Of a stretch of 64,000 bases of DNA, positions 1 to 64,000 are shown in pieces. The DNA lies in contig JAYFMW010000005.1 in NCBI GenBank assembly GCA_042408215.1, forward strand, positions 544,001 through 608,000, given 5' to 3'. The DNA is from Microcoleus sp. Lineage in GTDB: Bacteria; Cyanobacteriota; Cyanobacteriia; Cyanobacteriales; Microcoleaceae. Position numbers and translations under genes: made by a program. Position 1 is the first letter of the stretch, and every line of letters starts with the position of its first letter. The notes under the pieces were generated by a model that worked only from the letters and a program-made list of their open reading frames with translations, had not been told where the DNA came from and made no database searches.

Positions 1-885
1 CCCAAACTATAAGACTTTTATCTCCTAAACCTGAAACCATTTTTGTGCCGTCAGGAGTAATAGCAATTGCTCGGACAAAAGAATTATCAGTTTGAAGAGA
101 AAGAGTGCGTATTAAACTTTCACCTGAAGGCGTTAAGCTGGGTGTTAATGGACGCAGCCAAGCTGAATTATTATATTTTTCTACTTGCTCAATAAATTTA
201 TCTAGTGTAGAAAAGGGTGAGGGTTTAATTTGAAATAACGTTTTTTAATCAAAAACATAAATTGATACCACGCGAATGGATACAAACAAATTAGCTTGAC
301 CACCCAGTTAGTAGCCACTTCAACGAATTTATACCACCAATACAAAAATGGATAAAGGGAGAATCTTGAAGGCAATTTATCGTTAATAAACTGTAATGGT
401 TTAAACAGGATGTTTAATGTTACTTCTCTAGCAAATAACATTAGTGTTTCAACCAATTCTGGTGGTTCTTTGCAAAAAACTATTACTTTTTTCAACAGGA
501 TTTGTGGCAAAGACTTCGTTTCAAATTCAGACTCGTCTACACTCCTGTAAGATATCAAACGCCCAACCAGTTGACTGGGGAGTTGACTGGGATCGTCAGT
601 TAAAACATTGGCCGACATCCTAATCGCACCTTGAATTAATCTCAGGCTATCTACTTGATCCTCAGATAGCAGCAAATTAGAATTTGTTGCTAAGTCGTAA
701 TCCGAAATAAGTGACTGCACTCCTAATTTAGAAACTTTAGCTTCAAGAAAATCTAATTTAGTTAGCGTCTTGTAAAACTTTTCTGTCTTTCCTGCTTCAG
801 CCTGAGAATACGGTAATCTTTTTAGGTAAGACCGTTGCATATCAGGTGTTTTTTTTGCTAATTTTTGGGCAAATTCACTCATCAT
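1..885 (-). pseudogene. Helical-domain + WD40-repeat protein, partner of the adjacent STAND-like ATPase; frameshifted at A6 run 241-246; runs off the window edge
   Basis: ORF 202..906 (likely start MMSEF at 885) continues in the -1 frame as IKKTLFQIKP...AWLRPLTPSLTPSGESLIRTL...VRAIAITPDGTKMVSGLGDKSLIVW, a typical WD40 blade. One extra A in the homopolymer restores the frame. Confidence 0.7.
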
Positions 886-2455
886 CTTCATCCATCTCCT
901 TTTCAAAATAGTCTGAAATTTTTGTATTAATCTCTCGACGAGTTACTGTCAGTTTTTTCTGTTCCAGCTTTTTATCCAAAAACTCTTCGTAACTGAAGTG
1001 ATAGATGCTGTAACAAGTTTGTTCTTCTAACTCTTCCTGATTGAAAAACTCAATCCACTCATCCAACAACTGTTGTACTTTATCTATATCTTCTTCAGAA
1101 ATGTCAGCTATCAACTCACATGAAATTTGTTCCTGCACCTCAAGTAAAATACAGATAATGACAACTTTATAACGCTCCCGTTCGGCATTCATCCCCTTGA
1201 GTTTCCAATGCTCCTCATAGTAATCTTGCAGATCTGTTGGCAATGCTTTTAGAGAGATATCTCTGTAAATACTGTTTTCTCCCTTAGCAATTTCTGACAA
1301 GACACAACGCAAATACATGAAGTTGTTTTTACTCTTTTGTGCTATCTGTTCAATAAATTCTTCCTTGCTCAGATTTCGAGCTTCAATCCACTGACGTAAG
1401 CCATTTCCAAACTCTGGATCGACCAGGAATAACCGAATGTAGTCTTTCACATCTTTTTCGCTCTCTTTCGGATATTTCCATAAATTAAAATAATGTTTGG
1501 GAGCCTCGACTAACAAACGCTCTTCCTCCGGGAGAAAGGGGCGTCGTGTCAGCAGAAAGTAGACATTATCTGGGAGATATCTAGGTAAGTAACAAAGATT
1601 TGTCACCTCTTGTTGGTTCTTTTTTTCAACTTCGTCCAGTGCGTCAACTGCAATTACCAAACGTTCACCAGGTGGAAGCAACTTGCTAACCTTCTGAATT
1701 AACTCATCTAAAAACTCACCATCGTTAATGGCGCGATCTGGCAAGGAATCATAACCCAAGTTGTAACGTTCTATCAGTTGATTGCAAACAGTTCTGAGAA
1801 ATTGCTCTACCTTATTTCTACCACCACTACGAATGATGAAATGACCCACACATTGTTTGTCGGTAATATACTTAGCCAAAATCGTACTTTTGCCGATGCC
1901 CGGTTCGCCTACTATTGTAAAGTAGCCATTGCTATTGGTACTAAAAAAGTTTTCGATCGCATCGAATACAAAGCGACGACCAACAAATCTTTTAAGCTTG
2001 CGATCGATCAGCGATTGAAATTTCGACAACTCCCCTTTGAATTCGGGTTGATCATTTACAAACCTTGGCCAGTCACTAGGATCGACAATGCGGCGCGGAT
2101 CTACACCCAAGGCACTGGCAACGCTCTTGATAGAATCAACACGCACTCGGTTACACTTGAACATTCGCTCAATCGTATCTTTACTAACCCCTGCGACAGT
2201 TATAAGGACTGGTTGAGTCCATTTTTTTGACGCTTTGTCCTTAGCCTGTTCAATTTTCTCAGCATCGTCTAGAGTAACGGAATTCCGATTTTTACGGTGC
2301 TGACCAATAACTTCAGTTTTTACACCTGCCAGTCTTGCCAGGTGTGGATCGGACATTTTATCCACTTCTCTTGCTATATCTTTCATCCTGTTCTTCAGCA
2401 GTTCCACGCCTTCTAGGGTTAACGGCACGTTAATGTTGCTGGATGTTGGACTCAC
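875..2455 (-). CDS. NACHT/AAA_16-like STAND ATPase with N-terminal HTH-like region
   Basis: Walker A GEPGIGKS, Walker B LVIAVDALDE, FVGR motif upstream, YSIYH in the winged-helix region. Its stop overlaps the start of the WD40 gene. Confidence 0.8.
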   Translation of the reverse strand: MSPTSSNINVPLTLEGVELLKNRMKDIAREVDKMSDPHLARLAGVKTEVIGQHRKNRNSVTLDDAEKIEQAKDKASKKWTQPVLITVAGVSKDTIERMFKCNRVRVDSIKSVASALGVDPRRIVDPSDWPRFVNDQPEFKGELSKFQSLIDRKLKRFVGRRFVFDAIENFFSTNSNGYFTIVGEPGIGKSTILAKYITDKQCVGHFIIRSGGRNKVEQFLRTVCNQLIERYNLGYDSLPDRAINDGEFLDELIQKVSKLLPPGERLVIAVDALDEVEKKNQQEVTNLCYLPRYLPDNVYFLLTRRPFLPEEERLLVEAPKHYFNLWKYPKESEKDVKDYIRLFLVDPEFGNGLRQWIEARNLSKEEFIEQIAQKSKNNFMYLRCVLSEIAKGENSIYRDISLKALPTDLQDYYEEHWKLKGMNAERERYKVVIICILLEVQEQISCELIADISEEDIDKVQQLLDEWIEFFNQEELEEQTCYSIYHFSYEEFLDKKLEQKKLTVTRREINTKISDYFEKEMDEDDE

Positions 2456-2627
2456 AGACTGTACTCCAGTTCATACTAAATTCTCTTAAAGATAGCAAAT
2501 TTTTCTCTACTACTCCTGTTTCGGGGTTTCCAAGGCTTTCTCTGTTATTCATGTCTGCTACCGATCGACGCAACTGCGTATTTGTGACTGATACGAGCAG
2601 TTTAGGGCGATCGCTCAAATCGTGGCA

Positions 2628-2680
2628 AGGGGGCAAAAGGGGGCAAAAGGGGCAGAAAAAAGACCCCCCTTTTGCCCTCT
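2628..2680. repeat. GGGGCAAAA-type direct repeats (x3) plus an inverted TTTTGCCC copy in the divergent intergenic region
   Basis: gggggcaaaaggggg gcaaaaggggcagaaaaaagacccccctttgccc, seen directly between the divergent genes. Confidence 0.55.
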
Positions 2681-2734
2681 GTCATATTTTTGTCACCCGT
2701 GTCAGAGTACAGATGTCCCAGCGAGAAAAGAGAA

Positions 2735-3829
2735 ATGCACGAACTAAATCACCCTTATGAAACTTCTGCAAACCCTAACATCTGGCTGAAAAAGAGCAAA
2801 ATATGGTTCAAAAAGTCCAAAGATTTGATCTTGACTGACCCACAAGAGCTCCACGGCTCTAATTACGTTACTGAAGAAGTCACACAAGCTTCGACAGTTA
2901 CAGCAACAGCTATCAACGTCAGCAACACGATTGACGGCGTGAGCATCTTCCCCTTGCTGTTGTACTCCTGCAAAGACATGGGGCTTTTAGGATTCATTTT
3001 CGCCCTTGCCCTTGCTCTTGCTATGACCAAATTTACCAACGGTATGGGCAAAGCAGTTGCCACTCGCAAACCGGGAAACCGAATTTGGTCTGCCTGTGCC
3101 ACCGTGCCGATGTTGGCAATGAACGTCTTGATGTCTGGAACCTCTTTAGTCGCACCTGAATTATCGCTAAACCAGAGTCATTTAGCCGAGTTAAGAGCAA
3201 AAGAATTGGTCGCCGAACAAGAAATTAAGGTTAACGACGTTCAGCCAGATTTAAGAGCAGTTAAAGATGCAGAAGCCAAATGTAAAGAGTTTCAAGAAAA
3301 GGCTGCGACTTATCCTGAAGGCAGCACCGCACGCAATGACTATTTTATCAAAGCTAACGGTTTGTATCAAGAACAAAACCGCGACTGGAAATCGGTGTTG
3401 GCTCAAGAAGGTCAAGCAAAAGTACCCTTCTGCCCTTTAACCAAGCTTTTAACAGAAGATGCTTTCAAAGTCTCTCAAGTCGCTAAAGCTGACTGGGAAA
3501 AGCAAAAAGATCAGATTGTGCGATCGGCTAGCTATGCAGCAGGAGTAAAACAAATCATGCCCGCTCTTTACGAACAGCACTTCGACGCTAACGGCCAGTT
3601 AATTTCTGGGACAGAAGCGACTCGCTTAGCGATACAAAGTACAACTTCAAAAATGATGACAGGAAATTGGAATAGTCTCGGCTTTTCACTTTTCTTTTTC
3701 GCGACATCAGTGATTACTTCTGCGGGGGCTTGCGCCTTGGCGATCGCTCATTCGTATCGTGAAGACATTAAAATTTCTTTTGACGAGTCTCTCCAAATGG
3801 AACTTGATGAATTTTTGGAAGATAGCTAA
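2735..3829 (+). CDS. Hypothetical membrane protein (3-4 hydrophobic segments flanking a soluble helical domain)
   Basis: Long ORF with hydrophobic stretches GLLGFIFALALALAM, ATVPMLAMNVLM and SLGFSLFFFATSVITSAGACALAI. ATG 2735 is preferred over TTG 2672. Confidence 0.7.
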   Translation: MHELNHPYETSANPNIWLKKSKIWFKKSKDLILTDPQELHGSNYVTEEVTQASTVTATAINVSNTIDGVSIFPLLLYSCKDMGLLGFIFALALALAMTKFTNGMGKAVATRKPGNRIWSACATVPMLAMNVLMSGTSLVAPELSLNQSHLAELRAKELVAEQEIKVNDVQPDLRAVKDAEAKCKEFQEKAATYPEGSTARNDYFIKANGLYQEQNRDWKSVLAQEGQAKVPFCPLTKLLTEDAFKVSQVAKADWEKQKDQIVRSASYAAGVKQIMPALYEQHFDANGQLISGTEATRLAIQSTTSKMMTGNWNSLGFSLFFFATSVITSAGACALAIAHSYREDIKISFDESLQMELDEFLEDS

Positions 3830-4609
3830 ATGCAAAGTGTACCCTATTCACCCTTGGGTACACAACCACCAAAGACCCAAAAAACAGTCACTCAACACTC
3901 ACAAGTAATTGTTATGACCGCAAAAAATCCCAACGACATTCAAGCTGAAAATGTGATCGATTTCCGAGGTCATTCCAGAACCGATCCTCAAAACAAGTAC
4001 ATTGATACCAGCAAAGCCGATCAATACCGGAACACTGGTAAATGTGACGATCCAAAATTAAAACAGGTTGTTAAACTTTTCCGTTCTGGTCAAGAAGTGA
4101 TATCCTCACAAAGAGCTGAAAGGTTAACTCAGGCTCTTAATCAGAATGTAGAAATTGTTGAAAAATCAGCCTATTCTTTAGGTGATATGCTCCATTTTTT
4201 AGGGAGCGAACTGCAAAAACATCCAGAGCAGATTCAAGGTGGTAATATCAAAGCGATCGAACAACGGCTTGAGTTAGAGCAAAAAAACCTTGAGCTAGGA
4301 ATTTATCGCCTGTTTAACATTGCCAAAAAACACCCTCAACAAATCATAGGTAAAATCACTGAGGAACAAAAAGCTGATAATCGACGTTATCAAAAGCTAA
4401 TCAATGATATCGATTATATTCGGAGGTTTTTGGTCGAGCAAGCCCATGTATCAGTGGCATTTTTTGAGCAAAGTTCTCATCCTAAAGCTTACCTGCGTCG
4501 TAGCTTAAATTATCTCGATGTTTTGCCAAGATATTGTGGAGAATTAGCCAATCTTACCCGGAGAAATATTTTTGATAAAGTTCCTGGTACGCAATCTGAT
4601 GATTTGTGA
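3830..4609 (+). CDS. Hypothetical helical protein (start may be 3914)
   Basis: 259-aa ORF abutting the upstream gene; no recognisable motif. Confidence 0.6.
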   Translation: MQSVPYSPLGTQPPKTQKTVTQHSQVIVMTAKNPNDIQAENVIDFRGHSRTDPQNKYIDTSKADQYRNTGKCDDPKLKQVVKLFRSGQEVISSQRAERLTQALNQNVEIVEKSAYSLGDMLHFLGSELQKHPEQIQGGNIKAIEQRLELEQKNLELGIYRLFNIAKKHPQQIIGKITEEQKADNRRYQKLINDIDYIRRFLVEQAHVSVAFFEQSSHPKAYLRRSLNYLDVLPRYCGELANLTRRNIFDKVPGTQSDDL

Positions 4610-4726
4610 ATGGAATATTTTCATGCACAAAAATGACCAGATAGAAACCCATTTTTTTAGTGAGACTGGGTTTCTATACTTGGATGGAATTTACATTTTA
4701 CTTACTTACAGAATAGGAGAAAAATC

Positions 4727-5431
4727 ATGTTAAGCAGACTGTTCAAAATGTTCCGCACAATCTCAGGTAATGATACTGCTACCCTTCCCCCTAAGCCTCC
4801 TAAATTCAATAAAATCATGAAAGAGGCAGAATTTCATCAAGAATATAAATTTGGTCGGAGAGATTTTCGTAACTTCATTTTTGAAAATGTCAATTTCCAA
4901 GACATCTATTTGCGTGGAATTGATTTCCGTGGCTCGGATTTTCGGATGGTCAATTTACATGATGGAGTACAATTAAAGGGTGCTGATTTAAGTGGCGTGA
5001 CACTCAGTGGCATGAATTTACAGGGCATAGACCTCAGTAACGCTAATTTATACGAAGCGGTACTTGTCGGAACTGATTTGAGAGGTGCAAATCTCAATGG
5101 GGTAAACTTCGGTAAAGCTAATTTGAGCTATGTCAATTTATACCATGCTTTCTTAGTAGGAGCCGAATTGCCTGATGCTCAATTATACGCTGCTGACTTG
5201 AGCAAAGCCGATCTAAGAGGAGCCAATCTTAGCCGTGCTAATTTGAGTCGAGCGAACTTGACTTGGGCTGACCTTAGCAATACAAATCTGGGTGAAGCTG
5301 ACCTGACAATGGCGAATTTAAGTTACGCTGATTTGGAAGGTTCTAACCCCCAATTTGCTCATACCCTATTCACTACTTTGGAAGGTGTGCGATTACCTGA
5401 AGGTGCTTTTTTTGTCAAGCACAAGGGTTAA
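4727..5431 (+). CDS. Pentapeptide repeat protein
   Basis: A(D/N)LxG-type repeats (ADLSG, ANLSR, ADLRG); AGGAG RBS upstream. Confidence 0.92.
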   Translation: MLSRLFKMFRTISGNDTATLPPKPPKFNKIMKEAEFHQEYKFGRRDFRNFIFENVNFQDIYLRGIDFRGSDFRMVNLHDGVQLKGADLSGVTLSGMNLQGIDLSNANLYEAVLVGTDLRGANLNGVNFGKANLSYVNLYHAFLVGAELPDAQLYAADLSKADLRGANLSRANLSRANLTWADLSNTNLGEADLTMANLSYADLEGSNPQFAHTLFTTLEGVRLPEGAFFVKHKG

Positions 5432-5621
5432 GGTTCGGTTAATCTCAATTGTACGGTCAAGTTTGATGAATTTTTTGTGGGTGGGCCAGAAATCCCGCCC
5501 CTAAAATACAATTTTTGTCTATCATCAAACTGTGACAAACTGACATTCGTGACTGCCGTACACTACATTCCTTGCCCAACTTACTCCTCTCTTCCTCCGC
5601 GCCCTCTGCGTCCTCTGCGGT

Positions 5622-6182
5622 AAATCAAAAAATTAGTGATTTTGAATACAATTTCCAACTCAACAGTCGATCGCACCTCTCAATTTTGTCTGGGGATCTA
5701 AAGTTCACCTAAAGTTCCATGCCCGATCGCAAAACCCTCCCTAAGATAGAAGTTGCAGGACGATCGGTCTCATCGCCGATTCAGCAACACCTGAAAAATC
5801 CCAAACGAGGGAGCCACAAGACAGGGAGGACATCAAAATCATGGTAAACGCGCCGACAGGGGAAACCCGCCTAGGCCCGATCGCTCAGGTGCAAGCCTTA
5901 GACCGCGATTGCACGACTCTATCCCGTCACGTACTCCAGCAACTCCAAAGCTTTTCAGCAGATGCTCAGGATCTGAGCGCGCTGATGAATCGGATCGGAC
6001 TAGCAGCCAAGCTGATCGCCAGGCGACTTAGCAGAGCCGGGTTAATGGAAGATGCTTTAGGGTTTACAGGGGCTGTAAACGTGCAGGGAGAATCCGTCAA
6101 ACATATGGATATCTATGCCAATGAAGTGTTTATCTCCGTATTTCAGCAAAGTGGACTTGTCTGCCACTTGGCTTCGGAGGAA
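5622..6182 (+). repeat. Direct repeat copy A of the fbp upstream region plus the first ~114 fbp codons (matches 16690-17251)
   Basis: Near base-for-base identity to 16690-17251, ending at gcttcggaggaa; only a few substitutions. Confidence 0.95.
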
Positions 6183-6512
6183 GAGGTATATAAAACAGAA
6201 CCTTGGATGATCCCTCTTGCCAAGAGTTTCAAATTACCGGTGATTCATCAAGACCAGGTAATTGAATTGCCAAAGGATGCGACGGCGATCGCGGGCAATC
6301 CCTTTTGCCCTTATAGTGTCGTCACATATGGCGGATCTGTCTTGACTTTTCAGGGACATCCAGAGCATAAAAAGACCTATACGCAGGCGTTAATGCTGCG
6401 CCGGAAAGATGTCATGGAAGAAACGGTGTTCTCCGCAGGTTTGCGTTCACTGGATGACGACCCCGACGCCCAACTGGTCGCAAAATGGGTCGTCAATTTC
6501 CTTGAGGAATGA
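5841..6512 (+). CDS. Chimeric ORF: FBPase N-terminus fused in frame to the C-terminal half of a class I glutamine amidotransferase
   Basis: Residues 1-114 match fbp except R->H. The remainder has HQDQV...LP..A and FQGHPE motifs of type-1 GATases but lacks the nucleophile-Cys segment. Confidence 0.8.
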
Positions 6513-7483
6513 AACGAAAAATCTTAAATGGGAGAGGGGGTATATTGAGTCAAGCACAGCCTAAGTCTCTGGTTTCAATGGGTTATTTTTGGGCATTAGT
6601 TGCCACTGTCATTTGGGCTGGTAACTTTATTGTTGCGAGAAGTTTTAATCAGGATATCCTACCAGTGGGTCTAGCTTTTTGGCGATGGACGATTGCCGTT
6701 GTGACCTTGACACCATTTGCCGTGAGGGTGACAGTCGAAGACTGGAAACTGGTTCAAAAACATCTCCCCTACTTGGCCGTATCGGCGTTGTCAGGAGTGA
6801 CTGTTTTTAACACCTTGATCTACATTGCGGGTCACACAACGCAGGCGATGAACCTGGCTTTAATCGCCACTTCTTCCCCCATTTTTATCGTACTCATGTC
6901 TCGTCTCTTTTATGGCGAACCGATCTCTTTAACTCGTGCTGCGGGGATCGTGGTGGTGGTACTCGGTGTTGTATTGTTGATCGCGGGAGGCTCATTAGAG
7001 AAGCTGTTGAGTATTTCTTTCGCAATTGGCGATCTGTATATGTTGTTAGCAGCTATAATCTTCGCTGGCTACGCTATGCTAGTAAACCACAAGCCAGCCA
7101 CCATGAGAATGAAAACTTTCGCCTTATGTACTTTTAGCTTAGGGCTATTATTCTTAACGCCTTTCTATGTGCTGGAATGTTTGATTTATCACCCTGTTGT
7201 TTTCAATCCTTCGATATTGCTTGCTTTACTCTACGTTGGAATTTTATCCTCAGTGGTGGCGTTTCTTGCATGGAATCAGGCAATTATCCTAATCGGTCCT
7301 TCCCGCGCAGCTTTAATGTATTACCTAGTTCCGGTCTTCAGTGGCATTGCTGCGTGGCTTTTTTTAGGTGAACCAATCAGATTAGTGCATATCTTCAGTA
7401 TGTTGCTCATCGTCTGCGGTATTTTTATTACTAACCGCACGGAACTTGGCGTTGCAAAAAGAAGAGCCAGAAAGAAGAAATAA
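6509..7483 (+). CDS. EamA/DMT family transporter
   Basis: About 10 TM segments; [22 protein letters not shown] and YLVPVF motifs; ATGA overlap with the upstream ORF. Confidence 0.9.
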
Positions 7484-7517
7484 ATTAGTTGGGGAGATCG
7501 GATAGTAAATGCTTTCT

Positions 7518-7680
7518 ATAAATAAAAAGAATAGTGATTTTGAATACAATTCCCGACTAAACGCTCGATCGCACTCCTCAATTTTGTGTGCAGATCTAAA
7601 ATTCCCCTAAAGTTCTCGCGGGCGATCGCAAAACCCTCCCTAAGATAGAAGTTGCAGGACGATCGGTCTCATCGCTGATT
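7518..7680 (+). repeat. Diverged third copy (B) of the fbp upstream region
   Basis: Aligns with 16690-16850; gatcgcaaaaccctccctaagatagaagttgcaggacgatcggtctcatcgc is identical. Confidence 0.9.
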
Positions 7681-7893
7681 CGGGGATATGAAGCGGTGCA
7701 AGAAGCAGCCGTAAATGCTGGGGCTTGTGGAATGGTAATTAGCGGTGCGGGGCCGACGCTTTTGGCTTTAACGGATGCTACTAATGCTGTTGCGGTTGTG
7801 AGGGAAATGGCGGCTGCTTGGGGGGATTTTGGGGTGAAGGCTGATGTAAGGGCGATCGGGCTTGATACTCAAGGCGCGCAAGTCTCCAGTTAG
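7675..7893 (+). pseudogene. thrB: Homoserine kinase C-terminal fragment
   Basis: LIRGYEAVQEAAVNAGACGMVISGAGPTLLAL...LDTQGA is a ThrB C-terminus (ISGAGPT motif). The 5' part is absent and replaced by fbp-promoter copy B. Confidence 0.8.
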
Positions 7894-8469
7894 TTGAGTT
7901 CGCTTGACAAAAAATCTAATTTGTGGTAATCGAGCGGGTTTTCTGACATCTTTGGCAGGAAAAGGCGATTTGCGATGCTTGGCGATCGGGATAGATCCGC
8001 TTCACGAACCCTTTAATGAATGTTGCGATCGGTTTTTTCGTAATTTTGCGAACAAATTAAGTTACTTTTTATACAAAGAACAGGCAAATTAGTTTGGCGA
8101 TCCCAGTCCAAAACTCTCACTCATACCAAAATTCGTAGTCTGATATTTCAGGGTACGGAAGTAAGTTAAAGCTTCGATCAAGTTTACTTCAAGATGGCAA
8201 AAACCGCTTGCGATCGATAAAAGTTATTGATATTCTGAAATCTATCGGTTAACAACAGCAATAAAAAAACCAACTTATTGCCATCACATCAAATTTTTGT
8301 CAGCCGTGCTGGCAGGTTTTCACCTGTGGATATCGCATCTTGCATCCGCAAGGTAAAACCCAAACCTCCAGCGTGGTATAGACTCGCTTTGCTTGCGAAA
8401 TTTTCAAAATCTACATCCTCAAATTCTGCATCTTTTGGTCACTTTTATTGTCAATAAAGGACTTAAATC

Positions 8470-11400
8470 ATGTTACGAATCGAAGCATCTACTCCCCAAC
8501 CAACCGCCAACACTTCCATCATCTCCGACATTACAGAAGACTTGCAAGTAGGAAATTATACCAGCAATCATTCTTCCCCCTCCGCCCCGAAAAATCTTCT
8601 AACAACTAACGAAATATCATCCACATCCAGCATTGAACTATTACGATCGAACAACAAAATCCTCGATCGAAGCCCAGAAAACCCTCCCCGACAAGCAGAC
8701 ATAGACGCCTTCATACTCAACAAAAATCCAACACAAACAATCAACAGCATCGCCGAAAAACCGCAAACATCCACCTCCAAAACCGACATAATAACAGGCG
8801 ATACAGCCCAGCCAGCAACTCACAATAACATCCCTTTCGACTCCGGCATTTTCCAAGGAAATCAAACAGGTAAAATTAGCTTCGCATACCTATCAGAATT
8901 GCGTACATCAGAGAAAGACAAAGAATTGATAGCTGAGGCTACACCGAAAACCGAGACTAAATTAGCACAAAAAAAAGCAGATACTACTTCTACAACAAAT
9001 CCTGTTGAAACACAACTGGAAAATTCCCCAGCAACAGAAACCAAAAACTCGACTGTTTCCGAAATTCCTAATTCTGCGAGAAATCCTGTCGATCCAAAAC
9101 TGGAAAATTCCCCAGCGACAGAAACTCAAAACCCGAAAGTTTCCGAAATTTCCAATTCCTCGACAACTCCTGCTGATCCAAAAACCGAAAATTCCCCAGC
9201 GACAGAAACCAAAAACTCGACTGTTTCCGAAATTCCCAATTCTGCGAGAAATCCTGTCGATCCAAAACTGGAAAAATCTCCCGTAGTTGAAGCCAAAAAT
9301 CCCGCAATTTCCGAAATTCGCAATTCTGCGACAAATTCTGCTGAAACAAAACCGGAAAATTCCCCAGCGACAGAAACCAAAAACTCGACTGTTTCCGAAA
9401 TTCCCAATTCCTCGACAACTCCTGCTGATCCAAAAACCGAAAATTCCCCAGCGACAGAAACCAAAAACTCGACTGTTTCCGAAATTCCCAATTCTGCGAC
9501 AAATTCTGCTGAAACAAAACCGGAAAATTCCCCAGCGACAGAAACCAAAAACTCGACTGTTTCCGAAATTTCCAATTCCTCGACAACTCCTGCTGATCCA
9601 AAAACCGAAAACTCCCCAGCGACAGAAACCAAAAACTCGACTGTTTCCGAAATTCCCAATTCTGCGACAAATTCTGCTGAAACAAAACCGGAAAATTCCC
9701 CAGCGACAGAAACCAAAAACTCGACTGTTTCCGAAATTTCCAATTCCTCGACAACTCCTGCTGATCCAAAAACCGAAAACTCCCCAGCGATAGAAACTCA
9801 AAACCCGAAAGTTTCCGAAATTCCCAATTCTGCGAGAAATCCTGTCGATCCAAAACTGGAAAAATCTCCCGTAGTTGAAGCCAAAAATCCCGCAATTTCC
9901 GAAATTCCCAATTCTGCGACAACTCCTGCTGATCCAAAAACCGAAAATTCCCCAGCGACAGAAACCAAAAACTCGACTGTTTCCGAAATTCCCAATTCTG
10001 CGACAACTCCTGCTGATCCAAAAACCGAAAATTCCCCAGCGACAGAAACCAAAAACTCGACTGTTTCCGAAATTCCCAATTCTGCGACAACTCCTGCTGA
10101 TCCAAAAACCGAAAATTCCCCAGCGACAGAAACCAAAAACTCGACTGTTTCCGAAATTCCCAATTCTGCGAGAAATCCTGTCGATCCAAAACTGGAAAAA
10201 TCTCCCGTAGTTGAAGCCAAAAATCCCGCAATTTCCGAAATTCCCAATTCTGCGAGAAATCCTGTCGATCCAAAACTGGAAAATTCCCCAGCGACAGAAA
10301 CCAAAAACTCGACTGTTTCCGAAATTCCCAATTCTGCGACAACTCCTGCTGATCCAAAACTGGAAAAATCTCCCGTAGTTGAAGCCAAAAATCCTACAAT
10401 TTCCGAAATTCGCAATTCTGCGACAAATTCTGCTGAAACAAAACCGGAAAATTCCCCAGCGACAGAAACTCAAAACCCGAAAGTTTCCGAAATTCCCAAT
10501 TCTGCGACAAATCCTGTCGATCCAAAACTGGAAAATTCCCCAGCGACAGAAACCAAAAACTCGACTGTTTCCGAAATTCCCAATTCTGCGACAACTCCTG
10601 CTGATCCAAAACTGGAAAAATCTCCCGTAGTTGAAGCCAAAAATCCTACAATTTCCGAAATTCGCAATTCTGCGACAAATTCTGCTGAAACAAAACCGGA
10701 AAATTCCCCAGCGACAGAAACTCAAAACCCGAAAGTTTCCGAAATTCCCAATTCTGCGACAACTCCTGTCGATCCAAAACTGGAAAAATCTCCCGTAGTT
10801 GAAGCCAAAAATCCCGCAATTTCCGAAATTCCCAATTCTGCGACAACTCCTGCTGATCCAAAAACCGAAAATTCCCCAGCGACAGAAACCAAAAACTCGA
10901 CTGTTTCCGAAATTCCCAATTCTGCGACAACTCCTGCTGATCCAAAAACCGAAAATTCCCCAGCGACAGAAACCAAAAACTCGACTGTTTCCGAAATTCC
11001 CAATTCTGCGACAACTCCTGTCGATCCAAAACTGGAAAATTCCCCAGCGACAGAAACCAAAAACTCGACTGTTTCCGAAATTCCTAATTCTGCGAGAAAT
11101 CCTGTCGATCCAAAACTGGAAAAATCTCCCGTAGTTGAAGCCAAAAATCCTACAATTTCCGAAATTCCCAATTCTGCGACAAATTCTGCTGAAACAAAAA
11201 CCGAAAATTCCCCAGCGACAGAAACCAAAAACTCGACTGTTTCCGAAATTCGCAATTCTGCGACAAATTCTGCTGAAACAAAAACCGAAAATTCCCCAGC
11301 GACAGAAACCAAAAACTCGACTGTTTCCGAAATTCCCAATTCTGCGACAACTCCTGTCGATCCAAAACTGGAAAATTCCCCAGCGACAGAAACCAAAAAC

Positions 11401-14400
11401 TCGACTGTTTCCGAAATTCCTAATTCTGCGAGAAATCCTGTCGATCCAAAACTGGAAAATTCCCCAGCGACAGAAACCAAAAACTCGAAAGTTTCCGAAA
11501 ATATCATCCCAACTTTCTCATAAAACACTCAACCAGCCATTACAGTTGTCAACTCAATCGACGAAATCACAGGTGACAAAATCGAAAAACTCGTCTTTAT
11601 CCAACCAGACAAACCAGAAATAGCAGCAATCCCAGCAGAATCCACAGACATTCTCACCGGGGAAATTGCAAATACCTCCCCAACACTTATCGATACCCCC
11701 GAAATAGCCAGCGAAACTGCTGAAAATTTCCCGCTAATTTCTCCCGATGAAATTTCCACACTGTGGGAAACTCTCAACAGCATATTAGCCCAACAATTTC
11801 CTCTCATTTCCGAAACAGAATCCATCCAAAATTATCAACCATCCGCATCAGAATACATAGTTACCGACACCCAAACTATTATTCCTGAAATCGCCGTCAC
11901 TGAAAACCATTACTCACAACAATCAGAAAATATCATCGCCGACAGCGACAATCAGCCCCCAACAACCATCGACGAATATCTAAACCCCGACTTCGACTCG
12001 GAAAAAATCACAATTACTCCCGCAATACCATCAGACGAAAACCAGCCAGACAACTCACTTCATAGCATCACCGACTCCGAAACCGAATCCCAAACAAACA
12101 TCAACGAATACACAATCACCAACACAGAAACCCAACCAGAAAAAACCCCCAACTTCCCCCAACAAACCCAACCATTAATCGGAATCATCGACACCGGCTT
12201 TGTCGCCAACAATCCCAACATCGACTACAGCCAAATTAGACTCGGAAAAGACGTAATCGAGGGCGACAACAATCCCCTACTCCAACCAAACCAACGAAAC
12301 CAACACGGAAACACAATATTAGAAATTATCAGCGCCTCCAACAATCAAAGCGACACCAAAAAATCGACTTCAATTTGGTTAGGAAGAGCAACTGGTTCCG
12401 GCAACTGGCATCAATCTCTGATAGAATTTGTAGATGTCGCCAAAGCCTCAAAACAACCCAACGCCGTCGTCAACCTCAGCTTCGACTTAACCCAAATCAA
12501 TCCCAACGGTACAGAAACCACACGCTACCAACTCACACCCGAAGAAAAATCAGCACTTAAATACGCCCTTGACAACAACATCCTGATTGTAGCAGCCGCC
12601 GGTAACGAAGGGGCTCTGGTCTCCGCACTCGGACAAGCCTCCACAGAATTCGACAACATCATCACAGTCGGCGCATCCGAAAACAACAACCGCAGCGCCT
12701 ATTCCAGCTACGGAGAAGGCTTGGATATTTTAGCACAAATCAGCCTTCCAGAAACAGCAGAAACTGCAACAACTGAAACAAAACAAGGCACATCAATAGC
12801 AGCAGCCCTCGTCACAAACACCATCTCCCAAATGTGGGAAGCCAACCCATCCCTCAACCGCCAACAAATCAAAAACATCCTCCTCAAAACAGCCACCGAC
12901 ATCGACGTACCCGAATGGGACGAAAGGACAGGATACGGCATCTTAAACCGCGAATTAGCAATTGCTACCGCCACCAAAACAATCCCCACAATCCCAGTAT
13001 TTGCAGCCACCAAACACTTGACAAAATCCCTAATTAATGCTGATTCAAATGTCAGCAACACTCCCAACAATACCACAGCCAAACCCTCAGAAAGACCAAC
13101 CGCAACCAACCCCCCAGCCAACACACCAAAGACTACCAGCACCTCAACCGGAGACTACAACCAAGGTACTAACTCCTACAGCACAGAATTACCCCGAAAC
13201 ACAACCACCACTAATAGCAACTCAAACGGTACAAAGAGCACAAACACTCAAACCACCAACAACTACTCACACACAGATTCCAACTGGGATAAAAGCCGCA
13301 CCCGTACCAACAGTAACAGCAACTCATTCTATGAACAGACAACAGATACAAACACCACAGCCAGGGACTACACAGACAAAAACTTTTCCCTCTACTCAAT
13401 AGAAAACACAAATAAATCCCAGGAAAACTACAGCCGAGTTAAATACGAAGGCACTCGCAACGACCAAAGCTCATCCAATCAGAAATGGCGCTCATCTAGA
13501 AACTATACCAGTCCTTCACAAACTATAAAGACATCTGCCGAAAGTTACCGAAACAACAAAGCTCAATCAGACGTCAAATACGACGGTAACTATGCAGCCA
13601 GTAACTCCAGCAGCCAAGAAGAATCAGGTTCAAAATCAACCACAAACAATAGCTATACTGACAAAAATTACAATTCCGTCAGTAACAGTTCAACCCAAAA
13701 TCAAGGAAAAGCCAACTGGACTAATAGCAGCAACGGCAACAATTCCATCAGCACTTATAGCGGAAACAATGCCGAAGTCAATCAATCCAATTCTCACACC
13801 AAAAGTAGCAGCGATTTCTCCAAAAACAGCAACAGCAACGACAACCGTACAATAATCAATTACACCTGGGACAATACTACAACCAACGGCAAAACCGTCG
13901 GCAGCAGTACCCGCGATACTTATTCGGAAGGGAACAGTAATGCTAACACCAGTTACGATGATGGCAAATCAAACAATAAGAGCAACACAGATACATATAC
14001 CCAGAATCAGTCCCAGGAAACTAATAGTAGCAACGGCACTAACTCTTGGAGTAACAATCGAAATAATGGTTACTCAGTAACTCAGGGGCAACAGCACAGA
14101 AAGTTACAAAAACGGGCCGGATACTAGAAACCACAGTCGAGATAATTATTCAGTCAGTAAATCGAACTCTTCCAGCAGTAACAGTGCCGGAAAACCGAGT
14201 TCTAAAAACCAACAAGAAGATTATTCAGAGAGTCAAGACAAGTGGGATAGCGAGTATAAAGCTGATACTTATACAACCAAAACTAACAGTGACCAATCGA
14301 CAATAACGGCGAGTAAAAGTAACAGCAGCACCGATGGTAATAATACCACCTCATCTAACAGTAGCGATACCTTAACTACTCGGAATTCACAGACAATCAC

Positions 14401-15886
14401 AACTTACAAGGATGGTCGAAAAGAAGAAAATGGCAGTTCGAGTTACGAGAAATGGTCGAGGGATAGCAGTTATGATAGTAAAGGTGTAGTTAGTGACGTT
14501 TACAAGAGTTCTAGCTGGACTTCGAGTTACAGCAAGAATTACTTTAAAGGAGGTTACAGTTGGACGGAAACTATCAGCGGTTACGATTCGGAATCGGTAA
14601 CTAAAAGAGCTGTTTATACGAGTAGTGGCAGTAGTTGGAGTTGGACGAGAAGCGGGACTGTGTGGGATGATGGTCGGAATGATTGGAGTGAAAGTTGGTC
14701 TAAGTCTAGTTGGAAAGATGGCAAGTATGGTCAGAGTGAATCCGAGTCGAAAAGGGGAGGATTCGATCCGAAGAAAACAGGGACGCAGGTGAATGATGTA
14801 CCGAAATTTGGGGAAGCGCCGCGGTTGAATAAGGCTCCGAAAAAACAGGTGCCGCCGGATTTGACGAAGCAGCCGAAGCCGAGCGATGATATTTGGAAGT
14901 TGCCGACTGTTATTCTTAAGGAACCTCAGTTTAAAGATGTTTTTGGTAGTGGTGGATCTAATTCTTCTTCAGGTGGGAGTGGGAAGGATAATTTTCCTGA
15001 TAATTGGTTTGGTGGTTCTGGTGGTGGCAACCCACCAAATCAGGACAAAATACAAAAATTTCTCCGCGAATTTCGTAGAGTAATGGCACAGGGAAAACGT
15101 GCTGTCATAGATTTTCTCAAAGGATTCATTTACCACTCTCTGATAAATGGCGTCGGTATCCTCAAGGATGTAGCTGACCTCTTGTACCCACCAGGAGCAA
15201 AATCCCATGCTGAAATTGAGGCATATTACCGGAATAATCTGAGTTTTCAGGCAGGAAGAGCTATCGCCAATGGATTAACTTTTCTAGCGGGAATACTAGG
15301 GATTTTGTTGATCGGACTGACTATTGGAGGTAGTGGTGGTAGTGCTTTAGTGGCAGCGCCCGCACAGGTAGCAGCGCTAGTAGCTGCTGGTAATATGACG
15401 GCAGCTAGTGCGCGAGATATCCTCACCATAGTAAGTCAATTTTTTCAGGTTAATTCTGGGAACGCTGCTGGTACTTTTCATCCGGGCGCGCGTACATTAA
15501 CTGATGAAGAATCATTATCACAGGGTTTGCGGGTTCATAATAGACCACAATTTTCAGAAAAAAATATGCAGGGTGCATTGCCAAATCCGTCTGGTCAGGC
15601 AGGACATGCGAATAGTAAGCATGAATTTTCTAAGCAGCTACAAGCTGATATCATCAACAAACCAGAGCGTGTGTTTATCGGGATCAACGATAATGGTCGG
15701 CAAGTTACTGTATTCTATAAGGACGGGAACGTAGTTATCACTCAAGATAATGATTTTACTCGCGTCATCACTGCATACGGTCGTAGCGCAATCAGTAAAT
15801 CATCAGGGGGTCAAGTCAGACCAGGAACGCCTGTCTCTCCTAATAGATGGATGAATAGCCCCAATTATTTGGAAATCAGTAAGTGA
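8470..15886 (+). pseudogene. Giant repeat-S8 peptidase-pre-toxin-toxin protein (~2471 aa if repaired), broken by an in-frame TAA at 11521 and a +1 frameshift at G4 14085-14088
   Basis: The frame of 8470 stays open after TAA 11521-11523 through 14127. Removing one G joins it to the frame of ORF 14660..15886, which is open from ~14087. S8 triad motifs: IDTG (12187-12198), QHG (12301), AAGN and GTS (12787-12795). Confidence 0.75.
9021..11500 (+). repeat. 84-bp (28-aa) coding tandem repeat, about 29-30 units
   Basis: Unit ENSPATETKNSTVSEIPNSATTPADPKT with interchangeable half-unit variants. Confidence 0.97.
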
Positions 15887-15905
15887 GTATCTTGGAGGTC
15901 AAAAT

Positions 15906-16373
15906 ATGAACCCAATTCTCGAACAAAAGCTTTGGAATGCAGGAAAATATGCAGAAGCATATACCCAAGAAATATGGCAGGAAATTATTGATGCAATCCT
16001 TGATGAATTTCAAAATTTTCTGGGACAGGATTTTCACCGAGATCCTGAAATTAGGTTAGATATCAAATATCCAAATTCCCCATCATTTGGTCGATGGCTC
16101 TGGACTGGAGAGAGAGAAGATGCTCCTTTGCATACAGCATGGTCGGCTGTTATTGGCGGGGATATGGTAGGAACTGAAAGCGGGGAAGATCTTTTTCATG
16201 TTAGTCTTACTTTATTTGTGTTCGACGTGACTAGCAAAAAGCGTTTATGCTTACAAACTGGTGAGAGCTTCCTTGAGTTTGTTTTTGAAAAACAATCCGA
16301 TAGTCATGGATATTGGCGTACTTTGGGGTGGTTTAAGGATGAATGGGGTGAGTGGGAGGATGTTCAATTTTAA
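15906..16373 (+). CDS. Putative immunity protein
   Basis: 155-aa acidic, Trp-rich ORF with a GGAGG RBS, 19 bp after the toxin-like stop. The function is inferred from position. Confidence 0.55.
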   Translation: MNPILEQKLWNAGKYAEAYTQEIWQEIIDAILDEFQNFLGQDFHRDPEIRLDIKYPNSPSFGRWLWTGEREDAPLHTAWSAVIGGDMVGTESGEDLFHVSLTLFVFDVTSKKRLCLQTGESFLEFVFEKQSDSHGYWRTLGWFKDEWGEWEDVQF

Positions 16374-16909
16374 ATTTGCATCTCCCGCTCGCGCACAACT
16401 TCCTTTGAATTGATCGACCGGGGCGGGCTAGTCATTTTGTGCGATCGAATTATTGTCGATAGTTTGAGCTGAAATGGCGCTCGCACTTGGGAACAATTTC
16501 CTTTTAGTCGATCGCCCGTTTTTAGGTGATTTTCTGTTTCGGGCGATCGTACACAGAGTACAACTTCCTTTCAGTACATCGCCCACTTTGAGATAATTTT
16601 CTATTTCGGGCGATCGGGCGATCGAACTTTTGGATGACGGGCGATCGCCCGATCGCAGTCTATCGCCCCGGATGACCCCGATTCCCATATAAATAAAAAA
16701 TTTAGTTATTTTGAATACAATTCCCGACTCAACAGTCGATCGCACCTCTCAATTTTGTCTGGGGATCTAAAGTTCACCTAAAGTTCCATGCCCGATCGCA
16801 AAACCCTCCCTAAGATAGAAGTTGCAGGACGATCGGTCTCATCGCCGATTCAGCAACACCTGAAAAATCCCAAACGAGGGAGCCACAAGACAGGGAGGAC
16901 ATCAAAATC

Positions 16910-17983
16910 ATGGTAAACGCGCCGACAGGAGAAACCCGCCTAGGCCCGATCGCTCAGGTGCAAGCCTTAGACCGCGATTGCACGACTCTATCCCGTCACG
17001 TACTCCAGCAACTCCAAAGCTTTTCAGCAGATGCTCAGGATCTGAGCGCGCTGATGAATCGGATCGGACTAGCAGCCAAGCTGATCGCCAGGCGACTTAG
17101 CAGAGCCGGGTTAATGGAAGATGCTTTAGGGTTTACAGGGGCTGTAAACGTGCAGGGAGAATCCGTCAAACATATGGATATCTATGCCAATGAAGTGTTT
17201 ATCTCCGTATTTCAGCAAAGTGGACTTGTCTGCCGCTTGGCTTCGGAGGAAATGGAAAAACCCTATTATATTCCCGAAAATTGTCCGATCGGGCGCTACA
17301 GTCTCCTCTATGACCCCATAGACGGTTCTTCCAATCTTGACATCAATCTCAACGTCGGCTCAATCTTTAGCATCCGCAAGCAAGAGGGGGACGATGAAGA
17401 CGGTTCTGCTTCCGATTTGCTGCAACACGGACACAAACAAATCGCCGCTGGCTACGTGCTCTACGGGCCCAGTACAATGCTGGTTTATTCGATCGGCCAA
17501 GGCGTTCATTCCTTTACTCTCGACCCCAGTTTGGGCGAGTTTATTCTAGCAACCGAAAACATACAGGTTCCAGACAGCGGCCCGATTTACAGTGTTAATG
17601 AAGGTAGTTTTTGGCAGTGGGATGAATCTTTTCGGGATTATATTCGCTACGTACACCGCAGCGAAGGCTACACCGCCCGGTACGGAGGGGCTTTGGTGGG
17701 AGATTTCCACCGGATTTTGTTTCAAGGAGGCGTGTTTTTGTATCCAGGAACAGTGAAAAAACCCGAAGGCAAATTGCGCTTACTCTACGAGTCGGCTCCT
17801 TTGGCGTTTTTGATGGAGCAAGCCGGCGGGCGGGCTAGTACCGGCATTCAAGACATCTTGGACGTGGTGCCAACTAAAATTCACGAGCGCACGCCCTTGA
17901 TTATCGGCAGCAAAGAAGATGTAGCCCTAGTGGAGTCTTTTATTAAAGATCGATCGCGCAATCCTAGAACACTTGAAGAGTAA
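16910..17983 (+). CDS. fbp: Class 1 fructose-1,6-bisphosphatase
   Basis: [29 protein letters not shown] motifs. Confidence 0.97.
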
Positions 17984-18070
17984 GGAAGTTCGGCAACGGA
18001 TTATGTAACGGATGTAACGGATGTAACACCGGGAAGGAAGTTCGGCAACGGATTGTGTAACGGATGTAAT
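17984..18070 (+). repeat. Dispersed repeat GGAAGTTCGGCAACGGATT-(TAACGGATG/T)n, two copies here
   Basis: Same motif at ~23452 (degenerate), 34016 and 47439. Confidence 0.8.
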
Positions 18071-18219
18071 AGAGGTTAGGAAGCAAGAATGTTTTAATTT
18101 CCAATTGCCAATACTTGGGCTACACGGTTCAGCCAGCGTATTCGAAGGGCCGCACAAGTTCTCAATTTCCAATTTCTAATTCCCAATTATCAAATATCAA
18201 ATTGTAGGAGTTACAGATC

Positions 18220-19377
18220 ATGACAGAAGCAGCGACGAAGAATCACCTGTTAGAAATCGAAGCAATCGGCCAGAGTATCTGGATGGACAATTTGACTCGG
18301 GATCTGATCGAGTCGGGCGAACTCAAAAAGATGATTGAAAGTCGCGGGCTGCGAGGGATTACATCCAATCCGGCTATTTTCGAGAAAGCGATCGCGGGCA
18401 ATGTCATTTACGATGCTGATATCGAAGCTGGCATCCGGGCTGGTAAATCTGTACTCGAAATTTACGAATCTCTAGTGTTTGAAGATATCCGCAATGCTTG
18501 CGATATCTTCGCTCCTGTGTACGAAGAGTCCAAGGGTTTGGACGGCTACATCAGCATTGAAGTGCCACCGACGATCGCCAATGATACAGAAAGCACGATT
18601 AGCGAAGCCTTACGTTATTATCAGGCGATCGGTAAACCAAATGTGATGATCAAGATTCCGGGAACTGCTCAAGGATTGCCGGCAGTGGAACGAGTCATCA
18701 GCGAAGGGATTAACGTTAATGTGACTTTGCTGTTCTCTGTTGACAGCTACGTCGAAACTTTTTGGGCTTATATCCGTGGCTTGGAAGCGCGGGCGGCTAA
18801 GGGTTTGGATGTGAGCAACATCGCCTCTGTTGCCAGTTTCTTCTTGAGCCGGATCGACATCAATATTGACGGCAAAATTGACGAGAAACTCAAAAACGTC
18901 ACCGATATTTCCACCAAAGCCAAACTGGAAGCGGTGAAGGGAAAAATTGCGATCGCCAATGCCAAAGTAGCTTACCAGAAGTATAAAGAGATCGTCGCGA
19001 GCGATCGCTGGCAAGCATTAGCAGCAAAGGGAGCCAAAGTGCAACGGCTGCTGTGGGCGAGTACCAGCACCAAAAACCCCAACTACAGCGATGTCATGTA
19101 CGTCGATGAATTAATCGGCCCAGACACCGTTAACACTTTGCCGCCAAACACCGTTGAGGCTTGTTTCGACCACTGCGATGTCGCACCCCGGATTGAGAGC
19201 AACGTTGAAGAAGCTTACACCCTGATCGAAAGTCTCAAAGATCCAGACATCGACATCAACTTGGACAAAGTGATGGCAGACTTGCTCCTGGACGGGATCG
19301 AGAAATTTGTCAGCCCGTTCCAATCCCTGATGGATTCCTTGGAAGAGAAAGTGCAGAAGCTCGCACCAGTCGCTTAG
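18220..19377 (+). CDS. tal: Transaldolase
   Basis: GITSNPAIF, MIKIPGT, NVTLLFS, ASFFLSRID, LLWASTSTKNP motifs. Confidence 0.97.
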   Translation: MTEAATKNHLLEIEAIGQSIWMDNLTRDLIESGELKKMIESRGLRGITSNPAIFEKAIAGNVIYDADIEAGIRAGKSVLEIYESLVFEDIRNACDIFAPVYEESKGLDGYISIEVPPTIANDTESTISEALRYYQAIGKPNVMIKIPGTAQGLPAVERVISEGINVNVTLLFSVDSYVETFWAYIRGLEARAAKGLDVSNIASVASFFLSRIDINIDGKIDEKLKNVTDISTKAKLEAVKGKIAIANAKVAYQKYKEIVASDRWQALAAKGAKVQRLLWASTSTKNPNYSDVMYVDELIGPDTVNTLPPNTVEACFDHCDVAPRIESNVEEAYTLIESLKDPDIDINLDKVMADLLLDGIEKFVSPFQSLMDSLEEKVQKLAPVA

Positions 19378-19468
19378 GCAGATATCTGTATCCTTGAAGG
19401 CAGAAGCATTTGGGATTCGCAATAGATAATTGTTTTGCTTCCTAAATGCTGAGATTTAAATTCTCTCT

Positions 19469-19502
19469 AGGAAAAATGAGCGCAATTGCGCTCATTTTTC
19501 CT
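19469..19502. promoter_or_regulatory. Perfect 34-bp palindrome AGGAAAAATGAGCGCAATTGCGCTCATTTTTCCT (candidate operator)
   Basis: Perfect inverted symmetry. The 18-bp core recurs at 19856-19873 inside the downstream gene. Confidence 0.6.
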
Positions 19503-19590
19503 CCAAAGGAAAATCTCTTCTGTCCTCTAACAGGAATCTAGTCAGATATACAACTCAAATTCTCCATTTCCAACCGCTGAGGCATTTACT

Positions 19591-20394
19591 ATGCAGATTA
19601 CCAATACTCTAGAGAGCGAGTACGTAACCGACGAACTTGATGTCGCCGAACGGGCGAGGCTTCAAGAACTGGAATCAATTGTCGAAAATGGACTTCAGAT
19701 ATTTTACGAAGTTGGCAAAGCCCTTGACGAGATTCGCGAACAGAAACTATACAGGGAAACCCACAAAAGTTTTGAGGCTTATTGCCGGGAAAGGTGGGCT
19801 ATAGCTAGACGGACAGCGGATCAGTTTATTGGTGCGGCTCGGGTTATAGAAAATTTGAGCGCAATTGCGCTCAAAATTCCTACCAAAGAAAATCAAGTCC
19901 GTCCTTTAACAGGATTATCGCCAGAACTCCAACTCGAAATTTGGCAAGAGGCTCTATCGTTATCGCCCAATGGTATGCCTACTGGTGCAGCAGTTCAGCG
20001 CTTGGTTGATGAGCGATTTCCATCCCTAGGAAGCGGACGATCGCCTAAAGAGAGTGATTCAGAATTGGAGAAGTTGCGATCGGACAATAAACGGCTTAGA
20101 GAGGAAATCCGACAGCAAAACAGAGACAGGGATCGGCGTGCTGCTGCTGTGGCTTTGGAAATGGAGCAACTGCGATCCGAAAACAGGCAGTTAAAAGCTG
20201 AACTGCTACAGCGCGATAAAGATTGGGAAATCCGTCTGGCGGTTGAAAGGAGAAAAATTCGAGAAGAAGTTAGAGCGGAACTCAAGGCAGAATATGAAGG
20301 GCAGATCAACTCCCTCACCCAACAACTGGCAGAAATGACAAAAAACTATCAATCTGTATTGGCAAGACTCACAGCTTTAGAAGGAGCGAAATAG
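19591..20394 (+). CDS. Phage/plasmid-type DNA-binding protein with C-terminal coiled coil, inserted between tal and zwf
   Basis: FYEVGKALDEIREQKLYR..HKSFEAYCRERW...E.QVRPL resembles helical DNA-binding domains of cyanobacterial mobile elements. The C-terminus is heptad-rich. Confidence 0.65.
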   Translation: MQITNTLESEYVTDELDVAERARLQELESIVENGLQIFYEVGKALDEIREQKLYRETHKSFEAYCRERWAIARRTADQFIGAARVIENLSAIALKIPTKENQVRPLTGLSPELQLEIWQEALSLSPNGMPTGAAVQRLVDERFPSLGSGRSPKESDSELEKLRSDNKRLREEIRQQNRDRDRRAAAVALEMEQLRSENRQLKAELLQRDKDWEIRLAVERRKIREEVRAELKAEYEGQINSLTQQLAEMTKNYQSVLARLTALEGAK

Positions 20395-20397
20395 ACA

Positions 20398-21927
20398 ATG
20401 GTGACAATTCTTGAAAACCCGCTGCGGGTAGGTTTGCGAAAAGAACGAGTGCCAGAACCACAAATTCTGGTCATCTTCGGAGCTTCCGGGGATCTCACCC
20501 AGCGCAAACTCGTACCAGCAATTTATCAGATGAAGCGCGATCGACGCCTGCCACCAGAAACTACCGTGGTGGGAGTGGCACGCCGCCCTTGGAGTCACGA
20601 TTATTTCCGAGAGCAAATGCGCGAAGGCATCGACGAATTTGGCGGTGGTATTGGGAATCAAGAAATTTGGCAAGATTTTGCTCAGGGTTTGTTCTACTTT
20701 CCCGGCGACATAGACAACCCCGAAAGCTATCAAAAACTCAAAGCCTTCCTAGAAGAACTCGACCAACAAAGGAGAACCCGCGGCAACCACATATTTTATC
20801 TTTCCGTTTCCCCCAACTTCTTTCCCGAAGCGATTCGGCAATTGGGGGCAGCTCAAATGCTTACAGACCCCCTGAAGCACCGCTTAGTGATTGAAAAACC
20901 TTTCGGCCGCGATTTGAGTTCGGCAAAAGCTCTAAATCGAGTAGTGCAGCAGGTTTGTCAAGAACAGCAAGTTTATCGGATTGACCACTATTTGGGTAAA
21001 GAAACTGTTCAGAATCTGATGGTGTTCCGGTTTGCGAATGCAATTTTCGAGCCACTGTGGAACCGCCAATTTGTCGATCACGTACAAATTACAGTGGCAG
21101 AAACAGTAGGGGTAGAAGACAGAGCAGGTTACTACGAATCCTCTGGGGCTTTGCGGGATATGCTGCAAAACCATTTGATGCAGATTTTTTGTCTGACAGC
21201 GATGGAACCGCCAAACTCCTTAGACGCTGACAGCATCCGTACTGAAAAGATGAAAGTTCTGCAAGCAACACGCTTAGCTGACTTGCATAACTTAGAGAAT
21301 TCCGCAATCCGTGGCCAGTATTCCGCCGGCTGGATGAAAGGCAAACCAGTGCCCGGATACCGCACCGAACCAGGAGTGAATCCTAACTCGATGACCCCAA
21401 CCTTCGTGGCGATGAAATTTATGATTGACAACTGGCGCTGGCAGGGAGTGCCTTTTTACCTACGCACCGGCAAGCGATTGCCCAAAAAAGTCAGCGAAAT
21501 AGCGATTCAGTTCCGCGAAGTGCCACTGTTAATTTTTCAGTCTGCCGCTCAACAAACTACTCCCAACGTTTTGACAATGCGCGTGCATCCCAATGAGGGG
21601 ATTTCACTGAGGTTTGAGGCGAAAATGCCGGGGCCAGATTTGCGGACGCGGACGGTGGATATGGATTTCAGTTACGGTTCTTCCTTTGGGGTGACTTCTT
21701 CGGACGCTTACGATCGACTTTTGATTGACTGTATGTTAGGCGACCAAACCTTGTTCACTCGTTCTGATGAAGTCGAAGAAGCTTGGCGCGTTGTGACACC
21801 AGCACTGATGGCCTGGGAAGCACCGAGCGATCCTGCCCTGGTGCCTCAGTATGAAGCAGGTACCTGGGAACCCGCCGAGGCAGAACTGCTAATTAATCGA
21901 GACGGTCGTAAGTGGCGCAGACTGTAA
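20398..21927 (+). CDS. zwf: Glucose-6-phosphate dehydrogenase
   Basis: [34 protein letters not shown] motifs. Confidence 0.98.
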
Positions 21928-22062
21928 TAGTCATTAGTCAGCAGTCATTAGTCATTAGTTTATTGGTCAGCACCAGTCATTAGCGATTAGCTAAGAACTG
22001 CTAACTAAGAACTGCTAACTAATGACTAATGACTAATGACTAATGACTAATGACTAATGACA
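21928..22062. repeat. STRR heptamer arrays (TAGTCAT then ACTAATG) in inverted orientation
   Basis: Direct reading; the two arrays are reverse complements of each other. Confidence 0.9.
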
Positions 22063-22084
22063 AATAAAAAAGGAGAAAAAACCG

Positions 22085-23449
22085 ATGACTATGACACCGA
22101 TGAAAGCTCCGCCTCTAGTTTCGCTACAAAGTCCTAAAGATGTTTCGATCGACCAAATCGAAGCCGAATTAGCTCAAATCTGGGAAAGTTACAGAGAATC
22201 TGGGTCGAAAGGCGATCGGACGATCGCCACCAGAGCCACAACCTTCACCTTCGTAGTCTACGAACCCGAAGAAACCCAGCAGCTATTAGCGGATCTAGGC
22301 TTTTACGACGGGCCGATCGACGGTATCACCGGGCCGATGACGGCATCCAGCATCAGAGCCGCTCAAAAAGCCTACGGCTTACCGAGGACAGGCAAAGCCA
22401 ATGCAGAATTGCTCGCCACCTTGCGCGAAGAACGCAGCTCCAAAAATTCCAGTGGCGATCTCCGGGGCCCAACAGGTTTCAGTTCAGGAGGTTCAGCCGT
22501 AGCTGACGCAATAGTCGCCGCCAATCCCTGCCGGATTATTACCCTTTGCCCCATGCTGGGAGAAGATACCGGCGTACAGGCACAAGTCGCCGCCTATTGT
22601 CCCGTTCACAAAGGCGGGAGCGGGAACCTGATCTGCTGTGAGTACATTACACTGCGGGGCACCGAAGCCGCCCTAGAACGAGTGAGTGGCATCGTGACAG
22701 CCCTAACGATCGCGGATTTGCCGACGCTGCTGTGGTGGAAAGCGACACCGGATGCCGATCGAGACTTGTTCCAGAGGTTAGCCGCCACCAGCAGTTCAGT
22801 GATTATCGATTCTAGCTGCTTTGCTAAACCAGAAGCTGAATTACTACTGATGCAAAGTTTGATAGAAGCAGGAATTCCGATCGCCGATCTGAATTGGCGT
22901 CGGTTGGCCGCGTGGCAGGAGTTAGCTGCTGAGGCATTTGACCCGCCAGAACGTCGCGCGGCAATTCGGGAAATCGATCGAGTGACGATCGATTACGAAC
23001 AGGATAATTCGACTCAAGCGCTGATGTATTTGGGTTGGCTAGCAAGCAGACTTCAGTGGCATCCTGTGGCTTTCAAGCAGGAGGAGGGCGACTACAAAAT
23101 CAAGCGGATTCAGTTCGCAGGTGCTGATGGGCGGGTTGTAGAAGCAGAGTTGGCGGCCATTCCAACTGCGAATACAGGCGATGTCCCTGGAGATTTGATT
23201 GCTCTGCGTTTGAATTCTACTAACAAGAATGCTGACTGCGGCACGGTACTGTGTTCGGAAGCTGGTGGCTGTATGCGGATGGAAACTCATGGCGGCGCTC
23301 AAACCGATAAATTTAACCAGGTGACTCCTCTGTTCGATCAGGTGACGGAACAGTTGCTGGGCCAGCACTTGCAGAGTTGGGGGCGCGATGTGCTGTACGA
23401 AGAAAGCTTGGCAGTGACGGCTCAAATGCTGAAATTAGCTAAGCAGTAA
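22085..23449 (+). CDS. opcA: G6PDH assembly protein OpcA
   Basis: Follows zwf; CCEYITLRG and DLNWRRLAAW motifs; internal PG-binding-like segment GFYDGPIDGI. Confidence 0.95.
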   Translation: MTMTPMKAPPLVSLQSPKDVSIDQIEAELAQIWESYRESGSKGDRTIATRATTFTFVVYEPEETQQLLADLGFYDGPIDGITGPMTASSIRAAQKAYGLPRTGKANAELLATLREERSSKNSSGDLRGPTGFSSGGSAVADAIVAANPCRIITLCPMLGEDTGVQAQVAAYCPVHKGGSGNLICCEYITLRGTEAALERVSGIVTALTIADLPTLLWWKATPDADRDLFQRLAATSSSVIIDSSCFAKPEAELLLMQSLIEAGIPIADLNWRRLAAWQELAAEAFDPPERRAAIREIDRVTIDYEQDNSTQALMYLGWLASRLQWHPVAFKQEEGDYKIKRIQFAGADGRVVEAELAAIPTANTGDVPGDLIALRLNSTNKNADCGTVLCSEAGGCMRMETHGGAQTDKFNQVTPLFDQVTEQLLGQHLQSWGRDVLYEESLAVTAQMLKLAKQ

Positions 23450-23742
23450 AAAGAAGTTCGGAACGGGCCATGTACGGAATTTAACCGATGTAACGGATCA
23501 GCCGTACAAATTAAATGGGCGAGAACTTAGAAACAAAAAGGAAGAAAGATTGAATGAAAAATCAGTGGGGCAGGAAATGCCAGCCCTACTCTTATTCTTC
23601 TCTTTTCTTCCTTCGCGCCCTTCGCGTCTTCGCGGTTCGTTAAATAGATATTATTTGAGCAGATCGAGAGCAATAAGAAGAAGGAAGAAAGCCCTTCGGC
23701 GAAGCTGATCCGGTAAAAAGAAGGAATCAGGAATAATCCTGA

Positions 23743-26069
23743 TAAGTAGGTCGGCGCGAAAAAAACCAACTATGTTAAAATAAGTAAATACAGAGAACAC
23801 TTCTACTGAGGTAAATCAATATATGGGGGCTAGATTAAGGGTATTCCTGACTCAAAAGCAAGACAAAACCCTAGGAGAACTGAGAACTGCGGATGTACCA
23901 CAAAAAGTCACTCTCCCGATCAGAAGTAATTAGGTTAAATGCACATGGCTGGTACGTTGAAAAAATAGCTGCTCATTTCAATTGGACTCCACAAACAGTG
24001 AGAGAGGTTTTACATAAATGGCAAAAGCTAGGCTGGGAAGGCCTTTGGAAATTACCATGTCGAGGGGGAAAACCCAAGTGGAAACAAGAAGACATAGAGT
24101 TTGTAGCAGAATGTCTCAAAAAAGAACCACGTACATACAACAGTGTTCAATTAGCTCAGAAATTAGAAAAAGAGCGTTATATTAAACTAAGTCCCGACAG
24201 ATTAAGACGGATACTAAAAAAAAAGGGTTTATTTAGAAACGAGCGAGAAAAAGTCATAAAGGAAAACAAGAATCTGTAATACAATTAAACAAGCAGACTT
24301 AGATATGTTGGAACTAGCTGCGACAGCGGGAGAAATCGACTTAAAATATTTGGATGAATCAGGATTTTGTGCGTGGAGTGAACCTGGTTACACTTATTAC
24401 CAACGATAGGAGCAAAAACGGCTCGAACCAACGAAGAGGCGTGGTCGTAGATTAAGTATTGTAGGGCTTCTTCAGCATGAAATCAGCTTTGTTTACGGTT
24501 TGGTAATTGGGGGTGTTGATCGAAAAGCTTATATCAAAATGATGGCTCAAGAAGCCGAAGAAGCTGCTCAGATTGGACGACCGAGAGTAATCGTACAAGA
24601 CAACGGCCCAATACACCGATGTCAGGAAGTCCAACAGTTATGGTCAAAGTGGGAAAATCAGGGTTTATATATCTTTTTTTTTCCCAAATATTGTTGCGAA
24701 ATGAACCCAATTGAATTGGAGTCGCAACACATTAAAAAAGATGAATTAGCGGGACAAATGTTGGACGATGAATTAGAACTCGCCTAGGCCGTAATTCATG
24801 GAGTAGAAGTTAGAGGAGAAAGAGGAAACTACCGTACACAACGTGTTAAATTTAAATCCAATCACGCTACTTAATGTTGCGTTACATAAACATATAGCCT
24901 CGATCAGAAAGATGAGGTACAATAACAGCAGTGACTAAACCAATTCCAAATATTTTATGATGTAACTTCATTAAATGCAAACTCTATGGATTTTGCTAAC
25001 TCTTGATAATTAGTCGTCTGGATAGAACGGAGAATATTTTTAAGTTCATAAATTTTCAAGAGGTGAGAACTCAGGAGAATAGGGCGACAGGTATATTAAT
25101 TTTGCCCCTTTCTCTTAGATGGCTTTTTCTACTTCTTCTCCGGTATGAATAGTAAAATTATCCATCACTACACAAGCACCTTTCCAGAATTTTGGTACTA
25201 ACTTTCGGATGATAAAAGCCTCAAATGTAATTGGATCGGTTGTACCTATTAAATTGACTGATGTTAGGACTTCATTAACCGATATAGCTCCAATTATTGA
25301 GACATTTCTTCCGCGTTTATTCGGTTTTGGTCCCTTGGCCCTTGAACCTTTTAGAGACCGACCATATAACCTAACCATTGCCAAGTTTACTCCATATTCA
25401 TCAATGAATATTAAGTCTTTAAAACAAACTTATCGGATTTTTTGCCAGAACTCATATCGCAGGTTCATAACTCTGTCACTGCCTTTATCTGAGGGGAAAA
25501 GAGTTTTTTTTTAAAGTCATGTTCAAGAGTTTTGCCATTCTTCCCATCGTTGCTATACTGATGGTACAACCAATTTTTTGGTAGAGTAAATAACGGAGTT
25601 CTTCGAGAGTTGCATCATTATTTGCTTCAATCAATTCCGCTCCAATCAGAAGTTGTTCTGAATTCAGTTTTAATTTGACTCCGCATCGCTCAGTTCGAGG
25701 ATCAATATTTTGGGTCTCACGATACTGTTTAATCATTTTTTGGACTCAACTTAGGGCTACACAAAAACGGTTAGCTATTGCTCTTTGTGACAGCGGTTCA
25801 TTCTGGTACACATCCATAATTTTTTGTCTAAAATCAAGAGAATAAGTTTTCATTTTTACTAATGTGTGATAATTGCTAAAATCCTGGATGGTTGTGATTC
25901 GAGTGACTACTGTAAATCCAGTCACTGCTGTGGGTCGAGCGACTGCTCTGAGCGCTCCATTTAATTAGATTGCATAACATTTTGGGGTTTTATATTTTTC
26001 ACTCCGTTCAAGTCAGTTATATCATACCTCATCTTTCTGATAAGTGCTATAATTTTCCCCACCTACTTA
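23743..26069 (+). mobile_element. IS630-family element, decayed transposase ~23823-24874, with a second IS630 nested near its right end
   Basis: Ends TAAGTAGG...CCTACTTA; A9 slippery run at ~24216; YLDESGF, QDNGPIH and EMNPIE motifs broken by stops and frameshifts. Confidence 0.85.
24893..26051 (-). mobile_element. IS630-family element, decayed transposase ~25853-24960
   Basis: TIRs tatagcctcgatcagaaagatgaggta and tacctcatctttctgataagtgctata; NNDATLEEL, FIDEYG, VVMDN and LSPYSP motifs. Confidence 0.85.
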
Positions 26070-26853
26070 TACCATCGCTGTCCAATCGCATCAAAGTCGA
26101 TCGACTATTTAGCCGCGGTTCCAATCCCCGCACAGGTATCAGATGATTCATTAAAAGCGCGCTTTTTCCCGGAGGAATGATTAATTGCTGCGGAAAATCT
26201 GACTGTCTCTTTCCCCTCAAAATATCATTCACAGCGCGGCTACCAGGCCCCGCATAAATATTACCCTCAGCATTTTAGACTTGCGGCGGTAACTCAATAA
26301 ACGGCGCATCGGCTTGACTCAAATAACTCGCCACTTGTAATAGATCTAATTTTACTGGTCGGATTGTAAACTATAAATCCTTGATATAAAGTCCGCAATT
26401 TTTCAGGCACAGCGGCTTTAGCAATAGGCGGTACAAATAGATCGAAACGCCCTTGAAAGGGAAAGTTTAAATGTGCTGTTGGAAATCTTTTACGATTCGG
26501 CGGAAAAGTCGAAAGCAAAATTCCTTCTTCCAGCACTAATTCGGGCTGTTACTGTTAAATATTGGTATAGCCTTTCTGAGTAACAGTGCGGTGCACGCTG
26601 GATAAGCGGGCATAGGGCATAGGGCATAGGGCATAGGGCATAGGGCATACCTCACCAAGATTGAGAACTGCTATATGTTGTCTAACTGTCCCGGTAAAGG
26701 CCGCACTTCTTGGATTTGGAAAACTTCTTGAGGTGCTGGGAGGATTTGGAGTAAGGGTATAATTGATCGAAGTGACAGCATTTTTAGATTTGTAAAAAGT
26801 AATGGCTGTGAGATACCCAACTTCTTAAATAGTGCTGGACGCATAAATACCAA
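26070..26853 (-). pseudogene. DUF3370-like protein remnant, interrupted by a MITE and truncated by IS630
   Basis: Fragments QEVRPLPGQLDNI|PIFNSNSPELV.EEGILLSTFP...HLNFPFQGRFDLF with frameshifts. Confidence 0.65.
26566..26675. mobile_element. IS630-type MITE with an internal GGGCATA heptamer array
   Basis: Ends tatagcc...gctata resemble the TIR of the neighbouring IS630. Removing it rejoins DNI|PIFNSNSP. Confidence 0.75.
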
Positions 26854-26978
26854 ATAAACCGGGTTTTTTACCAGTATTAAAGGCAGGAATGCAGTAGTTC
26901 TGTAAAAAACCCGGTTTCTGCTTCCAGGACTACTAAAGAAGTTGGGGTTCTAGGTGTTCTGTTTGTTTATGGTTGTGT

Positions 26979-27902
26979 TTAACGCGCCCACTGTTGTAAG
27001 ATGTAATTATAAAACTTTTCCGTATCTACTCGATCCATTGCTTTGATTTTGCGGCCTCCTGCTTGAACTTTTGTGCGACCTTGACTAACTCCTTCAGTAA
27101 CAATTGCGGTTTCCCATTCTCGCAATAGATAAAATTCTGGATGCGCTAAATAAGCGGTTGCCAAAATATCCCAAAAATAGTAATCTTGAGAAATAGCTAG
27201 AGCGTAACACTGTCCAGCCAAGTCGGAAATTGGATATTTGCGCTGTCTTGCTAACAGATTGGAAAATTCGACGGTCAGCGGTACGTTATTGGTAATATCT
27301 AAAGGACACATAACGATCGGAATTTGAGTTTGCCAAATTCGGGCGATCGCAAATGGGTCCCAGTAAGCATTCCATTCCGCCGACATATCCTGTCCCGGTT
27401 CCATATCTTTACTCACATTACCAGGAACATTCAGCGCCCCTCCCATCCAGACAATCTCCTGAATTTTGCTCTCAATTTCCGGCGCGATATCCAAAGCTTC
27501 CGCTACAGTTGTCAAAGGCCCAGTTACTATTAATGTTACAGGTTCTGGTGCTGCTTGCAAAACTCGCACCATAAAATTTTGTCCAGGTTCAGATATTAAC
27601 GGCGTGTCAATAGTTCCTTTTTCATTTAAAATAGGAAGTCGATCGACTGCAAAAGAATATCGCCGAAACAACACCGGAAACGGATTAAGTCCACGCACCG
27701 TACTCGCCGCCACCGGCACATCAGAACATCCCATTAAATCGAGAATTTTCCGAGTAGCACTCACCGCAGGTTGAATATAGCAGTCAGCAGGAGTTACAAT
27801 TACTCCCAGAGTTTCAACTTCCTGCATACTCATCAGCAAAACGACGGACAGATAATCATCTACCGCACCGTCACGATCCATAAGTACAAATTTTTTCGAC
27901 AT
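26979..27902 (-). CDS. Nucleoside hydrolase
   Basis: DxDGAVDD, TGPLT, MGGAL, AEWNAYWDP, WD motifs. Confidence 0.92.
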   Translation of the reverse strand: MSKKFVLMDRDGAVDDYLSVVLLMSMQEVETLGVIVTPADCYIQPAVSATRKILDLMGCSDVPVAASTVRGLNPFPVLFRRYSFAVDRLPILNEKGTIDTPLISEPGQNFMVRVLQAAPEPVTLIVTGPLTTVAEALDIAPEIESKIQEIVWMGGALNVPGNVSKDMEPGQDMSAEWNAYWDPFAIARIWQTQIPIVMCPLDITNNVPLTVEFSNLLARQRKYPISDLAGQCYALAISQDYYFWDILATAYLAHPEFYLLREWETAIVTEGVSQGRTKVQAGGRKIKAMDRVDTEKFYNYILQQWAR

Positions 27903-28093
27903 TGCGATCGCCTGGAGAGTAAATTACTGTAAACTACAAATATACATTTATTTATTCTGACAAACACAACTGTCCCAACTATAACAAGCCCAAATCCTGT
28001 ATAAACCCCTCTCCTTCTTATATTCCTTCCTGTCCTTCGCGACGAAAGCGGTTCGTAAAAAAAGCCTCATTCACAAATCATTGAGTATTCTAT

Positions 28094-30103
28094 ATGACCA
28101 CAGTATCACCTTACGGCTCTTGGAAATCCCCTATTTCCTCAGACTTAATTGTTTCTGGAACAGTAGGACTCGGACAAATTGTCATTGACGGCGAGGATAT
28201 CTACTGGATAGAAGGACGACCTTCAGAAGCAGGAAGAAGTGTGATTGTCCGACGCACTCCTGATGGTAAAATAAATGATGTAACACCGCAACCTTTTAAT
28301 GTTCGCACTCGCGTCCATGAATACGGCAGCGGTGCATTTGCAGTAGCTAGCGGCACTGTCTATTTTTCCAATTTTGCCGACGGGCGGATTTATCGTCAAA
28401 CCTTAGATTCTCAACCCGAACCTCTCACGCCCATAGTGAATTTTCGCTATGCAGATGGGATTGTTGACAAGGAAAGAAATCGCCTGATTTGCGTGAGGGA
28501 AGATCGTACAGGCGAGGGTGAAGCTGTCAATACCATTGTTAGTGTTAATTTAGACAATGGTGAAGATATTCAGATCTTAACTCAGGGGAATGATTTTTAT
28601 GCTTCCCCGCGTTTGAATCCCGAAGGTTCTCAACTGTGCTGGATTAGTTGGAACCACCCAAATATGCCTTGGGATGGGACAGAATTGTGGGTGGCGGAAA
28701 TTAATGATGACGGTGATTTAGGAGAAAAACAGTTAGTTGCTGGTGGCTTAGAAGAGTCTATTTTTCAACCGGAATGGTCGCCGGATGGAGTGCTGTATTT
28801 TGTTTCTGACAAGTCTAACTGGTGGAATCTCTATCGAACTCCTCTCAATCCCCCCTTGGTAAGGGGAGAAAAAGACATAGAACCCCCCTTGGTAAGGGGG
28901 GAAAAAGACATAGAACCCCCCTTGGTAAGGGGGGCAGGGGGGATCGAACCTCTGTGCGAAATGGCCGCAGAATTCGGACTTCCTCAGTGGGTTTTTGGAA
29001 TGTCAACCTATGCTGTTTCGGCGAGCGAAATTATTTGCACTTACACTCAGCAAGGGAAGTGGCATCTAGCCCGGATCGATTTAGAAACAAAGCAGTTAAC
29101 AACAATTGAAACTCCTTACACTGATATTTCGTCGGTAAAAGCGAGAGGAGAAATAGCTGTTTTTCTGGGAGCTTCGCCGACAGAATCTACTTCTATTGTA
29201 CAACTAAATTTAGTCACAAGTCAACTAGAAGTATTGCGCCGATCGAGTAATTTAACCATTGACACAGGCTATCTTTCTTTGCCGGTGCCGATCGCATTTC
29301 CGACAGAAAAGGGTTTAACGGCTTTCGGCTTCTTCTATCCACCGCAAAACCAAGACTTCGCAGCCCCTGCAACTGAAAAACCGCCGCTTGTGGTCAAAAG
29401 TCACGGTGGCCCCACGGCAGCTACTTCTAGCAGCATGAATTTAAAGATTCAATACTGGACAAGTCGAGGTTTTGCTGTCCTTGATGTGAATTACGGCGGT
29501 AGCACTGGTTACGGCCGAGAATACAGGAAAAGATTACAAGATAGTTGGGGAATTGTGGATGTTGACGACTGTGCTAATGGTGCTAAATATTTAGCCCAAA
29601 TGGGTTTAGTTGATGGCGACAGAATGGCGATCGCCGGTGGTAGTGCAGGGGGATACACGACTCTGTGTGCTCTTACTTTTCGCGATGTTTTTAAGGCAGG
29701 CGCGAGCTATTATGGAGTGAGCGATTTGTCTGCTTTGGCAACGGATACTCACAAGTTTGAGTCGCGCTATCTGGATGGATTGATTGGGCCTTATCCTGAA
29801 AGAAAAGATTTGTATATAGCTCGATCGCCTATTCACTTTACGGAACGTTTATCTTGTCCTGTAATCTTCTTTCAAGGATTGGAAGATCGAGTTGTTCCTC
29901 CCAATCAAGCGGAAATGATGGTAGAGGCATTAAAAGCAAAAGGTTTGCCTGTTTCTTACGTTGCTTATGAAGGGGAACAGCACGGTTTTCGTCGTGCTGA
30001 AAATATCAAAAGAACTCTGGATGGCGAATTCTATTTCTATTCGCGGGTGTTTAAGTTTGAGTTGGCTGAATTAGTTGAGGAAGTGCCGATCGCCAATCTT
30101 TAA
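28094..30103 (+). CDS. S9 family peptidase (acylaminoacyl/dipeptidyl peptidase)
   Basis: HGGPT, GGSAGG, GLEDRVV and EQHGF motifs. Confidence 0.95.
28838..28945 (+). repeat. In-frame palindromic repeat CCCCCTTGGTAAGGGG x3 (33-bp period) inside the S9 gene
   Basis: Encodes [31 protein letters not shown]. Confidence 0.9.
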
Positions 30104-30308
30104 AAACATTTAACTTTTCAATGACTCTGTTGGCCCTCAAGCGACATTCACAATGAGCAAATATTGATTGTGATCTTGTTCACAATTTTTATTGTTTTCT
30201 GTCACATCTTTTGAGAGGATAATATCCGTTAATGGTTATATTGCGATCGCCCTATCCTGTAACTCAGGAATAGGCGATCGCACAATTGTTGAGTTCAACT
30301 CACTAGCC

Positions 30309-30557
30309 ATGCAAACTCCTGTAAACTTGATTCCATCGGCTTTAGGCGAGTTGTTTGCCGAAGTCCACCAAAACGGCTACATTACTCTAGCCGATCGCTA
30401 CGGTTTGATGGCTGCTATTTTCGACGACACCTTGACAGAGGAAGACAAGCGATCGATCGATCGGCTATTGCGCGCCGTGTGCCGAGGCAGGATAAAATTA
30501 GTTAACGAACTGTCTATGGTCAGATCAGTTCGATTCAAGCCTAAACAGTTGGTATAG
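30309..30557 (+). CDS. Small conserved cyanobacterial hypothetical protein
   Basis: LGELFA...ITLADRYGLMAAI...EED.RSIDRLL motif; ATG 30309. Confidence 0.75.
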   Translation: MQTPVNLIPSALGELFAEVHQNGYITLADRYGLMAAIFDDTLTEEDKRSIDRLLRAVCRGRIKLVNELSMVRSVRFKPKQLV

Positions 30558-31110
30558 CCCTGGCAAATTCTAACTTACTTGAATTATCTTCCGGCTGCAA
30601 ATCCATCTGATAACTGAGTGCCGAAGGAATGCCGATCGCGCAGCAGGGAAAATTCTGGCCTAGGGCTCGCACCAGCGGATGGTTAACAGAATTACAGCCC
30701 AAAAATAGCACATCTGCTGACTCGAATTCTACAACATTTCGGAGTTCTGTAGCAACAGGCCCTAGGGGTAGGTGAGCTTTAAATAAACCGCGCCATTCCT
30801 CCGCCAAACAGCGGGCTTACCACAACAGCCTGTCTGCTATTTCCTACTGATTATTTGGACAGAAAATCGCCTGAAGGTAAGGCGGATCTATCCAAGTTTT
30901 CCGGGGAGATATCGATGGGATTTTGGCTGCGGGTAAAGCGATCGCAGGTGCGGCACAATTCAAAGCGGATGATGTCTTTGAATCTGACAGCCTTGGCTCG
31001 CCAACAGATAGATTTACCTCAGCAAAGTGGCAGATATCTTCACAGTAACTCTCCTGAGTTTCGTCGAGTACATAAACAACTTGAACCGTCACTTCTTGGG
31101 TTGTTACTAA
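30541..31110 (-). pseudogene. Universal-stress-protein-like remnant (frameshifted, 5' truncated)
   Basis: VTVQVVYV fragment, then in another frame LAEEWRGLFKAHL..G.VATELR.VV...ADVLFLGC. Confidence 0.55.
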
Positions 31111-31223
31111 TTGCTAAATGTGAGTTTTCCATCTTCCCTCTGACCTCTGACTTCCCCATTCCTTGGGAGCGCGAGGGGGGTGCATTCTGACTTCTTCCCC
31201 CTTCCCTCTGACTTCTTCCTTCT

Positions 31224-32561
31224 TCAAACCAAAAATCGAATAGTTACATATATAGCAGCAGTTACTAATTGCAGTAACATCACAGGAATCCCATAACGCA
31301 GAAAAGTTTGAAAAGAAATCCGGCGTCCGTGCAGCTCAGAAATTCCCGCCGCTACTATATTAGAAGAAGCTCCTACCAAAGTGCCATTACCTCCCAAAGT
31401 TGCCCCGTACATCATCGCGTAAAACAGCGGCAACACCTCCACTGGAAACTGCCCTGCAAAATCGGGAGCCAGCACTTCCGCAGGCGCTAGCCCGACGTTA
31501 ACAACATACTGTTTTAGCAACGGCACCATCGCCACCACTAGGGGAATATTTGGCACCACACTCGACATCAAACCAACAAAAAACAACAAAGCTAGGGAGC
31601 CCAAAAATATATTTTTTCCCAAAATAACTGCTAGTATTCCCGATATACTAGCGATGACCCCGGTTTTTTCCAAACCGCCAATTAAAACAAAAATAGACAT
31701 AAAAAATAGCAGCGTACTCCAATCTAAATCCCGCAAGATATTATTAACAGAATCTATTTTAGATTGATGAGCTAATAGCATTGACAAAGCCGCCCCCAAC
31801 AAAGCAACGGCTGCTGGTGAAATTGGCACTGGTAGCGACTCTCCCACTACAAAAAATGTCAGCACGAAAGCTATAATTAAACCCCCCACTGCTAAAACTC
31901 GCGGGTGATTAATTTTGGGATGTGGTAAGTGTTCCAAATCTTTTAATTCTTTGTGCCAGATTTCGGGGAACAGCCACGGCAGAATAACTACTATTACTCC
32001 TAGGGCAATTGCCCCGCCCAAACTTAATTTTAGCAGGTAATCTGCAAAGCTCATATTAATAGCATCGCCGACAATAAATGTCGCCGGATCGCCCACGATT
32101 GTCAGCAGTCCCGAACTGTTAGCTACAAATACCATTAAAATTAGTAATGGCACAAAATCTACACCGACTTCTTCTGCCATTGGCGGAATTAATGGTGCTA
32201 GCAGCATGACGGTGGTAGCATTTGGCAAAACTGCACAAATCGGGGTAGTAATGGCGACAATACCCAGCAATAGATTTTTGCCTTTTCCTTTAGCTAAAAG
32301 CACCATTTGAGTTGCCAAGTAGTCGAATACTTTGGTGGGTTCAAATGACCTTACCATTACCATGACTCCGAAGAATAAGCCCAACGTTCCGTGACTGCGA
32401 TCGATATATTCGATCGCGTCGTTTAAAGTCATGACGTGGGTAAAAACCAGGATCAGCGCTCCTAAAAAAGCCGCAACCGTTAGGTGTATCCACTCTGTGA
32501 TTATTAATACAATTACACCGACAAATGTTGCCGCAGCGATCGCAGCTTGCAAGTTTTCCAT
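31224..32561 (-). CDS. ArsB/NhaD/SLC13-type ion permease
   Basis: PNATTV, IVGDPAT, LDWSTLLFF and GGNGTLVGASSN motifs; ~12 TM segments. Confidence 0.9.
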   Translation of the reverse strand: MENLQAAIAAATFVGVIVLIITEWIHLTVAAFLGALILVFTHVMTLNDAIEYIDRSHGTLGLFFGVMVMVRSFEPTKVFDYLATQMVLLAKGKGKNLLLGIVAITTPICAVLPNATTVMLLAPLIPPMAEEVGVDFVPLLILMVFVANSSGLLTIVGDPATFIVGDAINMSFADYLLKLSLGGAIALGVIVVILPWLFPEIWHKELKDLEHLPHPKINHPRVLAVGGLIIAFVLTFFVVGESLPVPISPAAVALLGAALSMLLAHQSKIDSVNNILRDLDWSTLLFFMSIFVLIGGLEKTGVIASISGILAVILGKNIFLGSLALLFFVGLMSSVVPNIPLVVAMVPLLKQYVVNVGLAPAEVLAPDFAGQFPVEVLPLFYAMMYGATLGGNGTLVGASSNIVAAGISELHGRRISFQTFLRYGIPVMLLQLVTAAIYVTIRFLV

Positions 32562-32837
32562 GAATTTATTAAAAATAATTAAATTTTCAAAAGTTTCTGC
32601 ATTGGCTGGCACAATAATACTACTTAATTGCCCTTATGTCAATAGGTTTAAGTGCAGTTTTTTGCCAGCCGTCGGAATCAAGTAATTCAGAGTGCCGGCA
32701 CAGGGAAAAAATTAGAGGAAAACTATTTCTTTTGGCTGGGTTGCGATCGCCCAGACTTTGATATGTCAATTGAGCGATCGCTCCGCTACAATAAGACAAT
32801 GGCAATATCTGTCAGACTCCACCCCTACGCAGACATC

Positions 32838-34040
32838 ATGGATTACAGCCAACTGCTCACCGACAAAACCGACACTATCCTCCAAAACTGGATTGAAGCA
32901 GTTAGTCAGGATCGGAAAATTGAAAGTGCTGATGCCTTACCGCACTCAGCAATCAAAAATCACATACCTCACCTGCTGGCGGCGATGGCAACAGTGGTTT
33001 CCCAATATCAAAACAGCGAAATCGGCATCATCATCAAAGCCAGTTTGAATCACGGATTTCTCCGAGCAGAACAAGGCTATAACCCAGCAGAAGTAGCGCG
33101 GGAATACCATTTACTTCGTCAAGTAATATTCTCCCATATAGAAACAGAATTGCTAGCAGGAACAACCAGAGAAGTAGTCAGAACTTTTCGACTAATAGAT
33201 GCCGTAGTAGACGAAGCAATTGCCCAGTGTTTTAACAGTTACGTTTCCCAGCGGTTGAGCGAACTTCAACAAATCCAAACTCAGTTAATACTCACAAATC
33301 AAGAACTCAATCGCCTAGTCAGCGCCAACCAAGAAAATCTCTCCTATTTGGCTCACGAACTCAAAACACCTCTCAACTCAATCATCGGTTATTCTGAACT
33401 GTTTTTGCGTCAAGAAAAAAGGCAACCTGAAATCAAAGATACCCTAGCCGGCATCGAACACATAGAGCGAGTATTGCGTAACGGCAGACAATTGCTACGC
33501 CTGATTAACGACGCCCTAGAACTCTCCCGTGCAGACGCTGGAAAAATCCAACTCCAATTGAGGAAAACTAATGTACAATCTATAATTAATACAGTAGTAG
33601 AAGTGCTGCTGCCAATGGCTGATGCTAAGAGATTAAAGCTCACAATAACTACCGACCGCGCCCCAAAACAAGTAATCGCCGACTCCCAGCGACTGCAACA
33701 AATTGTTACCAATCTTCTGAGCAATGCTATTCGCTATACAGAAACTGGTAGCATCGAATTACATTGCTGTCAAGTCGGAGCCGAAAATTGGGCGATCGCA
33801 ATTACAGACACCGGAATTGGCATCGCCAACGAAGATAAACATCGCATATTTGACCCCTTCTTTCAAGCAGGAGAATCTAGGAAACAGCAATTTTCACCAG
33901 ACAGCACAGGCTTGGGATTAGCAATAGTATCGCGACTGGTAAAACTACTGCAAGGCAACATAGATGTAGTATCAGAAATTGGAGTAGGCTCCACTTTCAC
34001 AGTCATTTTACCCCTGGAAGTTCGGCAACGGATTCTGTAA
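32838..34040 (+). CDS. Sensor histidine kinase with RsbRD_N-like N-terminal domain
   Basis: HG..RAEQGY; AHELKTPL H-box; NLLSNA, DTGIGI and GLGL boxes. Confidence 0.92.
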   Translation: MDYSQLLTDKTDTILQNWIEAVSQDRKIESADALPHSAIKNHIPHLLAAMATVVSQYQNSEIGIIIKASLNHGFLRAEQGYNPAEVAREYHLLRQVIFSHIETELLAGTTREVVRTFRLIDAVVDEAIAQCFNSYVSQRLSELQQIQTQLILTNQELNRLVSANQENLSYLAHELKTPLNSIIGYSELFLRQEKRQPEIKDTLAGIEHIERVLRNGRQLLRLINDALELSRADAGKIQLQLRKTNVQSIINTVVEVLLPMADAKRLKLTITTDRAPKQVIADSQRLQQIVTNLLSNAIRYTETGSIELHCCQVGAENWAIAITDTGIGIANEDKHRIFDPFFQAGESRKQQFSPDSTGLGLAIVSRLVKLLQGNIDVVSEIGVGSTFTVILPLEVRQRIL

Positions 34041-34192
34041 CGGATTTAACGGATGTTAGCAATAAGCAATAAGCAATAAGCAATAAGCAATAAAATCAAT
34101 AGTCTCAAATTAAATCGGTCAGAAACACTCTGGGCATCCAATTAGTAGTATCATAAATCTATGAAAGCCTCTTTAACAAAAAGATTATTTCC

Positions 34193-36292
34193 ATGTCCGC
34201 CCTCTATACAACCCCTACCGTGACAGCCTTTCCCTTAACAGCCGTTGTCGGCCAAGAAGCCATTAAACTAGCCCTGCTCTTAGCAGCAGTCGATCCCGGA
34301 CTGGGAGGAGTTGCGATCGCAGGTCGTCGCGGCACCGCAAAATCAGTCATGGCCCGCGCCTTGCATTCCCTCCTGCCGCCCATTGAAGTTGTTAAAGGCT
34401 CTTTCTGCAACGCCAACCCTGAAGAACTGCTGGTGGAACAAGCATCTGGCCTGTTAGCAGAAAATAGCGGACAAGAGCCAGACATCACAAATACCAATCT
34501 CACCACCGAAATAATTCCCACACCCTTCCTCCAAATTCCCTTGGGTGTCACCGAAGACAGACTCTTAGGTTCAGTCGATGTCGAAAAATCAGTAAAATTA
34601 GGCCAAACCGTCTTTCAACCAGGACTGCTAGCTCAAGCAAATCGAGGCGTACTTTATGTAGACGAAATCAACCTCCTAGATGACAATATTTCCAACCAAT
34701 TGCTAACAGTATTAACAGAAGGACGAAATCAAATAGAGCGCGAAGGCATCAGCTTTCAACACCCATGCAAACCCCTATTTATTGCCACCTATAACCCCGA
34801 AGAAGGGCCGCTCAGAGAACATTTACTAGACAGAATTGCGATCGTACTTTCCGCCGACGCCGTACTCGAACTAGAACAAAGAGTCCAAGCCGTAGACCAA
34901 GCCCTATCCTACTCCAACTCCCCCCAAGAATTTCTCAACCAATACGCAGAAGACACCGACAACCTCAAAACCCAAATCATCCTAGCCAGAGAATGGCTCA
35001 AAGATGTCACCATCAAACGCGAACAAATTAGCTACCTAGTAGAAGAAGCCATCCGCGGCGCTGTTCAAGGACACCGCGCCGAAATATTCGCAGTGCGAGT
35101 CGCCAAAGCCTGCGCCGCCATCGAAGGACGCACAGAAGTCAACGCCGAAGACTTGCGCCGCGCCGTAGAATTAGTCATAGTACCCCGCGCCACCATCATC
35201 CAATCTCCCCCAGACGAAAACACTCCTCCTCCTCCCCCCCCACCGCCTCCCCAAACCAACTCAGAACAAGAACAAGAAGACGAACAACAAGACGAAGCAG
35301 AAGACGAAGATGAAGACAAAGACAAAGAAAACGAACCTCCAGAAGAACAAGAGGAGAATAGTATTCCCGAAGAATTTATCTTCGACCCCGAAGGAGTAAT
35401 TCTCGACCCCAGCGTCCTTTTCTTCACCCAAAACGCCAGCCGCCAAGGCAAATCGGGAAGCCGTAGCATCATTTTTTCAGAAGATAGAGGCCGTTACATC
35501 AAGCCAGTATTGCCCAAAGGCCCCGTCCGCCGCATCGCTGTTGACGCGACACTCAGAGCCGCCGCACCCTATCAAAAAGCCCGTCGCGACAGGAATCCTC
35601 AACCCCAAAGCATGGAGGGACAGGGGGAAGGGAAGCGCCGCGTATTTGTCGAACAGGGAGACATTCGGGCGAAGCGACTAGCCAGAAAAGCTGGAGCTTT
35701 AGTCGTATTTGTCGTCGATGCTTCCGGCTCGATGGCCCTCAACCGGATGCAGTCGGCCAAAGGTGCTGTGATGCAGCTACTCACAGAAGCCTACCAAAGC
35801 CGCGACCAAGTTGCTCTGATTCCCTTTCGCGGAGAACAAGCAGAAGTGCTGCTACCGCCAACTCGCTCCATCGCCCTAGCCCGCAAGCGTTTGGAAAGAC
35901 TACCCTGCGGTGGCGGTTCCCCCCTAGCTCACGGTTTGACGCAAGCCGTGCGGGTGGGAGTCAACGCGCGACAATCTGGAGATATCGGTCAAGTGGCCAT
36001 TGTCGCCATTACCGACGGGCGCGGGAATATTCCTCTGGCTCGTTCCTTGGGTGAACCCATTTTAGATGGAGAAAAGCCAGATATTAAGGGCGAATTGTTA
36101 GAAATTGCTGCCAAAATTCGTGGGCTGGGAATGCAATTGCTGGTGATAGATACGGAGAGTAAATTTATTTCTACTGGGTTTGCTAAGGAATTAGCCAAGA
36201 CTTCTGGGGGGAAATACTATCATTTGCCCAAAGCTACCGAACAGGCGATCGCAGCCATGACAAAAAATGCCCTCCGCGACGCCATCGGCTAA
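34193..36292 (+). CDS. chlD: Magnesium chelatase subunit D
   Basis: [11 protein letters not shown] domain, poly-Pro/acidic linker, vWA DASGSM motif. Confidence 0.97.
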
Positions 36293-36384
36293 AATTCTGA
36301 GATCCCCATTTATCCGCATTTATCCGTGTTTACCCGCGTTTATCTGCGGTTAAACAATCAAAAATTAGACTTTTTGCAAAAAGT

Positions 36385-36708
36385 CTAATTTTTCAATCGG
36401 CGCCGAGTTGTCACCACCAGCGAACTCGCAACTAAACCCAGCCCCCCCAGCATTGAAGGCTCAGGGATTTTCACAGGAAGAGGAGCCGGGCTTGCTGTTC
36501 CCGCATTCGGGTCATAGCAACTTCTACATGGGCTAGATTGAACAACCTGAGCCAGCAGCAAGTTTTCGGAAACCGACGATTTGGAAACCATTGAAACTGC
36601 TGAGAAATTGCCAGCAACTGCTGATTTGCCTCCGCATACAACAGTTGCTAAAGCCAAGACAATTCCGGCCGTAGGTGTCAAAAAAATCTTAGGAAAAAAG
36701 GTGGGCAT
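36385..36708 (-). CDS. Small PEP-CTERM sorting-domain protein
   Basis: Signal-like N-terminus; C-terminal IPEPSMLGGLGLV...RRR. Confidence 0.85.
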   Translation of the reverse strand: MPTFFPKIFLTPTAGIVLALATVVCGGKSAVAGNFSAVSMVSKSSVSENLLLAQVVQSSPCRSCYDPNAGTASPAPLPVKIPEPSMLGGLGLVASSLVVTTRRRLKN

Positions 36709-37081
36709 TAGATATTACCTGTTTGGTATTTTGTCGATCGTAGCTCAATCTCTTAATCGTGAATTGTCTCGGCATCTCTTGTCTGAGCTACCTTAGCTAC
36801 TGACCTGAATCTGCAATTCTATCGACCTTGACTTTACCCTGTTGGCTTCAGCTAAATAATAGCCGGGGGGTGTTAGACAATCCTATGCAACCCTGCTGCT
36901 CTCGACAAGGCAGCGAGACCCCAAACTCTATGCTGTCGATTATAATCTATCATTGCCAGCCTTTTAGTGATTTGATCCCCATTTTCGAGCAAATCTTTAA
37001 ACTATGAGCGAGTTTTGCAAACAAACTGTAAAACTGTCAAAATATAGATAGCAATTCTCAGCCAAAATTAGGGGAATCATC

Positions 37082-37810
37082 GTGAGTAACACTTCCAACT
37101 TTCGAGAAGCCTGGGGCGAAGCCAAAAACCAGGCGCTGGTAGGCCCTAACGTCATCGCCAACGCCCTCCCCTTTGTCGGCGGTGGGCTGGTCTTAACTGC
37201 GGTAGGCACCTACGGCGGCCTCGGAGTGATCCGCAGCTATCCCGGAATCTTCTTTCCCACATTCATCGCTGCGATCGTCCTAGAATTAATTCTATTCTTT
37301 GTCGCACGCGGTGCCGCCGAACAAGGCAACAAAAATACCGCCTTACCGCTTCTGGCTACCTACAGCCTGCTATCCGGCTACACCCTCAGCGGATTAGTCT
37401 TTGTGGCCCTCAGAACCCAAGGCGTGGGCATCTCCGGCATCGGTTTTGCAGCCCTCGGCTGCGGCATTACCTTCATCGCCGCCCGCCAAATCGGCTCCAA
37501 CTTGTCCGAAACAGACGGCATGGCCCTCACCAAAACTATCAGTTTAGGTGTCATTGCTTTGTTAGTCGTCGTTGGCGGTCAATTTCTGCTATCTCTATTT
37601 GGTGTCTACACGCCAACTTGGTTGGAAATTGGCATTTCTGGCATCGGTGTATTTCTGTTTGCCGGCGCTGCAATTGTCGATTTTTACATTCTGCCGCGCA
37701 GCTACCGCGATGACCAGTATTTGCCCGCTGCTTTGTCGATGTATCTTACTTACATCAACTTGTTTATTTTCATTCTGCGACTGCTGATTGCGATTAACAG
37801 CCGGGATTAA
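37082..37810 (+). CDS. Bax inhibitor-1/YccA family membrane protein
   Basis: About 7 TM segments; C-terminal AALSMYLTYINLFIFILRLL. Confidence 0.9.
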   Translation: MSNTSNFREAWGEAKNQALVGPNVIANALPFVGGGLVLTAVGTYGGLGVIRSYPGIFFPTFIAAIVLELILFFVARGAAEQGNKNTALPLLATYSLLSGYTLSGLVFVALRTQGVGISGIGFAALGCGITFIAARQIGSNLSETDGMALTKTISLGVIALLVVVGGQFLLSLFGVYTPTWLEIGISGIGVFLFAGAAIVDFYILPRSYRDDQYLPAALSMYLTYINLFIFILRLLIAINSRD

Positions 37811-37825
37811 TTACAACTGTAGGCT

Positions 37826-37860
37826 AAAAACCGCGGCTCGATCGAGCTGCGGTTTTTTAT
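37826..37860 (+). terminator. Rho-independent terminator
   Basis: aaaaaccgcggctcgatcgagctgcggttttttat hairpin followed by a T run. Confidence 0.8.
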
Positions 37861-38137
37861 TTTTACAGTCCTGGACGCAACTTTTCAAGTTTTACACTAT
37901 CTGTAGTGGTAAGGTGCGCATTGCCCACCCTACAAGTAGAGTCTGTGCGTAAGTCTTATTTTATTAAGTTTAGGAACTAAGATAGCTATCATCGCGTCTC
38001 GTTTCAGAATTCATAAAAAATTAATTGGAGAACACTAATGTACTTAAAATATGATGGAGGATATTGAGAGAATTTTCCAAAAATAGTTTTGCTCTCAGTT
38101 CGATTTGGTATATATGTGCGGCAATTATGGGGATGCT

Positions 38138-38380
38138 GTCAACCACCCACCACTAATCGGAGTACCGATCTAGTGGGGGCTTGAAATTCGCCAAGTTGAC
38201 CAGTCTAAGTGGTTCGCCCACTACGTTTAAGGTAAGCGTTAAAGTACCTACCAGAAAATGCGTGCTAGTTTTCTGCTCTAGAAATTAAAAGTTAAACAGG
38301 TGTAAGGGTTAAGCCAGTGCTTTTAATATAGTTACCGACCTTAAACATTGACGAAGCAAACATTACCCCGTAAGGGAGGA
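38138..38380 (+). ncRNA. IscB omega-RNA (HEARO-like) scaffold; guide is the 5' flank ~38120-38137
   Basis: GTCAAC...GTTGACCAG, CTACGTT, AATGC..GCTAGTT, GTTAAACAG and ACATTGACGAAGCAAACATTACC motifs directly upstream of iscB. Confidence 0.85.
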
Positions 38381-38385
38381 CTTAA

Positions 38386-39653
38386 ATGTCTAATTTTGTT
38401 TTTGTACTTGATACCCACAAACGACCGCTCAATCCAATTCGGGATTGGCTCGTAAATTGCTAAACAATGGCAAAGCTGCTGTGTTTAAAAGGTATCCGTT
38501 CACGCTAATTCTGAAAGTAGAGGTGACAGCAACCCAAAAATCAATCACTCTTAAAATAGACCCAGGCTCTAAGACTACGGAAATCGCATTAGTGCAAGGA
38601 GAGAACGTCATTTTTGGTGCAGAATTAACTCACCGAGGTCAAACAATCAAAGCCAGTTTGGAGTCTCGCCGTTCATTGCGTAGAGGTAGGAGAAATCGTC
38701 ACACTCGTTATCGTCAAGCGAGGTTTTTCAATCGCACCCGACAAAAGGGTTGGTTAGCACCATCCTTACAACATCGAGTAGAAACAACCCTAACTTGGGT
38801 TAAGAAATTTATCCGACTCGCACCCATTGGTTCAATTGTTCAAGAATTAGTAAGATTTGACTTACAACAACTATAAAATCCCGAAATATCAGGCGTTGAA
38901 TATCAGCAAGGAGAATTAGCTGGCTACGAAGTTCGGGAATATCTATTGAACAAATGGGACAGGAAATGCGCTTATTGCGGTGTTGAAAATGTACCTTTGC
39001 AAATTGAACATATTCATCCCAAAGCTAAAGGTGGCAGCGATCGCATTTCTAACCTTTGCCTTGCTTGTGAAAGATGTAATAAAAAGAAAGGAACTCAAGG
39101 TATTGAGCAATTCCTCTCTAAAAAGCCAGATATTTTGAAGCGGATTCTATCTCAAGCTCATCGTCCTCTAAAAGACGCGACAGCAGTCAATTCAACTCGT
39201 TGGGCATTATTTAATCGACTCCGTATGACTGGCTTACCAGTTTCTACTGGCAGTGGTGGCCTAACAAAGTTCAACCGCACTCGATTGAATTTAGCTAAAA
39301 CTCATTGGTTAGATGCAGCTTGTGTTGGGAATGTTGATTCGTTGGAAATCCTGACAAACAAGCCATTGTTAATTAAAGCGACTGGACATGGGACAGGTCA
39401 AATGTGTCGTACCGACAAGTTTGGATTTCCATCTCGCTATGTTCCCAGATTTAAATTTGTCAAAGGTTTTCAAACGGGGGATATCGTTAAAGCGATTGTA
39501 ACCTCCGGCAATAAAATTGGTAAATACGTTGGACGTGTTGCCGTAAGAACGAGTGGTTCATTCAATATTTCCGCATCCGAATTGGTATCGGGAATTAGTC
39601 ACAAATATTGTTCAGTTGTTCACCGAAAGGATGGTTATTCGTATGCAGCATAA
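38386..39653 (+). pseudogene. iscB: IscB RNA-guided nuclease, inactivated
   Basis: PLNP (PLMP-like), KIDPGSK (RuvC-I), RRGRR bridge helix, WLAPSL, CAYCG..EHIHPK..GGS..N (HNH), HWLDAAC. Frameshift at ~38440 and TAA at 38874. Confidence 0.9.
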
Positions 39654-40925
39654 ACCTTGCCCCCCCTTTTCCTCTCGCCACTGACCAGGGTACAGGTACA
39701 GTGGGAGTCTCCAAGGGGGAAGACAGATGACTATCAATATCACAATTAGGGCGATCGAATATTGGGACCGCATGGGAGTTGCTCAAATCGGCTTATACAC
39801 GCTTTGGTAGCGGGCGCAATCCCGACTGGTGACAAGAAGAGACCAAGGCGATGACTGGAGAAAACGATCGCGTAATTTTTAGTATCGACAGCTTGGCTGA
39901 TACTAACAGCGTTTACCGCAACAATACTAACTGGGACAGGATAATGCAGTCGGTTAATTCCTTCATCCAAGCTGGCCCAAAAGCTGTATGGCACTACTTG
40001 ATTTTTGAACACAACCAACATCAAGTAGAATTAGCTCGCGCTTTGGCTGAAGAATTAGGATTTGTCGAGTTTGTACCGAAAGCTACCTCTCGTTTTGTGG
40101 CCAAAGAAATTTATGACAAAGAGTCTGAAATCAACAGCATGACTGAGGCAGAAAAATCTCAGGTAGATGCGGTGAGCGATCGCCCCAACCAACCGGCAAC
40201 AGAAGTCATGCTCTTTTCCCCTCAAAATCAAGCACAGACGGCTGTTGGGTTGCACCAACAAGCGGAGGACTGTTTGAGACAAGGACAGCTCTTTTAGGCG
40301 ATCGCAGCCAGCCAACAAGCCCTAAAAATTCAACGCTTCTCCTTTGGCGATCGCGCACCGCCTAATTTTCCAGGGCTTTTTCAGTGTATTCGCGATCGAC
40401 TATTTGTCGCTGCAATTCCAAGTTGAGGCGGTTTAAGTTTTGCAAGCTGTGCTTGGTCTGAGTGACATTGATCGAGCAGTAATTTGTCTCTTCGGCGGGT
40501 AGTTGTTGGTTGAAGTTTGAGCTGGAGAAGTGGCAATTAAGCGGGATTTGAAAGTTAGCGGAGTTTGGTGCTTGGTGTTCGACCGACTGTCTCTAAGTTT
40601 TTGTAATTCAAATCGACTTCTAATTGAGTCTCTCAAATTGACTCTTTTGCCAATAAATTCGGAATATTTATCAATGTTAAATTTGTCAGAAATTCGATCT
40701 AATTTGAGCGATAGTTGCTCATTTTCCGGGGGTAATTGCTCCCGATTCCTCCTTAAGCAGATTTAGCAATTAGGCGAGTTATTGCAACGGTCGAGGCGAT
40801 CGGCACGAGTTGCAAGGAAGCATCTCAAATTCTTGCAACACCGCCCGCTTTGTGCGTCCAGGACTGTTTCTGTGCGGTATTTGGTGGTGAGCGCGATCGG
40901 ATTTTTTGGGAGAAATCGGTTTTTT

Positions 40926-42056
40926 TCAATCCCACAACCGCCGCCCTGATTTGCCGCCTAGTCGCTGGTGAGTATCTTTCAGCAGGGTTGGGATGTCTAA
41001 CTTTTCGGGACACCGGGGTAAACATTCGCCGCAATCGGTGCAGCGATTGCCTTTTGTGCCCGGAAACCAATGTCCGGCATTTTCAAACATGGCGTAGCGG
41101 TATTTGCCAAAGTCTGTCATGTCGCAGCCGACGGCGAGATTGCGGAGTCGCAATATTTCGGGAATGTTGATGTTTTCTGGGCAGGGTAAACAGGCATAGC
41201 ATTGGCTGCATTTGTCTGTTTCTAAACGGGATGTCATACCAGATTCTATGCGATCGAATGCAGCGATTTCGTCGGGTGTGAGGGGAAAGTCGCGATCGCA
41301 ATATCTGAGTGGTTCCTCTAATTCCATCGGGTTTGCAGCCCCCACGCTCAAAGTCGTAATCCTAGTATCGCTCAATAAAAACCGATAGTTCAACTCTAGG
41401 GGCTCCAAAGGCTGACACATTTGTTTCAGGGTTTCGGGTGGCGTGTAGAGTTGCCCGCCTTTGTCCGCCGGGGAAATAATAAAAACGCCCAGATCTTTTT
41501 GGCTGGCTAGTTCAATAGCCGGGGCGTTGCGCTGAAAAAAATAGTAATAATGCAGATTGACAAATTCAAAAAAATCTGTATTGATAGCTGCCAAAATTAG
41601 CTCCAATGGGCCATGAGTGGAGAAGCCGACGTGCCGAATTCTGCGATCGGCAACAGCTTTTTGGACTGATTTCATGCAGCCTGTTTCTGCTTGAATAATC
41701 CCAAGCTGTTCCCAAGTATTCAAACCGTGAATTGCCAGACAGTCGATATAGTCTAAATTCAGGCGTTTTAGTGACCGATCGATGGAGCGATCCATTGCAG
41801 CAGCATCGGGAGTTGGGGCAATTTTCGTGGTGACGTACAGGCGCGATCGATCCACAGCCAACCCAGCCGACAGGGCTGCGCCGAGATATTCCTCGCTGCA
41901 ACCATAACCAGAGGCCGTTTCTAGGTGATTGATTCCCAGAGACACAGCCTGCTGTACAGTCTGGCAGGCTGTTTCCTCAGAATCCAAATAGCGCATAGTT
42001 CCCAAGGAAAACACGGACTGATTTAGGTTGGTTTTGCCAAACCTTCGATAGCGCAT
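40926..42056 (-). CDS. Aldo/keto reductase with C-terminal Fe-S domain
   Basis: MRYRRFGKT, LGTMR, HVGFSTHG, and two CxxCxxCxxCP clusters. Confidence 0.92.
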   Translation of the reverse strand: MRYRRFGKTNLNQSVFSLGTMRYLDSEETACQTVQQAVSLGINHLETASGYGCSEEYLGAALSAGLAVDRSRLYVTTKIAPTPDAAAMDRSIDRSLKRLNLDYIDCLAIHGLNTWEQLGIIQAETGCMKSVQKAVADRRIRHVGFSTHGPLELILAAINTDFFEFVNLHYYYFFQRNAPAIELASQKDLGVFIISPADKGGQLYTPPETLKQMCQPLEPLELNYRFLLSDTRITTLSVGAANPMELEEPLRYCDRDFPLTPDEIAAFDRIESGMTSRLETDKCSQCYACLPCPENINIPEILRLRNLAVGCDMTDFGKYRYAMFENAGHWFPGTKGNRCTDCGECLPRCPEKLDIPTLLKDTHQRLGGKSGRRLWD

Positions 42057-42194
42057 ATAGCAGATGTTGAAGGAAGAAGTCGATGCGATCGGGTAATAAA
42101 ATCAATGGGTTTCAGCAATTAAAAACATCCTAACTGCCGATCGTCGGGTTGCTATAAATAGCTTAGTTAACTTTCACTCGCACTTCGACTACGC

Positions 42195-42704
42195 TCAGTG
42201 ACCGGCTTCGTCTGGACTGAAGCCACCTCTTTTAATCAAATCCTCTGGACGTAGGTTTGAGATAAATTCCCGGAAAGCTCTGCGTTCGGCCTCATCAGCA
42301 TCTCGATCGACCGGTATGGAAGCGTCAGCTACGACTTCTTCCATCACCCAGATGGGGCAGTTCGTCCGCAGGGCCAGGGCGATCGCGTCACTGGGCCGGG
42401 CATCGATTTCTTTTTTAACTTCTCCTTGGCGGACGATCAGCACGGCATAGAAAGTGTTATCTTGCAGCGAGTGAATAACTATTCGCTCCAAGGTGACATT
42501 CCAGGCCTCTAAGAAATTGACCATTAAATCGTGAGTTAAAGGTCGAGGAGGCTTCTGGCCTTCCAAAGCGCCGATAATAGCTTTTGCCTGCTCCTGACCG
42601 ATGTAAATAGGCAAAGCACGTCGCTCTGTAGCGTCTCTCAATAAGACAATAGGACTGCGCGTGGCTGCATCTAAAGCAATTCCAGCGACTTTCATTTCAA
42701 TCAT
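42195..42704 (-). CDS. Bifunctional nuclease family protein (DUF151)
   Basis: LPIYIG..QA, RPLTHDL and DARPSDAIALA motifs. Confidence 0.93.
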   Translation of the reverse strand: MIEMKVAGIALDAATRSPIVLLRDATERRALPIYIGQEQAKAIIGALEGQKPPRPLTHDLMVNFLEAWNVTLERIVIHSLQDNTFYAVLIVRQGEVKKEIDARPSDAIALALRTNCPIWVMEEVVADASIPVDRDADEAERRAFREFISNLRPEDLIKRGGFSPDEAGH

Positions 42705-42925
42705 TCGATCGGCCTCATACAATACTGTAAGGCGGTGGAGAACTTAGACATAAACATGACCTAAATCCAGTATGCCTCTATCTTCGCCTGAATCTACAAA
42801 GATCGGGGTCAAAATAATCTCCTGTAAGAGGTAAGACGGCAAGGATCACAAGGGAGCTCCTAAGTCTGGCTGATTTTTGCCCGTGATTTGATGTCAATCT
42901 GCGATCGAAATACTAGAAAATACCG

Positions 42926-43643
42926 ATGTTTACAGGACTAATTCAATCTCTGGGAAAGCTCAAGTCGATCGGAAACGACCGTTTTCAGATTTCCTGTACC
43001 TCAAGCAACTCACACCTGATTTTACAAGATTTGGCGATCGGCGACAGTGTAGCGGTAGATGGCGTGTGTTTAACAGTAGTGTCCGTTTTGCCGCAGGGTT
43101 TTGTCGCCATCGCTTCCCCCGAAACCCTGCGCCGCACGAATCTCGGAGCATTCCCCGATGCTTCAGTTAACCTAGAAACCTCCCTACGTGCCGGTAGCAA
43201 GTTGGGCGGACATTTTGTTACCGGGCACGTAGATGCGATCGGCACTTTAGCGAGTTCGGACACAAACCGCCAACGCCTGGGAAATGCGGTTTACAGCCCC
43301 AGCAACAGCCAATTCAGGATGGAAACGTCAAATTGCACCTTACCTTGTCCCCAAGGGCAGTATCGCCGTCAACGGCATCAGCCTGACTGTGGCAGATTGC
43401 GATGCTGATGGTAATTGGTTTGAAGTTGCCGTGATTCCCCACAGTTTTGATGAGACAAACCTCCGCTATTTGCAGCCAGGAAGTTTAGTTAATTTAGAAG
43501 CAGATATTCTCGCCAAATACGTCGCAAAATTTCTCCGTAGCGGCGGCTCTAAACAGCATCCAGAACCCTGGGAAGAAACCCCCGAAATTAACAGTTTGGC
43601 AGGCATTACCCCAGAATTTTTAGCAGAACACGGGTTTATTTAA
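42926..43643 (+). CDS. ribE: Riboflavin synthase alpha chain; +1 frameshift near 43255-43265 (possible sequencing error)
   Basis: MFTGLI, GDSVAVDGVCLT and GGHFVTGHVD in one frame; KGSIAVNGISLT and VNLEADILAKY in the next. Confidence 0.88.
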
Positions 43644-43646
43644 TCT

Positions 43647-43832
43647 GATGACTTACGCACCGGCCAAGAAACCTGGTTTTTAATGATTAAACCGCGAATC
43701 CGCCAGCGCTTTCGTCAGAACAGCATCTTCTTCTTTCTCTGACTTCTCTTCCTTCGCGTCATGAGCGCCTTCGCGGTTCATTTAATCTGAGCTGATCCTT
43801 GGCTGTCTCTTCCACCAACTGTGTAAGTCCTG
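43647..43832. mobile_element. MITE-like element with GACTTACGCA-type terminal inverted repeats
   Basis: gacttacgca at 43650 and tgtgtaagtcctg at 43820-43832; related end at ~37945. Confidence 0.55.
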
Positions 43833-43905
43833 ACTGCGAGGAGTGTAAGGTAGAGCCGCCAATCTAGAAAGCAACAAACATTTTGCAAAACCTTGTTAAA
43901 AGCCA

Positions 43906-45057
43906 ATGCAGCCAGATTCTCAAAAATCCCCCAATTTGCCTCTCGTCTCAGTCATTATCCCTGCATACAACGCTGAGCCATTTATTGAAGAAACTCTGAA
44001 ATCTGTTCTCGCTCAAACTTATCCAGCAATTGAAGTTTTAGTAGTCGATGACGGTTCCCAGGATCGAACCCCCGAAATTGTCGAAAAAATTGGCAAAAAA
44101 GATGCTCGCATCCAGCTTCTGAAACAGCCAAATGCTGGAGTCGCTGCTGCTCGAAACTTAGGAATTCAGAAGTCGAGAGGAGAATATATTGCCCCCATTG
44201 ATGCCGATGATATTTGGTATCCTGAAAACATAGAAAAACAAGTTCAATGTATGTTGGAGGGAGGGGAAAAAGTAGGGGTGGTCTATTCGTGGACAGTGGA
44301 CCTGGATGAAAAAGGATTGCTAACAGGAGGATTCCGGTCTTTTGCAATTGAAGGTGACGTGTACGCGACCCTAATCTGCCACAACTTTATAGGAAACGCG
44401 AGTGCTTCTCTGATCCGTCGCAGTTGTTTGGAAAAGGTAGGGGTTTATGACAAGACATTGAAGGAAAGGAATGCTCAAGGCTGTGAAGACTGGGACTTGT
44501 ACCTGCGGATAGCAGAGCTTTATCAATTTCGAGCCGTGGCGGAATTTTCAATTGGCTATCGCAGGATGTATAACACTATGTCTACCAACTATAAGACAAT
44601 GGCGAAGTCTCAATCTTTGATGCTGCAAGCTACCAAGCAAAGGCATCCCGAAATTCCCGATTTCCTGCACCGATTATCTACCAGTAATTTTTTGCTGTAC
44701 TTAGGGCACCAAAGCAGCCGCAACGGCGACGATCGCACCGCGCTCTTTTGGTTATTCCAAGCTTTAAAAACTGAGTGCATCTCACCCTTATCCCGTTCTG
44801 GCTTTTACAGAGTATTGGGAAAGAGCCTTTTCAACCTATTATCCCAGTCTTGGAAACATCAGGATGCTCTAGATACACCTGTGAGAGTAGAAGATACGCC
44901 ATACTCTGAGAACCAAATGCTCAGCCGGGAGGTGTTGGTAAAGATGCGGCGCAAAAAGATCGAATTAATGGTAACGATAGGGAACATTTTTCACCGCTCA
45001 ATTTCCATCCTTGTCAAGCGAAATCAAGCAAATATTGACAGGCTCCCCTTAAGTTAA
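43906..45057 (+). CDS. GT2 family glycosyltransferase
   Basis: SVIIPAYN, VDDGS, DADD and EDWD motifs. Confidence 0.93.
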   Translation: MQPDSQKSPNLPLVSVIIPAYNAEPFIEETLKSVLAQTYPAIEVLVVDDGSQDRTPEIVEKIGKKDARIQLLKQPNAGVAAARNLGIQKSRGEYIAPIDADDIWYPENIEKQVQCMLEGGEKVGVVYSWTVDLDEKGLLTGGFRSFAIEGDVYATLICHNFIGNASASLIRRSCLEKVGVYDKTLKERNAQGCEDWDLYLRIAELYQFRAVAEFSIGYRRMYNTMSTNYKTMAKSQSLMLQATKQRHPEIPDFLHRLSTSNFLLYLGHQSSRNGDDRTALFWLFQALKTECISPLSRSGFYRVLGKSLFNLLSQSWKHQDALDTPVRVEDTPYSENQMLSREVLVKMRRKKIELMVTIGNIFHRSISILVKRNQANIDRLPLS

Positions 45058-45116
45058 CATTAGCGCCACGCCATCGGCCAAGGCAGATTTGTCTTAATGC
45101 AACACCCTGATATATT

Positions 45117-47417
45117 TCAATTTTTCAAGCGATAAAGCACTGATTCAGTCTTAAAATCTTTCCCAAAAACTGGTTCCAGCGGGCCCTCGGCACTTGTCAG
45201 CTTAGATAGAGCTTTTCTGGTATTTGCGTCTGTCGAATTCATGGGCCCGAATCCCACAATCCTAACTCTATTGTAGCGCAAGTTGTCAATCCATGCAGAA
45301 AGGCGATCGGCTCTAAAAGGCACATACAAAACTTGCCTATTCAAGTTTTTTCCATAAAAAAGGTAGCTACGATAACTTAAAAAGAATCCTATTATTTCAT
45401 CCGGTACTGTATTTTTGTCAATATATTCGTAAATACCGCGATACAGTTCTGTGCGAGCAACATCTCGCTGTTCCCTCCAATTACCAATTACGATCGATCC
45501 TATACAGACACCAATTATCACTATGTAACTGACTTTTTTTCTGGTTGAAAAGAGATTATTCAGCCATCCTAAGCCAGGATTTATTTTAAACAATATCCAA
45601 GCCAGCGTCATTGGCACAATATAAAATATCGATGGTATTAATATATCTGGCCAATAGGGGGCTAATATTTTTAGGACAGTCTGACTAGCTGCTACTGGAT
45701 TAGACTTAAAACTATCAATCAACGAACTCCCCCAAACAATACTATCTCCGGTAAAAGAAGCATTTCTAATAGTATCAAAAATTGTGTTGCTAGGAATTCC
45801 GCAAAGACTGCTAACCAAAACAAGTGTCACAACAACTGGATTGCGAGTTTTCAAGAGAGTTGCTGTAGCTGCGGCTGCGATGCCGAGTACGCTTAAAAAT
45901 GGAAATCCGTATCTGAGATTAAAACCGAGTAGAGGACTTATTTTACCGATCGACTCTCCCGCAGTACCGGAAGTATAAGGTGTAATTAGATACAGAATTC
46001 CTGTGCAGGCGAGCAGTACAGTCAGTATGATAGTATTTTCATTAATTATTTTAGTTTTACCTTTTGTGAAAGCAAGAGGTGCTGCTAATACCTGAAAGAC
46101 CAAAGCCATAAATGGCACTTGCAATCTAAGGATAATTTGCCAGCCGAGAGTTTTCCAGTGATCAATATTGCTAGGATTAAATTGAGCAGCTAAAGTGCTT
46201 TGCCAAATCTTGAAAAGCGGCGCAACTGGCGGCTTTTGTATCGAAGGTGTTGGCGGCTTTACCGGAGATGGTAATGGCTGTACAGGAGATGGTATGGTAA
46301 CTGGTTGTAAGGGAACTAGAATCTCTTTAGTGTCACCGACAGGATGATTGATGTGTAACAAGTTTCTGGTATACCAAAAACTTCCTAAAAGTAAGAAACA
46401 AGCTAGGCCGCACAGCAAGACTGGTTTGATAAAGTGGAGAATTCTAAATTGAGCTTGTGTGGATTTTTGATTAAATGCAAATCTTTTAATTTCTAATATT
46501 GCTAATCCTCCTAACAGTGATGCTGCATAGACTAAGCCGGTGATTTTGATTCCTGCTAGCATTCCCGTGGATGCCAAAAATAGGGATAGTTCGGATAATT
46601 CACGGCTTTTATAATAAGATAAACCCCAGTACAAAGCAACTGTAAATATTGCAGCCAGGGGTAAGTCTGGGTGCATCGTGTTAACCTGATTGAGCATCAT
46701 TGGCACTGTCAATACTAAAGATGACGCTGCCATGCCGTGAATTCTAGTTGCTCCAAATTTAATGCTCAAAAGATAGACTGAAATTCCTTCAATTACCCAG
46801 GCTATTAGCAGGGGAAAAGCTGTGAGAAAATCTTCTCTGAATGGGATTAAACATAAGGCCGATAAAACGTGCCAATTGTAAGGATATACTCTAGCTTGTT
46901 CGTGATCGAAAATCCAATTTCCAGCGGCATCTAATAAAGTCAATGAACCTGTTTGATACCATCTCGCAATTACAGGGAGATGAAACCACAATGAGTCATA
47001 ATTTGTTGTGGGTTTAGTGGCTAGATTTCCCAATAGCAGAAGTCCCACCAAAGCGACAGAAATAATAATTAGCAATTCCGATTTATTCAGAGGTTGCTTG
47101 AGTTGGGGGATTGGCCAATTTAAGGAGGAAATATCGCGGATTTTTTTGTAGTAAATTCGGATTGAGGCGATCGCAAAAATTAGGATTTCTGCTAAAATAA
47201 TAGCATAAATATTTAGGCGATCGCAACTTCCTAAAATTAAGCCCGTAGAGACTTGTACAATCGTCCAAGTTGTGAGGAGTACGAGGAGAAAATGGGCAAA
47301 TGAATAGTTATTGTTTTCTTGATGATTCCCGAAGGCAAGAGATAAACACAGGGGAATCGGGCCGATTAAAATAATCAGAAATAAGCTGAATTCCCACAGG
47401 TGTTGCGCGATTAGCAT
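45117..47417 (-). CDS. Polytopic membrane protein, probably GT-C type glycosyltransferase
   Basis: More than 12 TM segments; YDSLWFHLP, YPYN, GIK.TG, FWY.RN and LRYGFP motifs. Confidence 0.65.
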   Translation of the reverse strand: MLIAQHLWEFSLFLIILIGPIPLCLSLAFGNHQENNNYSFAHFLLVLLTTWTIVQVSTGLILGSCDRLNIYAIILAEILIFAIASIRIYYKKIRDISSLNWPIPQLKQPLNKSELLIIISVALVGLLLLGNLATKPTTNYDSLWFHLPVIARWYQTGSLTLLDAAGNWIFDHEQARVYPYNWHVLSALCLIPFREDFLTAFPLLIAWVIEGISVYLLSIKFGATRIHGMAASSLVLTVPMMLNQVNTMHPDLPLAAIFTVALYWGLSYYKSRELSELSLFLASTGMLAGIKITGLVYAASLLGGLAILEIKRFAFNQKSTQAQFRILHFIKPVLLCGLACFLLLGSFWYTRNLLHINHPVGDTKEILVPLQPVTIPSPVQPLPSPVKPPTPSIQKPPVAPLFKIWQSTLAAQFNPSNIDHWKTLGWQIILRLQVPFMALVFQVLAAPLAFTKGKTKIINENTIILTVLLACTGILYLITPYTSGTAGESIGKISPLLGFNLRYGFPFLSVLGIAAAATATLLKTRNPVVVTLVLVSSLCGIPSNTIFDTIRNASFTGDSIVWGSSLIDSFKSNPVAASQTVLKILAPYWPDILIPSIFYIVPMTLAWILFKINPGLGWLNNLFSTRKKVSYIVIIGVCIGSIVIGNWREQRDVARTELYRGIYEYIDKNTVPDEIIGFFLSYRSYLFYGKNLNRQVLYVPFRADRLSAWIDNLRYNRVRIVGFGPMNSTDANTRKALSKLTSAEGPLEPVFGKDFKTESVLYRLKN

Positions 47418-47577
47418 AAGCTATAGAAGAAGGAAGAAGGAAGTTCGGCAACGGATTATGTAACGGATTTAACGGATTTAATGCTCGTTCCTAGGCTCTG
47501 CTAGATATGCGTTACTAGGCACGAGGCAGAGTCTGTGAAGGAGGACGAGGGAGGACGATCGCGAAAATCTCCTGTTT

Positions 47578-49632
47578 TTACCTGCTAGCTTGCTTCTGGG
47601 TTTTGGGTTTGGTAACTTGGTTGTTTTTCGGCTGAGCAATCTCAGCTTTTAACAGTTCGGGGAATGGTGGCTGGAGGTTGTGAACTTCGATATCCATTCC
47701 CACGGGTAGAGGGGGAAGTTGGGGAAGATCGTTTTCTAAATCTTTGAGTCCCTTAACGTCTTTTGCTGCCATGATTTCGGGCAGTTGCGGTATTTTAGCG
47801 GTTTCCAAAGTGCCGAGCATTTTTGCTAGAGCAAATTCTAGCTGAGAGCCTGGGTCGATCGCCACCCAACCCCGGTCAGTCATTTGCCGGATCTCGAAGT
47901 GGAGGTGAGGCCCAGTGGACATTCCCGTATTACCGACGCGGCCGATGGTGTCTCCCTGTTTCACCCATTCTCCGGGTTTGACAAATAGTTCGGAAAGGTG
48001 TCCGTAGAGGGTTTCCTGAGACTGTTTATTATGATTGAGAACTACTGTCAAACCGTAACCGCCTAACCAATCTGCGATCGCCACTTGACCGGCATAAGCA
48101 GCTAGCACAGGCGTCCCCAAGTCGGCTCCTAAGTCAGTGCCGGTGTGAAACCTCCCGTAGCCCATCACTGGATGAGTCCGCCAACCAAAGGGCGAAGTAA
48201 TTGCCGACGCAATGGATAGGGGAAATAGCAGGCTGGTGTTGCCATTGCCGACTCTGCCAGCAGGACGTGGTGTGAGATTGTAGTAAGCAAAACCAGTATT
48301 GCTGCCACTGCTGACACTAATTGGGCCGACACTAATCGGGCCGAGTCCCATGCTGGGCGCGGGTGCTGGGCTGCCGCCCCCATAATATGCAGCGTCGGCA
48401 TAATAACCAGCGTCGGCGGAGTTGCCGGGGTTAGCGAAGTCGGCGGAGTTGGCCTGTTGAAGCTGCTTTCCGTAGACAGATTCTGGTGGCGGGTTTCCAG
48501 GCCCCCAAAGCTGACTGCCTATTTGTTGAACGGCTTCACCGACAGTACCAACAATGTTCCCGGCAGTATTTCCGGCAGTATTTCCGCCACTATTTCCGGC
48601 CGTATTCCAGCCCCTATTTCCGCCACTATTTCCGCCACTATTTCCGCCACTATTTCCGGCAGTATTTCCGGCAGTATTCCAGCCCCTATGCTCGGCACTA
48701 TGCTCGGCACTATTTCCGGCAGTATTCCAGCCCCTATGCTCGGCACTATTCTCGGCAGTATTTCCGGCACTATTCCAGCCCCTATGCTCGGCACTATTCT
48801 CGGCAGTATTTCCGGCAGTATTTCCGGCACTATTCTCGGCACTATTCCCAGGAGGAGGGGTAGCTATGTAGGGCTCGTCTGCGATCGGATTTTGAGGGTC
48901 TCCGTTGCCTCCTTCGGCATCTGCTGTCATCGGCTCTTGGGCATCAGAATACCCGCACAGGTCTCCTACTCCTTGTCCTGATGTCACAGTACCTTGGCAG
49001 CCGGTCGATCGTTCGGCAAACTCTATTGCTGTGGGCGATTCATAGCCGTTGGTAGCCCCTAGGCTGTAGTCTGTGTTGTCGATGTAAGCGTTGGCGGGGT
49101 TAATTGGCGCTTCAAAAGGAGGTTCCTGGGCCGTCGGTTCTGGCAGGGGAATCAGTGCGGGTTCTGGCAAATAATCTGGGGCCGGGGGGTGGTCGGTGGC
49201 CTGGGGTTCTGGAACGTATGCCGGTGCGGGGGCTAGTTCGATATAGGTAGATTGTTCCGGAATTTCGGCTGATGGTTCGACGTAGGGTTCTGGCTCCGCG
49301 ACAGGGGGTGGTGCCTCTTGGAAGGGATCGGGTTCTGGGGCTGGGGGCGGGGCTTCAAATGCTGCCTGGGGTTCTGGTTCGGCGGGGGGCGGGGCTTCAA
49401 ATGCTGCCTGGGGTTCTGGTTCGGCGGGGATGGTTAGTTCTGCTAGGGGTGTTTCGGTTTGTGCCCAAACTAGGCCGTGGCTCAGCAGTCCCAGACTGGT
49501 AAAGCAACTCAGTCCCACCAGCAGAGTGCGATCGGACAAAAGGCGTCCTCTTGTCCGGGCGCTTGTAGGCTGCTTTTTTTGCTCTTTGGTGTTCAAATCG
49601 GCTGTTTTTTGCTTGTCTGTGACTGGTTTCAC
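47578..49632 (-). CDS. M23 family metallopeptidase with Pro-rich and repeat linker
   Basis: ITSPFGWR.HP, HTGTD, YGHLS and STGPHLHFE motifs. Confidence 0.93.
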   Translation of the reverse strand: MKPVTDKQKTADLNTKEQKKQPTSARTRGRLLSDRTLLVGLSCFTSLGLLSHGLVWAQTETPLAELTIPAEPEPQAAFEAPPPAEPEPQAAFEAPPPAPEPDPFQEAPPPVAEPEPYVEPSAEIPEQSTYIELAPAPAYVPEPQATDHPPAPDYLPEPALIPLPEPTAQEPPFEAPINPANAYIDNTDYSLGATNGYESPTAIEFAERSTGCQGTVTSGQGVGDLCGYSDAQEPMTADAEGGNGDPQNPIADEPYIATPPPGNSAENSAGNTAGNTAENSAEHRGWNSAGNTAENSAEHRGWNTAGNSAEHSAEHRGWNTAGNTAGNSGGNSGGNSGGNRGWNTAGNSGGNTAGNTAGNIVGTVGEAVQQIGSQLWGPGNPPPESVYGKQLQQANSADFANPGNSADAGYYADAAYYGGGSPAPAPSMGLGPISVGPISVSSGSNTGFAYYNLTPRPAGRVGNGNTSLLFPLSIASAITSPFGWRTHPVMGYGRFHTGTDLGADLGTPVLAAYAGQVAIADWLGGYGLTVVLNHNKQSQETLYGHLSELFVKPGEWVKQGDTIGRVGNTGMSTGPHLHFEIRQMTDRGWVAIDPGSQLEFALAKMLGTLETAKIPQLPEIMAAKDVKGLKDLENDLPQLPPLPVGMDIEVHNLQPPFPELLKAEIAQPKNNQVTKPKTQKQASR
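48558..48848 (-). repeat. 12-bp coding tandem repeats (GNTA/GNSG/ENSA/EHRGW variants) in the M23 linker
   Basis: tatttccggcag / tatttccgccac / tattccagcccc units. Confidence 0.9.
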
Positions 49633-49959
49633 GATTTTTTTTTCCCGAACTCTACAGGGGGCGCAAGGAGGTTGAAGCCTCGATCGAATGTATTGGAATC
49701 CTTGTATTTATACAGCCCAAATTGATTGTACCGGATTGACACTCTGGGATCTTTCATAGACTGAGATTCTTGAATGGACTAGAATCTGATCTTCAAAGGC
49801 GCTGTCAAGAGGCCTCTACACGCTCAAAACAACTACCATTACCAGAGGTATTGCAATTGGGCTTACTTTTAATTCAGTTGTGCGGTTAAATTTGGTTGGC
49901 AAAACTGTTCAATGTTTAGAATACAACGCAAGTGACTCGGTTGGGGAAGGATGGATTGA

Positions 49960-50847
49960 ATGAGTTTAGCTGACGATCGCTCGACCAATTTTCCGGACTC
50001 TGAATCCGTTGGACTATCAGATGGTGTTACTTGGCAGTGGCAAAGTTGGGAAGGCTTGCCTTATCTGACTTGTAGCTTGCTTTCGATGTGCTCTCATGGC
50101 TTTTTTACTCAGGATTTTTCGCCCCGTGGGCCGATCGACTTGACGGATGTTCTCTCCCCCGGATCGCCGGTTTACCGCCTCCAGCAGGTGCATGGCAATG
50201 CTGTACTCAACACTGGTGTGGTACTGCCTGTTTCTGCTAGTTCTCCAGGCCCGGAAACTGCTGCTGAAAGTTATGCCTCAGCTGATGGCTTGGTGACTCA
50301 GTGTCCGTTTGAGGCGGTGTGGGTTTGTACGGCGGATTGTGTGCCGGTGCTGATTGCTGACGATCGCACTCTCCAAGTCGCCGCAGTTCACGCTGGTTGG
50401 CGCGGGACTGCTGCTAAGATCTTGCCAGAGGCGATCGCTCAACTTGTGGCACAAGGCAGTAAAAGAGAAAATCTGAGGATTGCTATGGGGCCGGCGATCG
50501 CTGGAGAGGTTTACCAGGTATCTGTGGAAGTGGCAGCGGAACTAGGGGCTACTGTTGCTCCTGAAGCTGCTGTTAGTACCGCAGCCGACATTCTGGAGTT
50601 TTTGCACCAACTGCCCGAAACGCCTGTATTTGCCGATCCAGAGCCGGGAAAGGTACGCTTGGACGTTCGTCGCTTGAATGCTCTGCAATTGCAGCAGTTG
50701 GGAATTAGTCTTTCTCAAGTGGCGATCGCTCCTTACTGTACTTATTCTGATTCGGCTCGCTTTTTTTCCTACCGTCGCGATCGACTCAAAAAAGTCCAAT
50801 GGTCAGGAATTGTGAGCGGCGGCGGGACAAGTCCCTCACGGGGGTAG
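49960..50847 (+). CDS. pgeF: Peptidoglycan editing factor PgeF (YfiH/laccase-domain)
   Basis: QVHG, ADG, TADCVPVL, HAGWRG and FFSYRR motifs. Confidence 0.93.
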   Translation: MSLADDRSTNFPDSESVGLSDGVTWQWQSWEGLPYLTCSLLSMCSHGFFTQDFSPRGPIDLTDVLSPGSPVYRLQQVHGNAVLNTGVVLPVSASSPGPETAAESYASADGLVTQCPFEAVWVCTADCVPVLIADDRTLQVAAVHAGWRGTAAKILPEAIAQLVAQGSKRENLRIAMGPAIAGEVYQVSVEVAAELGATVAPEAAVSTAADILEFLHQLPETPVFADPEPGKVRLDVRRLNALQLQQLGISLSQVAIAPYCTYSDSARFFSYRRDRLKKVQWSGIVSGGGTSPSRG

Positions 50848-51256
50848 AAGGCAAAAGTCAGAAGGCAGAATTTTAGATTACCAAGTTAAAAATCAAAATC
50901 TTTGTATTCATGTTTTTTTCTTGACTTCTACCTTCTGTCTTTTGCCCTCAGATTGGAATTTTCATGAGTATGTGCAAAGGTTTGCTGGTTCCTAGCCCAA
51001 AGCACTAAAAACTAGCAGCTAAACTTTTGGGACAGCGGCGATCGCCCCCGCCCCGCTTTCCTCTGTTGTTAAGATTGCCCTATAACGCCTCGCGCGATCG
51101 CCCGGTCTTTCCTGCAGGGGATGAAACGCAGTTGCAGCCTTTAGGCTGCAACTATTCTGTGTTAAACTTGAATTATGCCGAACAAGTTTATCAACTACGT
51201 GATGAATTATCCTAGTGCGGTGAAATCCCGACCAGTAAGACACTGCCAGCTTTGAC

Positions 51257-51595
51257 CGAGAAAATGGGATGCAAGCCCCGTCCTTTTAGGACGGCTTTAT
51301 GCTATAGTTTAATTGGTTGAAATCCCCACCTAAGATTGCAGCGATATATACTCATCTTGAGTTGAAACCGGGACTGATCCAGTAATAGGGAAAGACTGAA
51401 GGGCAATGGTTAAAATCCAACCTGGAAGCAAAACAAAGTATTGTTAATGTTTTTTAAACAAAACGATACATATAGTCGGGATAGGGCATTGCCACGACTT
51501 AAAATGAACATGGAGGCGCTCGTAAGACTACTTCGGTAGCATTGGTCGATGAAGTGTTAAGAATCCTCTCGCCTTTAGGCAGGGGAGTATGTCAA
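51257..51595 (+). mobile_element. Non-autonomous IS605-type element retaining a TnpB omega-RNA-like right end
   Basis: Preceded by TTGAC; left hairpin aagccccgtccttttaggacggcttt; right end gaatcctctcgcctttaggcaggggagtatgTCAA; no ORF. Confidence 0.75.
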
Positions 51596-51661
51596 TGAGT
51601 AAGACTAGGCACTGGTAAACAAAGGCAGGAGCAGGAGCGTACCTCATTGGCTACTGTTGAT

Positions 51662-51816
51662 GCCAGGGGAACGAAAGCATAAAACAAAAGTAAAAGTAAG
51701 CGCCATCACGGCATCGAAAGATAGTTGTTTTGAGCGTCTAGAGGTGTCTTGATAGCACCATTAAGAGTGTCAAAGCTTCTTAAGAATCCCCGTACCACCC
51801 GGTCGGGGAGTATCAA
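51662..51816 (+). mobile_element. Second non-autonomous IS605-type/TnpB omega-RNA element
   Basis: Preceded by TTGAT; ends aagaatccccg...cggggagtaTCAA; no ORF. Confidence 0.7.
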
Positions 51817-51843
51817 AATGAGAGTCTCCAGCGGGTTAGTAAA

Positions 51844-52342
51844 GTCAGTAACTCAGGTCTAAATACGCGCTCGCTTGCCAGAGTAATATCAAAACAAGCT
51901 GTACTGACCAGACCCCTCGTAAGAGGAGCCGTTATTTGAGTCAAGACACCTGGAAATGCGACGCTAGTTTCCCGCTCTGTCGCTTGCAATTAAACAGTCT
52001 TAAAGTCACGCTCGGCAGTGTTGCAAGCATAACAAGCTCGGATAACCAGGTCGAAGCGAACATTACCCCTCTCATGGAGGCTCTCGAAGAGCAAATCATT
52101 ATGCGTACAGGATTGCAGAGTTTGAAGTGGTAACTGTCGAGCTTGAAAGTGCATTACAACACTTCGACACTTCGACTACGCGAGCGTGCGACGCTTCGCG
52201 AGGGTGACCGACCGAATCAAGCAATCCCCGTGTAATGGTCACGGCGGTTGAAACCGCCCGTGCGATGCCCTTCCTCGTAGCCGAAGGGTCATTTCCCACG
52301 AGCGGTTTCAACCGCTGAGTTTCCCACTTACGGAGCTTTTTT
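51844..52342 (+). mobile_element. Non-autonomous IscB-type element: HEARO/omega-RNA (51844-~52075) plus right end, iscB deleted
   Basis: GTCAGTAAC...TACTGACCAG, aatgc.acgctagtt, attaaacag and gtcgaagcgaacattacc motifs; residual ATGCGT at 52101; gcggttgaaaccgc hairpins; followed by ATGA. Confidence 0.75.
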
Positions 52343-52954
52343 ATGAGTGAGCCAACTCCCTATCAACTGCTTGAAGTCGATGAAGATGCTTCCTTTGATG
52401 AAGTACAAGAGGCACGTACTCGTCTGACCGAGCAGTACACCGGCGATCGGAAACGTTTAGAATCGATCGAAGCTGCTTATGATGCGATCCTCATGGACCG
52501 CTTGCGACAGCGACAGGAAGGTAAAATTAAAGTCCCCGAACGCATCCGCTTTCCAGAGCGCCTGGCTCCTTCGCCAGCCAGCTTTACTCCGGCTCCTCCA
52601 TCTGGGAGCCCGGCTTGGCTGCAACGGCTCATCGATACTCCGAGTCGATCGGATATTTTGTGGCCTGCTGGCGTGTATGCGAGCTTGGGCGGACTAAGTA
52701 TTTATCCAGCAGCTAATGATTCTCTACTACAGTTGACTCTGGCTCTGGGGGTCGGCTGTTGTCTTTATTTTGTTAATCGCAAGGAACAAAAATTTGGTCG
52801 GGCTGTGCTGCTGACTGTGGCTGGCTTGGTTATTGGCTTGGTGCTGGGAGGCCTTTTGGGTTCTTTGGTTAGTCCGGCATTTATAACAACAGAGAAATTT
52901 ATCGCTTTGTTTACGTTTTTTATTCTGTGGTTGGTAAGCTGTTTTCTGCGATAG
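52343..52954 (+). CDS. CPP1-like (J-like domain + TM) protein
   Basis: PYQLLEV.EDASFDEVQ.AR...IEAAYDAILMDRLRQRQEGKI. Confidence 0.88.
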   Translation: MSEPTPYQLLEVDEDASFDEVQEARTRLTEQYTGDRKRLESIEAAYDAILMDRLRQRQEGKIKVPERIRFPERLAPSPASFTPAPPSGSPAWLQRLIDTPSRSDILWPAGVYASLGGLSIYPAANDSLLQLTLALGVGCCLYFVNRKEQKFGRAVLLTVAGLVIGLVLGGLLGSLVSPAFITTEKFIALFTFFILWLVSCFLR

Positions 52955-53272
52955 TCAATAGTTATTAGTTATTAGTTATTAGTTATTAGTTACTGGTTGG
53001 TTGTTGGTTCGTCGGAGTTTTTAGCTGTTATTTATTAATTGTTGGTTAGTCGGAGTTTTTAGGTGTTATTCGTTAGTTGTTGATTGTTACCAATAACCAA
53101 TAACCAATAACCAATAACCAATAACCAATAACCAATAACCAATAACCAATAACCAATAACCAATAATCAATGACCAATAACTAATAACTAATGACTACTG
53201 ACCAATGACTAATAACCAATGACTAATGACTACTGACCAATGACTAATGACTACTGACCAATGACTACTGAC
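52955..53272. repeat. STRR heptamer arrays (TAGTTAT, ACCAATA, ACTAATG/ACTACTG) between convergent genes
   Basis: Direct reading. Confidence 0.9.
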
Positions 53273-53955
53273 TAATGACTATCTAGAATGATCTCAACTG
53301 CTTCGTCCAAATTGTTGGCGATTAAATCGGGTTGGTACTTGCCTAGTTGGGTGCGATCGCGAATCCCGCACAAAACACCAATTACCTTGACACCGTGCGT
53401 TTTAGCTGCTATAATATCTGCCTCCGTATCCCCCACCATCCAAATCTCAGAAGCTGATGGCAGTTCAGTCAGAGCTTTGGCCATCAGCAGGGGCTTGTCT
53501 TTGACATCCCCGGTTTTGACGTAATCGTTGGGGAGACAATAGCGACGGTTTTCTGGGAAAAATTCCCCTAAATTGCAGCGGTTGAAGGCTTCGTCAAGTT
53601 CCCGAACACGGCGCATGGTCATGACCACTAAGTCTACTCCAGCGCGCTGCACCTTTTCTAGGGTTTCCACCGCGCCGGAGGCTGGTCGATCGTAAATCAG
53701 GTAAGGTAGCGTGTGGACGGTTTGACGGCGTTTTTCGGCAAATTCCCTGGATTGGGCTGCATCTAATCCTGAGAGGATGCCGATTTCGGTTTCGGGAACG
53801 CGCGCGCGCTTCATTTGCCAAAACTCGGCTTTGGGGAGTACGCGCACTTTTTGGTCTGAACGTTGAGTCTCCGTCAGACAGTGCTCGTAAACTCGGTAAT
53901 AGCGATCGGACACATCCATTATGGGCCCGTCAAAGTCTGTAATCAGTCTCAGCAT
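53272..53955 (-). CDS. HAD family hydrolase
   Basis: MLRLITDFDGP, K.P and MVGDTEADI motifs. Confidence 0.92.
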   Translation of the reverse strand: MLRLITDFDGPIMDVSDRYYRVYEHCLTETQRSDQKVRVLPKAEFWQMKRARVPETEIGILSGLDAAQSREFAEKRRQTVHTLPYLIYDRPASGAVETLEKVQRAGVDLVVMTMRRVRELDEAFNRCNLGEFFPENRRYCLPNDYVKTGDVKDKPLLMAKALTELPSASEIWMVGDTEADIIAAKTHGVKVIGVLCGIRDRTQLGKYQPDLIANNLDEAVEIILDSH

Positions 53956-54156
53956 TGAGCAGAGTATTGTTAAGATTTTATACAAATTGTTCTCTACTGT
54001 ATCACTTAAAAGGTAACAGCTCAAGATCCAAAAATTGACACAATAGCCTTGGGAAAGATAAATTAGCCAGCAGTAACAGTTGCTTTCACCCACGAGGAGT
54101 AAAAACCCTGATGCTAAAATAGCAGTCAAATAACAACTAACTTGATCTGCTAACCT

Positions 54157-56271
54157 TTGAGAGTGATGCTCTACAATAACGAAATGCTTCCTACGTTAAG
54201 TTTACAAAGCAGCCCGAGAAGTATTAACATTCTTCTTTATAAGCTGTTATCCTTGCGTAGGCTTGAATACCTGGCAGTCGATCGACAACTCAATATTCAA
54301 GAAATATCTTTGAAAGTGCAAGAGTTTGCCGAGGTTCCTGATGCGGTAAAAATCGGAAAAGATGTGCGCGAAAGTTTTCCAGAATTAATAGGAATGGAAG
54401 AAATTCTTAATGATATCCTGGAAGAAAGGCAGCCAAATTTTCAGTTAAAATCAATTATGCGCGTTCTCAATAACGGTGCTTTTTTATATCTAGATTTGTA
54501 CATTTTTGGGGATAGAGAATATCAAAATCATGAGAGAATAATAATTGTTTACGAGGACGTAACAGACAGTATGGCAGCTCATCAAAGCATGGTTCAGCAC
54601 GCCAACGAAAACAGTATTAAAGTCGATAACTTAGCTACGGCTCGTGATTATATTGAGAAAATTATTAACTCGCTAGGTGATGTTTTATTAGTAACATCTG
54701 GATCTGGAAAAATCAAAAAAGTCAATCAATCTGCACAACTATTATTTGGCTATAGCGAATCGGAATTAATCGGTCAACCGATATCAATGATTACTACTGG
54801 CGAGGAATTGCTACGTCAATTCAGCCAGCTACCTCCTGCACTTAAAAGCGAATCTTGGCATCAGGTAAGGGTAGTTTGCCAAACTAAAACAAGTTCAAAG
54901 CTGACGATCGCCTTTTCCTGTTCTACTATCGAAACAAGTATAGAAAGCAAGAGCGCATCCAGCGCCGCCATACAAGATTTTGTCTATATCGGTAGGGATA
55001 TTACGGAGCAGCAGCGCACCAAAAATCGTCAGAAAGCACAGTATGCTCTCACTCGCATCTTGTCAGAATCGAATTCTCTAGAGAGCATAATTCAGAAAAT
55101 TTTGCAAGCTATATGCGAAAATTTGGGGTGGGATGTAGGCGAACTTTGGATGCCCGTTACAAATGAGAAAGAAACTAGATTTGGTCCAGAAAAAAGGTGT
55201 GAAAAACAGCCGTTATGCTCCCCAGTGTGCTGTCATGTTGAGAAAAATATTGTTTTGTGGCGGGTGGGAGTTTGGCAAGGAATAGCTGAAGTTGGAAGTT
55301 TTATTGAAAGTAGCGAGCAGATTACTTTTGCTCCGGGTATGGGTTTACCGGGAGCAGTTTGGAAAAGCGGTTATCCGCACTGGATTACTGATCTAGTTAA
55401 AGATAGCAATTTCGTGCGATCGCACTTAGCTAAGCAAGTGGGACTACGATCGGGTTTTGCTTTCCCCATTCACGCTAGCGGTCAAGTTGTGGGAGTAATG
55501 ACTTTTTTATGTCAAGAAGAAAAGCCCCCGGATCAAGATTTGCTTCAGATGATGGCTGCTGCGGGTTCCCAATTGGGCGAGTTTTTGAAGCGTAAATATG
55601 CCGAAAAAGAATTGCAGGAAGCAGAAGCTTCAATCCGAATTTTGTACGAACAGGAGAAACGGCAAAGCGAAGAATTGCAAGAGAAAAATTTAGCTTTAGA
55701 ACAGGCCAAATTAGAGTTAGAAGCTGCTAACCGGGAATTGCAGCGGATCGCGTCTGTAGACGGCTTGACTAAGATTGCCAACCGCCGCTGTTTTGACAAA
55801 ACATTGGAGTTGGAATGGCAGCAAATGAATAGAGATAAACAAGCCCTGTCTTTAATTTTGTGTGACCTCGATTTTTTCAAACTTTACAATGATAATTGTG
55901 GGCATCAAGCAGGTGACGAATGTTTAAAACAAGTGGCTGAGATTTTAAAGAGAAATGCTCAGCGGGCTGGAGATTTAGCGGCCCGCTACGGTGGCGAAGA
56001 ATTTGCGGTAATTTTGCCGCGGACTGATGCTAGTGGTGCCCGGCGGGTAGCTGAATCAATTCGTAGCGATTTGAAAGCCGCGGCAATTTATCACCCTGGT
56101 TCAAAAGTAAGTAAGTTTGTGACTATCAGTATGGGCGTTGCTAGTGCTGTGTCAGGTAATCAATTATCCGTTGAGGAGATAATTTTGGCTGCCGATCGCT
56201 CCCTTTACCAAGCTAAGCTAGAAGGGCGCGATCGCATAGTTGGCATCAATTATTCAAAGAGTTCTAAATAG
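54157..56271 (+). CDS. Diguanylate cyclase (PAS-GAF-GGDEF)
   Basis: PAS NQSA..LFGYSESELIG; GAF GLPGAVW; DGLTKIANRR; RYGGEEF. The start may be 54184. Confidence 0.93.
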   Translation: MRVMLYNNEMLPTLSLQSSPRSINILLYKLLSLRRLEYLAVDRQLNIQEISLKVQEFAEVPDAVKIGKDVRESFPELIGMEEILNDILEERQPNFQLKSIMRVLNNGAFLYLDLYIFGDREYQNHERIIIVYEDVTDSMAAHQSMVQHANENSIKVDNLATARDYIEKIINSLGDVLLVTSGSGKIKKVNQSAQLLFGYSESELIGQPISMITTGEELLRQFSQLPPALKSESWHQVRVVCQTKTSSKLTIAFSCSTIETSIESKSASSAAIQDFVYIGRDITEQQRTKNRQKAQYALTRILSESNSLESIIQKILQAICENLGWDVGELWMPVTNEKETRFGPEKRCEKQPLCSPVCCHVEKNIVLWRVGVWQGIAEVGSFIESSEQITFAPGMGLPGAVWKSGYPHWITDLVKDSNFVRSHLAKQVGLRSGFAFPIHASGQVVGVMTFLCQEEKPPDQDLLQMMAAAGSQLGEFLKRKYAEKELQEAEASIRILYEQEKRQSEELQEKNLALEQAKLELEAANRELQRIASVDGLTKIANRRCFDKTLELEWQQMNRDKQALSLILCDLDFFKLYNDNCGHQAGDECLKQVAEILKRNAQRAGDLAARYGGEEFAVILPRTDASGARRVAESIRSDLKAAAIYHPGSKVSKFVTISMGVASAVSGNQLSVEEIILAADRSLYQAKLEGRDRIVGINYSKSSK

Positions 56272-56392
56272 TTAAGTTTTATGAAAAATAACTACTATAT
56301 TTATGGGAAAATGATCTTGGTAAAATAACCACAGAGACAGACAAAAAACCCAAAAATCTAAAAGTAATTTAAGCGAGGGAAAGGAGTATTTT

Positions 56393-56923
56393 TTGATGAT
56401 TGTGAGACCTGCAAAAATCGCTGACGCACCTGCAATTGCACGGGTTAATATAGATACTTGGCGGACAGCTTACCGGACAATTGTACCAGCAGATTACCTG
56501 GAAAATTTTTCCTATGAACAGCGAGAAAGCAGTTGGCTAGAAATCCTTGTGAAAGCTGAAAATACCGTAAATTTTGTGTATGTTGCTGAGAACAAGTCAG
56601 GAAAAATTGTGGGTTTTGCTGCGGGCGGTCGGGAGCGAATGGGCAAATATATGTATCAAGGAGAATTATTTGCTATCTATATTTTGGAGGAATATCAACG
56701 TCAAGGTATCGGGCGCAAACTAGTGGGCTGCGTTGCAGCAAAATTAGCTGATTTAGATTTGAATTCGCTACTGGTTTGGGTGCTAGGAGACAATTCAGCC
56801 TGTAGGTTTTATGAAGTTTTAGGAGGTGAGAAAGTTGACGAACTGCAAACAAGCAGAGCCGGAGTTATACTTAAGGAAATTGCCTACGGGTGGACAGACA
56901 TAGCAGTGCTGAAAAGCACCTAA
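56393..56923 (+). CDS. GNAT acetyltransferase
   Basis: QRQGIGRKL and N.A..FYE..G motifs. Confidence 0.92.
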   Translation: MMIVRPAKIADAPAIARVNIDTWRTAYRTIVPADYLENFSYEQRESSWLEILVKAENTVNFVYVAENKSGKIVGFAAGGRERMGKYMYQGELFAIYILEEYQRQGIGRKLVGCVAAKLADLDLNSLLVWVLGDNSACRFYEVLGGEKVDELQTSRAGVILKEIAYGWTDIAVLKST

Positions 56924-56949
56924 AGGCAACCTAAAAATTTGATGTTGTG

Positions 56950-58017
56950 TCAACCATTTTTCAAACTGCCCCGTTTCATTTGTTCCCGTTCAATTGCTTC
57001 AAACAGAGCCCGAAAATTTCCAGCCCCAAAACCTCCAGCTTGTACCTGTTTACCATTAACTAAGGCAACTCGACGCTCAATTATTTCAAAAAAGAAAGTT
57101 GGTTCGGCAAAAATTGGCTGCGTAAAGATTTGCAGCAGCATCGCTTCGGGAGTATCTTTTTGCCAATCCACCAAAACTTGAGAATCTGCAATTTCCGGCC
57201 AATCTGCCGGCAAATAATTTTGTCGCTGTTGCAATTCGGAGTAGTAAGTCGAGGGAACTGGCAGAAAAGGCAAACCGCGCGATCGCAAATCAGCAACAAC
57301 CCCCACAATCCGATCGGTTTGCAAAGCCATATGCTGAATTCCCGGCCCCTGATTTGCATCCAAAAACTCTTGAATTTGAGAATTAGGCGATGCCGATTCA
57401 TTAATCGGCAATTGCACCCCACCTTCAGCATGAACCATAACCCGACTTCGCAAAGCCGATTTCTCAGTCTGAATATCAAAATTTTGCTGCGGCTGAAAAC
57501 CTAATATTTTTTGATACCAATTAACAGCACTGTCCAAATCGCCCGTTTCCACATTTAACACTACGTGGTCAATATTGGTGAACAGCGGGAGCTCAGAAGA
57601 ATTTGGTGGCAGTGGATTCTCGCCAATTCGCTCTATCAGCGTGTGACTTAAATCTCCCCAGCCAGCAATTTTTGCCCATTTAAAACGGCCTCCGACCTTT
57701 AGACCTTTTTGAATCGGTTCGAGAACTTTCGCCCCCTCAGCCGCCGCTCTAGCTATTGCTAATTCAATATTTTTGACCCGGAAACTCACATCGGCAATGC
57801 CAGGAGGATGCAATTTCAACCAACTAGCGACGGGACTAGCGGGTGTCAGGGGGGAAGACAAAACAAAACAGATATTGCCGCTGTTCACAACTTCAGTGTG
57901 AGTGTGACTGTTTGAATAACCTGTTGTTGATTGAAAGCCTAATTTCCTGACAAACCAGTCCCGCGATACTGCTGCATCTTCAGTGTAAAAGTGAATGCGA
58001 TCGAACTCCATAATCAA
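56950..58017 (-). CDS. hppD: 4-hydroxyphenylpyruvate dioxygenase
   Basis: IDHVVLN, SQIQEFL..N.GPGIQH, LLQIFT and GFGAGNFRALFEAIE motifs. Confidence 0.95.
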   Translation of the reverse strand: MIMEFDRIHFYTEDAAVSRDWFVRKLGFQSTTGYSNSHTHTEVVNSGNICFVLSSPLTPASPVASWLKLHPPGIADVSFRVKNIELAIARAAAEGAKVLEPIQKGLKVGGRFKWAKIAGWGDLSHTLIERIGENPLPPNSSELPLFTNIDHVVLNVETGDLDSAVNWYQKILGFQPQQNFDIQTEKSALRSRVMVHAEGGVQLPINESASPNSQIQEFLDANQGPGIQHMALQTDRIVGVVADLRSRGLPFLPVPSTYYSELQQRQNYLPADWPEIADSQVLVDWQKDTPEAMLLQIFTQPIFAEPTFFFEIIERRVALVNGKQVQAGGFGAGNFRALFEAIEREQMKRGSLKNG

Positions 58018-58195
58018 TAATTGAAAATGGCAAGTGGAAAATGGAAATTCAGCAGAGTTGCGACGAACAACCGCAAGGTATGGACTGAGGACTGGATAAT
58101 TTTCATGGGTTCCCGATCAATGCAACTAATAATAACCTAAAAATAGCAGCTCTGATGTCTTCCTGAAGACAGAATATCGGTGGGCTGCTTAATTT

Positions 58196-58903
58196 CTAGA
58201 AAAACAAATGACTTTCCGGCTGAATATTAATCTCCATTGGCACAGCTTGCGGGTCGGCAGAAAGAGCAAACATAATTGCATTAGCAGCAGTTTCTGTACT
58301 CAACATTTTTGACCTATCTACCTTCAAACTCACACGATCCCAAAAGGGAGAATCCACCCCACCAAAATAGAATAGCGTAAACTTAATGCCATAGCGCCGT
58401 AACTCATCGGCCATGCACTTGCTGAAACCAACTACGCCAAATTTTGAAGCACAATAAGCTGTTCCCATCGCCATCGAATGCTTGCCCAAAATTCCGATCA
58501 CATTGCAGATGTGGCCGACTTTGCGCTCTTTCATCACATTTGCTGCGGCTTGACAGGTGTAAAAACTGCCCTTCAAATTCAAGTCAAGCATGGCGTCTAA
58601 ATCAGCCGGTTCCAACTTGTTCCACTGTTTGAGAATGCCCGCACCGGCTGCATTTACCAGGGCGTCAATTTGTCCGAAATGCGCGACTGCTTTCTGCATC
58701 AGCGTCTCGACTTGCTGCAAATCGGTGATATCTGTAGGTACTGACAGCACCTCGGTTGTTGACAATTCGCCTGCTAAAGCGTCTAACCGACTGCTGTCTC
58801 TAGCTGCAAGCACTAGGGTTGCACCCGAAGAAGCCAGTTTGTGGGCCACCGCTGAACCGATGCCGCCCGTCGCACCCACAACAACCACAACTTTGTTCTG
58901 CAT
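58196..58903 (-). CDS. SDR family oxidoreductase
   Basis: GATGGIG, NAAG and YCASK motifs. Confidence 0.93.
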   Translation of the reverse strand: MQNKVVVVVGATGGIGSAVAHKLASSGATLVLAARDSSRLDALAGELSTTEVLSVPTDITDLQQVETLMQKAVAHFGQIDALVNAAGAGILKQWNKLEPADLDAMLDLNLKGSFYTCQAAANVMKERKVGHICNVIGILGKHSMAMGTAYCASKFGVVGFSKCMADELRRYGIKFTLFYFGGVDSPFWDRVSLKVDRSKMLSTETAANAIMFALSADPQAVPMEINIQPESHLFF

Positions 58904-59038
58904 ATCCGTTTACATTTCTTTATATCCTGTTTGTATGATAACTCAAGTTATGGGGAATGGGGAATGGGGAATGGGGCATGGCGAATTGGAGGCTGTTCCT
59001 CCAGATATGTATTCCCAGGAAAAACCTGGAAGACTACA

Positions 59039-59466
59039 ACTAACTAATGACTAATGACTAATAACTAATGACTACTGACTCATGACTACTGACTCATGAC
59101 TACTGACTCATGACTACTGACTCATGACTACTGACTCATGACTACTGACTAATGACTAATGACTACTGACTACTGACTACTGACTACTGACTACTGACTA
59201 ATGACTACTGACTATTGACTATTGACTACTGACTACTGACTAATAACTACTGACTAATAACTAATAACTAATGACTAATGACTACTGACTAATGACTACT
59301 GACTAATGACTAATAACTAATGACTAATGACTACTGACTAATGACTAATGACTAATAACTAATGACTAATAACTAATAACTAATGACTAATGACTACTGA
59401 CTAATGACTACTGACTAATGACTAATAACTAATGACTAATGACTACTGACTACTGACTAATGACTA
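59039..59466. repeat. Long STRR heptamer array (ACTAATG/ACTACTG/ACTAATA/ACTCATG), about 60 units
   Basis: Direct reading. Confidence 0.95.
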
Positions 59467-60876
59467 TTTTATAGAAACTTGCCAGCCTTTTTCGGCTTTT
59501 TTAAGCTGGAGAGAGTCGCAGGATTGTAAAAATTTAGGAAATTTTCTACTGAGATTAAAGTCCTTAATGATTTGGGTAATCTGTTGGCCGTATTGTTTGT
59601 GAAATTCGCTGCCTACATTTGAGAGAAATACATAATTTTCGGGAGAGTTGCCAGTTAAGTCTCTAACTATTTTGACAAGAGCTTTTTCCAAGTCTTCAAA
59701 AGAATTAATAGCTGTTAAGCTAGAAGGTGCTGCAATACTGTTGTTGAGAATCTCTGGATTGTTAAGGATTGGGGGTTTTGGGGACAATTTTACTTCAAAA
59801 ATAGTGACATAGGCTTGAGAAGTCTCTGAAGGTTTGTGAACGACAAACTCGGTCGGATATTTGAGAAAAATATCCCTGGTTTTAGTGCCTAGCAGGTGAG
59901 GAGCAACAACTTGATTGAGGGGTAAGCCGTAATTTTTTCTAAATAATGCTGAAATTGTCGAAAGTTTTACCCACTGATTTGAGGTGCGTTGTTGCTCTGT
60001 TTTGATTAACTGTTTTAACTGAATAACTAATTGTTCTATGGGGGGGATTTCTGGTTTAGATGTGAGGTAATGGGTTTCAAGTTGTCCGGTTCTGCTGTTT
60101 AAAACTATGATTTTATCTATTTGCTTGCGGACTTGATACACGGTTAATCCGTGGGCTTGAAGTGTATTGCTGAGGTGTGTTAGGGCTCGATCGGACGAAC
60201 AGACAAAAATTTCTTTGGCTGTGGGATAGTGTACGAAAATCGATGCTCCTACGGTAGCCATTTTTAAGTCGGCGCTGTCTTTTCCTGGGGGAACGTGAAT
60301 GAGTTGATAGCCACGTTCGTGAAATTCAGCATCTTTTTTGCCCATGCTGCGCCAATTGGCAAAGGCTACTTTGATTTGAATGGGATACAGGGAGATTCCC
60401 TCTAGGAATTTTTCTGTTTCGATGTTGAGTTGCAAGTTTTCGACATCTAGCAGCAGGATGGCAATCCCGACAGTAGGGGAGGCTGTTTGATGTGCTGGCG
60501 GATTTGGAAGTGTTGATGAAACTGAGTTATTTGATGTAGCTGCTGAATTTTGAGATTCGGCGAGTTGCTGAATTTTGGCAAATAATTTGCTGAATTGAGG
60601 CGAATTAATGAATTCTGGAATTAACAAAATTTCCAGGTATTTTTTGACCGTTAGCCGGAGCGAGTCTGTATCGATCGCTACTTTGAGGCGTTTTGTCAAT
60701 TTTCCAATCAAAATTGACTGAAAATCAGGTTTGGCCCACTGGGTTTTCCTGTATTTTTCAGCTATCCATTCGGGATGCTCGGACTGAATGGTAACTAGAG
60801 TGTGAGCGATATAGCGACTGATGGCGCTGACTGTGGCAGATTCTTGAGTCGCCAGCAAGGAGTTGTGAGCGGGCAT
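59464..60876 (-). CDS. NYN (LabA/DUF88-like PIN) domain protein with C-terminal OST-HTH/LOTUS-like domains
   Basis: LLLDVENL, GKDSAD, SSDRAL; WVKLSTIS and LSNVGSEFHKQYG helical repeats. Confidence 0.8.
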   Translation of the reverse strand: MPAHNSLLATQESATVSAISRYIAHTLVTIQSEHPEWIAEKYRKTQWAKPDFQSILIGKLTKRLKVAIDTDSLRLTVKKYLEILLIPEFINSPQFSKLFAKIQQLAESQNSAATSNNSVSSTLPNPPAHQTASPTVGIAILLLDVENLQLNIETEKFLEGISLYPIQIKVAFANWRSMGKKDAEFHERGYQLIHVPPGKDSADLKMATVGASIFVHYPTAKEIFVCSSDRALTHLSNTLQAHGLTVYQVRKQIDKIIVLNSRTGQLETHYLTSKPEIPPIEQLVIQLKQLIKTEQQRTSNQWVKLSTISALFRKNYGLPLNQVVAPHLLGTKTRDIFLKYPTEFVVHKPSETSQAYVTIFEVKLSPKPPILNNPEILNNSIAAPSSLTAINSFEDLEKALVKIVRDLTGNSPENYVFLSNVGSEFHKQYGQQITQIIKDFNLSRKFPKFLQSCDSLQLKKAEKGWQVSIK

Positions 60877-60915
60877 GGCTCTCCACCGTGGATGGTTTCT
60901 AAATGTACCATAATT

Positions 60916-62187
60916 TTAGTTGTTCGCTAGCAGTTGGACGATCGCCCGCCAAATCAAACCAGCGATAATTAACGCTAACCCAATCAGCCAAATTTGCCTC
61001 TGGACCCAGAAAGCCAGAAACAGACAGGAAGCTAAACCTACCACAGCTAGCCACTGGGGGTAAAGCCTTTCGGTGGGGGAAAGTTGCAGGGCGGCGAAGT
61101 TGGTAATGGCGTAGTAGATCAGAACGTTAAAAGCGCTAAATGACCAAGTGGTTTTGACATCGCCGATGAGGATTAAAAGTGCGATCGCAACTTCCACAGC
61201 CACCACAGCCACGTAAGGAGTTGTCCCAGAAGGGTTTAGCCGCGCCAAGACTCTCGGCATATCCAGGCGACGTCCCATCGCCAGCAAGATCCGCGACAGC
61301 CCTAAAATTAAGTTCAGCAGCACTCCCAGCATGGCGGTAATGGCACCGACAGCTAGCAGTTGAGAAACTCCCGGAATTCGGAAACTGCGGGCGATGACTT
61401 CCAAAGGTGCAGCAGTGGTGGCTGTTTGCAGGGACAATTTATCAACACCCCCCACGCCAACAAACACTATTGCTACCGCCACGTAAAGCAGCATTGTCAG
61501 CACCAAAGTTAAAATTATGGCTTTGGGAATGGTTTGCTGCGGTTCCCGCACTTCTTCGCCCATTGTGGCGATGCGGCCGTAACCGGTGTAAGCGACAAAC
61601 ATCAGGGCGGTAGCGTGGAGGATGGAGCCGCTCGAACTATCATTCTGTACAGTGGGCATTTCCCAGCTTACCTCTGGTAAACCAGCCACAACAAACACAG
61701 CCAGAGATAGGAGTGTCACTGAGACTATGGCAATATTGGCGATATTCGATCGCCTCATCCCCGTCAATACAATTAAAGTGAGAGTGGCGAGGGCGACCAA
61801 AGCAGTTAGGATGAGATCAGTGCGATCGGCAACACCAACTACATTCAAAAAATACCCGGCAAAACCCAAAGCAGCAGTAGCCGCCGAAGCCGTTTTAGCT
61901 AACAGAAACAGCCACCCCGCCGTAAAACCCAGCCAAGGATTCAGATATTTGTAACCATATTCATAAGTACCACCGCTAACAGGATGATTTGCCGCTAATT
62001 GAGCGCTGTTGAGGCCATTGCACACAGCAACTAAAGCAGCAATAGCCACAGCAATAATCACTCCAGAACCAGCAATTTCCGCGGCCATCCCGATACTCAC
62101 AAATACCCCAGTACCAAGGATTGAACCCAGACCCATCAGAGTAGCGCCGAAAACATCTAACTCTCGCTTAAGAAGTGGTGAAGACAT
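60916..62187 (-). CDS. APC family amino acid permease
   Basis: GSILGTG, SGGTYEY, AYTGY..IATMGEE motifs; ~12 TM segments. Confidence 0.92.
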   Translation of the reverse strand: MSSPLLKRELDVFGATLMGLGSILGTGVFVSIGMAAEIAGSGVIIAVAIAALVAVCNGLNSAQLAANHPVSGGTYEYGYKYLNPWLGFTAGWLFLLAKTASAATAALGFAGYFLNVVGVADRTDLILTALVALATLTLIVLTGMRRSNIANIAIVSVTLLSLAVFVVAGLPEVSWEMPTVQNDSSSGSILHATALMFVAYTGYGRIATMGEEVREPQQTIPKAIILTLVLTMLLYVAVAIVFVGVGGVDKLSLQTATTAAPLEVIARSFRIPGVSQLLAVGAITAMLGVLLNLILGLSRILLAMGRRLDMPRVLARLNPSGTTPYVAVVAVEVAIALLILIGDVKTTWSFSAFNVLIYYAITNFAALQLSPTERLYPQWLAVVGLASCLFLAFWVQRQIWLIGLALIIAGLIWRAIVQLLANN

Positions 62188-62373
62188 ATAGCCGAAGGAA
62201 GAAGGAAGAAGGAAATTGCAATTCCCCGTAATGGTATCAGGCCGGAAAGCCTGTTCGGTTCAAGATTAGATTTTGTGGTGTTAATCTGTAGGGTGCGTCG
62301 CTGTGAGATGTTGCATGGAACTTGCAGATTATCCGAGGGCGACGCACCTTACTTACCTAAGAAAGGCTATATA

Positions 62374-63225
62374 TTAACCGAAACGGCCTTGAATATAATC
62401 CCTGGTGCTCGAATTACTTGCAGAAGTAAAAATCCGACTTGTCGGCCCAAATTCAACCAGGCGGCCGATGCGACTTTCATCAGTATTAAAAAAAGCCGTG
62501 TAATCAGAAACGCGAGCCGCCTGCTGCATATTATGCGTCACAATCACAACAGTTAACTGCTGCCGCAGAGTCTGAAACAACTCCTCAATCTTCATAGTAG
62601 AAATCGGATCGAGAGCCGAACAAGGTTCATCCATCAGCAAAATTTTCGGCTTCACAGCTAGAGCGCGAGCAATGCAAAGTCGCTGCTGCTGTCCCCCCGA
62701 AATCCCCTGGGCAGATTTCTTTAAATTGTCTTTCACCTCATCCCAAAGCGCCGCACTTTTCAGTGCAGATTCCACAATTTCATCTAATTCTGCTTTGCTT
62801 TTGCGGCCAAAAATCCTGACTCCGTAAGCAATATTATCGTAGATGCTCAGGGGAAAAGGATTCGGTCTTTGAAACACCATCCCAATTTGGCGGCGCAAAC
62901 TATTAATGTTTACTTTCTGGCTGTAAATATCCTGTCCAAAAAACTCTACTCTTCCTTTAACTTGAACCTTTCCCTCCAATTCACCAATCCGGTTGAGAGC
63001 TTTGAGAAAAGTTGATTTTCCACAACCTGAAGGACCAATAATAGCCGTAACTTGCGGGTGAGGGATATTCATCGATAAATTTTCCAGAACTTTGTGAGTA
63101 CCATAATAAAAACTCAAGTCCTGAACCCGCAATGCTGGCATTGCATTGGGGTCAATTTCCGGGGTGGCATCTTCTAGGAATTGCTCTGTATATTTTTCGG
63201 ATTTCAAGTTAGTTTTAGGTTTCAT
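62374..63225 (-). CDS. pstB: Phosphate ABC transporter ATP-binding protein
   Basis: GPSGCGKS, FQRPNPFP, SGGQQQRLCIAR, DEPCSALDP and YIQGRFG motifs. Confidence 0.97.
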   Translation of the reverse strand: MKPKTNLKSEKYTEQFLEDATPEIDPNAMPALRVQDLSFYYGTHKVLENLSMNIPHPQVTAIIGPSGCGKSTFLKALNRIGELEGKVQVKGRVEFFGQDIYSQKVNINSLRRQIGMVFQRPNPFPLSIYDNIAYGVRIFGRKSKAELDEIVESALKSAALWDEVKDNLKKSAQGISGGQQQRLCIARALAVKPKILLMDEPCSALDPISTMKIEELFQTLRQQLTVVIVTHNMQQAARVSDYTAFFNTDESRIGRLVEFGPTSRIFTSASNSSTRDYIQGRFG

Positions 63226-63396
63226 TATTTGCCTGGTTATAGTGTTAATAGTTGACTCAGAAGATGTACAAGATTACCCGATGGTTCCTCATAGGTTTGT
63301 AGTGAGGAATTTAGTCCTCCTCTTTCTTGGTTTTAGTCGGGACTAAAGTCCTGACTACCAACAAATTTTACTATGATTAATTAACCGGAATTGATC

Positions 63397-64000
63397 TTAT
63401 TTATCATCTTGCAAGCGTTTGCGTGTTACCGCACGGGATGCGACGCTAGCAATCAAAACCATGCCCAAAAGGACAGAAGCCGCAGTCCACGCCAATTCGT
63501 TCTGCTCCTTGTAGGGAGAGCTGGCGTAGCTATATATTAATACTGACATAGAAGGAGTCGGAGTCAGCATTGTCTCTGGAATTTCTTGTAGTTTTGAGAT
63601 AGTTTCTGCACCAATGGGAGACTGAATTATCTCGCCCAATTTATCAACTAAAGGAGGCCAAAATTGACTCGATAACGCAGTTACAATCAGCGGTGCGGTT
63701 TCGCCGGCGGCGCGGGAAGCGGCTAGCAAAACCCCTGTGGTAATTGTTGGTAGTGCCGAGGGAATTATCATCCGAAAAATAGTTTGAAATCGTCCGGATC
63801 CCAAACCTCCCGAAGCGAGACGATAAGAAGTAGGCACTAATTTTAATGCTTGTTCTGTTGTCAATGCGACAACTGGAAGCATGATGATGCCGAGGGCAAA
63901 ACCGCCTGCTACTCCTGAAAATGCTTTGGTGGTAACGACAATTAGGGAGTAGGAAAAGACGCCAACTACGATGGAGGGAACGCTACTGAGAATGACGGTG
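63397..64000 (-). CDS. pstA: Phosphate ABC transporter permease (5' part outside the window)
   Basis: SVPSIVVG, LP..ITTG..LA..RAAGETAPL motifs; upstream of pstB. Confidence 0.93.
   Translation of the reverse strand, partial: TVILSSVPSIVVGVFSYSLIVVTTKAFSGVAGGFALGIIMLPVVALTTEQALKLVPTSYRLASGGLGSGRFQTIFRMIIPSALPTITTGVLLAASRAAGETAPLIVTALSSQFWPPLVDKLGEIIQSPIGAETISKLQEIPETMLTPTPSMSVLIYSYASSPYKEQNELAWTAASVLLGMVLIASVASRAVTRKRLQDDK

What the first reader, a model, noticed from the sequence alone, without database searches (positions are those of the whole stretch)
8470..16373. Hidden giant subtilase-armed polymorphic toxin with a downstream immunity-like gene
Seen: the three separate ORFs are one reading frame broken only by TAA 11521 and one extra G at 14085-14088. 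The repaired ~2471-aa protein has ~29 28-aa repeats, an acidic stalk, an intact S8 triad (IDTG/QHG/GTS), a long S/T/N-rich low-complexity region, a hydrophobic Gly/Ala-rich segment (GLTFLAGILGILLIGLTIGGSGGSALVAAPA) and a compact tip (GHANSKH...DIINKPERVF...FYKDGNVVIT...RVITAYG). A 155-aa acidic gene follows closely. Established: a pre-toxin hydrophobic segment, a C-terminal tip and a linked small gene are the polymorphic-toxin layout, and H..KH plus VITAY patterns occur in BECR-fold RNase toxins. Inference: a cyanobacterial competition system in which the S8 domain self-cleaves to release the tip. No RHS/CdiA/LXG delivery domain or signal peptide is visible, so the export route is unknown.
Basis: partly seen in the sequence, partly recalled or inferred. 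Interest (0 to 1): 0.85.

Follow-up and report, generated by a model that had tools for sequence, protein, structure and literature searches.

The report
Subtilase-fused polymorphic toxin locus, broken copy
A filamentous cyanobacterium carries a giant bacterial-competition toxin gene with a built-in protease, a swappable toxic tip and a protective partner gene, but in this strain a real stop codon cuts the toxin gene in two.

Summary
8470-15886 is one 2471-codon frame. It holds 29.9 copies of an 84-nt repeat, an intact S8 domain, an S/T/N-rich region, a hydrophobic Gly/Ala module and a 136-aa tip. A 155-aa acidic gene follows.

The two breaks differ. Contigs of 4 of 4 public runs lack the extra G at 14085, so it is an assembly error. 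The TAA at 11521 stands in 2 of 2 runs that cover it, where relatives have GAA (Glu).

Relatives support a polymorphic toxin:
- Full-length homologues are single proteins of 1900-2300 aa.
- The last 170 aa of 29 scaffold homologues fall into 11 unrelated classes. One is Pfam CdiA_C, on the same hydrophobic module.
- The window's tip has no Pfam family. It also ends RHS, PT-HINT and eCIS_core proteins.
- Tip and 155-aa gene travel together, and relatives carry orphan tip-plus-partner cassettes.

Still open: the tip's fold (weakly like colicin E5/D RNases), S8 self-release and the export route. This copy probably makes no full-length toxin but keeps the partner gene. It is a cis-fused cyanobacterial variant of the known S8-associated polymorphic toxins.

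The parts
8021..8469 (+). Upstream region conserved with relatives; probably promoter and 5' leader of the toxin gene
   Evidence: Synteny with congeneric loci starts at about 8021, at 79-81% nucleotide identity. The promoter scan was not above shuffles.
8470..8987 (+). N-terminal region of the toxin (MLRIEASTP...DITEDLQ...). No signal peptide. The DUF4114 core found in full-length homologues is missing.
   Evidence: Translation. This N-terminus occurs only in this family: 11 hits, all of it. P0145 and P0154 carry about 170 aa with Pfam DUF4114 between '...FDYLSD' and '...RTSEKGKE', where the window reads 'ISFAYLSELRTSEKDKE'. The same short form is in P0168 (DYLSEL), P0169, and in diverged form P0171 and P0173.
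8988..11500 (+). Array of 84-nt (28-aa) Ser/Thr/Pro/Asn/Glu-rich repeats, 29.9 copies
   Evidence: pI 4.66.
11521..11523 (+). Real premature stop TAA. Homologues have GAA (Glu) here.
   Evidence: Covered without a differing letter by contigs of X1 and X5, the 2 of 4 runs that reach it. GAA in L013. '...ISENTQPAI' in P0145 and P0154 against '...FS*NTQPAI' in the window.
11524..12168 (+). Acidic linker before the protease (pI 4.05). No in-frame ATG, GTG or TTG until 12721.
12169..12939 (+). Peptidase S8 (subtilase) domain with Asp 12190, His 12304, Asn 12472 and Ser 12793
   Evidence: Pfam PF00082, E 4.3e-26. Motifs. Closest solved relatives are subtilisins, E about 1e-13.
13024..14680 (+). S/T/N-rich low-complexity region. 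It contains the assembly error: one G too many at 14085-14088.
   Evidence: Composition. One letter is left out at 14085 in 4 of 4 runs. Without it the frame reads ...YSVTQGNSTESYKNGP..., as in P0145 (...YSVTQGNDTQNYKNGP...).
14681..15130 (+). Conserved Trp/Lys-rich stalk (WSESWSKSSWKDGKY...FDPKKT...PKFGEAPRLNKAPK). It is the last part shared by all homologues and is the junction for one set of tips.
   Evidence: Found in 27 of 78 other genomes of the genus.
15131..15475 (+). Pre-toxin module with two Gly/Ala-rich hydrophobic segments, ending in ...QVNSGN. Proposed membrane-translocation device.
   Evidence: 85-97% identical in relatives that carry a different tip. No Pfam or NCBIfam match.
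15476..15886 (+). Toxin tip, 136 aa, basic (pI 9.63). Conserved His 15605, Lys 15617, His 15620, Thr 15740 and Thr 15770.
   Evidence: 123 relatives at E<=1e-3, and in 99 of them the match ends within 30 aa of the C-terminus. Conservation. AlphaFold2 pLDDT 89.7. No Pfam family.
15906..16373 (+). 155-aa acidic gene (pI 4.48), the candidate immunity protein. GGAGG lies 7 nt before its ATG.
   Evidence: Sequence. 21 homologues, all unnamed hypothetical proteins. It follows the tip at 19-25 nt in the window and in 6 related loci.
16510..16531 (+). Terminator-like hairpin after the small gene
   Evidence: The number of such sites in the region is not above shuffles.
5621..6182 (+). Left copy of a 562-nt direct repeat (fbp upstream region plus its first 114 codons) that bounds the 11-kb insert holding the EamA gene and the toxin locus
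   Evidence: 98.8% identical to 16690-17251. Pfam FBPase positions 2-90 in ORF 5841-6512. Only these copies exist in the genome.
16690..17251 (+). Right copy of the direct repeat, running into the intact fbp gene (16910-17983) of the fbp-tal-zwf-opcA cluster

Best explanation
8470-16373 is a toxin-immunity locus of a polymorphic toxin family of Microcoleus-like filamentous cyanobacteria.

The full-length protein is a single chain of about 1900-2300 aa. In order it has a family-specific N-terminus (with or without DUF4114), disordered 28-aa repeats, an active-looking S8 protease, an S/T/N-rich spacer, a Trp/Lys-rich stalk and an exchangeable C-terminal cassette. In the window the cassette is a hydrophobic Gly/Ala pre-toxin module, a 136-aa basic tip and the 155-aa acidic gene.

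Proposed mechanism (inferred). The protein is exported by an unknown route. The S8 domain cuts the chain in cis or between molecules and frees the C-terminal piece. The hydrophobic module carries the tip across the target's cytoplasmic membrane. The tip, with two invariant His plus Lys and Thr, cleaves RNA. The 155-aa protein blocks the tip in the producer and its kin.

In this strain the frameshift is an assembly error, but a real GAA-to-TAA change ends translation after the repeats. The S8-toxin part is therefore probably not made, while the small gene, with its own strong ribosome-binding site, is kept.
For: One protein in relatives. L013 has a 1906-aa frame. P0145 has DUF4114, S8 and CdiA_C in 2056 aa. 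P0172 has 1949 aa.

Polymorphic C-terminus. The last 170 aa of 29 homologues form 11 BLASTP-unrelated clusters. The cluster on the same pre-toxin module (85-89% identical) is Pfam CdiA_C, E 4.5e-17, above its cutoff.

The tip is a mobile toxin domain. It has 123 relatives, and 99 matches end within 30 aa of the C-terminus. Of the 30 long proteins scanned, 11 carry eCIS_core, 6 PT-HINT, 3 RHS repeats above cutoff and 1 a T7SS signal domain.

Cassette behaviour:
- Against L016 the pre-toxin is 97% and the tip 90% identical, but the S/T/N region only 63% and the stalk 68%.
- Orphan tip fragments, each followed by a copy of the 155-aa gene, are in L009/L016, L012/L017 and L018.
- The CdiA_C tip is followed by a different 153-aa ORF, and by an orphan CdiA_C fragment plus a 155-aa paralogue of that ORF.
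- A basic tip is paired with an acidic partner.

S8. The catalytic motifs are kept in the window and in every homologue that has the region. S8 is 82-87% identical to relatives, against 60-63% for the spacer.

Hydrophobic module. It is detected by BLAST with tip classes 2, 3, 4, 9 and 10. Classes 5 and 7 have a similar Gly-rich hydrophobic stretch by hydropathy only. It is absent from classes 1, 8 and 11, 10 proteins in all.

The two breaks.
Against: - No signal peptide, secretion domain or secretion genes were found in the protein or within the window.
- Tip function is unproven. There is no Pfam, NCBIfam or PDB sequence match, and the fold matches are weak (best Z 4.8).
- The 155-aa family is not always next to a tip. 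In 11 of 20 loci with at least 600 nt of upstream flank no tip lies within the flank. One of these follows a truncated RHS protein, one follows an S8 fragment, and the rest sit among housekeeping genes.
- Its model has no informative fold match.
- Apart from CdiA_C and PG_binding_1, the roles I assign to the other tip classes rest on motifs I recall, not on a tool result.
- There is no expression evidence.
- The window's copy is broken, so nothing can be claimed about activity in this strain.
Confidence: 0.75

Rival explanations
1. The locus is still functional in this strain. ORF A (repeat protein) and the S8-toxin are made as two products, the second by stop-codon read-through or by re-initiation at a non-canonical start just after the TAA.
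For: Everything downstream of the TAA is intact: the S8 motifs, all conserved tip residues and the small gene. The TAA allele is identical in contigs of two studies, so it is not a private lesion. ATT and ATC codons lie 5-20 codons after the stop.
Against: No in-frame ATG, GTG or TTG for 399 codons, where 6.7 are expected from composition, and the S8 Asp lies upstream of the first one. Homologues have a sense codon (GAA) at this site and one continuous frame. The four runs show no differences at all over 2.8 kb, so intact downstream sequence may only mean the lesion is recent.
Confidence: 0.15
2. It is not a competition toxin. It is a surface or secreted protease whose variable C-terminal domains remodel the organism's own wall, sheath or matrix, and the small downstream genes are unrelated or are chaperones.
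For: Three tip classes (10 of 29 proteins) lack the hydrophobic module. One carries PG_binding_1, and two look to me like wall hydrolases, which is my recall and not a tool result. No secretion system or known toxin-trafficking domain was found. Homologues of the 155-aa gene often stand alone in other genera.
Against: Pfam CdiA_C sits on the same scaffold. The window's tip is shared with RHS, PT-HINT, eCIS_core and T7SS-signal proteins. Orphan tip-plus-partner cassettes and the jump in identity at the cassette boundary are hallmarks of polymorphic toxins, not of housekeeping enzymes. The distribution is patchy: 27 of 78 other genomes of the genus.
Confidence: 0.07
3. The tip is a toxin but not an RNase. 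It might, for example, be a DNase, a protein-modifying enzyme or a membrane-active domain.
For: There is no sequence match to any RNase family. The structural matches are below the level the tool regards as meaningful.
Against: In the second look, 6 of the 8 best rows are colicin E5 or colicin D tRNase domains, aligned over most of their length (80 of 86 and 84 of 96 residues). In the wide search, CdiA-CT toxins and colicins E5 and D fill ranks 1, 2, 5, 7, 13 and 16. Language-model features point to Colicin_D clusters at 0.87-0.88. Two invariant His plus Lys and Thr would suit a metal-independent RNase, which is an inference.
Confidence: 0.3

Closest known systems
S8-associated polymorphic toxin systems of Gram-positive bacteria: S8-PTS (Li, Tan & Zhang 2022, PMC9424270, abstract and one passage read); S. 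aureus S8-Ntox35 (Mwangi et al. 2026, PMC13556192, abstract read); ABP toxins with a cognate serine protease (Colautti et al. 2025, PMC12582261, abstract read)
   Same: A subtilase is combined with a polymorphic C-terminal toxin and an immunity gene. Many tips are nucleases. According to those abstracts, the protease cleaves the precursor to activate it, and the freed toxin crosses the target membrane without a dedicated injection machine.
   Different: There the protease is a separate secreted protein, and the toxin has a signal peptide and a BetaH domain. Here the S8 sits in the same 2000-aa chain. There is no signal peptide. The module before the tip is a Gly/Ala-rich hydrophobic domain. 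The host is a diderm cyanobacterium.
Polymorphic toxins with in-built processing peptidases (Zhang, de Souza, Anantharaman, Iyer & Aravind 2012, PMC3482391; Tables 1-2 read in passages)
   Same: That paper lists subtilisin/S8 among the processing proteases inside Sec- and PVC-exported toxins, for example with Ntox32. The general logic also matches: conserved scaffold, pre-toxin domain, variable tip, adjacent immunity gene and orphan cassettes.
   Different: The passages I searched (terms Microcoleus, DUF4114, subtilisin, glycine zipper) do not describe this scaffold: family N-terminus, DUF4114, 28-aa repeats, S8, stalk and hydrophobic module. The window's tip and partner have no Pfam family.
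CdiA/CdiI contact-dependent inhibition
   Same: A long filamentous protein with a tip that varies after a conserved junction motif and an immunity gene directly downstream. Homologues on this scaffold carry Pfam CdiA_C.
   Different: No TPS secretion domain, FHA repeats, VENN motif or CdiB partner was found by Pfam. The junction here is ...Q(V/M)xSGN.
Colicin E5 and colicin D tRNase domains (BECR fold)
   Same: They are the best structural neighbours of the tip model, and each pairs a small basic RNase with an acidic immunity protein.
   Different: Similarity is weak: Z 4.8 with rmsd 3.3 over 80 residues, and Z about 3. There is no sequence similarity.

Membership tests
Polymorphic toxin system (sensu Zhang et al. 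2012) | Conserved N-terminal scaffold with unrelated C-terminal domains among close homologues | tested here: met
   11 clusters among the last 170 aa of 29 homologues. The stalk and S8 are shared.
Polymorphic toxin system (sensu Zhang et al. 2012) | The C-terminal domain is a toxin domain that also occurs on other delivery scaffolds | tested here: met
   The tip is found at the C-terminus of eCIS_core (11), PT-HINT (6), RHS (3) and T7SS_signal (1) proteins among the 30 scanned. The allelic tip is Pfam CdiA_C.
Polymorphic toxin system (sensu Zhang et al. 2012) | An immunity gene lies directly downstream and changes with the tip | tested here: met
   The tip is followed at 19-25 nt by the 155-aa gene in the window and in 7 pairs in 6 loci. 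The CdiA_C tip is followed by a different 153-aa ORF. Binding and neutralisation were not tested.
Polymorphic toxin system (sensu Zhang et al. 2012) | Orphan tip/immunity cassettes downstream of the main gene | tested here: met
   Present in relatives (L009/L016, L011, L012/L017, L018). Several stalk copies lie within 9 kb in G025, G460 and G461. The window itself has none: fbp follows directly.
Polymorphic toxin system (sensu Zhang et al. 2012) | A recognisable export or trafficking module (signal peptide, TPS, PAAR, LXG/WXG, eCIS_core and the like) | tested here: not met
   No such Pfam or NCBIfam hit. The N-terminus has no hydrophobic leader. Its N-terminal region is confined to this family.
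S8-PTS / ABP (Gram-positive, three components) | A separate secreted S8 protease gene beside a toxin with signal peptide and BetaH domain | tested here: not met
   S8 and tip lie in one frame in the window and in all 23 database homologues. There is no signal peptide. I could not test for BetaH by a model of its own.
Peptidase S8 (subtilases) | S8 fold with an Asp-His-Ser triad and an oxyanion Asn | tested here: met
   PF00082, 92.3 bits (cutoff 21.8), profile positions 3-288 of 288. IIDTG, NQHGN, VVNLS and GTSIA present. Subtilisins are the best PDB matches.
BECR-fold RNase toxins (barnase, EndoU, colicin E5/D, RelE) | Fold similarity to a solved member | tested here: inconclusive
   Best rows are colicin E5 (Z 4.8 and 4.3), colicin D (about 3.0) and CdiA-CT of E. 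coli (3.6 and 3.3). All are below the Z of about 8 that the tool calls meaningful. Foldseek gave no hit at E<=1e-3.
BECR-fold RNase toxins (barnase, EndoU, colicin E5/D, RelE) | RNase activity with conserved general acid/base residues | not testable with these tools
   His55 (49 of 51), His60 (51 of 51), Lys59 (33 of 45), Thr100 (54 of 58) and Thr110 (51 of 57) are conserved. Their roles are inferred.
CdiA (T5SS two-partner secretion) | TPS domain, FHA repeats and a CdiB partner | tested here: not met
   None found by Pfam in the protein or among the window's genes scanned.

The most novel reading that the evidence does not exclude
The Microcoleus scaffold is a self-contained delivery platform that needs no known secretion machine. 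A family-specific N-terminus directs an undescribed export route. The in-chain subtilase frees the cassette outside the cell. The Gly/Ala-rich hydrophobic module is a new kind of translocator that carries nucleases and deaminase-like tips across a diderm target's membranes, and wall-acting tips do without it. Strains that lose the toxin by a nonsense mutation but keep the immunity gene, as here, would be resistant non-producers. Such strains could shape which lineages coexist in benthic mats.
Probability: 0.25. Interest if true: 0.8.

Novelty: new variant of a known kind. Interest (0 to 1): 0.6.

Why it matters
Protein weapons of cyanobacteria are almost unstudied, although strains of mat-forming Microcoleus coexist and compete. 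This work defines three things that can be tested at the bench:
- a scaffold present in about a third of the sampled species of the genus, with at least 11 exchangeable tips;
- a toxin domain and a partner family that have no Pfam entry;
- a hydrophobic pre-toxin module whose presence tracks the kind of tip.

It also extends the protease-activated toxin idea, so far shown only in Gram-positive bacteria with a separate protease, to a diderm phylum with the protease fused in cis.

For the scan itself there is a practical point. This assembly contains at least one homopolymer indel error, so other frameshifts in it need read support before they are interpreted.

Tried and rejected
- Complex prediction of tip against the 155-aa protein: no verdict (score 0.00; controls not run). 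It says nothing either way.
- The look-up of sequencing runs: no RNA holder listed, so there is no information on expression.
- Foldseek against PDB for the tip and for the 155-aa model: no hit at E<=1e-3.
- VIA-align for the 155-aa model: best Z 5.9, to unrelated lipid-transfer, allergen and designed proteins; uninformative.
- hmmsearch of the tip profile against PDB sequences: 0 hits at E<=10.
- Pfam at E<=10 on the last 128 and 251 aa: only Phage_T4_Gp30_7 at E 0.1-0.25, far below its cutoff; rejected as chance.
- NCBIfam mycosin hit on the S8: 81 bits against a cutoff of 279. Not a mycosin equivalog.
- ESM Atlas for the 155-aa protein: no usable hit.
- Lenient Pfam on the other tip classes: nothing beyond S8, DUF4114 and PG_binding_1.
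- Tip profile in 400 other cyanobacterial genomes: found in only 2, both of the same genus. Linkage of tip and partner could therefore not be tested on other cyanobacterial scaffolds.
- Promoter and terminator scans: not above shuffles.
- The search of earlier findings by place, sequence and words: nothing.
- Literature searches for this scaffold: 'polymorphic toxin'/subtilisin/'releasing peptidase', Microcoleus + 'polymorphic toxin', DUF4114 + toxin, cyanobacteri + 'polymorphic toxin' + interbacterial. From listings and abstracts, no paper describes it. Supplements, such as Additional File 1 of Zhang et al. 2012, were not read and might list such proteins.
- I first read the split N-terminal frames of the G016 homologue as breaks. 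They are withheld (masked) bases, so I drew no conclusion from them.
- My notebook counts for one search were wrong. The counts given in this report were recounted from the output.
Full report
**1. What is in the sequence**

ORF listing and translation show three pieces on the + strand:
- 8470-11523 (1017 aa);
- its in-frame continuation 11524-14127;
- a +1 frame that is open from 14081 to 15886.

A 155-aa ORF follows at 15906-16373. Read as one frame, the gene has 2471 codons. Its parts are:
- an N-terminus without a hydrophobic leader;
- 29.9 copies of an 84-nt repeat at 8988-11500;
- an acidic linker (pI 4.05);
- a Peptidase_S8 domain (Pfam E 4.3e-26) with IIDTG, NQHGN, VVNLS and GTSIA, whose closest solved relatives are subtilisins;
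- about 550 aa rich in Ser, Asn and Thr;
- a Trp/Lys-rich stalk;
- a hydrophobic Gly/Ala-rich module;
- a basic 136-aa tip (pI 9.63).

The small ORF is acidic (pI 4.48) and has GGAGG 7 nt before its ATG.

**2. The two breaks are not alike**

I laid Logan contigs of four runs from four studies on 11500-14300. X1 may be the window's own source. All four leave out one base at 14085, so the real DNA has GGG and the frameshift is an error of this assembly. Without that base the frame reads as in homologues.

The TAA region is covered by two of the four runs (X1 and X5) with no differing letter. A congeneric homologue has TCA GAA AAC at that place, and P0145 and P0154 read ...ISENTQPAI. The TAA is therefore a real Glu-to-stop change.

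After it the only in-frame ATG, GTG or TTG before 12760 is TTG 12721 (6.7 expected from composition). That lies downstream of the S8 Asp. The window's copy also lacks the DUF4114 core that full-length homologues carry between the N-terminus and the repeats. That short form recurs in four other database proteins, so it need not be a defect.

**3. Relatives show one protein with an exchangeable end**

- The pre-toxin-plus-tip query matched 5 of 36 other genomes of the genus and 0 of 24 genomes of other families in the order.
- The stalk matched 27 of 78 other genomes of the genus, often several times within a few kb, and many frames are 1900-2324 aa.
- Twenty-three long database homologues are named S8 family peptidases or hypothetical proteins of Microcoleus, Tychonema or Oscillatoriales. 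One more is from Oscillatoria nigro-viridis PCC 7112.
- All that have the region keep the S8 motifs.

The last 170 aa of these 23 proteins, plus six from the window and fetched loci, fall into 11 clusters with no BLASTP similarity between them. One cluster (P0145-P0147 and L011) is Pfam CdiA_C, E 4.5e-17 to 2e-14, above its cutoff. It sits on a pre-toxin module 85-89% identical to the window's. One singleton carries PG_binding_1. The other classes have no Pfam match.

The conserved sequence stops at two junctions. Either a tip follows the stalk directly, or it follows the hydrophobic module, which ends ...Q(V/M)xSGN.

**4. The tip is a mobile toxin domain without a name**

phmmer of the last 147 aa against 1.84 billion representatives gave 123 hits at E<=1e-3 (66 at <=1e-10). 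In 99 of them the match ends within 30 aa of the C-terminus. Of the 30 long hits scanned with Pfam:
- 11 carry eCIS_core;
- 6 carry PT-HINT;
- 3 carry RHS repeats above cutoff (one more below it);
- 1 carries a T7SS signal domain;
- 7 have no family at all;
- none has a family on the tip.

In the 58-row alignment the conserved residues are His55 (49 of 51), His60 (51 of 51), Lys59 (33 of 45), Asn72, Arg86, Thr100, Thr110 and the VITAYG strand. The window has all of them.

AlphaFold2 gives a confident model (pLDDT 89.7, pTM 0.85). The fold searches gave:
- Foldseek: nothing at E<=1e-3.
- VIA-align, wide search: colicin E5 RNase domain first (Z 4.3), then an E. coli CdiA-CT (3.6). Another CdiA-CT (3.3), colicin D (3.1 and 2.9) and a Pseudomonas CdiA tip (2.8) are among the first 16 rows.
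- VIA-align, second look: colicin E5 at Z 4.8 (80 of 86 residues) and 3.6, and colicin D at about 3.0. These take 6 of the 8 best rows.
- Language-model features: nearest clusters unnamed at 0.91, Colicin_D clusters at 0.87-0.88.

These Z values are below what the tool regards as meaningful. A BECR-type RNase is the best guess, not a result.

**5. The small gene behaves as the tip's partner**

It has 21 database homologues, all cyanobacterial and unnamed. Among 20 genome loci that hold a homologue:
- Six carry the tip directly upstream. There are seven pairs, with gaps of 22-25 nt, in Microcoleus, Oscillatoriales and Coleofasciculaceae.
- Eleven loci with at least 600 nt of upstream flank have no tip in the flank.
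- Three have too little flank to tell.

In one of the eleven the gene follows an RHS/DUF6531 protein that stops before its tip. In another it follows an S8 fragment. In the rest (Nostoc, Calothrix, Leptolyngbya and an Oscillatoriales genome) it stands among unrelated genes. Solitary immunity genes are common for polymorphic toxins, but this also means that linkage is shown only within this clade. Some of these loci may be the same contigs as those I fetched by handle, and I did not count them twice.

Relatives carry arrays typical of cassette displacement:
- In L009 the main gene is followed by a 78%-identical partner, a tip fragment that lacks the His motif, and a 97%-identical partner.
- In L012 a tip and partner are followed by a stalk fragment with a different tip.
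- In L011 the CdiA_C tip is followed by a different 153-aa ORF, a CdiA_C fragment, a 155-aa paralogue of that ORF, and then a stalk fragment with a third kind of tip and a 453-aa ORF. That 453-aa ORF also follows the same tip class in L013.

Against L016 the pre-toxin is 97% and the tip 90% identical, while the S/T/N region is 63% and the stalk 68% identical. This fits recent exchange of the cassette.

**6. The hydrophobic module tracks the kind of tip**

By BLAST it is present with tip classes 2 (CdiA_C), 3, 4, 9 and 10 (the window). Classes 5 and 7 have a similar Gly-rich hydrophobic stretch by hydropathy only. Classes 1, 8 (PG_binding_1) and 11, ten proteins in all, lack it.

My reading is that tips acting in the cytoplasm need it to cross the membrane and wall-acting tips do not. 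That reading rests on my own assignment of most tip classes from motifs I recall, with tool support only for CdiA_C and PG_binding_1.

**7. Context**

Similarity to relatives covers only 8021-16514, so the locus sits in different places in different genomes. In the window it lies with an EamA transporter gene in an 11-kb stretch bounded by a 562-nt direct repeat (5621-6182 = 16690-17251, 98.8%). The repeat consists of the upstream region and first 114 codons of fbp. The intact fbp-tal-zwf-opcA cluster follows. This looks like integration by a single crossover of DNA that carried an fbp fragment. No secretion genes are among the window's genes that I scanned.

**8. Mechanism and comparison**

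Shown:
- one chain in relatives;
- an S8 with a complete active site;
- a polymorphic end;
- a tip shared with established toxin scaffolds;
- a linked partner gene;
- orphan cassettes in relatives;
- a real nonsense codon in this copy.

Inferred:
- export;
- release by the S8;
- membrane passage by the hydrophobic module;
- RNase activity of the tip;
- neutralisation by the partner.

The closest studied systems are the S8-associated polymorphic toxins of Gram-positive bacteria. Per the abstracts of PMC9424270, PMC13556192 and PMC12582261, a separate secreted S8 protease cleaves and activates a toxin that has a signal peptide and a BetaH domain, and the proton motive force drives the freed toxin into the target. 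The passages of Zhang et al. 2012 (PMC3482391) that I read list subtilisin among the proteases built into some toxins.

This family differs by the in-chain protease, its scaffold, its pre-toxin module, its host phylum and the lack of any known export signal. It is not a member of S8-PTS as defined, but it plausibly works like it. I found no description of this scaffold in four literature searches. Supplements were not read.

**9. Verdict**

It is corrected on the state of the gene: one artefact and one real stop. It remains open on S8 self-release, the fold of the tip and the export route. This is a new variant of a known kind, of moderate to good interest.

Noticed in passing
window 5621-6182, 7517-7681, 16690-17251: The fbp upstream region and its first 114 codons occur twice at 98.8% identity, 11,069 nt apart. 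They bound the EamA gene and the toxin locus. A third partial copy (87-88%) lies at 7517-7681. ORF 5841-6512 is an fbp 5' fragment fused to other sequence. This looks like single-crossover integration upstream of fbp-tal-zwf-opcA.
   Followed up: partly
L011 10112-10438: A congeneric toxin array holds an 81% copy of the same fbp-upstream segment between its cassettes. The association of this segment with the toxin locus is therefore older than this strain.
   Followed up: no
window 14085-14088: The assembly has a homopolymer indel error: GGGG where contigs of four runs have GGG. Other frameshifts in this genome's assembly may also be artefacts.
   Followed up: yes
window 5584-5632 and many places in G000: A roughly 45-nt element just upstream of the duplicated segment has about 50 further matches across the genome. 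Some are evenly spaced runs, for example eight copies about 105 nt apart on contig C28 at 164697-165480.
   Followed up: no
window 38445-38876 and 38946-39653: Adjacent ORFs with Pfam RRXRR (E 1.6e-57) and HNH (E 4e-12). Together they resemble a split RRXRR-HNH nuclease of the IscB-like kind; that resemblance is my recall.
   Followed up: no
window 202-2455 (- strand): Two adjacent ORFs with AAA_16/NPHP3_N NTPase and APAF1_C helical domains, that is, a STAND-type NTPase, possibly split or part of a conflict system.
   Followed up: no
L013 8332-9576; L011 6514-7872: The commonest other tip class (8 of 29, with an NCWE...H motif) is followed in two genomes by a conserved 415-453-aa ORF that begins with a hydrophobic segment. 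It is a candidate exported immunity protein for a wall-acting tip.
   Followed up: partly
L020-L034: Homologues of the 155-aa gene (55-66% identical) stand alone among unrelated genes in Nostoc, Calothrix, Leptolyngbya and others. Three copies at the same 60% identity to the query are on two Calothrix sp. PCC 7716 plasmids, one of them just after a truncated RHS protein. They may be orphan immunity genes.
   Followed up: partly
G000 contigs C28 (22289-24463), C29 (142657-143487), C8 (192166-192777): The genome has other large S8 proteins, 43-55% identical in the protease domain. One is a 2362-aa frame with three S8 matches. None has the stalk of this family.
   Followed up: no
window 16428-16745 (- strand): A 105-aa ORF with no family match overlaps the start of the repeated fbp-upstream segment. 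It is probably not a gene.
   Followed up: no
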